From Somniosus microcephalus (lineage: Eukaryota): 64,000 bases of DNA. Numbering within the stretch: position 1 is the first letter of the stretch; every line of letters starts with the position of its first letter. The position numbers and the translations under genes were made by a program. Under the pieces are notes generated by a model that made no database searches, was not told where the DNA came from, and saw nothing but the letters and a program-made list of their open reading frames with translations. Positions 1-64,000 of the stretch are shown in pieces. The DNA is taken from assembly GCA_052327205.1 (NCBI GenBank), contig CM126207.1, positions 249,736,001 through 249,800,000 on the forward strand, given 5' to 3'.

Positions 1-656
1 TGGAAACAAATTACATTTTCAAGTCAAACATTTTCAATCAAAATTGTTTTATGAGCAATCAATTGCATTTTAGATGATTCACATTCAGAGAAGTATTTTG
101 TTCATCAGAAATACTCTCTCCATAAGGAAATGGGGAGCGGAGAAATTATACAGTTACAAACATCTTCCCTTACCTTCCTTAGACCTGAGAGATAATTGGC
201 ATTAATAAATGTCTCTGCAGAGGAAACTGTAAAAGCAATTCTTTGAGCACTAGTTTAATTAATCTGCTGCCTATTTAAAAGTTACATTTGTTTGGAGTTT
301 GGGATAATCATGATCAGAAAGTGCCAACGATTCAAATTTGTCCCACAATATTTCACCGCCAAATCTTACCTCAAAAAAGGTGTGGTGAACTTTGGAGTGA
401 CTGCAAAGGAGGGCAAGAAAGAATTAGGCCAGTGAATTATAGGGGTCATCTTGGGAGATTTATTTGCAGATAGCAGAGTGTATGAGTCAAGTGTTTAAAA
501 TTTGACGGGAGTGAGAGAGAACGTGGTAAGTGGATTGTACCGATCCAGCAGAGAGTCCAAGAAAGATAATTAAAATTTAAAACACAATCATTTAAGGAAG
601 AAATTATTTGAGGTCGAAGTTAGTCTGGGCCCAGTGGACTCAATGCTGCAACAAAA

Positions 657-828
657 GGCCAGAATATCGATAAAAATTGGTCCTCGGACCTCATCTGAAT
701 AATTGGGGCAAGCTGCCACTGCTGGTCGCCCCTCCACAGGCAGCTAGCCCAACAGGAGAAGCCAAGTTCAGGCCGCCTGCCTCCCCAACACACGAAAAAT
801 GGGCGCAACACTTGGCAATTTCTACCCC
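657..828. mobile_element. Degenerate GC-rich Harbinger-like MITE remnant
   Basis: GC-rich island bounded by GGCCAGAATAT (657) and CAATTTCTACCCC (816-828), resembling the termini of better-preserved elements at 13671 and 55243; no clean TSD. Confidence 0.35.
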
Positions 829-1433
829 TTTTTGTTACAGACTTGCAGAATCAACTGCAGACAACGGGGGTAACATTCTGAGACAGTTCTCCCGATTTAT
901 GCCATTTGTCCGAGGTTTCCAAGGCTCTTTTGCTGAAGTTAGGGAAGCTGATTCGAAAAGGAACTGAATATATTCCTGATTATGGAGAGAGTAATGGAGT
1001 ATGAATTTGGATCGAGTGAAATGGCAATAGGAATGCCTATTTGGAGTACGCAGTCAGAATGTAGTATTGCAGCATTAATGAATTAAATAGACCAAGTGGC
1101 CTTTTATTTTCCATCATCCAAAATATCAAGAAAAAATAATACGATGCATACAGCTTATTAAGGTTGTAAGTCTATACTTCAGATTTATGATTCAGGCAGC
1201 TATTTCAATTACCCATGATGCTAGTACTTAAAATACTATAAAGCATAACGCGGTCATCAGAGTAACGCATTATGATTTGTAATTTCTATTTGTATTCCAG
1301 CAAGAGCTGGAAATCTAGGGATAGCAGCAGCATGGGCCTCACTGATATTAGCAAATGAGTTGTCAAACATTTGCTTCTCTGCAATGTAAAGGGGTTTGAA
1401 ACATTATAATTCTAAGTACTAGAGTTATTAGTA

Positions 1434-1734
1434 TAGCACCTCCCAAGCCCATGACCTCCACCACCTAGAAGGATAAGGGCAGTAGATGCATGGGAACACC
1501 ATCACCTCCAAGTCACACACCATCCCAACTTGGACATATATTGTCATTCCTTCATCGTTGCTGGGTCAAATCCTGGAACTTGCTACTCAACAGCACTGTG
1601 GGAGTCCCTTCACCACACGGACTGCAGCGGTTCAAAGGCGGCGGCTCACCACCACCTTCTCAAGGGCAATTAGGGATGGGCAATAAATGCTGGCCTTGCC
1701 AGCGACGCCCACTTCCCATAAACGAGTAAAAAAA
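1434..1734 (+). mobile_element. 3' end of a CR1-clade LINE (ORF2 C-terminus plus tail)
   Basis: Homologous to 7215-7578(-), 46755-47099(+) and 63605-63737(-); ends GGCAATAAATGCTGGCCTTGCCAGCGACGCCCAC...A-tail; other copies encode QHLPNPRP...KSWNSLPNS...HHHLLKGN*. Confidence 0.8.
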
Positions 1735-3789
1735 CTAGTAGGGAAAGTCACATATTGTTATCAGGTAGCTTATGAGCTCCCTTAATGCAAGTTTTATGGG
1801 TTTCATCAACTTCAGGATCTGATCGCCTGTATAAGGACACTAAAATTGAAGGGAATTCAGGCTTATTCATTTATGAAACATAGAGTCAACATTTTAGTAT
1901 CTTTACTCTTTCTAGACTTACTGTTGTTTGTACTTTTATCTGTTTTTCATTGCTGTTCTCATACTGTCAGATAACTTGACTAATACAATTCACTACAACC
2001 CAATGCTGTTGGAGTCATAGGGAGCCACCTCTGGAATTTAGTTAATGATTAGGGGGAAATTCAAATCAATCTGTAACAAATTATTCATAAGAAATATTAC
2101 TAATAAAGAGGTATTATGTTTCTGAGAGGGCCACGGCCAAGGAAGGAGAAAGTTAAGATGAGCTAAATTGATTATGGACCCATGGTAAAATCAATATTTT
2201 CTTTCCTTGTATACTAGTTGCAAGTAGAAAACAAATCCATTCTTGAAAAGAATCAGGGCACAGGAGAAAGTGGATTTAGTATCAGTTGAATGCAAGTGCC
2301 TCCGGAAATCTGCCAGGTATTGTAGGGGTTACTAACAATCAAACTAAATATTATGCTTTTCTAGATACTGTAACAAGACTTCAGGATCTTTCATTACAGA
2401 ATAGACCAAATACACAAAAAAAACAATTTCTGAATTATATTAAACAAGATGAAAGAATGCTGCAATAATACAGCGAGGGTGTTAAAACCATTATAAACTA
2501 TATTAATACATGAACCTACTAAAATTCTGTGCGTGTCACAATGTATCTACTTGCCTTGTGTGCAACAAAGCAAACATTTTTGTTAACCATGATTGCTTTT
2601 AATATAAAAACAGGACAAGCCAAAGAACAGAATATTGGTGCTGTCCAATCGCATCATAGTGCCTGATGTTTCAATCAAGCTAGGTAGGTTTCCTGTAGAA
2701 AAGTAAAATCAGATTGTCCATTTTAAACTAGCTTAAAATCTTTTTGGTACTCCACAGGATATTATAACCGATAGTGTGCCATGAAAGAAGGGTGGCATTT
2801 AATTTAGAAGATAGGAATATTTAAAAAGTAAGACTGATCCAAGTCCACCATAATTGATTAGCCAGTTTCCCATCTGCCTATTTTTTGTAAAACAAAAATA
2901 CACCAATTCATAAAGATGTACTAAACTGACGACACTACAGTCTCTTCATGTTCATCATCATTTATCTTGATTTTTCCTCACCTCGAATTAGAAATTAAGA
3001 ACTATCATTTTTTAAGATAACAGAAGTAGATTCATGGCGCACAAAAATCAATGTACAACAGTGTTTCAGTGTACTCCCTACTTTGCCACTAAACAACAAC
3101 TTATGCAGCAGAAAATCTCTACTCTCTCTGGTAGAGTATAACTCCCTTAGTGATTGACCTTTATGTATTAATAAAATGAACCACCAATAGCCATGTAACT
3201 GTCAGGTGGTCCACAGAGAATGCCAAGCTTATGTCCACACATCTGTCATACACATGTGCACTTGCTGTGTGTGTGCACTCTTAAATTTTTTAACTGTTTG
3301 CAAAGTCAGAATTGCCTTAACTTTTACTGACATTATACTGATATTATATCAAATTTCATGACTGCAGGCTCAAGAATGGCTACTGAATTGAATTTGTAAT
3401 GTGGGCCAATTAGGGTTTATTAACAAATTTGGTCAATTTGGAGCATTGTCTGTTTGGGTGATTCTGGCCAAACATCAATACCAGCATGAATTGTAGAAGA
3501 AAAAAATGATTTCTGATATTTCAATAGGGAAAAGTGGTTAGGAACACATCCGTCTTTCTTTGATATAATGGTGAGTTTACACCTTAACATCCTTATAGGT
3601 CTGGTGCTGGTAGCAAATGCATCAATGTTTTGTAGTGACATTTTGGTGAGTGTGATTCTGATCCATGATGCCCTGACGTGCTCGAGTTCTAGGTGAAGAG
3701 TGTGAAAGGTTTGTTCACTGATTTTGGTTTTGTGGAAATGGCTTTCAGTTTCAGAAAACACTCAGACTTTCAGTGAAACATGAACCTCA

Positions 3790-3895
3790 CCAAGAAATGA
3801 TGAGTAAAGACCTAAAACATCATAACCTGTCTTTTCTCTTTACAGATGCTGCTAGACCTGTTGTGTATTTCCAGAATTTTCCATTTTTTATTAAA
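3790..3895 (+). mobile_element. Degraded Penelope-like element terminal fragment
   Basis: ACAGATGCTGCTAGACCTGTTGTGTATTTCCAGAATTTT matches the 52870-52920 part of the Penelope copy. Confidence 0.45.
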
Positions 3896-4086
3896 AAAAG
3901 TAAATGCGCATTTCATTATGTAAAGTATCAGTTACAAAATGGCATAGTCTCAGGATAAGGGCTAGGTCATTTAAGACTGAGATGAGGAGGAATTTCTTCA
4001 CTCAGAGGGTTGTGAATCTTTGGAATTTCCTGCCCTAGAGGGCTGTGCATGCTGAGTCTTTGAGTATATTCAAGGCTGAGATAGAT

Positions 4087-6353
4087 AAATACTTTGTTTC
4101 TGTCTTCACGGAGGAAGATACAAAAAACCTCCCAGAAATACGAGAAAACCAAGGGCGTGACAAGAATGAGGAACGTAAAGAAATTATTATTAGTAAAAAA
4201 ACAGTACTAGCAAAATTAATGGGACTAAAAGTCAATAAATCCCAAGGACCAGATGACCTACATCTTAGGGTTTTGAAAGAGGTGGCCATTGGAATAGTGG
4301 ACACATTGGTTGTCATCTTCCAAAATTCTATAGATTCTGGAATGGTTCCTGCAGATTGGAAGATAGCAAATGTAACCCTGCTATTTAAGAAAGGAGGGAG
4401 AGAGAAAACGGGGAACTACAGACCTGTTAGTCTCACATCAGTAGTTGGGAAAATGCTGGAATCTATTATAAAGGATGCAATAACTGGGCACTTAGAAACT
4501 AATAGTAAGATTGGGCAGAGTCAACATGGATCTATGAAAGGGAAATCCTGTTTGACAAACCTATTGGAGTTCTTTGAGGATGTAACTAGTGGAGTAGATA
4601 AAGGGGAACCGATAGATGTGGTGTATCTGGATTTTCAGAAGGCCTTTGATAAGGTCCCACACAAGAGGTTAGTGAACAAAATTAGAGTACATGGAATTGG
4701 GGGTAATATACTAGCATGGATTGAGAATTGGTTAACAGACAGAAAACAAAGAGTAGGGATAAACGGGTCTTTTTCAGGATGGCAGGCTGTGGCTAGTGGG
4801 GTACTGCAAGGATCGGTGCTTGGGCCCCAGCTATTCATAATCTTCAGGAAACTCTCGTTTAAACGGCACCTAAATATTCAGAATTCTCTATTAACCAGCA
4901 AAATTCATACTCCGAAAACAACACCTCAATAACCGGAAATGTTGCCGAGTCTGAGTCTCCCGCGGTGGCCGAGTTAGTCAGTGGGGGTAGTTTTCCAAAC
5001 TGCCACTACTCGGTTTCTTGGCGCTGTCGGAAGTCCGAACACCTCAATAACAGGAGTCTGACTCTCCCGCACTGCCAGTAGTCTCTTCCGATTTGCCATT
5101 TTTCTGTTTACTGTATAAGTTTTGTTTTACTGTGAAGTGATTAAAGAGTTATGGATTACACTCAACTGGCAGTACTGTACTTAATCAAGCATCTTCCACC
5201 ATCCATTTAACACAACATTCTGTAGGTGAGTACCCAATTACTGTATACTGCACATTTCTTGATTTTTTTATTTTTGTTTGTTAAAAATAGCCTCGGTAGA
5301 TAACCCTCTCCGTCATCCGGAATTTTTAATCAACCGGCACCATCCCGGTCCCGTCGGTGCCAGATACCAAAGAGTTTCCTGTATATCAATGATTTGGATG
5401 AGGGGACTAAATGTAATATTTCCAAATTTGCTGATGACACAAAGCTAGGTGGCAGTGTCAGTTGCGAAGAGGATGTGAAGAGGCTTCAAGGGGATCTCGA
5501 CAGGCTCAGTGAATGGGCGAGAACATGGCAGATGGAATATAATGTGGATAAATGTGGAGTTATCCACTTTGGTAGGAAAAAACAGAAAGGCAGAGTATTT
5601 CCTAAATGGTGAAAGATTGGGGAATGCAGATGCTCAAAGGGACCTGGGTGTCCTTATACATGAGTCACTGAAAGTGAATGTGCAGGTGCAGCAAGCCATT
5701 AGGAAGGCAAATGGTATGCTGGCCTTCATTACAAGAGGAATTGAGTACAGGAGTAAAGAAGTCTTACTCCAATTATATAGGACCTTGGTGAGACCACACC
5801 TGGAGTACTGTGTACAATTTTAGTCTCCTTACCTAAGGAAGGATATACTTGCCATAGAGGGAGTGCAACGAAGGTTCACGAGATTGATTCCTGGGATGGT
5901 GGGACTGTCGTATGAGAAGAGATTGAGTAAACTAGGCCTGTATTCTCTTGAATTCAGAAGAATGAGAGGGGATCTCATTGAAGCATACAAAATTATTACA
6001 GGGCTTGATAGGATGGATGCTGGGAGAATGTTTCCCTTGGCTGGGGAGTCTAGAACCAGGGGCCACAACCTCAAGATAAAGGGTAGGCCATTCAGGACGG
6101 AGATGAGAAGAAATTTCTTCACAGAGGGTGGTGAATCTTTGGAATTCTCTACCCCAGAGGGCTGTGGAGGCTCAGTCATTGGGTATATTCAAAACAGAAG
6201 TCAATAGATTTCTGACTAGTAAGGGCATCAAGGGATATGACGATAGGGCCGGTGAATGGGGTTGGGGCAGAAGATCAGCCATGATCTCATTGAATGGCGG
6301 AGCAGGCTCGAAGGGTCAAATGGCCTACTCCTGCTCCTATTTCTTATGTTCTT
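4087..6353 (+). pseudogene. 5'-truncated CR1 LINE ORF2 (reverse transcriptase), disabled
   Basis: ORF track 4045-4932, 5394-5612, 5509-5823 and 5863-6207 give [51 protein letters not shown]; frameshifts, a stop at 5821 and a MITE insertion; 3' UTR stem-loop and TTCTTATG tail. Confidence 0.95.
4845..5381. mobile_element. Tc1/mariner (pogo/Tigger-like) MITE inserted in the CR1 RT
   Basis: TIRs CAGGAAACTCT (4845) / AGAGTTTCCTG (5371-5381), with GGCACC/GGTGCC just inside; TA on the right, TT on the left; the RT reading LF.I|YIND resumes after it. Confidence 0.8.
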
Positions 6354-6694
6354 ATAGATTTTTGGACTCTCGGGGAATCAAGGGATATGGAGATCAGGCA
6401 GGAAAGTGGAGTTGAGGTCAATGATCAGCCATGATCTTATTGAATGGCGGAACAGGCTCGAGGGGCCGTATGGCCTACTCCTGCTCCTATTTCTTATGTT
6501 CTTATGTACACAAATACACAGGTAGATGGGATACACACTAAAGTAGTGGTTCCTAACAGACCTATTATCTTAGGACCAGAAAGATGAAATGATTATGAAC
6601 ACTATGGATGCTACGACATAAAATATTAACCACCTACAAACACATTGTATAGTACATTTCTATTAAATGTGTTGATTTTTTTTTAAGTAGGAAA

Positions 6695-7035
6695 AAGGGC
6701 TGCCTGGTATCACAAGCAGCAGAATGCTTGCCTCCCAACCAAAAGTTGCAGGTTCGAGTTCCAGTGCTATCTGTCACTCGAATTCACATACCTTTGTCGG
6801 GTAAGTTTAATTGGCTCTCGGCCAGATTGCCTTGCCCATATCTCATGGGGAAAAAAAACAACTGACATGATCCATCTTGCCCTGCGTGAACTGTGCCTCA
6901 TGCTGGCAGATCATGGAGCAGCACTGACAGTGGTCATGGAGATGTCCGTGGTCCAGACAATTCAAGCCTCCCAGCTGGAGGAAGACGGTTCGTGGTTAGC
7001 AGCCTGGAGAACATTGGGAAGAAAAGAAAAAAATG
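6695..7035 (+). mobile_element. Old tRNA-derived SINE
   Basis: B-box-like GGTTCGAGTTCC near 6751, GC-richer body of about 330 bp, A-rich tail at 7019-7033. Confidence 0.5.
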
Positions 7036-7214
7036 AGTAAAAGAAAAAAAAATCTCCAAAGTTTAATAATACGTTCCTCAAATACACCCCCACTAAAAAT
7101 ATATTAACAACTGCATTTGCTCCTTATAAAATTGTTTTATCGAAGGAGGATAAGGGACAACATGGCACACTTTAAAACATAGATTCCAGCTCCCGCCAAT
7201 TCTCATCCGCTAAT

Positions 7215-7578
7215 TTTTCCTTTTATTCGTTTATGGGATGTGGGCGTCGCTGGCAAGGCCAGCATTTATTGCCCATCCCTAATTGCCCTTGAGAAGGTGG
7301 TGGTGAGCCGCCGCCTTGAACCGCTGCAGTCCGTGTGGTGAAGGTACTCCCACAGTGCTGTTAGGTAGGGAGTTCCAGGATTTTGACCTAGCAACAATGC
7401 AGGATCGGCGATATACTTCTAAGCCAGGATGGTGTGTGACTTGGAGGGGAACTTGGAGGTGGTGGTGTTCCCGTGCGCCTGCTGCCCTTGTCCTTCTAGG
7501 TGGAAGAGGTCGCGGGTTTGGGAGGTGCTGCCAAAGAAGCCTTGGCGAGTTGCTGCAGTGCATCTTGTAGATATACAT
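7215..7578 (-). mobile_element. 3' end of CR1-clade LINE
   Basis: ORF 7279-7578(-) HCSNSPRLLWQHLPNP...HHHLLKGN; same tail as the 1434-1734 copy. Confidence 0.85.
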
Positions 7579-8537
7579 GATTTAAAAAGTTATATCTAAC
7601 AGAAAGTAAAATTGTCATACAAATGGAATGGTTGTAATTTACAAGAATACTGGTTTATAAAGGGTTAATCTTCAGCTGTAGATTATGTCTTTTTAATTAT
7701 TTCTATACAATTACCAACAAGAAAGCTTTCTGTGGTTGGAGCAGTTTCAACTGAACTACCAAGTATGCCCTGGAGACAAAGCCTTTGGCATTAAAGTGAC
7801 AGTGTCGCTGTATCACAGAGTTTTCAGGCAGGCTCAATTCCTAAAATGGACTGCTGTGAAAACCTTACTGCTATGAAACCACCATAGAGAGAATAGCTTC
7901 TGCAGGCTGGATTTATACAACATTGTTTTCAATGTTTTAATTAAATAATACAGTTGCAGTGCCAGATGAGATGAGAAATGCAGTATCATGGATCTGATTT
8001 TAATTCCACCTGCTTCAGTGCAGAAACATGAAGAGTTTCACCATAACCTTTACCTAAAGTGACACTACATTTTAAATATATATTTTGACTGGAAAAAATA
8101 ATGTTGTCAAAAGTCCCCATTTACAAGGATTTAGATATCATTAATAAAGTCCTTCAAATCTGGTGAGAAAATATATTGCAATCAATATATACTGTTCGGA
8201 TTAACTGAATTTGAGCAGATATCCATTATTATACTAAGTTTTCCAGAATACAAATCGACTCACAATACTGTGGTCAGAGCGAAGCATGTTCACTAAAAAT
8301 TCTTTGAAGTATTGTCATATTTAAACTAAAGCTACACATTGTATTTATCAGATATTTATGCCTAAAGAAACCTGCCTGGTGAATTACTTCATGATCATAA
8401 ATTTGCATGAAAGTTTTAATAGAATGCAGGGAATTCACTTTGTATACAGGTTTGAATCACTGAACCATTACAACTCACAGAGCTAAAGCATTCCGTGAAT
8501 GAAGTACATGTGGAATGGATTATTATTATTATTATTC

Positions 8538-8962
8538 AGATTATTATCTGAACGGCAATAGATTGGGAGAAGGGGAAGTGCAATGAGACCTGGGTGTCCT
8601 TGTGCACCAGTCGCTGAAGGTAAGCATGCAGGTGCAGCAGGTGGTTAAGAAGGCAAATGGTATGTTGGCCTTCGTAGCGAGAGGGTTCGAGTACAGGAAC
8701 AAGGATGTCTTGCTGCAGTTGTACAGGGCCTTGGTGAGACCATACCTTGAGTATTGTGTGCAGTTTTGGTCGCCTTATCTGAGGAAGGATGTTCTTGCCA
8801 TGGAGGGAGTGCAGCGAAGATTCACCAGACTGATACCTGGGATGTGGAGAGAAGGCAGGGACAGGGTACTGAACTTGGATGATCAGCCATGATCTCATTA
8901 AATGGCGGAGCAGGCTCGAGGGGCCGAATGGCCTACTCCTGCTCCTATCTTCTATGTTTCTA
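8538..8962 (+). mobile_element. CR1 3' fragment with internal deletion
   Basis: ORF 8602-8892 KANGMLAF...RFTRLIPGM jumps directly to the last codons and 3' UTR at about 8843; CTATGTTT tail; follows a (TTA)n tract. Confidence 0.9.
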
Positions 8963-10853
8963 TTTTTTTCTATGGATGTCATTCAATGAAATGCTACCTG
9001 CTTCAGATCAAAAAAAAATCAAAGGCACTAAACTTTTTTTTAAACTATACAAATGTAATGCGTTGAAAAAGTGTTCACATCAGTGCAATGGAACAGGAAG
9101 GGGTTATAATGTTTTGATGCACATTGTTTCTCAGTTGTGTTAACCTCCATCTCTCTCTCTCTTCATCTCAAGTGTTATGTTGCTCTAAATTACTTTCATA
9201 GTTTCAGCAACATTTAATTCCTCAAAACTCAAATTCTGTACTTTAAGTTTATTTTTTTTCTACAATTCATCTTTCTACTTTGCTAACTCTATTTGCTTTC
9301 AAAATGGATCCCTTTACAATCTGAAACTATCACTCAGCACTGCAATATTTTTAAACACAGTTAAAACTGTCGAGACTTGTGAATTAAAAATGCTTAGTAT
9401 TTAATTCCAGCTTTTTCCACATGCCAGATCTGCCTTTTAATACTATTCTACCGAGCGAGAGATGATTCAGACCACAGATAGCATCAAATCTGTGCTTCTT
9501 TGGTTAATTTTCCTCCTTCCTTTAAACACTGGCAGAACTGCCTCTACTGAGAGAAAACTCAAATTTAAATGTCTGACATCAGGATTCCAATATGTTAGCA
9601 TTACAGCTACTGAGCTTCCTAAAAATGTTTCTTAAATGAGTTAGAGGTTACGTAGTTGCAAAGAAGGGTGCTGGGGAATGGAAGTAGGGGGAAGGGTGCA
9701 TATGTCCACTGAAAGGATTTGGAAAGAAGTTTGTACGAGACCTCCTCAGACATAGTAAAGGAAGTGTTCTTTTGATAGTTTCCCAAGAAAATAAATAACA
9801 TTTTCCGTACCCACTCATGGTAGATAGATAAATAAATAAATAAATTTGTTCTCACATATCACAGTTGCATAAATAAATAAATCTCTACACATAACATGGC
9901 GAGTAGTTCTTTTCCATTGCTTATCATCTGCTCAAGGTACATGCTTTTATACTGAAGGACAAGCAATATGTAAAATGTAGGAAAAGATTAAAATAATTTG
10001 GTTCTTTCCTTCTTTACCAAATAGCTCTACAATAGTATTTAGCAAAACTAAAAGATTCTGTTTAAATACCCAAGCTTAAATTCGAGCTCGTTTGGGACTT
10101 CCCTCCAAACTGGTACAGACCTTCTAGAATTTGTTTCTTATGTCAACTGTGATTTTTGAGTTCTTACTCAATGCACCTAAATAAAAGAAATGTAGCTGCT
10201 GTTACAAAATATAAATATTTATAAGTGCCATTTAATTTGTCAAACAGATAATATGCTATATTTGACAAGTAACCAATCCCTTGAATACAGTGACTTACAT
10301 TGTTTGCCTAGCAAAATTATGTCACAAAAAAGTTGAAGTCTGTTTCTCGTTACATTTTAATATAATTTGAGAATATTCTATTATTTGAGTGATACTGTAA
10401 AAATTGCTGTCATTTCAAGCTAATCAGAAATAATTTGTAACAAAAATAATTTTTCATTAATTAAAAAAATCCAATGTTTGTAACATCTTTAATAATATTG
10501 ATTTTTTCTATCAATTATTCAAACTTATTTTCCGTAACTTTCTAAAGCTTAATATTGTAGAGAAATCTAACATCACTTTGAATGAGTGAAGATAATTACT
10601 TGGTTTAACAGTTATATGTAATTGATTGAGAGGCACAAGTAGTACACAGGAATGGCTATACCATATTTGACCATGTTGCAACAGAATTGGAAAAGATTTA
10701 AATGACAACAAAAAATCAATTATAATGGGGGTGGGGGCTATTCATACATTAAAATCTGCAACGAGAATATGATTGGGTTACTAAGTTAATTATTAAGGAA
10801 AAAATGGAAAACATTTGATTTGTTGCAAAATTTGGAAAAGCTGCAATCTTAAT

Positions 10854-11575
10854 GGCCTGGATTTTGCGATAGAAATAATGGTGAGGCTATCAGCACTCAC
10901 CATTATTATGGAGTAAATCAGACAACAACTTCTGGCATTAAACGCGGAAATCTGGTGGTTGATGTCCGATTTGCCCTGCTCCTCCACAAGCCTTGCTGCA
11001 CCGTTGATAGATTCATCATTCAAACACATGAAAGGTGAAAAGTTGCTGTACTTACCCACTAAACACACCAGAAAAAGTTAGGCCTGGCGCATTCAAGCAT
11101 AAGTGAACTTTTAATGGCGTGATAAGTCTTAATTACTGCCAAACAACCTCTCTGGCACTGAAAATTTAATTTTACAATTGTGGAGTCTTAGTCCTTCAGA
11201 ATTTAATTATTGTTGGTGATGTTAAAAAAAATGTTTTGTTACTTTTTCTTTCTGTCTCTTTTATCTCTTTCTTAATCCCATCTTTCCCTCCCTCTCTTTA
11301 TTTTGCTTTCTATACATGATTTTACATTGAATTAAATATTCTAACTCTTACACTTCCTGGTTTAGACTCCGAGTGTCTCAGGGAGGATTCTTCCATCTGA
11401 TTGGTTGAAGGGGCTTGCTGTTGCTTGTCCTGCTCACACAGGTTCCAGATCTGTGTAGAGGATGCCGCGCTGAAAAGGATCTCGAAATACCGTCAGTTGC
11501 TGCTCAAAAGCCCGTGAAAAGTCTGCGGGCAGCTGTAAGCATAATGAGCACCGTTCCTTCGCTGCTGCCTGGGCC
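10854..11575. mobile_element. Non-autonomous DNA transposon remnant (Harbinger-like)
   Basis: Starts GGCCTGGATTTTGC, ends CTGGGCC; subterminal hairpin AATAATGGTGAG/CTCACCATTATT. Confidence 0.5.
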
Positions 11576-11976
11576 ATTTTCTATTTTAAGTTATTCACTT
11601 TTAATGTTTGGTCATAATTAATGCACAGCAATTAGTTTTGCCAAAAAGTTTTAAGCACTACCAGACCATTGAAAACAGACATTCAGAGAAACATCAACAG
11701 ATTACATACCACTGACATTAACATAGCTGGAGACTCAGTGGGATGCCCAGAATGTGGATACGGTTTCCCACAAGAGACAGTAACTGGAACACAGCAAAAA
11801 TTGACAGTTCGGAGTTTGTTGTTCTTAAACATTTAGGAACAAACAATCCCAGCATGGTGAATAGAAGAAAAGCTGCATATAGACAGGGATGACTTTACCA
11901 ACGCTGAATAAACAGTCAGTCAGTCATATAACTGTTTACTTTAGAATATAAAAGATAACAAGACAAAATATTCTTA

Positions 11977-12110
11977 GGTGGTAATTTTAACCTAACCTAA
12001 TGCACCCGATGGGAAGCTGAATTTGAAAGTAAAATTGGCCAGGGTATAAAATGGGCAGCTGATCTGATCCAGTCAGTTTCCCGTTGGCTGGGTTAGGTTA
12101 AAATTACTCT
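11977..12110. mobile_element. Short MITE
   Basis: Perfect 17-bp inverted repeat GTAATTTTAACCTAACC (11981-11997) / GGTTAGGTTAAAATTAC (12091-12107). Confidence 0.7.
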
Positions 12111-12755
12111 GTCACTGTGCAGCAAAAAAAATGGCTTCACCAGATTTCATTATAGCATATAGTGTTGCAGCATTCACTACTGTACATAGAAGTACAGTAA
12201 AAGTAAACAGTGCAAAAGCAGAGCTTCTTGCATAGCTCCCAACTTTGTGGAGAAGGCAAAATCTGATGCAGAACAAATCACCTCACTCAAGGTACTTGAT
12301 TGAATGATTATCACTGTAGTATGATAACACCATTCAAGCCTGATTCCAGATTCCCAGTAAGGTGATCAAGCTTGGAAAGCAGATTATAGTGTTGTACATG
12401 ACAATAGGCGCAGAGATGTACAGCAACTTAAAATTATTTGATAATCCCACTTCCCACACAAACCTTCCTTATGATGGCCATGTAAGAGATTACTGATTTA
12501 CCACCAGCTGCACAGGTGGATAAAGTCTTTTTCCACTCCAAGGAGGCAATTCTATATACTGATTTAGCTATTTTGATGCAGGAATTCACAAAATTTAACA
12601 AAATTAACATTACATTTAAATCTAAATGTAAAAGTTGATGGGAATAGCATCTGACTCGATACCGACACCAACTCATAAAAGGAATTGCAAATGTCATTTG
12701 TTTCAGTTTCCTTATACCACAAACTATTTAAAAGCATCAAACGGAGGATACTTAC

Positions 12756-12782
12756 ATTCTAGCTCGATGGGCTGCATTTAAA
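12756..12782 (-). other. Candidate 27-nt microexon
   Basis: Minus strand: TGCTGCCCTTTCATCTGTGACCACAG|TTTAAATGCAGCCCATCGAGCTAGAAT|GTAAGTAT; length divisible by 3; one stop-free frame (LNAAHRAR). Confidence 0.3.
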
Positions 12783-13670
12783 CTGTGGTCACAGATGAAA
12801 GGGCAGCATTGGAACACGCTCATAACACTAATTGTTGGATTTTTAAAAAGTTTACTGAAAGAATGCTGAACCACTGTTTTGTTCCACTTTATGATATATT
12901 GCATTACAATTTTATCAGATATAATTCTTACTGTATGATGTACTAGGGTTATTCCGTCTCAAAAAGATTAACTAAATAACTATTGAATGATGTTACCAAC
13001 TAACTCTGCGCATAATGAGGAGTTCTCAATTTAATTGCAAACAGGTGCATAACTTGAATGACAACCGAATGGTGAACGAAGAGAGTCAAAAATAAATTTG
13101 TGACGTTTCAATACACTTTTAATTAAGGGCATGTCGGATCTGTACACTAAACAAATGGCATTGGAGCACTAAATGTAGGAATCGGAATATGATGGCCAGC
13201 CCATAAAGCATTTTGGATAGAGCTCAAAACATTGATCATTCATGTTTTATATGAGTGGGACACATACAGGATTTATAATCCCAGAATTCCCTGGAACAGC
13301 ACGATCTGTGACGTATAAATTATGCACTTCCGTGCGTCAATCTTCCCGTTGCGAGCTTACACTGAATTTCCTGGAAGAGTTATTTGAATATGCCGCAGCG
13401 AACATAATTGCAAATTAAGGGACTCAGAAGTGTGCAGGCAATGGCTTAGCCCATTTGCATCAATAAGCTAATTAAGCAGATTAATATTGGCATGACCTGA
13501 ATGATAGAATCCTTTCACTATGCTGAACTCGATCACTTACAGTAAAATTGTTTGCATTTTTGACACATTCAGCTGCTGTATTCAGTTTCCAGGAACATTC
13601 AAAGTTAGGGATTTTTTAATCATTTATTTAGAAGATGCTATTAGTAATTTAAGTTACCCAAAAATTCTCA

Positions 13671-14354
13671 GGGGGCAAAATTCATTAGCGACCATTTTGG
13701 GACGTTAACATCGCCTGGGCGCTAACTTTAGTGCCGGCAGCTGTGAAATTCAGTTCTAACGTCCCAAGAGGGAGGTGGAGCACTAATTCAAGCACGCCAC
13801 TTCCTTCTTAGAGCGCTAACCCCGAATATCTGTAGCGTTACACACTGGGCCACGTAGCGCTGCCGCATGGAAGGGCTCTTCCCCTCATTAAAGGGGAGGC
13901 CCAAGCCCACAACTCTGCGGGGCCCTACCTGGACCACCGGGGAGCAGGGTGCCATGCCAGCAGCCCGGCACTCAAGGGGAGTGCTGGGCTGCCAGGTCGC
14001 AGCACGGACCCTGCGTTCAAAGACGCAACAGGCCGCGGCAAGTAAGTCGGCCAATTTTTTTCCCCCCCTGCCCGCCACCTCCCCTTTAGTTAGTGTCCCA
14101 CAATCCTCCTGCTGCTCCGTTCCCGCCCCCTGAATCGGTCGCCATCATCGCCTGGCGCAGATTCAGGGGGCGTGCGGCAATTTTGCAGGCGGGGCGAAAA
14201 CGGAGCACTGCGCACGCCTGTGCAGCGGCGCTACCGGTTACCGCCACTGCACAACTCCTGCTGAATTTAGTGGGAGTCGTTAGCGGCGCCGCGCCTGGTT
14301 GTTTGTGCCCCATTAGCGCCCCCCGGAGGCGTTTAGGTACCCAATTTCTAGCCC
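13671..14354. mobile_element. PIF/Harbinger-type MITE (GC-rich family)
   Basis: Termini GGGGGCAAAATT / AATTTCTAGCCC; 3-bp TSD TCA (13668-13670, 14355-14357); internal motifs shared with 50302-52478 and 55243-55948. Confidence 0.85.
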
Positions 14355-14578
14355 TCAGACTTTAAAAACCCTAATTTTCATCAATGGAATGTGCAAGGCA
14401 CTTCAGTGCCCCACACCATGCACACAACATATATTAAAGCTAACACACAATTAAGTCTTTTCATGGGTTTTAGCTCAGAATTTAAATATATCAAGAAAGA
14501 GCAGAGATTTTGTTTTATTGTATTTAAATTATTTTGAACACAAATTTAAACACGTTTGCAGATCAAGTAAATTGATGT

Positions 14579-15190
14579 ACATAAGAACATAAGAAATAGG
14601 AGCAGGAGTAGGCCATACGGCCCCTCGGGCCTGCTCCGCCATTCAATAGGATCATGGCTGATCTGAATCTAGACTCACGTCCAATTCCCTGCCCTCTCCC
14701 CGTAACCCCTAATTCCCTTATCTGCTAGGACAATGTCTATCTCCATTTTAAATTTATTTAATGTTGCAGCTTCCACAGCTCTCTGGGGTGGCAAATTCCA
14801 TAGATTTACTACCCTCTAAGTGAAGAAGTTTCTCCTCATCTGAGTTTTGAAAGGGCAGCCCCTTATTCTAAGATTATGCCCCCTAGTTCTAGTCTCACCC
14901 ATCAGTGGAAACATCCTCACCGCATCCACCCGATCAAGCCCCCTCACAATCTTATATGTTTCGATAAGATCGCCTCTCATTCTTCTGAACTCCAATGAGT
15001 AGAGGCCCAACCTACTCAACCTTTCCTCATACGTCAACCCCCTCATCTCTGGAATCAACTGAGTGAACCTTCTCTGAACCGCCTCGAGAGCAAGTATATC
15101 TTTTCTTAAATATGGAAACCAAAACTGCACACAGTATTCCAGGTGTGGCCTCACCAGTACCCTGTGTAACTGAAGCAAGACTTCCCTGTT
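14579..15190 (-). mobile_element. CR1 LINE 3' fragment
   Basis: ORF 14816-15178(-) [11 protein letters not shown]...RRNFFT; tail ACATAAGAACATAAGAA. Confidence 0.93.
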
Positions 15191-18100
15191 AATGATTTAG
15201 CACTTACCTCGCTAGCCCTATTTCAGAATGAACACAGTGATAACTTATTTCTGATGGTGAAATATCAAAGCCTATTTTTATTATATATACATAAAAGTCC
15301 ATTCACATGATTGCAGACTGCAGAGATGAAGCCTCGCAGCTTTTATGGTCCTCCCAGGCTGAGGATCATGTGAGAGTCATAAATCATGTAGATACCAGGT
15401 GACCCAGGGCCCACTTGAGCCATTATTTTTCAGTCTAAGCGGCAACGGCGAGAAAACGAGCGTAAATCGATGAAACTCGCGGTCGCCAACTCACTTGAAT
15501 GGGGCTGAGCTATGACAATGAACTTTTCATGGTTTTGGCGAAGATATCAGTGGAGTGCCGCACAAGTCCCAGGAAATCATGGTGCAGCGGGTATAATGAC
15601 TGGCAAATGAACACAATGCCATAGTTGCACCTCCAGGGAATTCTTGGTGGAGGCGAGACAAGGAAGCAAACTTTTCAAGGCCCTGCACATGTAATAAACG
15701 TACTACCCAAAAATGAGGAGGAATTTGATTTATATGTCTTAGCCTCTGATTTGTCTCTTGGCATTCCATCTATAAAGAGATGTAGTTAGGATGTATAAAA
15801 TAAACCATAATATTTTCTGGGAGACATTTAAGATGTACTTTAACTGTTGCTCCAGATGAAAAACATGACTGAGATTCTCCAGTAACACAAATTAGGTTAT
15901 GAATGCTTTCAGTGATAAATAACGTTTTCAAAACACACCCTACTACAGCTGGGTTTCATTTTTGAATATTGTAATCATCCCCCCCCCGCCCCTCCACTCT
16001 TCCCCCCGCCCGCCCCCAAGTATACAGACGACTTGATCATCGAACCACATTTGCAAAACAAAAACTCTTCTGGAATAAGACGACTAAAATATAAAATGAT
16101 TCAATCTTTATTCAAAATAAATACAAGTGAAGATGAAGACAAAGTTGCATGATTACACAGATCAGACGAACAATCCATCTTTGTATTTTTACTTACATCT
16201 TTTGTCAAACTAACCTTTATTCACACAAGAGGCTATGACCAGATTAAAGGATCTGCAAAACTCAGAAGTCGACAGAATAAATTCAGTGATCTGTGGTTAT
16301 ATTATTCATTCCTGTTTTCAATTGTGAACATGATGGCAGGTGTTTCATTTGATAATTATTTTCTTTGTTAAAAAATTCTCTGAATTAACATTGGAATTTA
16401 TTTAGTAATGGAAAACATTTCTATTCAATTAAAAATCTTATTTTTGTTAACACAGAAAAACCACTTACTGAACAGTTCATAGCTAATGAAATTGCAGAAC
16501 TAGTCAACGTGGATGTGTTTAAACCAACCTGCTGTTTATTTGTTCATGTTTAGTCACCAAAGCTTCTCAAGCTTTAAAATGTCGATAGCATGGATTTGAA
16601 ATTCGATTCAGAAGTCCCACTATCTGTGCATTTCGAAACATTTTCTTACCAAAAACCTGAAGTGTTTCTCAAATGACACATCTATACAAGTTTTAAAACA
16701 TCACAGTGCTTTTGTTAAATGTCTCACATAAGAGATTTACTTCAATGGGGACCCTGCAGATGTCCCACATGTGTACCTTTAATGTTAGGCATATAGTGGC
16801 GAGGTGTGAGAAAACAGTGCAGTTTCTAATTATCTCATATAATAAAATGTTTAACTTCTCTGCTAATAAAACTTTCTTTATAATAACAAACATATGTTTC
16901 GTATCAACATGACTATAATCTCAACCCAGTCAAGTGTTGGTTCTATTCCTTTGAAAGATAATTTTGGATATTCAAGTGGAAAATAATGAAATTATTTCTC
17001 TCTATATATTTTTCCCCAAACATTTTTCTTGTGTTATATTATTACTTGCTGCCACCTGCCATCATATTTTCTTCTTCATCTGGAAAGGCAGGACAGTCTT
17101 CCCCTACAAGCTTCTCCTTAGATCCAGTAAACTTCACCCATGCTTTGCTTGTATATTCCTACAGGACAGAACTGGTGTTTATAACTGCATCTCCCTTCAG
17201 ATAATTACTATGCCTCCAAAAAACGCTTCATTAAGGAAGAACCCACCCATGAAAGGGATCAATTTTGACCATGATTTGAGGCTTGTGAAAAGAAGTTAGG
17301 ATTCAACAGCGAGAGCTACGAGACTTCCAAACGTGCATTATTTAAATTTACCACACATTCACAACATGGAAATGGAACTTATCCGGGAGGCTAGTGAGCT
17401 CAGACGGAATAGTCCACATGCAAAAATATTTGACTGGTATTTCCACCCGAGCTTTCTCTAGAGCTTGCAGTTGGTCATTTCACAGCACATTCAGCGGAAG
17501 CGATAGCAAGCTGATGGGAAGTGAGTGCAAAATTAATGGTGAATGACAATAAACTGATGGGGGACTCAGAGCAAACTGATGGGCAGTGAGTACCAACTGA
17601 TAGGGAGTGAGTGCAAGCAGAGGAGGGGCAGGATGAGGAGGAGAGTGACCTTCCTACATGACAATGGAGCAGCGCTACTGCTGTTGGAGAAGCCAAGAAT
17701 CCTAATGAAATGGTTCCTCCAGAGCCAGCAATACCTCGGTCCGCACACAGCTGAAAGCGGCAACAGCACCGAGAGTAGCCTAACTATAATAAAAGCAATA
17801 TAAGTGGAGTGTGAGCATCTCCAAAAAAATCACCTAAATAGCAGAACTGACAGAGTCATGGAGAATATAATGTAACTTGGAAGGCTAAGTATATGAGACA
17901 ATTACAAAAAATAAAGTATATAATTAAAGAGAATGAGAGAAAGTCAACAGCTTGTTAAGAGGAATATCTCTATCACGAAATATTTACCTGTTCAACTTTA
18001 CTGTATTGGTGCTTTGGTGCCTTCACTATAAGTACTTCCATGAAAAATAGTTGGCACATACTATGCACAGTAGTTGCAATAGTTAATGATGAAATAGCTG

Positions 18101-21100
18101 CAAAAAATATGGAAAACAGAATTACATGTCAAGAATATACTATATTTAGTTTATTATACTGATAACTTGTATAAAATTTATTCAGACTCAAAAATGCTTC
18201 AATAGAAGATTTACAAATTGATAATGTTAGAGATAATTTTCATATTTACCATCATCTTGAAACAACTGTACTCAATCACTACATCATGCAGAAGGGTGCT
18301 CATAAGCCTGAATACCATTGTGCTTTCTACCAAAAAAAATTCAGTTGAAACATCAGGAAAGGATTCAAACTATCAACATATTCTTCCATCAACTTGCCCA
18401 AACATTATCAAATCATAATCACATTTTATGATCTTGCATTTCAGACTACTAACTGATTGCATTAGCAGACATATTTAAGGATTAATTGGAAAAGGTATTA
18501 GAACTTAGGCAAAGCTATTAAACATAAAAGCAAATATGAAGAGTCATCATTGATTTTTAATTAGAAAATGTAAGACACATTTACATTGACAAACATATAC
18601 TAATGAAAAATATGAGAGTCAAATTCTACATCCAAATGATTTTCTACACCATTTCCAAAAGGTTGGTTCACCAATTTTTGACTGATATCTTTTAATATTA
18701 ATGATTATGTTCATAACAATGTGAAAATGCATTGAACAAAATTAGACAACAAAATCATTGCCTTACTCAAAAACATTTTTTTGGCTTTGGCATCACAAAA
18801 ACAAGAATATTTAAATAATTATATCCTTTAAATTATTACATACCAGTTTAACAGGCAGAAATTGTTCATAAAACTGAACATTGATTAACAGACAAAGATG
18901 ACACAGTATAACACCAACTTTAGACTTACTATGGTTGGTTGTATGAAAATTGTGCCACTTTATTTTTGTTTTTCTGAGAAACTCTCATTTTTTTCTTTTA
19001 CCTGTCCAGGCATTTTTTAATTAACTCACCAAGCATTTACTCTAAGCATGATTCACCCTTTTTTTTTATCACAGAGAGGCAAAGTGCGTGCCACAATGAC
19101 CCTGAACAATCATGTAATCAATTTTAAAAATATTCACAAGTGCCTTTTAGGCACTGTGGACGGATAATAATATGCAACTCCACTAATGCTCAAAGGATAG
19201 ATCCGTGAGAATAAAATGAAATTAGGGAAAATGTGATGTTATTGGAGCGCTGTTCACATCTAGACCAGGGATTGGGATAAGGACGAAGTTAATTGCATTT
19301 CCAGATGACAAACCACTCACCTCGGAACTGAATGGCTCTTTATGAAAGCTATCAGTAATAAACTGTAAATCTCGGCTATGATTGCAAATAAAGGTCATGC
19401 CCCTTGTGCTGCTGATGTCCCCTGTCTTATTATATTCCCCGGATCCTTTTCAGTCCTTAAGGTGCCTAAGCTCAAAAAAGCAATCAATACTGAAAATACT
19501 TTTTCCCTTTTTTTTTTCCCTGTGACACCCATCCCTGTACCTTGATAATCATAAATGTCTCATCTGCAAAACAACAGGAATTTCGATGCTTGGGAGAAAA
19601 TCCCTGCAGTGAGGTTTAACCCTCAAATGCCAAGCTGCTAAAAGATTCTGTTAAAAGCAGTTTCATGGCTAAATTAAAATGCACAGCTCATGTGCCCCAT
19701 GCCACGTTCAGCTGATTTAAAAGACGTATTCAGCCCTTCAATCTCAACTGCATAACACACTTGGAATAAAGAGACACCAATACTGTATTCAACATGCATT
19801 TTGTCCAGCAAGTTACAGAATAAGTTACAGGTAGTTTCATCGTAATGTAATTTTATTATGCTGTAAATCTGGTGGGCTTTTGGGGTCTTACAGCTCATGA
19901 TTGATGTGTTGTCTTCTTCTGGTACCACAGCAACAAGCAACTTAGTAATGGGCCTTCCCACAACCGCTTCTTACAGACTACTGCTATAAATTATTTGAGA
20001 ACCGTCCAACATTGTGCCTGTGATGAATTTTGGCAGGATAGTTATAAAAACTTCATACATCAAAAGAGAGGGGCTAGCAATGAAATAAGAGTGGGGGCAG
20101 GTGGGGGGGGGGGATCGACATGGCAATCACAGGTGTGCAGAAGGTTGCAAATGTCCAGCTGGCTGGAAAACACTTAACATTTGTGAATCACAGCAACACA
20201 TTTCTGTTTGATTTTTTTCCCTTTGATATCCCCCCCCCAGCCTACTGACAATAATGAAGCTTTCTCAAAATTATCATGTAAATCAAAGTGATTTGCAAGA
20301 TGCAATTTGTAGATCTAACAATTGATTACAAATTCTGTTGCAGCTCTTTTTCTGCTCCTACCCCCACAAATCAAAGGTTAATTACTTATTTGGATAGTGG
20401 ATTATTATTTAAATTAGAGGGGTTTGTGTTACTACATATACTAATGGAAAAATAAATGTGAGTGTCTACAGCATTATTTAATAGTTACAAATCATAGGAT
20501 GTAACAACAGTTTTTTTTCCCCTTCCTAGTTTTAAAACTGTACATCCAAATCAATGTAATATCACTGCACAGACCAAAAGTGTTTTCAAAAAATAATCTT
20601 TCCATTAACCAAACAATTTTGTGCTTGACTTTGTGATTCCTAGGTTGAAATTATTTTTTAACAGAGGTTGCTATCCTCTTCATAATAGACCCTTCTGTAA
20701 TAGCTAATGAAGGTAATGAAATATGACATGCAGTTTGGCCCCTGACCATGGAATGCTCCCCACTCCCTCAGTATCTTGAACAAAGCCAAAACAGATGTAG
20801 CTACTTTGTGGTTTAGCGCTGACGTATGCTACTAGGCCAGGTCATTAAGTTCCCAGATATTAAAATCTGCACAGTGCAAATGTGCAACGCTCTGATTTAA
20901 CAAGAGACTCTCCCAAACGTTTCTCAATACAGAGGAAAATCAAGTTAATGACATGTCATGGCCGAATCAAGAGGCCTATAATGACGCACAATTCCAAGGG
21001 TTTGTTATTAACACAGCTGCATTGGTAGTCTCAAAATGGCTTGAACATGTGCTGCATCAACATTAAAAGATACCATTAAGACATGATATAGGTACTCCAT

Positions 21101-23812
21101 TGATAACATGCCAGGCTCATGATAATGAAAAAAACAACACAAGGCACTATGTTATAGTACCTTTAAATTTCATTCAGTGTTGCAACCCATATATACTTTT
21201 GTGCACTGGAATAAAAAGGTTCTAAATCTTTAATGTTACACGCTGTGTTCCAGTTTAACACTTCCGAAAGGGGGAAAAAAAACATAACATGCTTCTAATC
21301 ACTGTATACACAGTATTGCTCATGCACCTATGTAGATTTCTGCATGCACTTGTTCTTTTGCAATGTACATGACACATCTCATAAATAAATTATGATAAGA
21401 CATTGCATGGTAAACCATCAATTTACATTTTGCTAATTTAAACAATACCCTGAACTGCAAATGGATACTTGCTGAAAGAATTTAATGCTGCACTGTGGAT
21501 GACCACAAAGCAGGATATAAAACAGATAGAAGAGTGTGAGACATATAAATTATTTCATGTTTCTGTCACCTCCTCAGCTCCTGGAGCACAAGGCCACATT
21601 AAATTTATTCTTTCAAGTGCTTTTTGGGCCCTAGAAAGGCCAGCTATGAAATAATCAATCTATTAAATAAATCACTCCATGTGTTAGTGATTGACATTAT
21701 TGCAAGAACATTAGAAAAAATCAGGATTTATTCTTTTTTGAAACTGTTTATAGCTAAAGAGATGATTTACTGATCCTAAAATGATGCATTATGAATGAAA
21801 CCATAAACAGGTTGAAAGGCGCAGTGTAGTATGTGCAAGCATTTTTTAAGTTGCTCTGATACACATTTCTGCAACAAAAAGACAATGGTACCAGTGAAGT
21901 ATTAGCTAAATGACTACTAAGGTAATATGCCAACATTACCCCTTCCCCATTTGCAGTTTTTTTTTAATGTTTCATTTTAATTGTGGTCACTTATGACTCT
22001 TAATTTAAATGTACGTTAGTCTGCAGCAACAAACGTTGTACAAATATGATATTGAAATTTCCACCAGGCCTAGAACAGCAGAAAGCTTTTCAGTCAGTTT
22101 GAATGTTGCTACTGTGTTATTAGAAACGTAAGCACTAACCCAAATTACAGATTTTACTGTTTGAATAGATTGTATTAATCATAACCACACTGAACATCAT
22201 GTACCCTGTGGCTGTTGTGGTAGTTTTAGTTTCCTCCCCAATATTCAGCAAGCAACAGTATTTTAAGTTTATATTTTATGAATATTTCATTATTGTTGAA
22301 GGTGATTCAGGAACTTTGTTATCAAACCAGATGCTAAATGTTGATTCTTTTTCACAAATTCACATCCAATGGAAAAAAGTTAGACTGATTTAACACGATT
22401 TGACTGTTCGATGCAGTAAAATTAAAAGTAATCGCATTCATTAATTTTAGATTTTTCAGACTGTTTTCACATTATTGGACACAGTAAATAAAAAAGGGAT
22501 TGCTTTTTGCTACGAGTGCTGTCTGAGGCTATTGCAGCATCTCAGCTGTAATAATGTGAGCCCGAGCCCCCACAACAGGCCTCAGTTCTCCAGAATTAAC
22601 CATCATTTTTGGCTGCTCAAATGTCAGTCTCATATCATTCGTAAAATGTACAGAAGGTTCAGGTTACATTTCAAAACCGAGATTTTCTTTCACATCTTTC
22701 TGCCATTTCTACCGTTAGATTTTCTTTACTGAATTTGATACGCATTTTGAATCATCCTTTGCCTGAATAATTTCAACCTAATTTTACAGTGAAAAAAAAT
22801 GTGTGTTTTCCTTCGGACATTTCTGATGTATTTGGTTATGGTTTATTTTTGGATTTGGCATTCAGATTAGAATGTACTAATCACATAACATTGCTGTGGA
22901 AGATGTAAAAATATGTAAATATATTTTCTCAACGCCGAGAGCATTAATGCCCATGCTATCAAAATATTAATTTTGTGATATATGGCCGACAAAATGTTCA
23001 AACACAGAACATAACAGTTCAGCACATGAAGGGTAAGACAACATTTTTGTGGACTGTGATCTTGAAGCATACATATTTGATGTATATTTGTATCCAACGG
23101 CCATCCTTTCCAATTTTGGCTGTGCACTAATATTAAACGAAAGCAGCCGGAAATGTGACAGCCGATATATAAAAAAAAAGATATTTATTCTGTACTGATG
23201 TTGGTACTTTTGCACGTTTAAGCTGTGGTTTACTGCATTTTTGAGTAGAAAATTGCTTGGTATTTAATGCCTCTGACCTATAACCTGCACAGTACACAAT
23301 CCTGCATCCATACTAATACGAGAGTACATGATATTCAGGGAAGATATTCCTTGTGAGCTTTACAAAAAAAAGTAAAGCGTATACAAATCTTTAATAGTTC
23401 CACATCAAAATGGAAACCTAGCTAATAGTGTAATCCATAGCTGGATATTACAAACAGGCACAGCAGATAAATAACACAACAAAATGCTGGCATTAAAAAT
23501 GAGCTCTTCGAGTGCAGAAGATTTGAATCAGTGCTACCTAAGGTTGCATTATATGTATTTAAACTCTATGATAAATCTATTATCACATATAATCTAATTT
23601 CTAAAATGTCTAACCTATTGCTTTACATTTGCAAGCAAAACAATGATTCAGGGAAGTCAGAACACACTTTTATAACAAGGTCAGTATACACCATTATTAG
23701 CTACTAGCACCCGCCAGTGAGCACGTTAATATGCATGTAACACGGAGCCATATTTAAAAAAAAACATGTTACAAGCTTATTCATTTAAAGGAAATACATT
23801 TTTGTTATTAAC

Positions 23813-23848
23813 CATATATATAATATATATGTGTGTGTGTGTGTGTGT
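23813..23848. repeat. (TA)n(GT)9 microsatellite
   Basis: Direct reading. Confidence 0.9.
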
Positions 23849-26800
23849 ATTCATTGCTTCTGCACACTATTTCTATTTTGCATAATAGCTAACAAGAGTA
23901 GGAAAAAAGGTTTAGAAATCAAATCATGAAAACGGCCCTAAGGGTGGCACAAACTATTTCTAATTGTTTGCTTATTGACACCAATTTATCACGGGGCACT
24001 TACTGAATAAAGGTTTCTGCAATACATGACACTTCGTTATGTCAGTTTTTACCTCATGTTACAGCCCACATTCGAAAGAAGTGCTGAAAACTCTCAGACC
24101 AGAAATGAGCAGCCTATTAAGATTTGAAAAGCTGTCATCCAAACTGAAAAGACTTGCGTCAAGCCACAGAGGATATATTTTAACTGCCTGTCCACAAAAC
24201 TTTAATAATGCTGTCTTGCTCTAATGTGTGCGAGAAAGACAATTTTACTTCTTCTATTAACCTGAAGTGATTACAATGACTTGATGGTGTTGCCTTATTT
24301 CATGGAATATTAAGTTCAAATTCTGCTCGCTGTAAGAACGATAAAAGTAACTAGTTACTATATGCCCCCTAAAATAGCCCCAAGTGACACAAATATTTTA
24401 TTCTCCTTGCAAGTATGGTGTAATCTAGGCCTAGCCAAGGAATGGGTTTTGTCAGATTAGCTTTAATAAATTAGGAGCAGTACGTCTGGTTACTGCGTAT
24501 TTTCATATCAGATACAATGTCTAATTCTTTGTTTGGCAATCCGCATATGAATGGAAAGGAGCTGTAAATTTCTTGCATCATAATAAGGCTTTACTTCAAA
24601 TGAAAAGGATATATTAGCAAGGTGGACCACTAGTGTCGTCACTGCTTAGTTCATACCTAGTTTACAGTACCATAAGCTCCTGGTGTAATATATTTGCATT
24701 TTATTGGTGGTGTTTTTTGTGAACTATACTTAAATGCCATTTTTCATAGAAGTCATCATTACCTATAATAAATAAACAAAATGACACTTTGTGTTATTTA
24801 TCATATGAAAGAATGAGGCTTCCATATGTACAAGCAAGGCCATATTATTTTGGCGATCATATGCATATTAAACTGATGATTCAATATTTTCTAATCCTTT
24901 ACAAAGCTGGCTTGTTTTAGGGACCAAATAGCCTCTCAATGTCTACCGTAAAATGACTAAGTTCTTTGCATGAAATGTTGTCCTGGACTCAACTACTGTT
25001 ACATTTCTGAAACAGCCTTGAACTAACCAATTTCATCATTCTCACTTTTTATTTGAAAAATATCAAAATTCACAACACAAAAAAAAGCAGTGCGTTTTAA
25101 GCAAACACATTGTAAGCAATAGACAGGCTGTATAGCAGCCTACATTCCACCAGTTGTGCTTTATGTTGGCCAAAATAATTCATAGACTGTATTTCAATTA
25201 CTAAACAAAATGAATTGGCAAAAAATTAAGGACAGAATCTAACAAATATAAGATTAATATAGAATTATGAAAACGACTGAAATACACAATGAAAGAGATA
25301 GAGTGAGTGGTGGAATTCTTTGATGTCTGGATTCCAATTATACCCCTGACTGAGTTCAAAGAAAAAATGAATAAGGTATATTTTAGAAGGCACTATATGC
25401 ATCTTTGGTCTCAGCACTAGCCCCTTTTTACCCTCATTCCTTTATGATACCCGGTGATGGCATTTCATCTTCCAAATTCTCATATTTGATTCACTGGTTG
25501 ACAAAAAAAACACAAATGCTTTATCAGCTCTCATATTCCCCTCACAGACCATTCACTAGACCCATGAAAAAAATAATGGGATGAATGAGACTACCATATA
25601 CAAGCTTCATAATTTTCACACTAATTCAAACAAGTGCAACAAATGTGAGCCATTAAATACAATGCAATCTATTGCATCGACCAGGAAAACCCTTGCAGCT
25701 TCAGTCACTAAAGTGAAGCATATATTTACACTAAAATCTAAAAATATACCTTTACTAAAAATTTATTTTTCTATTAATAGCGCACATTACATTAATATAT
25801 AATCAAACCGAACTAGGAAATTACTATTTGGTGAAATAATATGCAGAACCTCAAAAAATTAAACGATGCACCACAAAATACCCATTTTATAAATATGTAA
25901 TGGTGCAGCATAATGCACATTAAAGATTTCAACAGAAATATTTTACCTATTAATATATCAATTACATTTTAATTTTTATACTTTATAATTCTGTCAAAAA
26001 TTATTTCTTAAATTTATTTTAATTCAAAATATAAATTAGCATGCAACATCAAATCTAAAGTGAATCTGGAGTTGACAGATAATGAGCCAATCATCTTTAA
26101 GCTGCAAAGATGCTATGTTGTACCTTTTTTTGGGGTTAAAATTCATTAAAGGCATTCATTTATTTTTGTCAGTTGATGACCAGCATATCGCACATTTTAG
26201 TAAAAGCAAAAATTGCGAATATTCTCAAATAGTATAGTTGCATTATAGCCATTTAATCCTGTAAGGAACAAATGCCAATGCCTCCATTTTGTAGGTTGCT
26301 TCTCTATTTCAAATTAAATAAAGGAAACATATTATTTTATGTTCATTATTTAAAAATAGTGTCTCGCTTAACATTCATTAAGATCTGACTTAATGTTTAT
26401 AAAAATATGATGATAAATATAGTAAAACTTTAATCAAATAGTAAGGAAATTTATCAGATTGGCTTTTAACACAAAAGGATGATCACAGCAGCCAAGTTTA
26501 GTAAGCAATAGAAGTAGAAATAGCCCTACAAAATAGATAACAAGGGCATGCTTTTTACCTCAGAACTAAAGCATGGCATGCTAAAGCAAGTAATGAAATT
26601 ATTGCTCGCTGAATAGGACAATTCCTACTCATACCGAAGACTGCCACTATAAACCATAAAACACTAACTGAAGGATTATCAAGAATTTCTTATTTAACTA
26701 CAGAAACCATTAGACTGAAAGAACTATAGGAAATAAATGACATTAATTTAACGAATGGAAAAGGTAAATCCTTTTTTGACCTCATCCCATAGTCCAGGAA

Positions 26801-29800
26801 CACATACTATACGCGCGTTGTTTGAAATCGTACACATACCAAAATAAAATGAATAGTAACCTCAACCGTGAAAGAATCCTTTATTTTCATTCCTTATATT
26901 ACACATTTTTAGTGCCTTCATTTAGAAATAAATCCGTACATTAGGTGAATGTGAAAAATGTTAATCTAAATTCTACAAACCTAAGTGTCACGACAAGCAT
27001 GTATGCTGCATTGAGCATAACAAGACGAAAGGGGTTATTGACACTCTGTTGTCTCAAACCACTCTGAATACATTTCACATTTCATCAGTTTTGTCTTTCC
27101 TGCCACGGGTGAAGGCGATCGGAGCAGACACCCATTAGATTTTTCATACAATTTTTTCATGACACGTTGGCAGGATGATGGCAATTTTGAAATCTTACCA
27201 AATGAGAAAATGTCAAAAATTGAACTGACATCAATAGTCGTCAAGGAGACAGGCAATAAAAAAAAAAATAAAGCTTGCTTAATTCATAAGTAATCAACAT
27301 TTTTTTTTACAGCAGTAAGGAACATTAGAGCTTATTTTGGAAGAAAAGAATTCTATCTTTAATTAACAGAACACATCAAATTAACTGAGCTTTTCTTTGT
27401 TTCATTTCTATGTGAGAAGTGTGATTCTTCAGGGACTGTACATCCAAGCTCAATATTAACAGAAACACATAGTATAGGATACCAGACATTGCAGTTTTAA
27501 GTCAAGCAATTCTAAATTTGAGTGATGCTGTTTAAAAATGTGAAAAGAATTAAAAATAACCCCTGTATATTACCCTGGAAACAGTCTCTATTAAATAGAG
27601 GGGCAGTAATAAAAATAAAGACACAAATTTTGAACAGAAACACAATTAGCCGAACCCTTGAAAAAAAACTCATAAAAATGTATTGAAAACAGTTAATTTC
27701 TGATAGTCAAAAGCTGTATGAAGCTGTCTCTGTATTTAAACAAATAGTCTAATGTACGTATTGTCTATATGCATCTAAACATGCAACTACAAATCTTTCA
27801 AGGATAATAGTCAGAATGTTCCTTTGTTTGCATGAGTCAAATATAAAATCCCTCTGTATTTATTACTGTTTTAGAATTAAAACTAGAAACAAAGAACATT
27901 TACAATAGAGCAAACATGCCACTCCCTATACCAGGTTTAAAAAAATAAACAAATTACAAATATATCACTAGGTTCCAATAAAAACCATCCTTTGTCTAAA
28001 AAGCTGTCATTTTACACAATAGTGAGATACGTACAGCCTTAAAATCAAAGGATTTGATGAAGCAAAGATAGACTGCATTGCCATCTACAGGCATCAGAAT
28101 GCAAAAACAGCCATTTCAAATTATGAACTCAAGTCATCTAAAATCTAAATATTCTTTGCTTGAGAAACAAAGATGTGGGATGCATAGTTATTTATAATTA
28201 GTTGGTGTATACACACACATATAAATATATATATATGTGTTTTAGTCGTGCATTATGTTGTATGGCTCCAAGATTCCTTACTTAACAGAAATTGTGAATA
28301 GAACAGTGTAAATGGAGATTTCGTTTCTAGTTTAACGCTGTTTTTATTGGAAGTGCAAAGCTTGGTGTATATCATTGTTTCATAAATAAATTGACTTTGC
28401 AAATTCATTATTTAGCACAAATATTACATGCCCAATTCAAGCTCACTGATTCAACTGAAGAAACGGGATTGTGTTCATTAATTTTCAACATTCCTGGTGC
28501 TGAAATTCAGGGTTGGAACAATAATCAAATCCAAATTTCCAAAGGCATAGAAGTATCTTATAAATATATGTTAACTTTCAATGACAAAATCCAAGGTCAA
28601 CAGAGTTAAATAATTATACTGTAACTGAGGAAGCCAAGAAAGTTGCAGGAAGAGAAATCTGGAAGATATTCAGTTGGGGTTGGCTGAGCCAGACTAGTAG
28701 TCAGTATTAATTTCCTTTCAGTTATATTTACGTGGTACCATTTTTGTAGTCAAGAAAAGGCCTATCTTATGTTATTTCATGGTAATACAGAAATCATGTT
28801 CATGGAAAGGAGAGTGACTACTAGTGTGCAGGATGCCCTGAGTTTAATAAAACTCTAAAGCTACGATATACATTAATGATCCAGGAAGTCACTTCTTCTG
28901 CTACATCCATCATCTACAGCAGAAAATGAAGTCTTTGACAGCATTATGGAATTACTTCTGATCTTGTCAGTAATTTGTAGGTTATAATTAATATTATAAA
29001 AATCTGTGTGAAAACTGTGCACAGTAAGGATTGGTATTTTTTTTACACAGTCATATTAAAAGAAAATTACTGTACACTCCATAAATTGTTGATGGCTAAG
29101 GCCTACATGAACATGTACGAAGTATGTAAAGCTATGGAATAAAATTAAAAACGACTGTATGAATATATTTCAGGCAGCAACTATACTTAAATATACAATT
29201 AAATAAGATATTGGTTGAAATTGCAAGTTTTGTTAGTGCAAAGTTAATGATTGCTTGTTATTAGATTTATAAATAAGTAGAAAAGGTTTACATGCGAATA
29301 GTATGTGACATGTTACAAAGGACAGGGGCATCAGGTTTATTTAAATTGCCTCTGTTTTTTCTAGTGAATTATTCTTACTGCTATTTTCATGCATGTGTTT
29401 ACATTAATGCTCTCGCAGACATATGATTTGTCCACTAAACTGAATTGCCTGTTCACGCCATAACGTCGCACTTTCTGCAGTAGCTATCATGGTGTAATAT
29501 TAATGTTCAATTACCTGTTTTCAGTTTGTTCTGAATTTACAATAATAATGGATCTGCTCCCATGAGTGACCTATAATAAATAATTTTGTGGCACTTCCGG
29601 TCCTATTGTTAAAAGAGTAAAAATTAGAAAAATAATTAGCAATTTATGTTGTGGGAATTGCAGTTTAACTTGAAAAACTTTCCTCAAAGATAATGCAGAA
29701 ATCAGACTTTTAGATGAAGCAAATAAGGATTTTTGAGCCTGAAAAAAAACCCAACAAAATCTAGCATCTAAATTATTGACAAAATTATCAAAGCAAAACA

Positions 29801-32800
29801 TCTACATTATCTATGCTGGATATTCTGAAATACTGTTTATCGGTGTGCGAGGTACAGTACATAGAATTTACTAAAAATGATCAAGCCCTTTTGTTAGCAG
29901 GAATATTACAACTACGGAAATGGAACTGTATTGAAAATGTCACAAACTTAAATAATAGATGAAATTTATAAAAAATGTACAGGTGAATAATAATCTTTTG
30001 TTCATAAAAAGTCAATGTCTGGCATAGCCATTAAAAATAAGCAGCAGAAACCCTTTGCTTAGTGCTAACTTTCTAAAATACTCAAGGTTTCTGCGTTCAA
30101 GTCGCTGCTTCGTGTAGTCGTCCTTAACAATGGACAGCAAGCAGAGATATCCTGCATTGCTTTTATGTAGTGGCGTAAGTTGCTATTATGTTGTTGGTTT
30201 GTGTTAATTCAAATTTCTGATCTGCTTTTTAATTCTTAATTGTTCTTTTCATTATGTTTGCTGCATTTCCATAGGAAAATATGATTTTAAATGTCCATCG
30301 GCATATAGTCCCCCACGATGGGGGAAAAAAAGCTGTAAAATGTGTAGATTATGCTACTCATACCAATTGCTCAAGAAAAATATTCATCACATAACATTTT
30401 GTGTAAATACTGGGGTCTGGACTTGGGTTGAAAGAAACTATTTAACCAGTAATAGGCCTCAATTAACTCACTGCAGTCAAATCATTTATCCCAATAATGA
30501 GGCTCAGGTGTACCTATAACTTTAGCTGTTTATTGCTTTGCAACAGTGACATCGTGAATGAGATCACCTCTGCCGTGATAAACAATAAAGGTTTTTACAG
30601 AAATTTCTTCACATTTAAATATTGTGTTGTGTATAATGGCAATTCTATCTATAAATTATTTTTGTGAAAAAGGCTTCCTGATTACAGGAGCTCAAATCAG
30701 GTTACCACCGAGTACCAAATGCTAAATCTATAAATAAACTGGAAAAAAACACAAGAACTGATATGGGGAGTTTACAGCATAGGGTTGGATACAGAACAAT
30801 TGTTATCACCTTTGTGGTAAAGTGCCCACAGATTCATTATAGGGAAAAATTCTTTACAGCATTCCAACTGAAAAAGATATAACCAATCTAGTTTTAAGGG
30901 TAAACATACATGCAAACATTAAATCGATATTCCAAAATAAAGTCTTTAAATGAATAAAATACATGGTAGAAAGTATTTTACTACATTGTATTTTAGACAT
31001 CAAAATTGTCCATAATCAAAACCTGAAAGTAGAGGAGTACAAAGAAATAACTACCATGGATTTATGATTACTGAAAATCAATATCAGTTATTGATCAGTA
31101 AATTACTAATGAGATCAGATGAGTATTTTCTTTGGCATAGTATACATAACCCAATTGATGTAACACGTTTTTCATATTTATATCTCACATCAGTGTAATT
31201 TTTGTTTTCAGTAGCAGGGGAATGACTGATTAATTTTATAGTTAACCAATAACAAGCTGCAAACTTTAAAAAAAAAATAATCCTCTTCTGTTGAAAAACA
31301 ATGGAGATGAAGGATCATACAACTCCAGTGCATTTATTAATCCTACATCACTTTTAAAAGGCTGAAATATTGTGCTTCCACATTCTGATATGACCAGTGA
31401 AATTTTAAAAAAAAATCTAAAATTACTATCTGAAGTTCTGATAAAGACACACTCTCATCATCGACACCTCCGGGCAAGGCCATCTAATAGGGACAAATTG
31501 CCAATGACTGCCCAAGCAACTACCACAGACTGCTGATTTGTGGATTGATACTGATGTTTAATGATCCCCTTGGGTGGATCAATAGTAATAATCCTCTTTT
31601 CTGCCTTTCTTTCTTATTGGCACTACAGACTAGGGTTTCGGTGGGCACTCTGTAGCAATTGCAAGCTTACAGTGCTGTAAAGCAAACATTCTACAAGTTA
31701 AAACGCCAGGTAGAGAATAAACAGAATTTCATTGCTTTACACATTAGAAGTTTTAGTTTCCTTGATTTGTGATTAAGATTATATAAAAACTAATACATGT
31801 CTGGGATTAAATCCATGAAAAACAAAGCTTTCTCCTGTTTTTCTCAATTTGTCTGAATTGCTACACTGTTCAATAGTAGACTAGATTTTATTTTAGAAAA
31901 TTATTTTCATTTGAAAAACCGATTAAAAATTAAAATGTGAATTCTTGTAAATGAACAAAAATAACAGTTGATTCAACATTTACATTAAATTCTGTCAACT
32001 CTCAACAAATTTGCATATGTAGGATTGTGTAGAACCTTCACAGCATCAGGACTTCAATTGCAAACACACCTCTGTTTAAGTCACTCCTGACAGTATTGTT
32101 ACAATTTGGCTTTAGATTTGTAAAATATAAAAACGCTATAGATTTTCCTGTATCAATAAATAAAAATACCAATAATACAAATAGAAATATTTGTGTGTTA
32201 TATACTTAATTCAGCACCTTTTGTTCATATAAATACTGTTGCAGATTCTGTAAATTTCAGCAATAAATGTCTGATTGTCAGGCTGTGCTCCATGTTTAAT
32301 GATCATAAAATTCAATGCAAATAAAATCAGGTTTAAAAATGATGCTGAAGAAAAGGGAAAACAAATAAAACTGAAAAGTACTATCAATTAAAAAAAAAAT
32401 CAGCCCTAATAAAGAATGCATTCCGACAGCCCCTAGCAACTAATCAACCTTGTACAGTAAATCAAAAGCCCTCTCCCGCTTACTTGCATAAGCGATCACA
32501 TTCAATTCATTACATCATTATGTCATATCCATACTAATCTCTGCCCTCACACCTCCGTGGCTTTGACATGCAAATGAGCTAGAAAAGCGCACATTAAAAA
32601 ACACCGCAATCATGTCATGATTCTGAGCTTCAAGCCCCCCTCTGCACACAGGGCTTGTGATCAGAAGAAACAACAGCAATCTGTTGAGGATCAGACACTG
32701 AGGCAAGGAGGAGGGGAGATGGATACACACATACACGTGTCACAAACGCAGCCTGTGTGCCTACTTTGCATATTCACATGATTTCCATGCTCATCTGCTT

Positions 32801-32880
32801 TGGCAGTCAAGTACAAGTTTTTTAAAGTCTCGCACTATGAAGACATAAATAAAACGAGGAAAAGGGTAGACCTGCCTTAC

Positions 32881-32988
32881 CTCAGCTTGTTTGCCTTGTG
32901 CTCTTGCCTTGGAATTCCCTGTGGCTGCTTTGAATTTTGAGCTCCATCCTTCAAGGTTTTGCTTTCCCCTCCTCTCCCTGAGTTGTGA
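32881..32988 (-). other. Candidate 108-nt internal exon of an unidentified minus-strand transcript
   Basis: Acceptor TCTTTTTATTTTTTTATATACCAG, donor GAG|GTAAGG; purine-rich body; two stop-free frames; no protein recognised. Confidence 0.5.
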
Positions 32989-33885
32989 CTGGTATATAAA
33001 AAAATAAAAAGACAACTACATGTTAAGCCAGCAGGCAAGACATCATGAAGCCTTGGATAGGGGGAGGGAAGAGAGGAGGGGTGGGTCACAGTTAAACGCT
33101 TTACAAAGGGAAACCTGAAGGCTTTCACAACTTGTAAGAGTCACTTTTCCAGACGTTGCTCTGAGGAGTTGGTGGTTTGGGGCTGGAACCACAATGCAAA
33201 CATGTGCCTGGGGTTAAAAAATTGAAAGCAAAAATCTTAAATATATATTCAAAATCGGGATCGCTAGGTACAAAAATAACGAAATAAATAAATAATCTAT
33301 GGCACAAATTCAGACAAAAATGCCACTTAAAGAGGTACACTTTGGATTGATCGAACATCTTTAAGTAAAAGGTAATTTTAATCACATGTCTGCAGACTCT
33401 CTCTCTTCTGTGCAACTGAATTTGATGAAAACATTTATGACAGGGGCCATAGCTGCAACAGAAAACCATAACTAGAAAAAAAATGCATTCTTATGTTTTA
33501 AAAAGAGAATAAATTCAGTTTCAAATGATAAGATGTAATTCTGAAACAAAATATCCAAGGGATGATAAATTACTCTTTTTTTTAAAGAAGTCAGCCATAT
33601 TGAAAGTAAGCCAAATAAAAGAAAACCTTTTGTCAGTTTAAGAAAAAATAAATAAACCGGTGGAAAAACTTGGTGTCATTTGCCCAAAATGTACAAACAA
33701 ATGCTTAATAGTTTTAAATTTCACACAAATTTAAGAAGCGGCGGTGGAGAAATAAGAAACAGAGATAAGCTGATGCCCTTTTTTCTTTCCCTGTTGATGT
33801 ACTTCTTTTATCTACTGTGCCCTGAACAGGATCACATGGTGCTGCAGATACAGAGCAGGGGGGGGGGTGGAGAAAGAGAGAGGAA

Positions 33886-33888
<3 letters not shown>

Positions 33889-33936
<48 letters not shown>
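33889..33936. repeat. (AC)24 microsatellite
   Basis: Direct reading. Confidence 0.97.
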
Positions 33937-33939
<3 letters not shown>

Positions 33940-36174
33940 GAAAAAAAGACAAAATTTGCATGCTGGACTGATCTGACAGAATCTTCAGCTTGCTTTCCCT
34001 GGTTTTAGCCTGAAGACGCATGACCCTGCTGTGGCGAGCAGCAGCCGTGGAGGTGACCCCATGCTAACCAGCCTGTTAGAACTAATAAGGTACACCCATA
34101 AGCGACACCACTGACATTACGCTCTCCTGCAGAATTTGTCTATTTGTGCACTAGTGGGATCTAAATTTGCTGTTTCTCGCAGTATTATGTATCATTACAC
34201 TTCCAAGACAATTTTGGTTATTTCAGACACTTACAAATACACTGCTGCGGGATAATTTATCAATAGCATCAAAGAGAGAGATTGCAAATGGCTGGCTGAA
34301 ATGGAGGACAGTCCAAAGATGTTCTGAGATAATTTTAATTCTTCTAATTTCAACACAAATGGTTTCAGGACAGCAGTTTCTCCTCTGACAGCATGTCAGC
34401 AACCATTTACATTATTTTTATTTCTCTCTCTCTCCCCTCGCTCTGCTGAAATCCTCCATTTTGTGATCACTTGTGATCATCGCAGCTTCCTATTTGCATG
34501 CTACGAGATGGTGGCAAGCAGGGGGAAGAAAAAGACAGTATGAGGAGTGAATGTCAAAGCCCACTTCTGGCATTTGCTCATTTAAATTCAATCATGCAAC
34601 CTTGCAGGAGCTGAAAAATAGATGGCCTGCATTATGAATTTCTGATCAGCAGACTGATAGGTTATGAGAGAGGACAGTAATCCTATTGAACAGCCTTTTT
34701 CCAAGCTAGGGCATGAGACAGCTGCCCTTCAGAGATTGTTATTTTTTCTTACCCTCCTATTATTTTAGCATTTTCCCCCATATTTTACTGAATGTGACAT
34801 GAATTATAGCCGCTTATATTTGCATCTGAAGCTTCATTGATGTGCCGGCATTAATCATGAACACCATTTTAAAATTAACTACATGCCTTTTTTTGTTTAC
34901 ACTTTAAAAGCTCAATATATTTCAAACTCAACTATTCTTTATGGGTCTTATTGCTAAAGATAAGAAAACAAGTACTGATAAATGCTAATGCATGTTTGAA
35001 GATTCATTTAATTTGAATCATATTTTTAAAAAAGCCAACAACACAAATTCCTAAAAATGTGATCAAAATGTATATTATTTCAACAAACTTAGCAGTAAGC
35101 ATAAAAATGAGGGGAAAAAAGAAAAATTAAGTACTAGTTAGGAAATAATATTTCTCTTGTTTAATATGTAGCATGATGTTGCAAGCATACTCTTAAATCT
35201 AAGCGCTAAGCTTTGCCTATTCAGTGCTTCTTACTTATATTCTGCTATTAGACAAAGGATTAAGGCAAATCTATAAATCCTAAAACACACAAATAAAGTA
35301 GATTAAAATGCAAAAAGCTATAAAGACATTAATGGAAAACAGAAATATTTCAATCAAATAATCTTTTTCATCGCTAGGAACAAAGTAAAATGCATTAAAT
35401 TAAAAATAAATGATAGTCATGGCTTAGGATATTTTTAATATAAATAATGAAATCAGTCACCATGCAGTTGTCTTCTCTTTCTATTACACTTGATAATGGC
35501 ATATCTTTGGGATTTTGCAGTTTAAAATATTTAAAACCATTTTTTAAAAAATATATCATTTAAATCTCTGTCAACTCTGTAGAAAATGCCACATCATGCG
35601 AATAAAATCTGGTCAAGCCAATAATTATTTATGGTATTTGCAAGATATAAATGAAGGAAGTGTTCCACAGACGTATGCGTCAGCACAACTCTATTTTGGC
35701 CTTGGTACTACCGCAAATGGAGGGTTTGGGCCAGTCAGAATGACCACGAGATTCCCCTCCCAATGTTGCTGTAAATACAGAGGGTGAGTCATCTGCCATC
35801 ATACTTTGGCCCCTGTTTTCACTCTCCGGTTGAGTAGAAATACAGCTATTGGAGAAAAGCAAGCTTATTGCATCTCTGGGCTTCAAAGTGGAAAAATATG
35901 TTGAAATATTTCTGAATGGATCTCCCTCCTCAGCATGACCAGGAACAATGTGGGTTTCTTAAAAAATATCATGGTTTTACAAACTGTTATTTGATGCAGA
36001 CACAAGTGAATAGATATTAGAAACATGACAATGTAACATGCAAATAAATAGGTACTTATAAAACTCGCTCTTTGTTCTTTCTTGTATTTCATTCATGTCC
36101 TGAATGTTTGTTGATAAATGATGCTTTTCTTTCTGTGCCAATTTTCTTCACACCCGCTAGGAGGGAGATTACTG

Positions 36175-36470
36175 CTTGCAGGGGCCTGGGTCCACAGGCT
36201 CTGATTGCCCTCTGGTATCTTGGCCTAGTGGCCTTTAATTCATGTGTGAGAACAGACAGTGAATGGCGGATGGCTATTTGGTCATGGGAGGCATCACAAG
36301 CAAGCCTGATCCTGTCATCACCTGACATTCACACATGCACTCTTCCAGCAGGGGTCCAACATGGATAAGTGGCAAGTAGTGGAAACTCTGGCAATTTTTC
36401 ACTCGTTAACAGAGAAATGCTGGAGCCAATTGCAATACCCTCCTGCTGCCTCCAGTGAGATTATTCTCCC
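36175..36470 (-). mobile_element. Ancient interspersed repeat (SINE-like), same family as 49665-49935
   Basis: Reverse complement shares CCCCTGCTGGAAG...TGTG...GACAGGATCAGGCT...AATAGCC...CACTG...GGCCAAGATACCAGA with the 49.7 kb copy. Confidence 0.6.
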
Positions 36471-39400
36471 TGGGTAGGTTTGACAAGGCATTTTTTAAAA
36501 ACCTCATCTTTTCGTTAGGGGGGTGAGCAACATTCCTAAGGACATTTAGCTACTTATCTTGTACCCTGTGCCTTACATCATACTTTCTGAGACAAATGAG
36601 AACATAGCCATAAATGCAGAGCATAAGTTCTGTACTTGCTCATTACCATATACTAAAACGAGTGGCATAGGGTGGGGTCATATCGAAGGAATACTATTTC
36701 TGCTATCTAGTTGGACATGTTTTACATTTGACAGAAGGTCAATGGTTTCTTAAACATATTTGATTTTCTCTTGATTGTTACATTCCTGTTAACTGCACTA
36801 TTTTATTCAGAACAGAGGATGTGCATTACACAGGGAGATATTGCCATAACACATCCAAACTCTTTCAGAATATTTAATTCAGTGCAACGCAGCATTGAAT
36901 TTAGGTGAATCCACTTAATTTGACACATCAACATGCAATAAGGTTTTGCTGAGCAAAACTTGGTGCGCTAGCTGCCATCAGAAGCATGTACTATAGCACT
37001 GTAGCCATGTCTGCACTCCATATTTCAAAATTTAAATGCTGCACAAATCGGCAGAGGACAAGATATGAAGAACTTTCACAATCTTCGGCCCAGTGCACAA
37101 ATGAAGTAATTTTGTCTCAGCTCAGCTGGGATTTTAAGTGGTTGAGGGATGCTGGTGTTAACAGTCAGAGCATCATTACACTTGCAGGCACTGCACTAAA
37201 CCTTACACCGGGAGACTACTTGATAGCATGCATCTTTCTTAACAAGATGCAAAATAAGAAACACATTTGCCTATTATTAAACCCCACTCATAAGTGGTTG
37301 CAGGGATCCTTTTTTGCTAAATATTGGGAGGACCCTGGGGGATTGCTGTATGGTAACTAGAGATGAATTTCAGACAGGGAGCCTTTTAAACCAGCAGTGA
37401 AGGAATCTGAAGCATCAGACCATGAACATCAGTTTTAAATGCTTTTTCCTTGCCAAAGGAGTAAACACTTAGTAAAAGAGGGGGGAAAAAACGAGAGCGC
37501 TGACACGGATTGGCTAAATACACTGGATGGATTGAGGACATTAAGCACTGTTTCAAATCTGGCAGTGCATTAAAGGCTTACACTTCTTTTAAGATGGCAC
37601 ACAAGTCCACTTTATGCAATATGGAAAAGATTAAGGATATTAATTCATCTACCACCTAATCAATTATAGGTTATGTACTGGACTTCTGTTTCTACACAGT
37701 ATTCATCATCAAATTTACACTGGCCCTGTCTGTGTTGTTCCACAGAATTCTAATACACTGGCACATGAGGTGCACAATAGTAATATGATATATTTAGAAA
37801 GGTTTCTTACACTGCTAAAGCTCGCAAGCAGTCCATCTTATCTTGGTACTGCTTAAGCACCTTTTCTTTGACATGGTTGATTACTGAAGCACTTTGGAAC
37901 CACTTTAGAATCTTTGCGCCAACTAAGTAAAACAAAACTACAGATTGCCGACAATCTACGTGGTAATTTAACACATTTCTCACCAATTTCCTAAAATCCA
38001 CTAACTGGGCATAAATCTAGAGTATATTGCAACGGCAACACAAGCAATTTATTCATTCCAGGTGTGTGGCTGTTTTATTTATGGCTCAGCATCTTTTCTG
38101 TCTGGGACTTCAACATGAGAAATTCTACTTTGTAGCCAGCTGCATACGATTGTTGTGAACCATTACACTGTGTATGAAAATCCTTCTGTGTGACAACACA
38201 ATCATTTTACCTCTGCAAGTAGCCTGTGTGCTGCCCATGGTTCCAATGCTCATCACTGTAACCTTTTTATCCCTCTGAACTCGAGAAAAGAAGTTTTCTA
38301 TTAGGAACAAAATAGAACCCATTCAGGGTTATTTCGACATCAACTAAATTTTATACTTACATCTATATTCACCCACATGCTCTAAGGCTGATCTGTGCAC
38401 TGGTGAAAATAGAGTTAGCTTCCCTAAAACTAGTTTTATTTTAATGATCCTAGCCAATTATGTTCTCATGAATCACACGTATACCTGCTCACTATTTAGA
38501 TACTGACAAACTTAACATGCATACAGTATTTTTATGAAGGTAATTATTTGTCCATTTTGACATACTGTAGTCCAAAATTCTGCTTAACCAGATACTTCAT
38601 CCATTTCAACAATAATGTTGCCAAGGATTTGGGAAAGGAAACATCTGACATGATATTTCTTCAAGGTTATTTTTTGATTATATTCACAATATGATTGGGC
38701 AGGCACGCCAGGAAAAAAAAAACAGCAAATTCTTTGGCACTTTTTGTTATTTGTCTTTTAATTTAAATGGTTCTTTTCAGTGGCTTCCAGAATACGAAGC
38801 AACTTTAATTTAAACCATAGTTATTAAGATAATTACCATATAATACATATTTATAGTGATTCTATCTACTTTTAGCATCAATTTAGGTTGCCTTAAAAAA
38901 TCCATAGACCCTAAAATGCCTTTTTAAAGTGTTTTTGCTAGTGTCTGGGTGACACATTTACCATAGTAATCAGATGGAATAATCACTTCTAGCTAACACC
39001 TTAACTGCAAGATCAAGCCTAAAAATCCTATTTTTGCGCATAAATATTCTACATTAACACACAAAGTCACTAATGCCTTGTAATGTACAGTTGAGTCACT
39101 ATACTCTCTGAAATTCACATACATTTGTCTCATAAGCATGTAGTAGTTATGTTGTTTCAATCAATGTGCTTCAAAATAATAGCTACCGCATAACTACTCC
39201 TGATGGTAAGTATAAAATATTAAGGACTGTTGAAATATATGATAATGAGATTTGGCCATATTCTCTATAATACTAGCTACTGAAAGATGGCAGTAAACTC
39301 ATTAAATTACAATATGTATGATATGAAGTTTAAACTGAAAAATACAAACAAAAATTATAGTCATTGTATTAGACAGAAAGAACAGCACTAATGCTTTTTT

Positions 39401-41685
39401 AATGTAATATTTAAATTACTGCTAGCTAATGCAGGGTGTTCTGTTCATTTCGATTGCTGCCAAGGGTTCAAGGGGGGGAAAAAATTAAAGTAAATTTTTT
39501 TATAATCAAGGTACAACTGCCCTAAGCAGCAAGTGGCACTCATCTAAATAGCCTCTGCCCCTATTATGTCAGTCTTTTATTCTCTGGGCTATTGAATTCA
39601 ATATACAAAAACTCCATCATACAGCAATATAATTTCTGCGTCTGGATAAGGAAGGATTCTGGGTAATTGGTTGGCTGCAGTTCACTCATTGTTCACAGCT
39701 GCCATCAGGAGATTCATAGAGCGTCTGGAGAGATTTCCCCCTTGCGCTTATTCCACCCTAGGAAAAAAGTCATTTGTCTGATTTATTTATGATGCAATGA
39801 AGGTATGCTGAATGGATCAGGATAACCTAACACTGGTCAAACTGTCTGTCAGTAAAGATAAAGTACACTCATACTCCAATGGGCACACAGTTTTAAACCT
39901 TCTCCACACCTAAAACTATAGCCTTTGTTATCATCGTCTCACGCATAACAAGTTCCACCCTATAAAACAAAAACAAAATGGATTTGTGCAGTTCGATGTG
40001 TTCCTATTGTGCAGTGTTGCATTTGTTTAAAATATATGTGCTTGACATTCAATTCAATCTTTTGATGATTTTATAATTTTGCACACCGGTCAGCAAGTGC
40101 AGATTATTAAAGTAATTACTGGCCTTTTTCTTTGCTGCCCCAAATAGCCTTTAACATCACAGGTTAACTGCTTTCTGTCATAATGCAAACATTATTTTCA
40201 TAGTCTATCAGGCACAGTTCCCAAAGCATAAGAAACAGTGATTATTTGTAGGCAAGACTAGCCCCTGCAGGCACGATCTGCTATTGCAATCACAGAGACA
40301 TCAAGTGCTTTGATATTCTGTTTTTGTAGGAAACGTCCATGGAGGGGGTTGTTTATCAAAGCAAATGCTTCATAAACTAGTTACATTTTCACCAGCAAAG
40401 AATAGACTGCATTCTATGAAATACGTGAAATGTAAAATAGTCATGCGATGAATGACAAAAAGAAGCTTTACCACGGCTTTTGGTAAAGTATCAATTCTCT
40501 CTCCTAACTGAATAAGTTACTGTCCCACTCAACAACAGACTAAATTTAACTACATTTCCCTACCACTGTTAGATTAATTTTACTTAGTCAAAAAAACAAT
40601 GTTTTAAATCTTATTGCGCTGCAATAAAAAAAATTCTAACAAATGCTCAGATAGCACCCAAGTGCTAAACAAGGTAACTATAATTACAAAACATGGAAAT
40701 AGAGGCTGTGTCTCTCCTTCATTCAGTTGCCAACACTTATTCCCCCCTTAAAGCTAGTTTTTCTCCCAGAAATGCAGCAGATCGAACCAGAAGTGTTATC
40801 TGAAATATTGCTTTGTCGGTATGTCACGGCAATCACTGTAATTGACTGAGAACATTTTGTTTCTCCTGTAAGTCAAAAATTTGAAGCAGGGAATTATTTA
40901 CAAATATAACAAAATTTGCTGTGTGAAAATATGGGATAAAAAAAAAGAGTACACATTTTGACTGGATAAGTATTTGAAGTGTGTGATTATTAATTTAAAT
41001 GTAGCATTGCAGCTTTTGTTAGTTTTCACCCTAATTAATAATCACATGTACAGACAGATCTGAATGTCATTTGCAGCAACTCAACTTGGCGAAAGAAAAG
41101 TCTGAGAAGGAAAGGAATTCAAAACAAAGAAAAACAGACATGTTTATATAAAAAAACGACTTCTCAATAGCATTCAGCAGTTTAATGGCTTAAGTCTGCT
41201 GTGGCTTGATTCTTCAGTTACTTATCAGATATTCAATCACTTTAAAGGTATGATGGTCCCCCATCAGTCTCTAAGAGAATATACAAGTTTTGCAATTAGT
41301 ACCTTTTTGTTACCAAACCACTCCCCTCTTCACTTCAAGGACCTGTGTAGCCCTGAAAACTTGTCCCTGTGCATATTTTTGTTCATCCAATAAACACCAT
41401 CACACAAGTGAGTTGCTATAATGGGGAAATTTATATATTCCTCAGTGATAATGCATCAAGCTGCAATGATGCTATGGGGGGGGGGGGGGTAATTATAACA
41501 GGCAATGGGTTTCAGTGGGTATCATGTGGACCCAACATCATCATTCTGTGGATTTTATTTGCTGGATCTGATTAACTTATGATTGACGAGCTGCCCGCCC
41601 AATAGTGTTGGTGAGGGGCAGCTAACAGTGTTGGTTATGGGGCAGGATTTTCCAGCAGACCTGCTATGGGCTATTAAAAGCGTAA

Positions 41686-41990
41686 ATGGAAGGATTGAGA
41701 ACCAGAGGACACAGATTTAAGGTGATTGGCAAAAGAACCAAAGGCGACATGAGGGAAAACTTTTTTACGCAGCGAGTGGTTAGGATCTGGAATGCACTGC
41801 CTGAAAGGGTGGTGGAGGCAGACTCATTCGTGGCTTTCAAAAGGGAATTGGATAAGTACCAGAAGGAAAGAAATTTGCAGGGCTACTGGGAAAGGGCGGG
41901 GGAGTGGGACTAGCTGAATTGCTCTAGCAGAGAGTTGGCACGGGCTCCATGGGCCGAATGGCCTCCTTCTGTGTTGTAACCATTCTATGA
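41686..41990 (+). mobile_element. CR1 3' end
   Basis: ORF 41686-41913 RTRGHRFK...NFFTQRVVRIWNALP; tail CATTCTATGAT. Confidence 0.9.
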
Positions 41991-42061
41991 TAAAAGGAAG
42001 GTTGCATTCACACTGCTGACATTGAGATATTTCCAGCAAGTGCTGAGACCAATCTGGAAGA

Positions 42062-42267
42062 TGAGAAGCAAGCCCCCAGGTTTTCTGATACATCCATGGA
42101 GGTCCTAGTGAGGGCAAGGATGGACATCCTCTTTCCATCACATGGGAGAAAGATGCCCAAGCAGAACATTCAACAAGCCTAGAGAGAGGTGGCGGAGGTA
42201 GTCAAAGGAGCATCAACCCTGGGTTCAATGCAGAAAATAGTTGAACAACCCAAGCAGAGCCGCAAAG
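42062..42267 (+). pseudogene. Harbinger Myb/SANT-like DNA-binding protein exon remnant
   Basis: Translates as QAPRFSDTSMEVLV...DILFP.HGRK...QA*REVAEVV...WVQCRK, the Myb_DNA-bind_5-type pattern; followed by donor AAG|GTGAGC, with an acceptor at about 42674. Confidence 0.65.
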
Positions 42268-42819
42268 GTGAGCACAGGTCTTCACGTATCCATTTCTCAG
42301 CATTATAACGGGCAACTGCATTTTCCCAGCAGTCTGAACACTTCCCTCCACTGCACCGTATCCTTGTTCACCAGTCACAAGTGACCACTGTATTACCTCT
42401 CCTTCTCATTCCAATCATACTCTAACCCGATTCTTGCTGCCTTCACAGCAGGCATGAACAGTAGTCAATTCTCACCCGTTAGCAATTACAAAACAATTAA
42501 TTGCTCTGATAACTCCTTTCTTGCTTCATCGTCCAGCTACATTTTTTTCCATTCGAACACCTCCCCATCCTGCTTGCAACTTGCTTTCAGCATGCACATT
42601 GTATGAAGCAGCCCCACACATGTGCACATCCCTTTGCAATAGGCAGGCACTAAATCTCCTCCTCTCTTTCTGCAGGAAAAAGTCGGGATTGGCCCATTAA
42701 CGAGATGGAGCAGGCAGCCCTGGAAATGAGAGGCCAATCAAGAGCAGAAAGCGTCAGAGATTGTGTGGCTGAGGACGACACTGAGCAGGGTGTCTGCCAA
42801 TTACTGTACGCTTCCATTA

Positions 42820-43105
42820 ACATAGAAACATAGAAGATAGGAGCAGGAGTAGGCCATTCGACCCCTCGAGCCTGGTCTGCCATTTAATGAGATCATGGCT
42901 GATCATCCAAATTCAGTACCCTGTCCCTGCTTTCTCCCCATATCCCTTGATCCCTTTAGCCTTAAGAAATATATCCAACTCCTTCTTGAATATATTTAAT
43001 GCATTGGCCTCAACTGCCTTCTGTGGTAGAGAATTCCACAGGTTCACCTCTCTCTGGGTGAAGAAATTCCTCCTCATCTCAGTCCTAAATGGCTTACCCC
43101 TTAAC
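42820..43105 (-). mobile_element. CR1 3' end
   Basis: ORF 42913-43140(-) GKPFRTEMRRNFFTQR...GEKAGTGY; ACATAGAA tail. Confidence 0.92.
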
Positions 43106-44029
43106 CTCAAGCAATTGCACAACCAGTTTGGTAGCTTCATGCTGCTACTGTGTAGCTTGTCAATGCTATGCTAACTCTTGTCCCTTCTTCTTTAGATATT
43201 TCTCAGTATCTGGGCCCTATGGAAGGAAATTTAGAGGAAGGCAATTGTCCAGATGAAGCACCATCCCTCCCAAGCACCAGCACAGAGATTGGCACTCCAG
43301 GTGGGTTAGATAGTGTTTTAGTGGGCTTTGAGCTTGGTGAAGCACCCAGCACGAGTGAACAGGAGTAGCGACTAGAGGAAATGACAGCACATGTGACGGC
43401 TCGCTGGAAGGCAAGCTCTGCTAAGGAGGACAAAGATTCTGACTTCAGGGGCTAGTCTTCAAATGAAAACTCATTTCAGCACACATTAAAATTGTACAAT
43501 GTATTGGAAAACCAGCCAAGGAGTTGCCGTACTGTGTCTTGGAGGAGTCCGCTACCTGCTTGTGTGGTGTTCTGTTGTTGGGCATCTGCACTCTGCAGTC
43601 TACCATGAAGTGTGTGGTCATCTCTGTGGTTCAATGGTTTCAATGTTTTTATTTCAGGGTTGAAGGTGTAGCAAAGGAGAAAATGAAGACTGTTAATGCA
43701 GAGGGGTATTCTGGAACATTTGAGGGGAATCAGGTCAACCAAACCAATCCAGGATACTCACTCTGCACCTGTACACCCTATAAGCTGATACCATGTACAG
43801 TAGGTTGTAATGATATTAATCCATGGTGGATTGTGAACTTGGTGATGATACTTGGAGTGATATTCAGGTAAATATTAGGCCTTCTTCAAGCAGTCCCTTT
43901 CACCTGCTATGTGGTGCGGGAGGCCTTCCATTGCTATTTTAAATCCACAACCACCCATTCCCACTGGGTAGGGGAAATTAAAATTGCTCCTATTATCTGA
44001 AGAATAATTAGAAAAGCCCCACCATTAGT

Positions 44030-44265
44030 GACCGTACCTTCAGCTGTCTCAGCTCTAAGCTCTGAAATTCCCTCGCTAAACCTTTCCGCCTTTCCCTCCT
44101 CCTTTAAGGCATTCTATAAAACCTCTCTCTCTGACCAAGCATTTGGTCACCACCTCTAATATCTCCTCATCTGGCCTGGTGTCAACTTTTGTAATTATGC
44201 TCCCGTGAAGCACCTTGGGACGTTTTACTACGTTAACGGTGCTACATAAATGCAAGTAGTTGTTG
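44030..44265 (+). mobile_element. L2 LINE 3' end
   Basis: GTGAAGCACCTTGGGACGTTTTACTACGTTAACGGTGCTACATAAATGCAAGTAGTTGTTG, an L2-type stem-loop and (TTG)n tail. Confidence 0.8.
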
Positions 44266-44692
44266 TAGAAAACAATTTCTATTAACTTTTTCTAAAATAA
44301 TTTCCTAAATCATTTTTTAAACCAAGAAATTACTTGGTTTTGTGAGATAAACTGAAGAATGCATCAGAAGGTGTGAAATTGGAAGATTATGCTTTGGTGT
44401 AACTCAGATGCAACTGAGTTAAGAATCATCAGGTCAGTTCAATAAAGAAAAATCGCCTTCATATTTTACAAGCTTCCATATACTTTTTATTCCACCCGTA
44501 TAGGTTTTAGTGCAGTAGTTTACAGGTCTAGCATACCACTGCTGGAACTAATTTACAGCACTATTATGCAAGTCTTAGCCCCATCCCGATGAACTGTCAG
44601 CTAACAGTTATTCACTTCCTTCCGAGCTCTTCTCTGTCGTTTTCTCAAGCATGTTCCTCTTTTGTATGAATCTATAGGGACTATTTTATATA

Positions 44693-44901
44693 TCGGCAGA
44701 GGCCAAGCCTTCAGCTGCCTGGACTCCATACACATTAAACCCTTCTGCCTCTCCTCCTTCAACACACTGCTTAAAATCCACTTCTTCGTGATATCTCCCC
44801 TTGTGGCTTCAGTGTCCATTTTTTTCCCTCACCCCCCCTGTGAAGTGCCTTGAGACTTTATTTTCTACGTTAAGGTGCTATGTAAATGCAAGTTGTTGTT
44901 G
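44693..44901 (+). mobile_element. L2 LINE 3' end
   Basis: GCCTTCAGCTGCCT...GTGCTATGTAAATGCAAGTTGTTGTTG. Confidence 0.75.
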
Positions 44902-45713
44902 CACTTCCCGATGATTCTCACCACTGCTCAAGGAGAATCCTTGATTCATCAGCTGCATTATGGGCCATTTTTAAAATTAATCTCCTAAATTCTGCTTCAA
45001 TTGTTAAAAGTTATTAATGTCAAAGTGCTTTTATTTGGTAGCAACTGTTCTTTGGAAAAAAAAAAGATTTGAGGGAAATTTATGTCTTCTTAGATTGTTC
45101 CCAGAGATCTCTCCTGTAATAAATTAAAATGTGCAACTAACTTTGCAAAGTACTACTTTGGTATAGATGGTCAGAGACTTTACGACACTATCCTGTGGTG
45201 TGATTGATGTGGTTAGGATTAGATGCATCATACATGGTTTTACTTTTAGCAATACTACCACCAGCGGTACCTTAGTTTTCTACTTGGCAATAACTGGGGA
45301 CCCACGATCTGGCTCAACCTCCAATGTTCCCTATCTTCAGTAGTTACTCATTTTTCCCATTTGGCACTAGCAATGGCCGAGGGCGGTCCAGTGGAAAATG
45401 CATCGCCATCAGAAAAACGGGTGGAATAAATGTGTTGCATGGCCATTGCTCCTAACTGCTCTCCCCGTCGATTGCTGAAGAAAATGTTGCTGCAGCAATT
45501 TAGCCTTGCTCGGCAAGCATTGAAATAATTAGCTGTGTCTTTCCCCCCATACACAAGATGGAAATACTATCAAAACCTAAATTAAAAGCGCCACTGCCTG
45601 CTCCTTGATGTAGACCATAACACGACTTTACATCTTCTGCTGTATAAAATTAAAGGGACAAGCTAAAACATATAAGCACGAACAAGACATGTAGCCTACA
45701 ACAAAGCTGGATT

Positions 45714-45888
45714 CAACAGCAACAACAACTTGCATTTATATAGCACCTTTAACATAGTAAAAATGTCCCCTGGTGCTCCACAGGAGCATTATCAAACAAA
45801 ATTTGACACAGAGCCACATAAAGAGATATTAGGACAGGTGACCAAAAGGTTGGTCAAAGAGATAGGTTTTAAGTCGATCTTAAAGGGG
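45714..45888 (-). mobile_element. L2 LINE 3' end
   Basis: CAACAACAACTTGCATTTATATAGCACCTTT is the reverse complement of the L2 tail. Confidence 0.8.
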
Positions 45889-45894
45889 ACCTAA

Positions 45895-46735
45895 TCTGAC
45901 AACGCCTCAATTTTAAATTCTCATCCTTGTTTTTAAATCCTTCCATGGCCTCACCCCTCCCTATCTCTGTAACCTCCTCCAGCCCCACAACCCTCTGAGA
46001 TATCTGCGCTCCTCTAATTCTGGCCTCTTGAGCATCCCCGATTTCTCATCTACATGTTGCCCCTCAGCAACATCATTCGAAAACACAAAGTCAGGTTCCA
46101 CATGTATGCTGACGACACCCAGCTCTACCTCACTACCACCTCTCTCAACCCCTCCACTGTCTCTATATTGACATCCAGTACTGGATGAGCAGAAATTTCC
46201 TCCAACTAAATATTGGCAAGGCTGAAGCCATTGTCTTCGGTCCCCGCCACTAACTCCGTTCCCTAGCCACCGACTCCATCCCGCTCCCTAGCCGCTGTCT
46301 GAGGCTGGACCAGGCCGTTCACAAACTTGCCATCCTATTTGACCCTAATAGGAGCTTCCGACCAAGTTTCTAGTCCATCACCAAGACCACATACTTCCAC
46401 CTCCATAAGACTGCCTGACTCCACCCCTGCCTCAGCTCATCTGTTGCTGAGACCCTCATCCATGCCTTTGTTACCTCTAGACTTAACTATTCCAACACTC
46501 TACTAGTTGGCCTCCCATCTTCCACCCGCCACCTACATTGGCTCCCAGTCTGACAACGCCTCAATTTTAAAATTCTCATCCTTGTTTTCAAATCCTTCCA
46601 TGGCCTCACCTCTCCCTATCTCTGTAACCTCCTCCAGCCCCACAACCCTCTGAGATATCTGCGCTCCTCTAATTCTGGCCTCGAGCATCCCTGACTTCTC
46701 ATCACTTGTTGCCCCTCAGCAACATCATCTGAAAT
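45895..46735 (+). mobile_element. Rearranged L2 ORF2 fragment with 654-bp periodic duplication
   Basis: RT motifs [28 protein letters not shown]; 45895-46076 repeated at 46549-46728. Confidence 0.85.
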
Positions 46736-46754
46736 GCCTCTTTGACCAACCTTT

Positions 46755-47099
46755 TGCACTGCAGCAACTCGCCAAGACTTCTTCGGCAGCACCTCCTAAA
46801 CCCGCGACCTCTTCCACCTAGGACAAGGGCAGCAGGCGCATGGCAACACCACCACCTCCAGGCTCCCCTTCAAGTCACACACCATCCTGACTTAGAAATA
46901 TATCGCCGATCCTTCATCGTCACTGGGTCAAAATCCTGGAACTCCCTACCTAACAGCACTGTGGGAGTACCTTCACCACACGCACTGCGGCGGGTCAAGA
47001 AGGCGGCTCACCACCACCTTCTCAAGGGCAATTAGGGATGGGCAATAAATGCTGGCCTTGCCAGCGATGCCCACATCCCATAAACGAATTTTTAAAAAA
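46755..47099 (+). mobile_element. 3' end of CR1-clade LINE
   Basis: ORF 46742-47035 ...HHHLLKGN followed by the shared tail. Confidence 0.85.
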
Positions 47100-47707
47100 T
47101 TGAGCCCATCCAAAACGCTGCTGCCCATATCCTAACTCGCACTAAGTCCCATTCACCCATCACAAAGAAACATATAAAACATAGAAAAATAGGAGCAGGA
47201 GTAGGCCATTCGGCCCTTCAAGCCTGCTCCGCCATTCAATATGATCATGGCTGATCCTCTGCCTCAATACCATATTCCCGCTCTCTCCCTATACCGCTGC
47301 GCTCGCTGACCGACATTGGATCGAGCAACACCTCAATTTTAAAATTCTCATCCTTGTTTTCAAATCCCTCCATGACCGCCCCTCGCTATCTCTGTAACCT
47401 CCTCCAGCCCTACAACCCTTCGAGATCTCTGCTCTCCTCCAATTCTAGTCTCACGCGCAGCTGCTATATTAATCGCTCCACCGCTGGCGGCCGTGCTTTC
47501 AGCTGCCTAGGCCCTAAACTCTGGAATTCCCTCCATAAACCTCTCTACCTTTTTCCGCTCCTTTAAGAGGCTCCCTAAAACATAATCTTTGGCCAAGCTT
47601 TTGGTCATCTGTCCTATTATCTCTTTATGTGGCTTGGTGTCAAATTTTGTTTGGTAACGTTCTTGTGGAGTGCCTTAAAGGTGCTTTATAAGTGCAAGTT
47701 GTTGTTG
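47100..47707 (+). mobile_element. L2 3' portion, interrupted by a minus-strand CR1 tail at about 47165-47293
   Basis: IQNAAA.ILTRT...; GGRAFSCLGPKLWNSL (ORF 47354-47566); GCAAGTTGTTGTTG tail. Confidence 0.85.
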
Positions 47708-48533
47708 AGAGTGAGGTAGAGAGGCGGAGAGGTTTAGGGAGGGACTCGATAGATAAGAATGGAACCAGGCAAGGGCAGTCCCACCCAGCTGGACAATGGA
47801 GGAGCGGCGTTGAAGGAGGATAGTGTAGTCAGGCATATCAAAGGCTGCTGGCAGATTGAGAAGGATGAGGACAGGTAGTGCACCACAGTCACAGTCACAT
47901 AGGATGTCATTTGTCACTTTGATGAGGGCCATTTCAGTGCTGTGGCAGGGGTGGAAATCTGTTTGGAGAGATTCAAACATGGAGTTGCGAGAAAGATGGA
48001 CATGGATTTGGGAGGTGACAACTTTTTTAAAAATTCGTTCATGGGATGTGGGCGTCTCTGGCAAGGCCTGCATTTATTGCCCATCCCTAATTGCCTTTGA
48101 ACAACTGAGTGGCTTGCTAGGCTATTTCAGAGGCAGTTAAGAGTCAACCACATTGCTGTGGGTCCAGACCAGGTAAGGATGGCAGGTTTCCTTCCCAAAA
48201 GGACATTAATGAACCAGATGGGGTTTTACGACAATCCAATAGTTTCATGGTCACCATTACTGATACTAGTTTTTTATTCCAGATTTATTTAATGAACTGA
48301 ATTTAATTCCCCAGCTGCCATGGTAGGATTTGAACTCATATCCCCAGGTCACTAGTCCAGGCCTCTGGATTACTAGTCCAGTAATCTAACCATTACACTA
48401 CCACCCCCCAAAATTCATTCAAGGACTTGAGAGGAAAGGGAGGTTGGAGATGGGGTGGTAGTTTGCAAGGACAGAGGGGTCCAAAGGTGTGTTTTTTTTT
48501 TAAGGAGGTTGATGACAGCAGATTTGAAAGGGA
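47708..48533 (-). mobile_element. L2 RT fragment split by a SINE (47708-48022 and 48413-48533)
   Basis: ORF 47675-48073(-) HSTEMALIKVTND...AAFD...ALAWFHSYLS; the upstream NY.PISNL.F segment lies at 48413-48480. Confidence 0.85.
48023..48405 (-). mobile_element. Near full-length tRNA-derived SINE (MetaSINE/SlmI-like core) with LINE-derived tail
   Basis: Minus strand: A-box-like GGTAGTGTAATGG, B-box-like GAGTTCAAATCC, core CTGGTTCATTAATGTCCTTTTGGGAAGGAAACCTGCC, tail matching the HHHLLKGN LINE 3' UTR. Confidence 0.75.
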
Positions 48534-48544
48534 TTTCCTTTCTT

Positions 48545-48685
48545 GATTTGAAACCAGTTGGATAAATAGTTGAATAGAAATAATTTACAGGGCTATGGGG
48601 GAAGAGCAGGGGCGTGGATGAATTGCATAGGTCTACTGAAGAGCCGGCACAGACACAATGGGCCGAATGGCCTCCTTCTCTGATT
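48545..48685 (+). mobile_element. CR1 3' UTR fragment
   Basis: GGGCTATGGGGGAAGAGCAGGG...ATGGGCCGAATGGCCTCCTTCT, similar to 41880-41970. Confidence 0.75.
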
Positions 48686-49664
48686 TCCAAATTTCATCTA
48701 AATTTGCTCCTTAATTCTTGATTAAACAGTAAACAGAAAAAACAGTATTGCTTTGTAACCTGTATGAGGCATATCATCAGGCAGATATTCACTGGGCAGC
48801 TTTTCATATTAAAATACAGAAAACAGAAAGAGGCTGGAAAGGAAATTAAAGCTATATTCAGGCCCTTTATAGTTTTGTTCCCACAGTAATTAAACAGCCA
48901 ACATACTGGTGAAATGCTTTTGTCTTATGCAGGATGTATACAAACCAATTTAACAATCCAAGTGCAAAAACTGCTGGGAATGTCAGTATGTTTTTTTTAC
49001 ATAAACATCTAACTGAAAATATCGCTAAAATTTCATTCCAGGAAAAATGTCCTATTCAAAGTTATTATTTTTCTGACCACTGTACCGATTGTTGAGATTA
49101 TAACCCCGATAAGCCCATTGCTGTGAGTGGCACGAATGATGACATACGTACTGATTAAACACCTCATTAAATGGAGTTCAGGCGATAATTATTTACTGTT
49201 CTTTTCGTAGATCTAAAACTATATGCTGCTGAGGATCTCAAAAGATAAAATGTGGCTACTCAGTTGAAACATTCATCAGAAATGCAATCTCCCTTGCTCC
49301 AGTTTCTGCATTCATCAAGCTAAAACACATTTACGTCTGTAACCGTTTGAGTTACCAAACTCCTCAACTGAAAAAAATGAACAAAGTGAGTATATTTTCC
49401 TCCTTGAATGGTGTTCATACCTTATTTTGCACAAGGAAATAAAAATGGTGTTGACTTGTCTTATGTGGTAAAGTTTGCTATTGCAGAATCATGGAAGCAG
49501 CTTCATGGGCTGCAAGAGCTACCATCGCTTCCTATTCTAATGTTTAGATAGAAAGAGCCAAATATAACTCATGTTGCTCGTACGAATCGTCTATTTGTAG
49601 CATGGGCCAATAAAACATTTACATTAGCCCAGATGTAAACATTATACTTTCAGCCAAAAATTCA

Positions 49665-49935
49665 TTTGGTCAACTGATCTCAACAAGGATGGCAGTACAG
49701 CTACTCCCTGTAATAGCCCTGGGTCAGGGAGAGGAAAAGTGCAAATGGGTCCTGATCACCATTCAGTGACCCTGACTGGAGATGCATCGTGTGGATGTTG
49801 AGTGAAGATAGGATCAGGCCTGGCTGTGGCACACATTGTGCTCAAATAGCCCCCACCAACACTCACTGAAAAGGCAAAGAAATGAAGAATGCTTATTTGG
49901 CCAAGGTACCAGAAGGCAACGAGTGCCCACTGAAC
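49665..49935 (+). mobile_element. Ancient interspersed repeat (SINE-like)
   Basis: Diverged homolog of 36175-36470(-). Confidence 0.55.
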
Positions 49936-50492
49936 TGTACAAAATAACAAGCAGCAGAGGGGAGAAAATTGGCAGACAAAATTGCTGAGAAAAATATATA
50001 TTTTTTAATAAAAGGGCTGTGAGCTCGGGGCAAAGGAGTGCCAATTCGTGGTAGTTGGGTAATGCAGATTCAAACACTCTCCACTATTTTGCTATAGGGA
50101 TGCCTCGGAGGCCAGACATGCCTCTCCAAAGTGGGTGTGGGGGCAATTATAGGCTGAGAAATCAGATTGCTCTTAATTAGCTCCTCGTAGCCAGTTTCAG
50201 AGAGGTCACCTGCTTGCCTTTATAACTACAAGTGGTGACCTGAGGAATTGAAGGAGAGATAATAGCAGTCAGACCTTCTAAAAAAAAAACTTAAAAACTT
50301 AGGGGGAAAAATTGGCTCGCGCCCCCTTTGGGGCACTAACTTCGCTAGCGCCCTGAAAAGCTTAGCGCCCCCGCACCCGAAAATGAATGGTAGCGCCCCA
50401 AGCAGGAGGCGGGGCGCTACTGGAAGACTTCCCCCTCCCTCTTGGGGCACTCCAGTTCAATATTGCGATGCTATGTGCCGTAGCACCACGGT

Positions 50493-52026
50493 ACATAGAA
50501 ATATAGAAGATAGGAGCAGGAGTAGGCCATTCGGCCCCTCGAGCCCGCTCCACCATTTAATGAGATCCTGGCTGATCATCCAAATTCAGTACCCTGTCCC
50601 TGCTTTCTCTCTATATCCCTTGATCCCTTTAGCCTCAAGAAATATATCCAACCCCTTCTTGAATATATTTAATGAATTGGCCTCAACTGCCCTGTGTGGC
50701 AGAGAATTCCACAGGCTCACCACTCTCTGGGTGAAGAAATTCCTCCTCATCTCAGTCCTAAATGGCTTACCCCTTATCCTTAGACTGTGACCCCTGGTTC
50801 TGGACTCCCCTGCCATCGGGAACATCCTTCCTGCATCCAGTCTGTCTAGTCCTGTTAGAATTTTATAAGTTTCAATGAGATCCCCTCTCATTCTTCTGAA
50901 CTCTAGCGAATTTAAGCCTAATCAACTCCCTCCATGGCAAGAACATCCTTCCTCAGATAAGGCGACCAAAACTGCACACAATACTCAAGATGTGGTCTCA
51001 CCAAGGCCCTGTACAACTGCAGCAAGACATCCTTGTTCCTGTACTCAAACCCTCTCGCTATGAATGCCAACATATCAAGGGGGTTCGAGTATAGGAATAG
51101 GGATACCTTACTACAGCTGTACAAGGTGCTGGTGAGACCGCATCTGGAGTATTGTGTACAGTTTTGGTCGCCCCATCTGCGGAAGGATGTTCTTGCCATG
51201 GAAAGAGTGCAACGGCGATTCACCAGGCTGATACCTGGAATGGCGGGAATGACCTACGAAGAGAGATTAAATAGTTTGGGCTTGTACTCACTGGAGTTTA
51301 GAAGATTGAGAGGGGATCTCATCGAAACATATAAAATTATGGCAGGCCTGGACAGGCTGAATTCAGAGAGAATGTTTCCAATGGCCAGGGAGCACAGAAC
51401 CAGGGGCCACAGTCTAAAAATAGCGGGCAAATCATTTAAAACAGAGATGAGGAAGAATTTCTTCACTCAAAGAGTGGTGAGCCTGTGGAATTCCCTGCCA
51501 CAGAGGGCTGTGAAGGCTAATTCAATAAATATTTTCAAGAGAGAATTGGATATATTTCTGAAGGCTAAGGGGATTAAGGGTTACGGAGAAAAGGCGGGGA
51601 CGGGGTACTGAACTGGTAAGATCAGCTATGATCTCAGACGAGGATCAGCCATGATCTCATTGAATGGCGGAGCAGGCTCGAAGGGCCGAATGGCCTACTC
51701 CTGTTCCTATCTCTATGTTACTATGTAACATACCATTTGCCTTCTTAACCGCCTGCTGCACCTGCATGCTTACCTTCAGCGACTGGTGCACAAGGATACC
51801 CAGGTCTCGTTGCACTTCCCCGTCTCCCAATCGATTGCCATTCAGATAATAATCTGCCTTCCTGTTTTTGCCACTGAAGTGGATAACCTCGCATTTATCC
51901 ACATTATACTGCATTTGCCATGCATCTGCCCAATCACCTAACCTGTCCAAATCATCCTGGAGTTTCTCTGCATCCTCCTCACAGCACACGTCCACCCAGC
52001 TTTGTGTCGTCTGCAAACTTGGATAT
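50493..52026 (-). mobile_element. CR1 LINE 3' part (host), with internal deletion at about 50922 and nested CR1
   Basis: ORFs 51657-52016(-), 50918-51223(-), 50586-50891(-); tail at 50493. Confidence 0.9.
51075..51726 (+). mobile_element. CR1 3' end of a diverged subfamily, inserted antisense into the host CR1
   Basis: Open frame SRGFEYRN...GEKAGTGY*; TSD AACATA (51069-51074, 51727-51732); many synonymous differences from the 59803-60390 copy. Confidence 0.9.
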
Positions 52027-52771
52027 TACTGCAGGCCTCCCTCCCCTCATTAAAGGGGCAGGGCCTTGCACAGCGCGAACCAGGGCCATGCTGGGCCACC
52101 AGGGTGCAGGGTGCCAGTAAAAGAGCCCGGCACACAAGAAGAGTGCCAGGCTGACGGATCGCGGCTGGCACCCCGCGGCAGGAGGGCAGAGGGGGTAGGT
52201 GCTGGCAGGCAGCCCACAAAAAAATGGCCGCCCGGCACCTCCCCTTTAAATACTACCACCCCGGCCGCAAGTACGCCCTCCTGACCCTGTCGGACATAGC
52301 ATCTGGTGGTACGTCGGGGGGGGGGGGGGGAAACGACCCAAGTTTGCGAGCGGGGTGCTGCGCACGGCGATGACATCATCGCGCGGGGCGTCACCGCCGC
52401 GGCGAACCTCCCGCTGAATTTCGTGGGAGGCGTTAGAGGCGCCACGCCGCGCCTGGGCACTAGTTGCTTTGCACCCCTTCTACACACTGCTGCAAAAATG
52501 ATTTGATAGTGAAATGTGTGTGTTCGTGCCATAAAATTTTCCTGAGCCAATACAAATATTTTTAGAATGCCAGAGTTATATACAAGGTCTAAGGAGAAAA
52601 CAGCTTTTAACAGTTAAGTCAGTTAAGTAAATCCATAGGATTGACCCCCCAAAAAAACAGCAACTAAGGCCATTGTAAACCACTCACCCACCTAAGTCAA
52701 AATTTTCGTAATTATGCATTGTAAATGGTGATGGGGCATAGGACAGCATTCCCCAGACAAAATAATAAACC

Positions 52772-52952
52772 TCCGTGGAGAGAGAAATAGAGTCAACGTT
52801 TCAGGTCGAAACCCTTCCACAGTTCTGTAGAAGGGTTTCGACCCGAAACGTTGACTCTATTTCTCTCTCCACGGATGTAGCCTGGCCTGCTGAGTTTTTC
52901 CAGCATTTTCTGTTGTTATTTCGGATTTCCAGCATCCGCAGTATTTTGCTAT
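52772..52952 (+). mobile_element. Penelope-like element end (inverted partial pLTR) with minimal-hammerhead-like motif
   Basis: 51-bp inverted arms 52772-52822 / 52825-52875; CTGTAGA-A-GGGT-TTCG-ACCC-GAAACGTT; 15-bp TSD CAAAATAATAAACCT (52758-52772, 52953-52967). Confidence 0.8.
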
Positions 52953-53547
52953 CAAAATAATAAACCTGTACTCTTAGGCAGCATTATTATATTCCCTTGG
53001 TGCTTCAAAGGCCCTGCATCGCTACTGATAACTGTGCATGTTGAGAGTCATGGTTTCAACATTTTGACTATTCTACCAATAGCTTATTGCTGCAGTAACA
53101 CTGGAATACCAGCTAGCTGTGTATGCTAAATAAATGCTTCCATTGATTAAATAACTTGAATGCTTTTACATTCATTTTATTGAATGATATGCATCTCATT
53201 TAATCCAAATAGCATTTTGACGGTGTTCTTGAGAATGCTTCCATTTTGTTTCTGTGTGGAGTGGTTTCTTAGTTTTTTACTGAAAAGTGTCAGAAAAACT
53301 GTGAAGGTACACTACACCACAAAATTCAACTGAGCTTGAAAGTTTACAAATAGGGGCTTCATGTGCTTACAGCGGTTGGTGAGGTAATGCACTTTATAGA
53401 CTCTTGTGCATGGGTCTGCTTTATATTATTCTGTTTACAAGTGGAACAAAAATTATCCATTTACTGTTGTGGTAGTAGACGGATATACTCAGTTTTTGTG
53501 AAGTATAAACACTGAAATGTGGGCACATTGATTTGTTTAAATATATT

Positions 53548-55039
53548 GGGCTGGATTTTCCCATCTCCCACCCGCACGGTACAGGGGGACCCGGGAGATG
53601 GCAGTAAACCTGGAGGTTCAGGTTTCCCAGCACGCTGTGGAGTTTTAACTACACAGAGTGCATGCGACACAAAGGGGTCAATTTTCAGTGTGCCGTGAGG
53701 CGGGCTTTTAGGCGTGCAGGGGGCTAAAATCCCGAATTCGGGGGTCCCGACACCATCCCGCCCAAAACCCGCCTCCATGTAAGTTTCAAAGGAGGCGGGT
53801 ACCCGCCCCGCACTGGGACCCGCCGACTCGAGGCGGGAAGGGATTAGTGCCAATTAACTGCCTGTTAACAGGTAGTTAACAGGCAGTTTTTAGCCTAATC
53901 CCTATTTTGAAGGTTGTCGTGTGGGATTCCCGACAGCTCCAAACCTCGCCAGGTTAGAGGAGTCGGGCCGTCGGTTTGAAGGACTTGGAGGGGTCGAGAT
54001 GTCAGTGTTCAGGTGAGTGATGGGTGCATGAGTGCAAAGGTAAGTGTGTTTGGTGTGTCTAAAGTGTGTAAAGAAGATTAAATTACCTGTACTTACCTTT
54101 ACAGCCTTCCTTCCTCGAGGCTCCGGGAGTCCACCATTCAGCCGGCACTGAAAGCAGAATGGCCGCGAGCTGTCAAAAGTGACAGCCTGCAGCTTTCAGT
54201 GCCGGCGAGATTTCTAACTGAGTCTGCGTAGAAGGACTCAGGTTAGAAGTAAGACTGTCAGTGTTTCACAGCTTCAAGCAGCTGTGAAACACTGATATTT
54301 CATCTGTCAACACGTCTTGACAGATGAAATTTCAGTCTGTGACGTCACCTGTTGCCGGGTGGCCCTTAATTGGCCTGCTGAGCCCGTTGGGCGGGCTCAA
54401 CAAGGTCAATCAAGTGAAAATCGCGTGGATTAGCCGCATCTCGATGGAGACGGGACTACAACCCCGAAAGTTGTAGTCCCGCCTCCTGCCCGACTTCTGA
54501 ATGAAAATCCAGCCTGTAGGGTGGGTTCCCCGCCCGGAAATCAACTTCCAGTCATGCGGGGATCGCGGACAAGGAGGCCACAGGACCAGGTAGGTGCTGG
54601 GCCCAGGATGGTGGGGGTGGGGGTGTAAGCCTGGGGGCTCCCATCCCCCCGGGAGGGGTCCAATCCCCGACCCCAGGGAGGGTGCAGGCTGCTGGTGGGG
54701 GAGCTTGGGGGACTGGGAGGAAGCACTCCTGCTCCTCCCGGCCCACAAGGATTGCTTCCCGAGGCGGAGGCCGCCTCATTGCAGCTTCTGGGAATTCGAG
54801 CCCCAGGATCCCTAGCCGCCTGCAGTAAAACCTGCAAATCAGATAAGTGGAGGCTTCAGGCCTCATTGTGATATTTAAATTGCCAACCTGCTTCCTGGCA
54901 GCAGGTTGGCTGCTCACCCCCCACCCCCAACCTCCTCCATGGGCGGGTTGGGGTCAGGTTTTACATTTTTACAACTTTCACTTCCCCCCCTCCGCCCATG
55001 CCTCCACCCCTCCCGTTCTTTTCTGAGAAAATTCCAGCC
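53548..55039. mobile_element. Composite Harbinger-like non-autonomous element with probable nested element at 53674-54514
   Basis: Outer TIRs GGGCTGGATTTTC / GAAAATTCCAGCC; inner termini GGGGTCAATTTTCA (53674) / TGAAAATCCAGCC (54514); TSDs not clean. Confidence 0.65.
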
Positions 55040-55242
55040 AATGTGTCTTGAAAGTTGAGTTCTAAACTTATCCTTACATTTTCTTCCATCACCTTTCAGG
55101 TAAAAAAATATCCGCTCAGCAAGAGAATGCCAAGAGACCTGTGCTTCTCTTTTGCTAACCCACTAAGGTTTGTCTTCAAATTACAACAAAAATTAAATCA
55201 ACAGATCTTTTAGCATCCCCAGTTCCCCATAAAAAACACTGA

Positions 55243-55948
55243 GGCCGAGAAATTCAGTGGGCTGCATCACCCGTTAGCGCCTTAGGAGGGCACTTAGTGG
55301 GTTGGACGCCACTGCCCACGCCTCCCGCTAAATTTAGCGGTGCGCTAATGGCGGCGCTAGCCGTTAGCGCTGCGCCGCTACCAATGACGTCATCGGTGTG
55401 CGCAGCGCCCCGCTAACGAAATTTAGTAGCGCCCCCTGCTTTAACGCCAGTCGCTATTTGTGACCGGTTCAGGGGGGCCTACCTGCGGCGGTAGAGACGC
55501 TGAGGTGCGGGCAGCCATTTTTTTTGCTGGCCGCCTGCCAGCACCTCTCCGTGCTGCTGTCCCCGGCCTCCTGCGCCCCCCCCCCCCCCCCCACGGAGTG
55601 CCGGCTGTGTCCCAAGAGCCCGGCACTTCTCCTCGGTGCCGGGCTCTTTTGCCGGCACTCGCGATCGTCGCCCGCGCTGCAGCAGGCCCCTCCCCTTTAA
55701 GAAGGGGAGGAAGGCCTGCAGTACCGCAGCGCGCCGTGCCGCAGCGTGTGGCGCTGCGGCACGTTGCACTGTGATCTTCAGCTGCAGCGGCCCAAGAGGG
55801 ATGCAGGGCACCTTGAGTAGCGCCGCGCTTCCCTCTGGGGCGCTGAAACTGAATTTGCGGCGGGCGGCTGCGACTACTTCCGGGGCGGTACTTCCAGCGC
55901 CCAGGCGAGGCTGGCGCCCCAAACGGGGTGCCACTGAATTTCTAGGCC
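55243..55948. mobile_element. PIF/Harbinger-type MITE, well preserved
   Basis: 18-bp TIRs GGCCGAGAAATTCAGTGG / CCACTGAATTTCTAGGCC (1 mismatch); 3-bp TSD TGA (55240-55242, 55949-55951); CpG-rich. Confidence 0.9.
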
Positions 55949-56721
55949 TGAAGGTTTTTCACTAAACTTTTGACTATAGTTATGTTAAGGATCTACTTTA
56001 AAATGTAACTTTTCAGTGCAACTGCCTGGCTGCCATGTTCTTTTATTATTTTTTTAAAGAAAGGATTCATTTAAACAATTTTTGAAAGATATAGCCAACG
56101 TCTCAAGTTTTACAAGCAAACAATAAAACCATGGGGCCAATTCTTCACTGCCTACCGCCCCGTTATTTGGCATGATTTTCGTAGCAAGATGAAATTCGCA
56201 AACAGAAAAACCCAGAATTCCTGCTGGAGGTCTGCTCGGTGTGGTTTTCAAGTGGGCCTCGAGCTAGGTGGCCAGCACTCCTGGTGGAGACAGGAAAGAG
56301 CCGAATAAATAGATTTAAATTAGGGTCCCGTGATGTGATGGAACTCAGACACCAATATTGTGTGAGTCAACATTACCACCACTGCTTCCTGAACCCTTTC
56401 ACAGATCATGGGCGGTACAGGGTGGGGAAATGGACACGAAATGTAAATCGACACTCGCCTGCTCTAATTTAAATTGCGAAAAATATTTGGCAGACCTCAT
56501 GCTTGTATTTCACAGTCATTTTTGGACGCAGTATCACTTTATTTCTTTGCTTATAACGGTTGGACAACCTTCAAGAAACTTAAAGGGATACTGGCGATGT
56601 TCTTTTCCTGAAAATGGGAATCCTTTTTGCCATTCCGTTCTGTCTGGAGGAAGAAGAGCAGCAGCAACTGGTGGAAGGGCCACATGGCGCTGCAGCTGCA
56701 AGGAAAGCATATCTCCCGGGA

Positions 56722-56933
56722 GAAAGCAGTCTCTTCGCCGGAAGCCAAGCGCAGGCAGCGCAAGGAGCGCACATCAACCCAAACACCCCACCCACCCGCC
56801 CCTTCAACCACCGTCTGCCCCACCTGTGACAGAGTCTGTAGGTCCCGCATTGGACTCATCAGTCACCTGAGAACTCATTTTTAATGTGGAAGCAAGTCAT
56901 CCTCGGTTCCGAGGGAATGCCTAAGAAGAAGAG
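56722..56933 (+). mobile_element. RTE-clade LINE 3' end nested in Harbinger
   Basis: EAKRRQRKER...TVCPTCDRVCRSRIGLISHLRTH* (C-terminal C2H2-type motif), short 3' UTR, (AAG)n tail. Confidence 0.8.
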
Positions 56934-56989
56934 ATATAGGAGGAAGAGGAGCTTACAGAAATCCTGACTTTTCTCATGGGTGTAAAGGC

Positions 56990-57260
56990 TCAGAGTTACA
57001 GACATGCACTTCCCAGAAAAGCAGTATATAAGGGGCCTGCGCTTCTCCAGGCAGATTATCACAGGCCTATGTCGCTCCCTGCAACAAGACCTGCAACCCG
57101 TTGCCAGAGCTGGCACTACATTGCCTGCTGCAGTCAAGGTTGCCATGGCTCTCAACTTCTTTGCCTCCAGCTCTTTCCAGCGTACAGCAGAGGATATCAG
57201 CAGCAACATCAGTCAGTCTGCAGTTCATGCTGGCATTAAGCAGGTGACTAATGCCATGAA
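56990..57260 (+). pseudogene. Harbinger/HARBI1-like transposase N-terminal (HTH) fragment
   Basis: ORF 57004-57342: LRFSRQIITGLCRSLQQDLQP...LPAAVKVAMALNFFASSSFQ...ISQSAVH...VTNAM; the DDE domain is absent. Confidence 0.85.
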
Positions 57261-59229
57261 GAAGGCGTGGCAAAGTGTCCGTCGTGACTGGAGGCGTGGC
57301 TTGCGCAGTTGGGGAGGGAAGGATTGGTCGTGCTGGGAGTAAAGTTGCAGGTTCGAATTCAGAACGAGAGAGATGTGAAAAGGAATCAAACCTTGGCCGG
57401 GCATTAAACATTTTCCGGCACCACAGCCAGGTCCTGGAGCATCACCACTCTTCATGCATTCTGGCTTATTTGTCATGGCACCTGTCTGCTGTCTGAAAGA
57501 AACAGAACCTCTTTCCTGGTGCTTCACAAACACACTTTACGCGGACAACTAATGAAAACTACGCCTCCCCTTTAAAAAGTGCAGTCTGGCTTTGAAAAAT
57601 GGCCAGCCTGCCAGAATTCCTGACCTCCCAAAGAGCAAACTGTCTATAAGTAGCACGATTAGCACTGGTAGTTCACCAGTCACATTGCAATGAAGCCTGA
57701 TCACAAAAATGGACTGCATCCCCCACTGATATGGACAGAGCGAATGCACAGATGCCCACCACCTGCCTGTTCTGTACCAGAAATGAAATTCAACCCCGAT
57801 AACTACATTAAAGGCTAAAGTTTGGTGGCAGCAATGATGAACTCCCTATACCTATATTTTAATTTGGTTAGAATTATCACCGACCCTTTGATACAGACAA
57901 AAAAAAAAAATCAAAAAAAAGAAACTTGCACAAAATATATATGCCTCTTAATGTGTGACAGTGTCCCGCAGGATTTTTTTTTAACCTACTTTATTGCTTT
58001 CCTTTAGTGCCTTGACCAATAGTTCACATTCATTTCTTCTCATACAAAGGAGTGATAATTTATTGATATTGAAGGAAAGATTAAGTTCTAATTCATTCTC
58101 CATAGAAAACTAATAACGGGTAGTCCCTTCCACAGAGCAACATAAAAGATTCCAATAATTACAAGTCAAAATGTTGGTGACTGCTAGAAAATGATGTGAA
58201 AGGCATCAAACATCTTGCTGTGAACAGTAAAGATAAAATGAAGCCCGTCTCTTATACTACCTTCAAGGTGAAATTAATAATTAATTGGTAAAGCACGAAC
58301 ATGGAATGATTGCTATCAATATTTTAATACTTTTACTGTTAATTTCATTCACCCCATCACGTTTTGTCTAGAGAAAGGCTAATGTGATTTATGCATTTAA
58401 AAGGGGTGACCCTCTTAAATATATTTCCAGCACAAGATATATAACTCATTCCCTCTGTATAGAATTGAGATTTTTTATTTATTTATTTTATTTTATTTTT
58501 TTAAATGTTGCCAACACGCTTTTCTTGGAAGCAGAAAAAATAATGAGCTCCTGAAAAGAAACTGAAAAATTCCTTGCAGTTACAATAGCTTTAGCTTAAA
58601 ATAACGTGTTTGTTTAGAGTTTTGCAGGTAACTGTGCCTACCTGCTGCTCAGATCACCCACCTCTTGGTGGTGGAAATCCCTAATAATGTCAATACATAA
58701 CAAACTCAGGGAAAAAAATGAATAAAAGTATTTAATTTGATACAAAGTTACATACAATCCCATATACCCTGTGGATATGCCCAAATATTTCCTGGGCTGA
58801 TTAAATGTACCTACTGTACTGTGTCCCACTATTGTCCCAGTGTGCAACTTGCATGAGGCCAGACTTACCAAATGATGCATCCTTTTCCTATTCGTTCAAA
58901 AAAATCTCCTTTCATTAATTTGCACCAGTTTGGTACACATTCCTCCCTAATGCTTGTTGTCTGTGCCTCTATGGCACACCAACACTCTTGCAAGCAAGCA
59001 AAGACTACACCGGCAATTTTAAATTCAAGGTACACAGTAGGCATACTCACATACCATGGGGTAGACTCTTTCCCCGCCCCACCACGTGCAGTTTTCGGGC
59101 AGCCAATTGGTGGAGCACGCTGACCGCTGCCCGATAGTTACGGTGGAAGGCTCGGTCCATTTTGAGGGCTGGGTCTTATTAACGTACAGACAGTGGGTTA
59201 CGGGTGGAAAACGAGAACCCCGGGGCAGT

Positions 59230-59528
59230 ACACTGGCTTCGGCCACTGCAATATCGTGTGGCCCGGCAGGCCTCTGAGCCTGGAATATGTTGGTTTGTGG
59301 GGGTGAACACCATGTTGCTTTTGTGGAGCCCATATGAGCACTCGAGCTCCTCCCCATCTATCCACTGGCGTTTTCCTCACGTCATGTCCATGTCTGTTGT
59401 AGATTAATTGATAGAGATTGATTGCTATGATTAGTCAACAACTCCATTATTGTTGTATCATGCGACTACCAGGGTGGTAGAAGGTGAACTAGATGGGCCT
59501 TCGTCATTCTTACGTTCCTACGTTTCTA
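59230..59528 (+). mobile_element. 3' UTR of a CR1-type retroposon
   Basis: Ends GGTGAACTAGATGGGCCTT...CTTACGTTCCTACGTTTCTA, a CR1-like 8-nt tail repeat. Confidence 0.55.
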
Positions 59529-59529
59529 T

Positions 59530-60607
59530 CTGGAAATCTCCCTTAACCGGCAAAATTCAGGAGTAGGTTCAGGTAAGTTTTACTATATATTAGTGGCCGT
59601 GTAACCGGGGCTCCTGGATCTGTGGCCATCCTGGAGGGAGTGCAGCGAAGATTCACCAGGCTGATACCTGGGATGGCAGGAATGACGTATGAGGAGAGAT
59701 TGTGTCGATTGGGCTTATATTCGCTGGAGTTTAGAAGATTGAGAGGGGATCTCATCGAAACCTATAAAATTCTGTCAGGTCTGGACAGACTAGAAGGTAA
59801 GCATGCAGGTGCAGCAGGCGGTTAAGAAGGCAAATGGTATGTTGGCCTTCGTAGCAAGAGGGTTCAAGTACAGGAACAAGGATGTCTTGCTACAGTTGTA
59901 CAGGGCCTTGGTGAGACCGCACCTTGAGTATTGTGTGCAGTTTTGGTCACCTTACCTGAGGAAGGACGTTCTTGCCATGGAGGGAGTGCAGCGAAGATTC
60001 ACCAGGCTGATACCTGGGATGGCAGGAATGATGTATGAGGAGAGATTGTGTAGATTGGGCTTATACTCACTGGAGTTTAGAAGATTGAGAGGGGATCTCA
60101 TCGAAACCTATAAAATTCTGTCAGGTCTGGACAGACTAGATGCAGGAAGGATGTTTCGGACGGCCGGGGAGTCCAGAACCAGGGGTCATAGTCTAAGGAT
60201 AAGGAGTAAGCCATTTAGGACTGAAATGAGGAGGAACTTCTTCACCCAGAGAGTGGTGAACCTGTGGAATTCTCTGCCACAGAGGGCGGTGGAGGCCAGT
60301 TCATTAAATATATTCAAGAAAGAGTTGGATATATTTCTTGAGGCTAAAGGGATCAAGGGATATGGGGAGAAGGCAGGGACAGGGTACTGAATTTGGATGA
60401 TCAGCCATGATCTCATTGAATGGCGGAGCAGGCTCGAAGGGCCGAATGGCCTACTCCTGCTCCTATCTTCTATGTTTCTATGTAACCGGGGCTCCTGCAC
60501 AAGTGCCGTGTAACCGGGCCTCCTGCACCTGTGGCTGTGTACGGGGCTCTCGTACCTTGGTAAGTACACCTCTCTGTAATCCGGACCAGATAAAAAAGAG
60601 TTTCCTG
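59530..60607. mobile_element. Tigger-like MITE related to 4845-5381, hosting a CR1 insertion
   Basis: Right end AGAGTTTCCTG+TA identical to the 5371-5383 end; degenerate left end CTGGAAATCTC...AACCGGCA; internal CCGTGTAACCGGG sub-repeats. Confidence 0.6.
59617..60480 (+). mobile_element. Young CR1 3' end with a 163-bp duplicated segment at its 5' end
   Basis: Uninterrupted ORF 59803-60390; 17-bp TSD TGTAACCGGGGCTCCTG (59600-59616, 60481-60497). Confidence 0.93.
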
Positions 60608-61258
60608 TACAATGGCTCCGATACCATATGCCCGACTACTTGAGACACCTTTCTTAAACATCCATATACACTAATGTTTTGCATTTCCTTTAACTATCCA
60701 ATTGTTCACTTGCTCAAGGAAAAATTTAAATTTGTCAACATGATTTGTCTGCAACAAATCCATGTTGGCTGTCCTTAATTAACCCATGCATTTCTAAATG
60801 TTCGCTAATTTTATCTCAAATTATGGATTCGAATAGCTTGCCCACAACTGATGTTAGACTAACTTACCCAGTTTATTCTTTTCTCCTTTCTTGACAAAAC
60901 TATCTCCAGCCCATTAGCATAATTTGATTAGTTAATGAGGTTTGAAAAATTATAACCAAACCCTCCACTACCTCCTTTCAACAGTCTAGGATACATGCCA
61001 TCAAGGCTTGGTGACTCAACAACCTTGAGGTCTACTAGTTTTTCAGAACCAATTCCTTTCCCACAGCTCTTTCTGACAATTGATTACTATCCTCTTCTGT
61101 ATGCTGACAATCCCACTTCCAACATCATTTGCAAAAACCAATGCAAAATATTTAATATCTCCACTAAACCTTCATCACTGACCAGCCCTACCCTCTCAAG
61201 GCATTATTTTGCTATTTATATACTTATATAAAAGCACTTAGTGTTTCTTTTTATATTC

Positions 61259-62039
61259 CCAGAAATTCGGGTCTCCACGGGTGAGTACGCACGGGGTACT
61301 CGTGTGTGGGCCCGATGGAAGAGCCGGTTTTCTGCATGCACTGCGCATGTGTGGGAAACCGGCACTTCCGTTCCTCTGAACGAAGGGGTTCAGAGGTCGA
61401 ACGCGTGCGCGGGGGAGTCTGCGCGTGCGCTTTGAACTTACATTTTTTTCCTTTTTTTTAAATTTTTTAACAGGTTTCTCCGGGAGGGTAAGTCTTTCGA
61501 ATTTAGAAATGTAAAAAGCAGGCGTAAGGCCTGCTTTTTACAAGGTAAGTGGTCAGTTAATTAAAATTAAAACATTTTTTCCACAGGTTTATTATTTTTA
61601 AATACTTTAAAGCAAGGTAAGTTTATTTTTAGCCCCGTTAGAATATAAAATTATTTTTTTCAAAAATTTAAATTATTGTTTAAAATAGTTATTTAATGTA
61701 ATTTATAATTTATTTAAAAAGTGTGATTTAAAAAAAAAATTATTTGAAGGTTTACTGCTATTTTGGGCCCATAGTATTTATAAGTCTTGACAGGTCTTCC
61801 TGTCAAGACTTATGAATGGGCTTTTCCCTCCTCCGATTGGCTGCCCATGGCCCACGTGATCCCAGGGGACGCATCGAACTAACTGCACCCCTGGGACACG
61901 CAAGCACTGTGCGCCGGCAGCTGGGCCAGGCATCGGATCGGAATTCCACGGGGCCCTGCAGCTCAACTGCCGGCGCGCAAGGTAAGTGCAGGTCGGGGGC
62001 TTGCACCCGCGGGAAGCCCCCAACCCGAATTTCTGGACC
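61259..62039. mobile_element. Harbinger-type MITE with internal hairpins and multiple splice signals
   Basis: TIR CCAGAAATTCGGGT / ACCCGAATTTCTGG(ACC); interrupts the old CR1 reading frame. Confidence 0.8.
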
Positions 62040-62154
62040 ATCTGCTAGCCTTTTTTCATATTCCCTTTTAGCCCTTCTAATCTTCTTCACCTCTCTGCTA
62101 AACTTTCCATATTCCTCATGATTAACTTTAGTATTGTTAGCTCTAACTTTATCA

Positions 62155-63604
62155 GCAAATGTAACCCTACTATTCAAGAATGGAGGGAAAGAGAAAATGG
62201 GGAACTACAGACCAGTTAGCCTGACATCAGTCGTCGGGAAAATGCTGGAATCCATTATCAAGGAAGTGGTAACAGAATCATAGAATAAAATCATAGAATG
62301 GTTACAGCACAGTATGAGGCCATTTGGCCCATCGAGCCCATGCTGGCCCTCTGCAAGGGCACTTCAGCTAGTCTCAATCCCCCGCTCTTTCCCCATAGGG
62401 CACTTAGAAAACCATAATATGATCAGGCATGGTTTTATGAAAGGGAAATTGTGTTTAACAAATTTATTAGTGTTTTTTGAGGATGTAACTAGCAGGGTAG
62501 ATAAAGGGGAACCAGTGGATGTAGTATATTTGGATTTCCAAAAGGCATTTGATAAGGTGCCACATAAAAGGTTGCTATGCAAGATAAGGGGTTGGGAGTA
62601 ATACATTCGCATGGATAGAGGATTGGTTAACGGACAGAAAACAGAGAGTAGGGATAAATGAGTCATTTTCCAGTTGGCAGGCTGTAACTCATTCAGTGCC
62701 ACAAGGATCAGTGCTGGGGCCTCAGCTATTTACAATCTATATTAATGACTTAGATGAAGGGACCAAGTGCAATATATCCAAGTTAGCTGATGATACATAG
62801 CTAGGTGGGAAACTAAGCTCTGAGGAGGACATAAAAAGCCTGCAAAGGGATATAGACAGGTTAAATGAGTGGGCAATAAGGTGGCAGATGGAGTATAATG
62901 TGGGGAAATGTGAGGATATTCAATTTGGTAGGAAGAATAGAAAAATAGAATATTTTTTAAATGGTGAGAAACTATTAAATGTTGGTGTTCAGAGAGATTT
63001 AGGTGTCCTCGTACAGGAAACACAGAGAGTTAGCATGCAGGTACAGCAAGCAATTAGGAAGGCAAATGACATGTTGGCTTTTATTGCAAAGGAGTTGGAG
63101 TATAAGAGTAAGGAAGTCTTACTACAATTGTACAGGGCTTTGGTGAGACCACACCTGGAGTGCTGTGCACAGTTTTGGTCTCCTTATCTGAGGAAGGACA
63201 TACCTTCGAGGCGGTGCAACAAAGGTTCACTAGATTGATCCCTGGGATGAGAGGGTGGTTCTATGAGGAGAGATTGAGTAGATTGGGCCTATACTTTTGG
63301 AGTTTAGAAGAATGAGATGTGATCTAATTGAAACATACAAGATATTGAGGGGGATTGGCAGGGTAGACGCTGAGAGGTTGTTTCCCCTGGCTGCAGAGTC
63401 TAGAACTAGGAGGCATAGTCTCAGGATAAGGGGTCAGCCATTTAAAACTGAGATGCAGAGGAATTTCTTCACAGAGGGTTGTGAATCTTTGGAATTCTCT
63501 TTCCCAAAGGGCTGTGGATGTTGAGTATATTTAAGGCTGAGATAGGTAGATGTTTGGACTCCAGGAGAATCAAGGGATATGGGGATTGGGCAGGAAAGTG
63601 GAGT
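62155..63604 (+). pseudogene. CR1 ORF2 RT fragment (disabled), with an inverted CR1 tail nested at about 62275-62398
   Basis: NYRPVSLTSVVGK, YLDFQKAFDKVPH, RPHLECCAQFWSP; stops and frameshifts. Confidence 0.92.
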
Positions 63605-63737
63605 TTTTTTTAAATGTATTTGTTTACAGGTTGTGAGCGTCACTGGAAAGGCCAGCATTTATTGCCCATCCCTAATTGCCCTTGAGAAGGTGGTGGTGAG
63701 CCATCTTCTTGAACCGCTGCAGTCCTTGTGGTGAAGT
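63605..63737 (-). mobile_element. 3' tail of CR1-clade LINE
   Basis: GGCCAGCATTTATTGCCCATCCCTAATTGCCCTTGAGAAGG as in 7256-7297. Confidence 0.8.
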
Positions 63738-64000
63738 TACTGACTTTGTCGTAGTGGTTTGTTACAACTGATTCTTCTACTTGGATATTTTGGACCAGAA
63801 CCCTTCTTATCCCGCTGAACTTCTCTATCTTTGTATTGATCCTAACTATGTTGGGGTTGCCGTTTCCCAAATGTTCGCCTACTCTCATGTCAGTTATTTG
63901 CCCCACTTTATTTCCCAGAACTAAATCAAGCAATGCTAGATTTGGACTAAAAACATACTCATCTAGCAAGCTGTGCTGAATGCATTCTAAAAGGCGTTCC

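Follow-up and report, generated by a model that had tools for sequence, protein, structure and literature searches.

Positions 53674-54515 of the window, meaning the whole 64,000-nucleotide stretch of Somniosus microcephalus DNA that was analysed, are occupied by an 842-bp non-autonomous DNA transposon of the PIF/Harbinger superfamily. The element lies on the forward strand and is assigned to subfamily A1 on the basis of shared boundaries, best matches and placement in a tree. Its ends are sharp and common to most of 30 loci, at a length of ~840 bp, and they carry short, G-rich terminal inverted repeats of 13-14 bp (53674-53687 on the forward strand and 54502-54515 on the reverse strand), which are imperfect in A1 and perfect in the A3 and C consensuses. 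An initial annotation of this DNA had placed a non-autonomous DNA element at 53674-54514; the classification and the start are borne out, but the element reaches one base further, to 54515, where the window copy has a T in place of the family's C. Both ends were detectable in 83 of the 166 copies examined, and 56 of these 83 are flanked by an exact 3-bp target duplication (two of the three bases agree in 70), with no 4-bp or 5-bp duplication in any of them. The family inserts into a palindromic target with an ACAC-WWW-GTGT-like consensus. In the window copy the left half of such a site, ACAC followed by AAA, is present at 53667-53673 on the forward strand, and the target duplication is not intact, its right-hand duplicate being altered. 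Start codons and coding remnants known from longer relatives have been deleted or altered, leaving no coding capacity. A Helitron or other HUH-type element is ruled out by the terminal repeats and the 3-bp duplication.

A first look at the 6.4-Gb genome returned 3,850 candidate copies of the family, the best 40 at ~96% identity, as well as 96,622 candidates for the Harbinger transposase domain. The exact arms of the palindrome H1, described below, occur at 18,082 genome positions, which represent a wider group, and are separated by the same spacer in 45 of the first 50 listed. The window copy itself appears to be inserted in a host element, recognised in the sequence by Harbinger-like inverted ends at 53548-55040, of which no second full copy was present among the loci compared. 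Insertions were also observed exactly at the ends of B copies, one of family A (L023 2330) and one of family M0 (L121 539-544), as would be expected if an element's end and its flank together recreate the preferred target.

Several other features of the neighbourhood deserve mention. A repeat at 52772-52875, continuing to ~52952, contains nested 31-bp and 14-bp inverted pairs with sub-threshold Rfam miRNA scores, and family A has inserted into relatives of it (L009, L019); the core of the repeat seems to resemble the minimal hammerhead motif of Penelope-like elements. The segment 55101-55168 is flanked by acceptor-like and donor-like signals and is a candidate exon, with stops in one frame translated; such an exon would possibly place the element in an intron. 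Further along, positions 55243-55948 show Harbinger-type terminal repeats and several hairpins (folding z -7.1), with only a 52-nt match to family M0, and 61258-62040 is an 89% copy of the non-autonomous element M1, built from the ends of a 4.8-kb autonomous clade, which folds at z -8.8 and has an inverted T(A/G)ACAG pair at 61780-61813. Elsewhere, full-length 4.8-kb Harbinger elements with long subterminal hairpins (L095 3580-8307, L098, L099 and L100) retain an open 386-codon transposase frame that scores 148 bits for DDE_Tnp_4, and copies up to 98% identical indicate that they were recently active.

The hairpin array and its ancestry

The interior of the element is an array of inverted pairs, labelled H1 to H10 from left to right. 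It is preceded by GC-rich inverted pairs in the left subterminal region (53767-53800), whose partners switch among subfamilies. H1 (53839-53903) consists of a perfect palindrome with 14-bp arms and a 5-nt spacer (53856-69/53875-88) inside an outer stem (53839-47/53895-903). On the forward strand, 54009-54104 comprises a pair of splice-donor-like motifs and stem H2 (54036-45/54091-100) and ends in an acceptor-like sequence. H3 is a long hairpin with an inner stem (54141-54206; arms 54141-55/54192-206), and H4 is a bulged hairpin (54212-54248) that is mostly lost in subfamily C. At 54252-54338 lies a three-way junction, in which the closing helix H5 surrounds H6 (54258-73/54280-95, 16 bp) and H7 (54297-310/54317-30, 14 bp). 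A CRE-like 8-bp palindrome with the weak stem H8 follows in the sequence at 54340-54363. H9 (54369-54410) is an inverted CCAAT-like pair around a GC-box hairpin (54379-54399; perfect stem 54379-86/54392-99) with a 3-nt loop that has been repeatedly inverted. The right subterminal hairpin, H10 (54446-54486; perfect stem 54451-62/54470-81), retains its outer GC-rich arms and varies in its inner ones. Motifs at the element ends thus resemble GC boxes, CCAAT boxes, CRE sites and splice donors.

All of the perfect stems listed in the initial annotation are present at the coordinates given there, and they belong to the family consensus. The bulged stem (54212-48), the inner 7-bp stem and the closing helix (54252-57/54333-38) lie in the MFE fold, and the Y-shaped junction is the DNA MFE structure of 54245-54345 (z -9.2; reached by 0 of 200 shuffles). 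The 841-nt stretch as a whole folds far more strongly than shuffled controls, at z -14.4 (+) and -15.9 (-), with none of 20 shuffles reaching either value. Perfect stems of at least 8 bp number nine, against a mean of 0.5 and a maximum of 2 in 60 shuffles. Three flanking and control stretches, for comparison, gave z values of -2.0, 0.3 and 1.0. The stems had been described as unrelated in sequence, which does not hold for all of them, as T(A/G)ACAG recurs in H1, inner H3, H6 and H7. Within the window copy, TTRACAG or its complement occurs six times, each palindrome scoring twice, against 0.23 expected and a maximum of 2 in 500 shuffles; these occurrences sit in the 53856, 54170-86 (inner H3) and 54297 stems, and the family consensus carries the T(A/G)ACAG core in the 54258 (H6) stem too.

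The two halves of the element can be traced to opposite ends of longer relatives, which were drawn, in several lengths, from a systematic 600-kb sample of the genome. A related autonomous element of 4.2 kb, G, encodes DDE_Tnp_4 and Myb_DNA-bind_5 on opposite strands, with Pfam scores in the copies L325 and L320 of 99 bits for the former and 31 and 35 bits, above cut-off, for the latter; the family profile matches both ends of locus L104 (108 and 21 bits). Both proteins are needed in the PIF/Harbinger superfamily and the Myb-like one binds the ends, according to the accessible text of PMC2836001. G is a relative of the element and not its demonstrated parent. A 1.8-kb form, F, keeps the starts of both genes, and alignments show that in the short forms the stretch just preceding the transposase start is joined to the Myb-like gene's first codons and the sequence upstream of them. 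The left half of the element (53674-54206, forward strand) aligns with the end and 5' untranslated region preceding the transposase gene, at identities of 0.56 to B, 0.44 to F and 0.49 to autonomous G, a region with a putative promoter role. The right half (54207-54515, reverse strand) is homologous to the end, upstream region and former first Myb-like codons, as aligned with the right ends of F and G.

Within this right half, H6 formed where the start codon of the Myb-like gene had once lain, and the arms of H7 came together once ~25 nt had been lost. G has neither stem and is therefore not the source of the T(A/G)ACAG pairs. Nested mini-insertions, considered as the origin of each hairpin, are excluded because the stems align to continuous ancestral sequence. 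The single F copy scanned had no Pfam match, and the same was true of two broken copies (two of three proteins). The best 150 DDE_Tnp_4 matches belong to another Harbinger clade, and 30 loci of that clade had no match to family A.

Consensuses were built for B, D and C (lying ~6%, 5% and 1% from consensus, respectively) and for A, which forms a graded series from A0 to A4. Compared with the coding relatives, perfect stems have been gained in the right half: G has 0 there (z +0.6) and F has 3 (z -5), and the fold stands at z -8.7 in B, -13.7 in D, -12 in A and -6 in C. The build-up of stems has not been monotonic, since C, the youngest subfamily, has only 5 perfect stems together with this weaker right-half fold. 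The left end of autonomous G already folds, at z -5. The best C copies (L145 9037-9866, L162-L180; 1,684 candidates) are ~99% identical to one another, which implies that a matching transposase was very recently active. The subfamilies are mosaic, and some of the blocks they have in common could therefore be due to sequence exchange among them; the tree and the divergence estimates disagree on the direction of the A0-A4 series.

Frozen and fluid stems

Parsimony on eight consensuses gives widely different rates of change along the array. Changes per site amount to 0.03 in H1, 0.04 in H7, 0.03 in H9, 0.06 in H8 and 0.16 in H6, as against 0.33 in H10, 0.42 in H5, 0.52 in H4, 0.86 in H3, 0.80 in loops and 0.54 in the remainder; H1, H6, H7, H8 and H9 change 3- to 30-fold less than elsewhere. 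With B added as a ninth consensus, H1 has changed once over 33 nt, the rate elsewhere being 0.92 per site, and H9, without B, shows 1 change in 32 nt. The nearly frozen palindromes are those at 53856, 54258, 54297 and 54369-54410, three of which share the T(A/G)ACAG core. The fluid stems, among them H3, H4 and H5, turn over at the background rate and hold most of the compensatory changes. For instance, H5 is complete in the A series; in D it is shorter and carries a single compensatory swap, and in B and C its pairing is broken. Invariant runs of at least 20 nt number 3 against 0.04 expected, and a 12-nt invariant run lies at 54009-20. Deletions of at least 9 nt remove part of H1 in 30 of 154 copies (A 15/85, B 7/26, C 3/21, D 5/22), and none appears in any subfamily consensus. 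Fixed arms, varying loop letters and constant loop lengths form the pattern that would be expected of spaced binding sites.

Covariation had been proposed as a test of the array, and the result is divided, with an excess that is present when subfamily C is included and not significant when it is left out. Compensatory changes affect 11 of 152 pairs across the consensuses with C, against 2.6-4.1 in two controls; 7 of the 11 depend on C, whose alignment there is uncertain, and without it the figures are 4 against 1.95 (p 0.14). Among 15 real copies, comprising the least diverged of seven subfamily groups and one A0 copy, 14 of 112 pairs have changed on both sides, a count matched by 15 of 500 shuffles; eight of these pairs lie in H3 and none in H7, H8 or H9. 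Moreover, 35 of the 152 pairs are broken in some active lineage. At two pairs a break was followed by repair, and the mismatched state was amplified in whole subfamilies (A-A and G-G in A1).

After insertion, non-CpG rates in stems and unpaired sites are 0.034 and 0.034 in B, 0.028 and 0.028 in D, and 0.0036 and 0.0031 in C; in subfamily A they are 0.015 and 0.022, an estimate blurred by subfamily variants. Equal decay implies that inserted copies are not maintained for the host and that the stems were shaped in mobile lineages.

The window copy, otherwise of A1 type, has at 54149 and 54267 two bases that restore pairing and are characteristic of A2-A4, acquired through either conversion between copies or independent repair. 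The pair-restoring T is present in all of the first 100 listed of 399 matches, and the C in 92 of the first 100 listed of 967. That the two bases are private template-switch repairs is unsupported, as matches and trees show them mostly to mark subfamilies.

Proposed generation and maintenance of the palindromes

A process that generates palindromes, one of the possibilities raised in the initial annotation, is directly supported by inverted loops and by clusters of changes copied from arm to arm. In H9 the 3-nt loop is replaced by its exact reverse complement, with the stems intact, in 175 of 7,012 exact genome matches (2.5%; 4 of the first 100 listed), making the inversion as common as any single-base loop variant. 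Thirty inverted-loop loci span D, A0, A1, A2 and A4 backgrounds. On a tree of 163 copies, the inverted-loop state changes 14 times, compared with 30 times when labels are shuffled; the inverted-loop copies in this tree had been chosen for that state, and several of them are related by descent. It follows that the inversion had many separate origins and that it also spread with clades that were amplified. Among the 429 substitution clusters in 166 copies, nine reproduce the reverse complement of neighbouring sequence over at least 12 nt, against 1.2 when the substituted bases are randomised (maximum 4 in 40 randomisations), and at 10 nt the figures are 12 and 3.0; four of these clusters are the H9 loop inversion itself. 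Loop inversion and multi-base arm correction are both named as signatures of template switching in the accessible text of PMC8794818. Copying of this kind explains compensatory changes without selection.

The process is not, as had been considered, specific to one family. A Harbinger-type terminal motif lies within 500 nt of 12 of the 15 hairpin clusters in the 600-kb sample, and other families fold strongly: two other non-autonomous ones at z -13, of which one also contains T(A/G)ACAG as an inverted pair, and, from another Harbinger clade, six ends of autonomous elements at z -2.8 to -9. The right part of the host element, which does not fold (z -1.2), provides a counter-example to hairpin richness.

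The explanation that we favour, at a probability of roughly 0.6, is that template switching builds palindromes and that selection on mobile master elements keeps a subset of them as candidate protein-binding sites. Template switching during DNA synthesis would build and perfect symmetry in leftover control regions, the switches perhaps occurring during replication or in gap repair after excision. The frozen palindromes would then be sites on double-stranded DNA for host factors or for the element's Myb-like protein, and binding there would raise the chance of mobilisation, while the fluid hairpins and the Y-junction may be by-products. Unbiased arm copying should not lower the per-site rate, and by this reasoning it leaves the frozen class unexplained. 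Counting against this explanation are an excess of compensatory pairs over controls, as selection for structure would also produce, and the slower change of stems than of unpaired sites in subfamily A, together with the weaker array of C, the lack of H6 and H7 in G, the mosaic make-up of the subfamilies and the selection of inverted-loop copies by their label. If it is correct, H1, H6, H7 and H9 are candidates for the internal sequences through which non-autonomous Harbinger elements gain the advantage over their parents.

A bolder idea is that Harbinger non-autonomous elements of this lineage evolve their own transposition enhancers, hairpins made by template switching being selected as DNA structures through competition for transposase, with multi-hairpin arrays arising convergently in unrelated families. 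It is doubtful. On this view a cruciform or gap-repair hairpin would raise copy number, and the hairpins doing so would have come from dead promoter and coding sequence.

Mutation might also act alone, in which case template switching would ratchet leftover promoter symmetry without any selection, and the conserved blocks would reflect exchange between subfamilies. Loop inversions and arm copies are indeed frequent, subfamilies are mosaic, mismatched intermediates have been amplified, and C was amplified despite losing several stems. What makes this improbable is the frozen class. H1 has undergone 1 change where ~30 would be expected, spacer included; its consensuses escape a deletion that is found in about one-fifth of copies; and the arms are nearly invariant, in contrast to the loops between them, which change at 0.80 per site. 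The adjoining Harbinger-like host element, too, has no hairpin excess.

Selection on DNA structure offers a third account, in which cruciforms or gap-repair hairpins aid excision, end pairing or copying, so that pairing is kept and sequence drifts. H3 behaves in this manner, in that a long hairpin has persisted in the same place through 0.86 changes per site, and the two-step break and repair at two pairs, the similar folding of the two strands and the recurrence of strong folding in unrelated non-autonomous families and autonomous ends fit as well. However, the compensatory excess loses significance once C is removed, nearly a quarter of the pairs (35/152) have lost complementarity in one active lineage or another, covariation is missing from the stems under strongest constraint, and template switching yields the same pattern without selection. 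Such an account is given the same low credence as mutation alone.

A structured RNA is unlikely. The initial annotation had proposed a structured ncRNA or small-RNA precursor, and for this to hold, promoters retained at the ends would have to transcribe it and an RNA function would have to keep the stems. Both halves do come from regions upstream of genes, RNA folding is strong, and D, A and C retain splice-donor-like motifs. Yet the halves stem from two different genes and are oriented towards one another, and loop inversion is tolerated in amplified clades. Both strands fold alike, and mismatches show no G-T (G-U) strand bias, with 17 G-T against 13 A-C and 36 of other types. The RNAalifold covariation term is -0.97 kcal/mol, the junction-closing helix is missing from that consensus and broken in the youngest subfamily, and the best-conserved stems barely covary; equal decay of stems and loops points the same way. 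Rfam, searched as the initial annotation had suggested, gave no match inside the element at E up to 1, and its gathering score was unreached in four loci of other subfamilies. Together these observations render a functional RNA quite improbable as the force that keeps the stems.

The splice-donor-like motifs occupy new positions in B, and several occur in M1, although none of these elements has coding capacity. Contigs of presumed RNA runs, from which strand, level and absence are unreadable, cover the element in many divergent short pieces, and no GT..AG joint at the donor and acceptor motifs was seen among 15 of 23 plus 6 joints. Sub-threshold Rfam matches at 52770-52873, 55599-55739 and 55785-55855 sit in other repeats.

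An array that folds at z -14 and shows some compensatory changes thus need not be RNA, a point of relevance to searches for ncRNA in genomes rich in repeats. The family is also a natural data set for the open question of how hairpins and compensatory pairs originate, as it combines thousands of neutrally decaying copies with a dated master series in which break-then-repair intermediates are preserved.

Comparison with known systems

Harbinger3_DR of zebrafish has short subterminal palindromic motifs that are bound by its Myb-like protein. The present family resembles Harbinger3N_DR and Harbinger3_DR in that related autonomous elements encode a DDE transposase and a Myb-like protein, and in that the short derivative consists of two ends joined (PMC2836001, PMC3016246, as far as their accessible text goes). 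It likewise makes a 3-bp duplication in a palindromic target closely like AAACACCWGGTCTTT (accessible text of PMC3016246). It differs in its dense internal palindrome array with frozen and fluid classes, which the accessible parts of those two papers do not describe (PMC2836001, PMC3016246). A description of multi-hairpin vertebrate Harbinger elements was not found in the literature covered, which lay outside Repbase, Dfam and most subscription papers. By this literature comparison, with Repbase and Dfam outside it, the element represents a new family of a known kind.

The rice pair mPing and Ping, the former a Tourist-like MITE, offers a second parallel, being a case of an internal-deletion derivative that outnumbers its parent (accessible text of PMC9921582 and PMC2836001). 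The element described here is about twice as long as mPing. According to the accessible text of PMC9921582, internal sequence alters mPing mobility, in keeping with our main explanation, though in a way tied to GC content rather than to conserved motifs. So far as that text goes, general DNA features are favoured over sequence-specific internal sites, which speaks against our main explanation. Neither 'hairpin' nor 'secondary structure' appears anywhere in that accessible text of PMC9921582.

A parallel in mechanism is with template-switch hairpins, a subject under which PMC10710096 is also listed, and for which the accessible text of PMC8794818 reports the same loop inversions, multi-base arm corrections and stem extension. 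Those cases, in the same text, concern rRNA and miRNA genes, whereas the present one concerns thousands of dispersed DNA copies with no evidence of an RNA product. What is new here is the subfamily ladder, along with a measured frequency of loop inversion.
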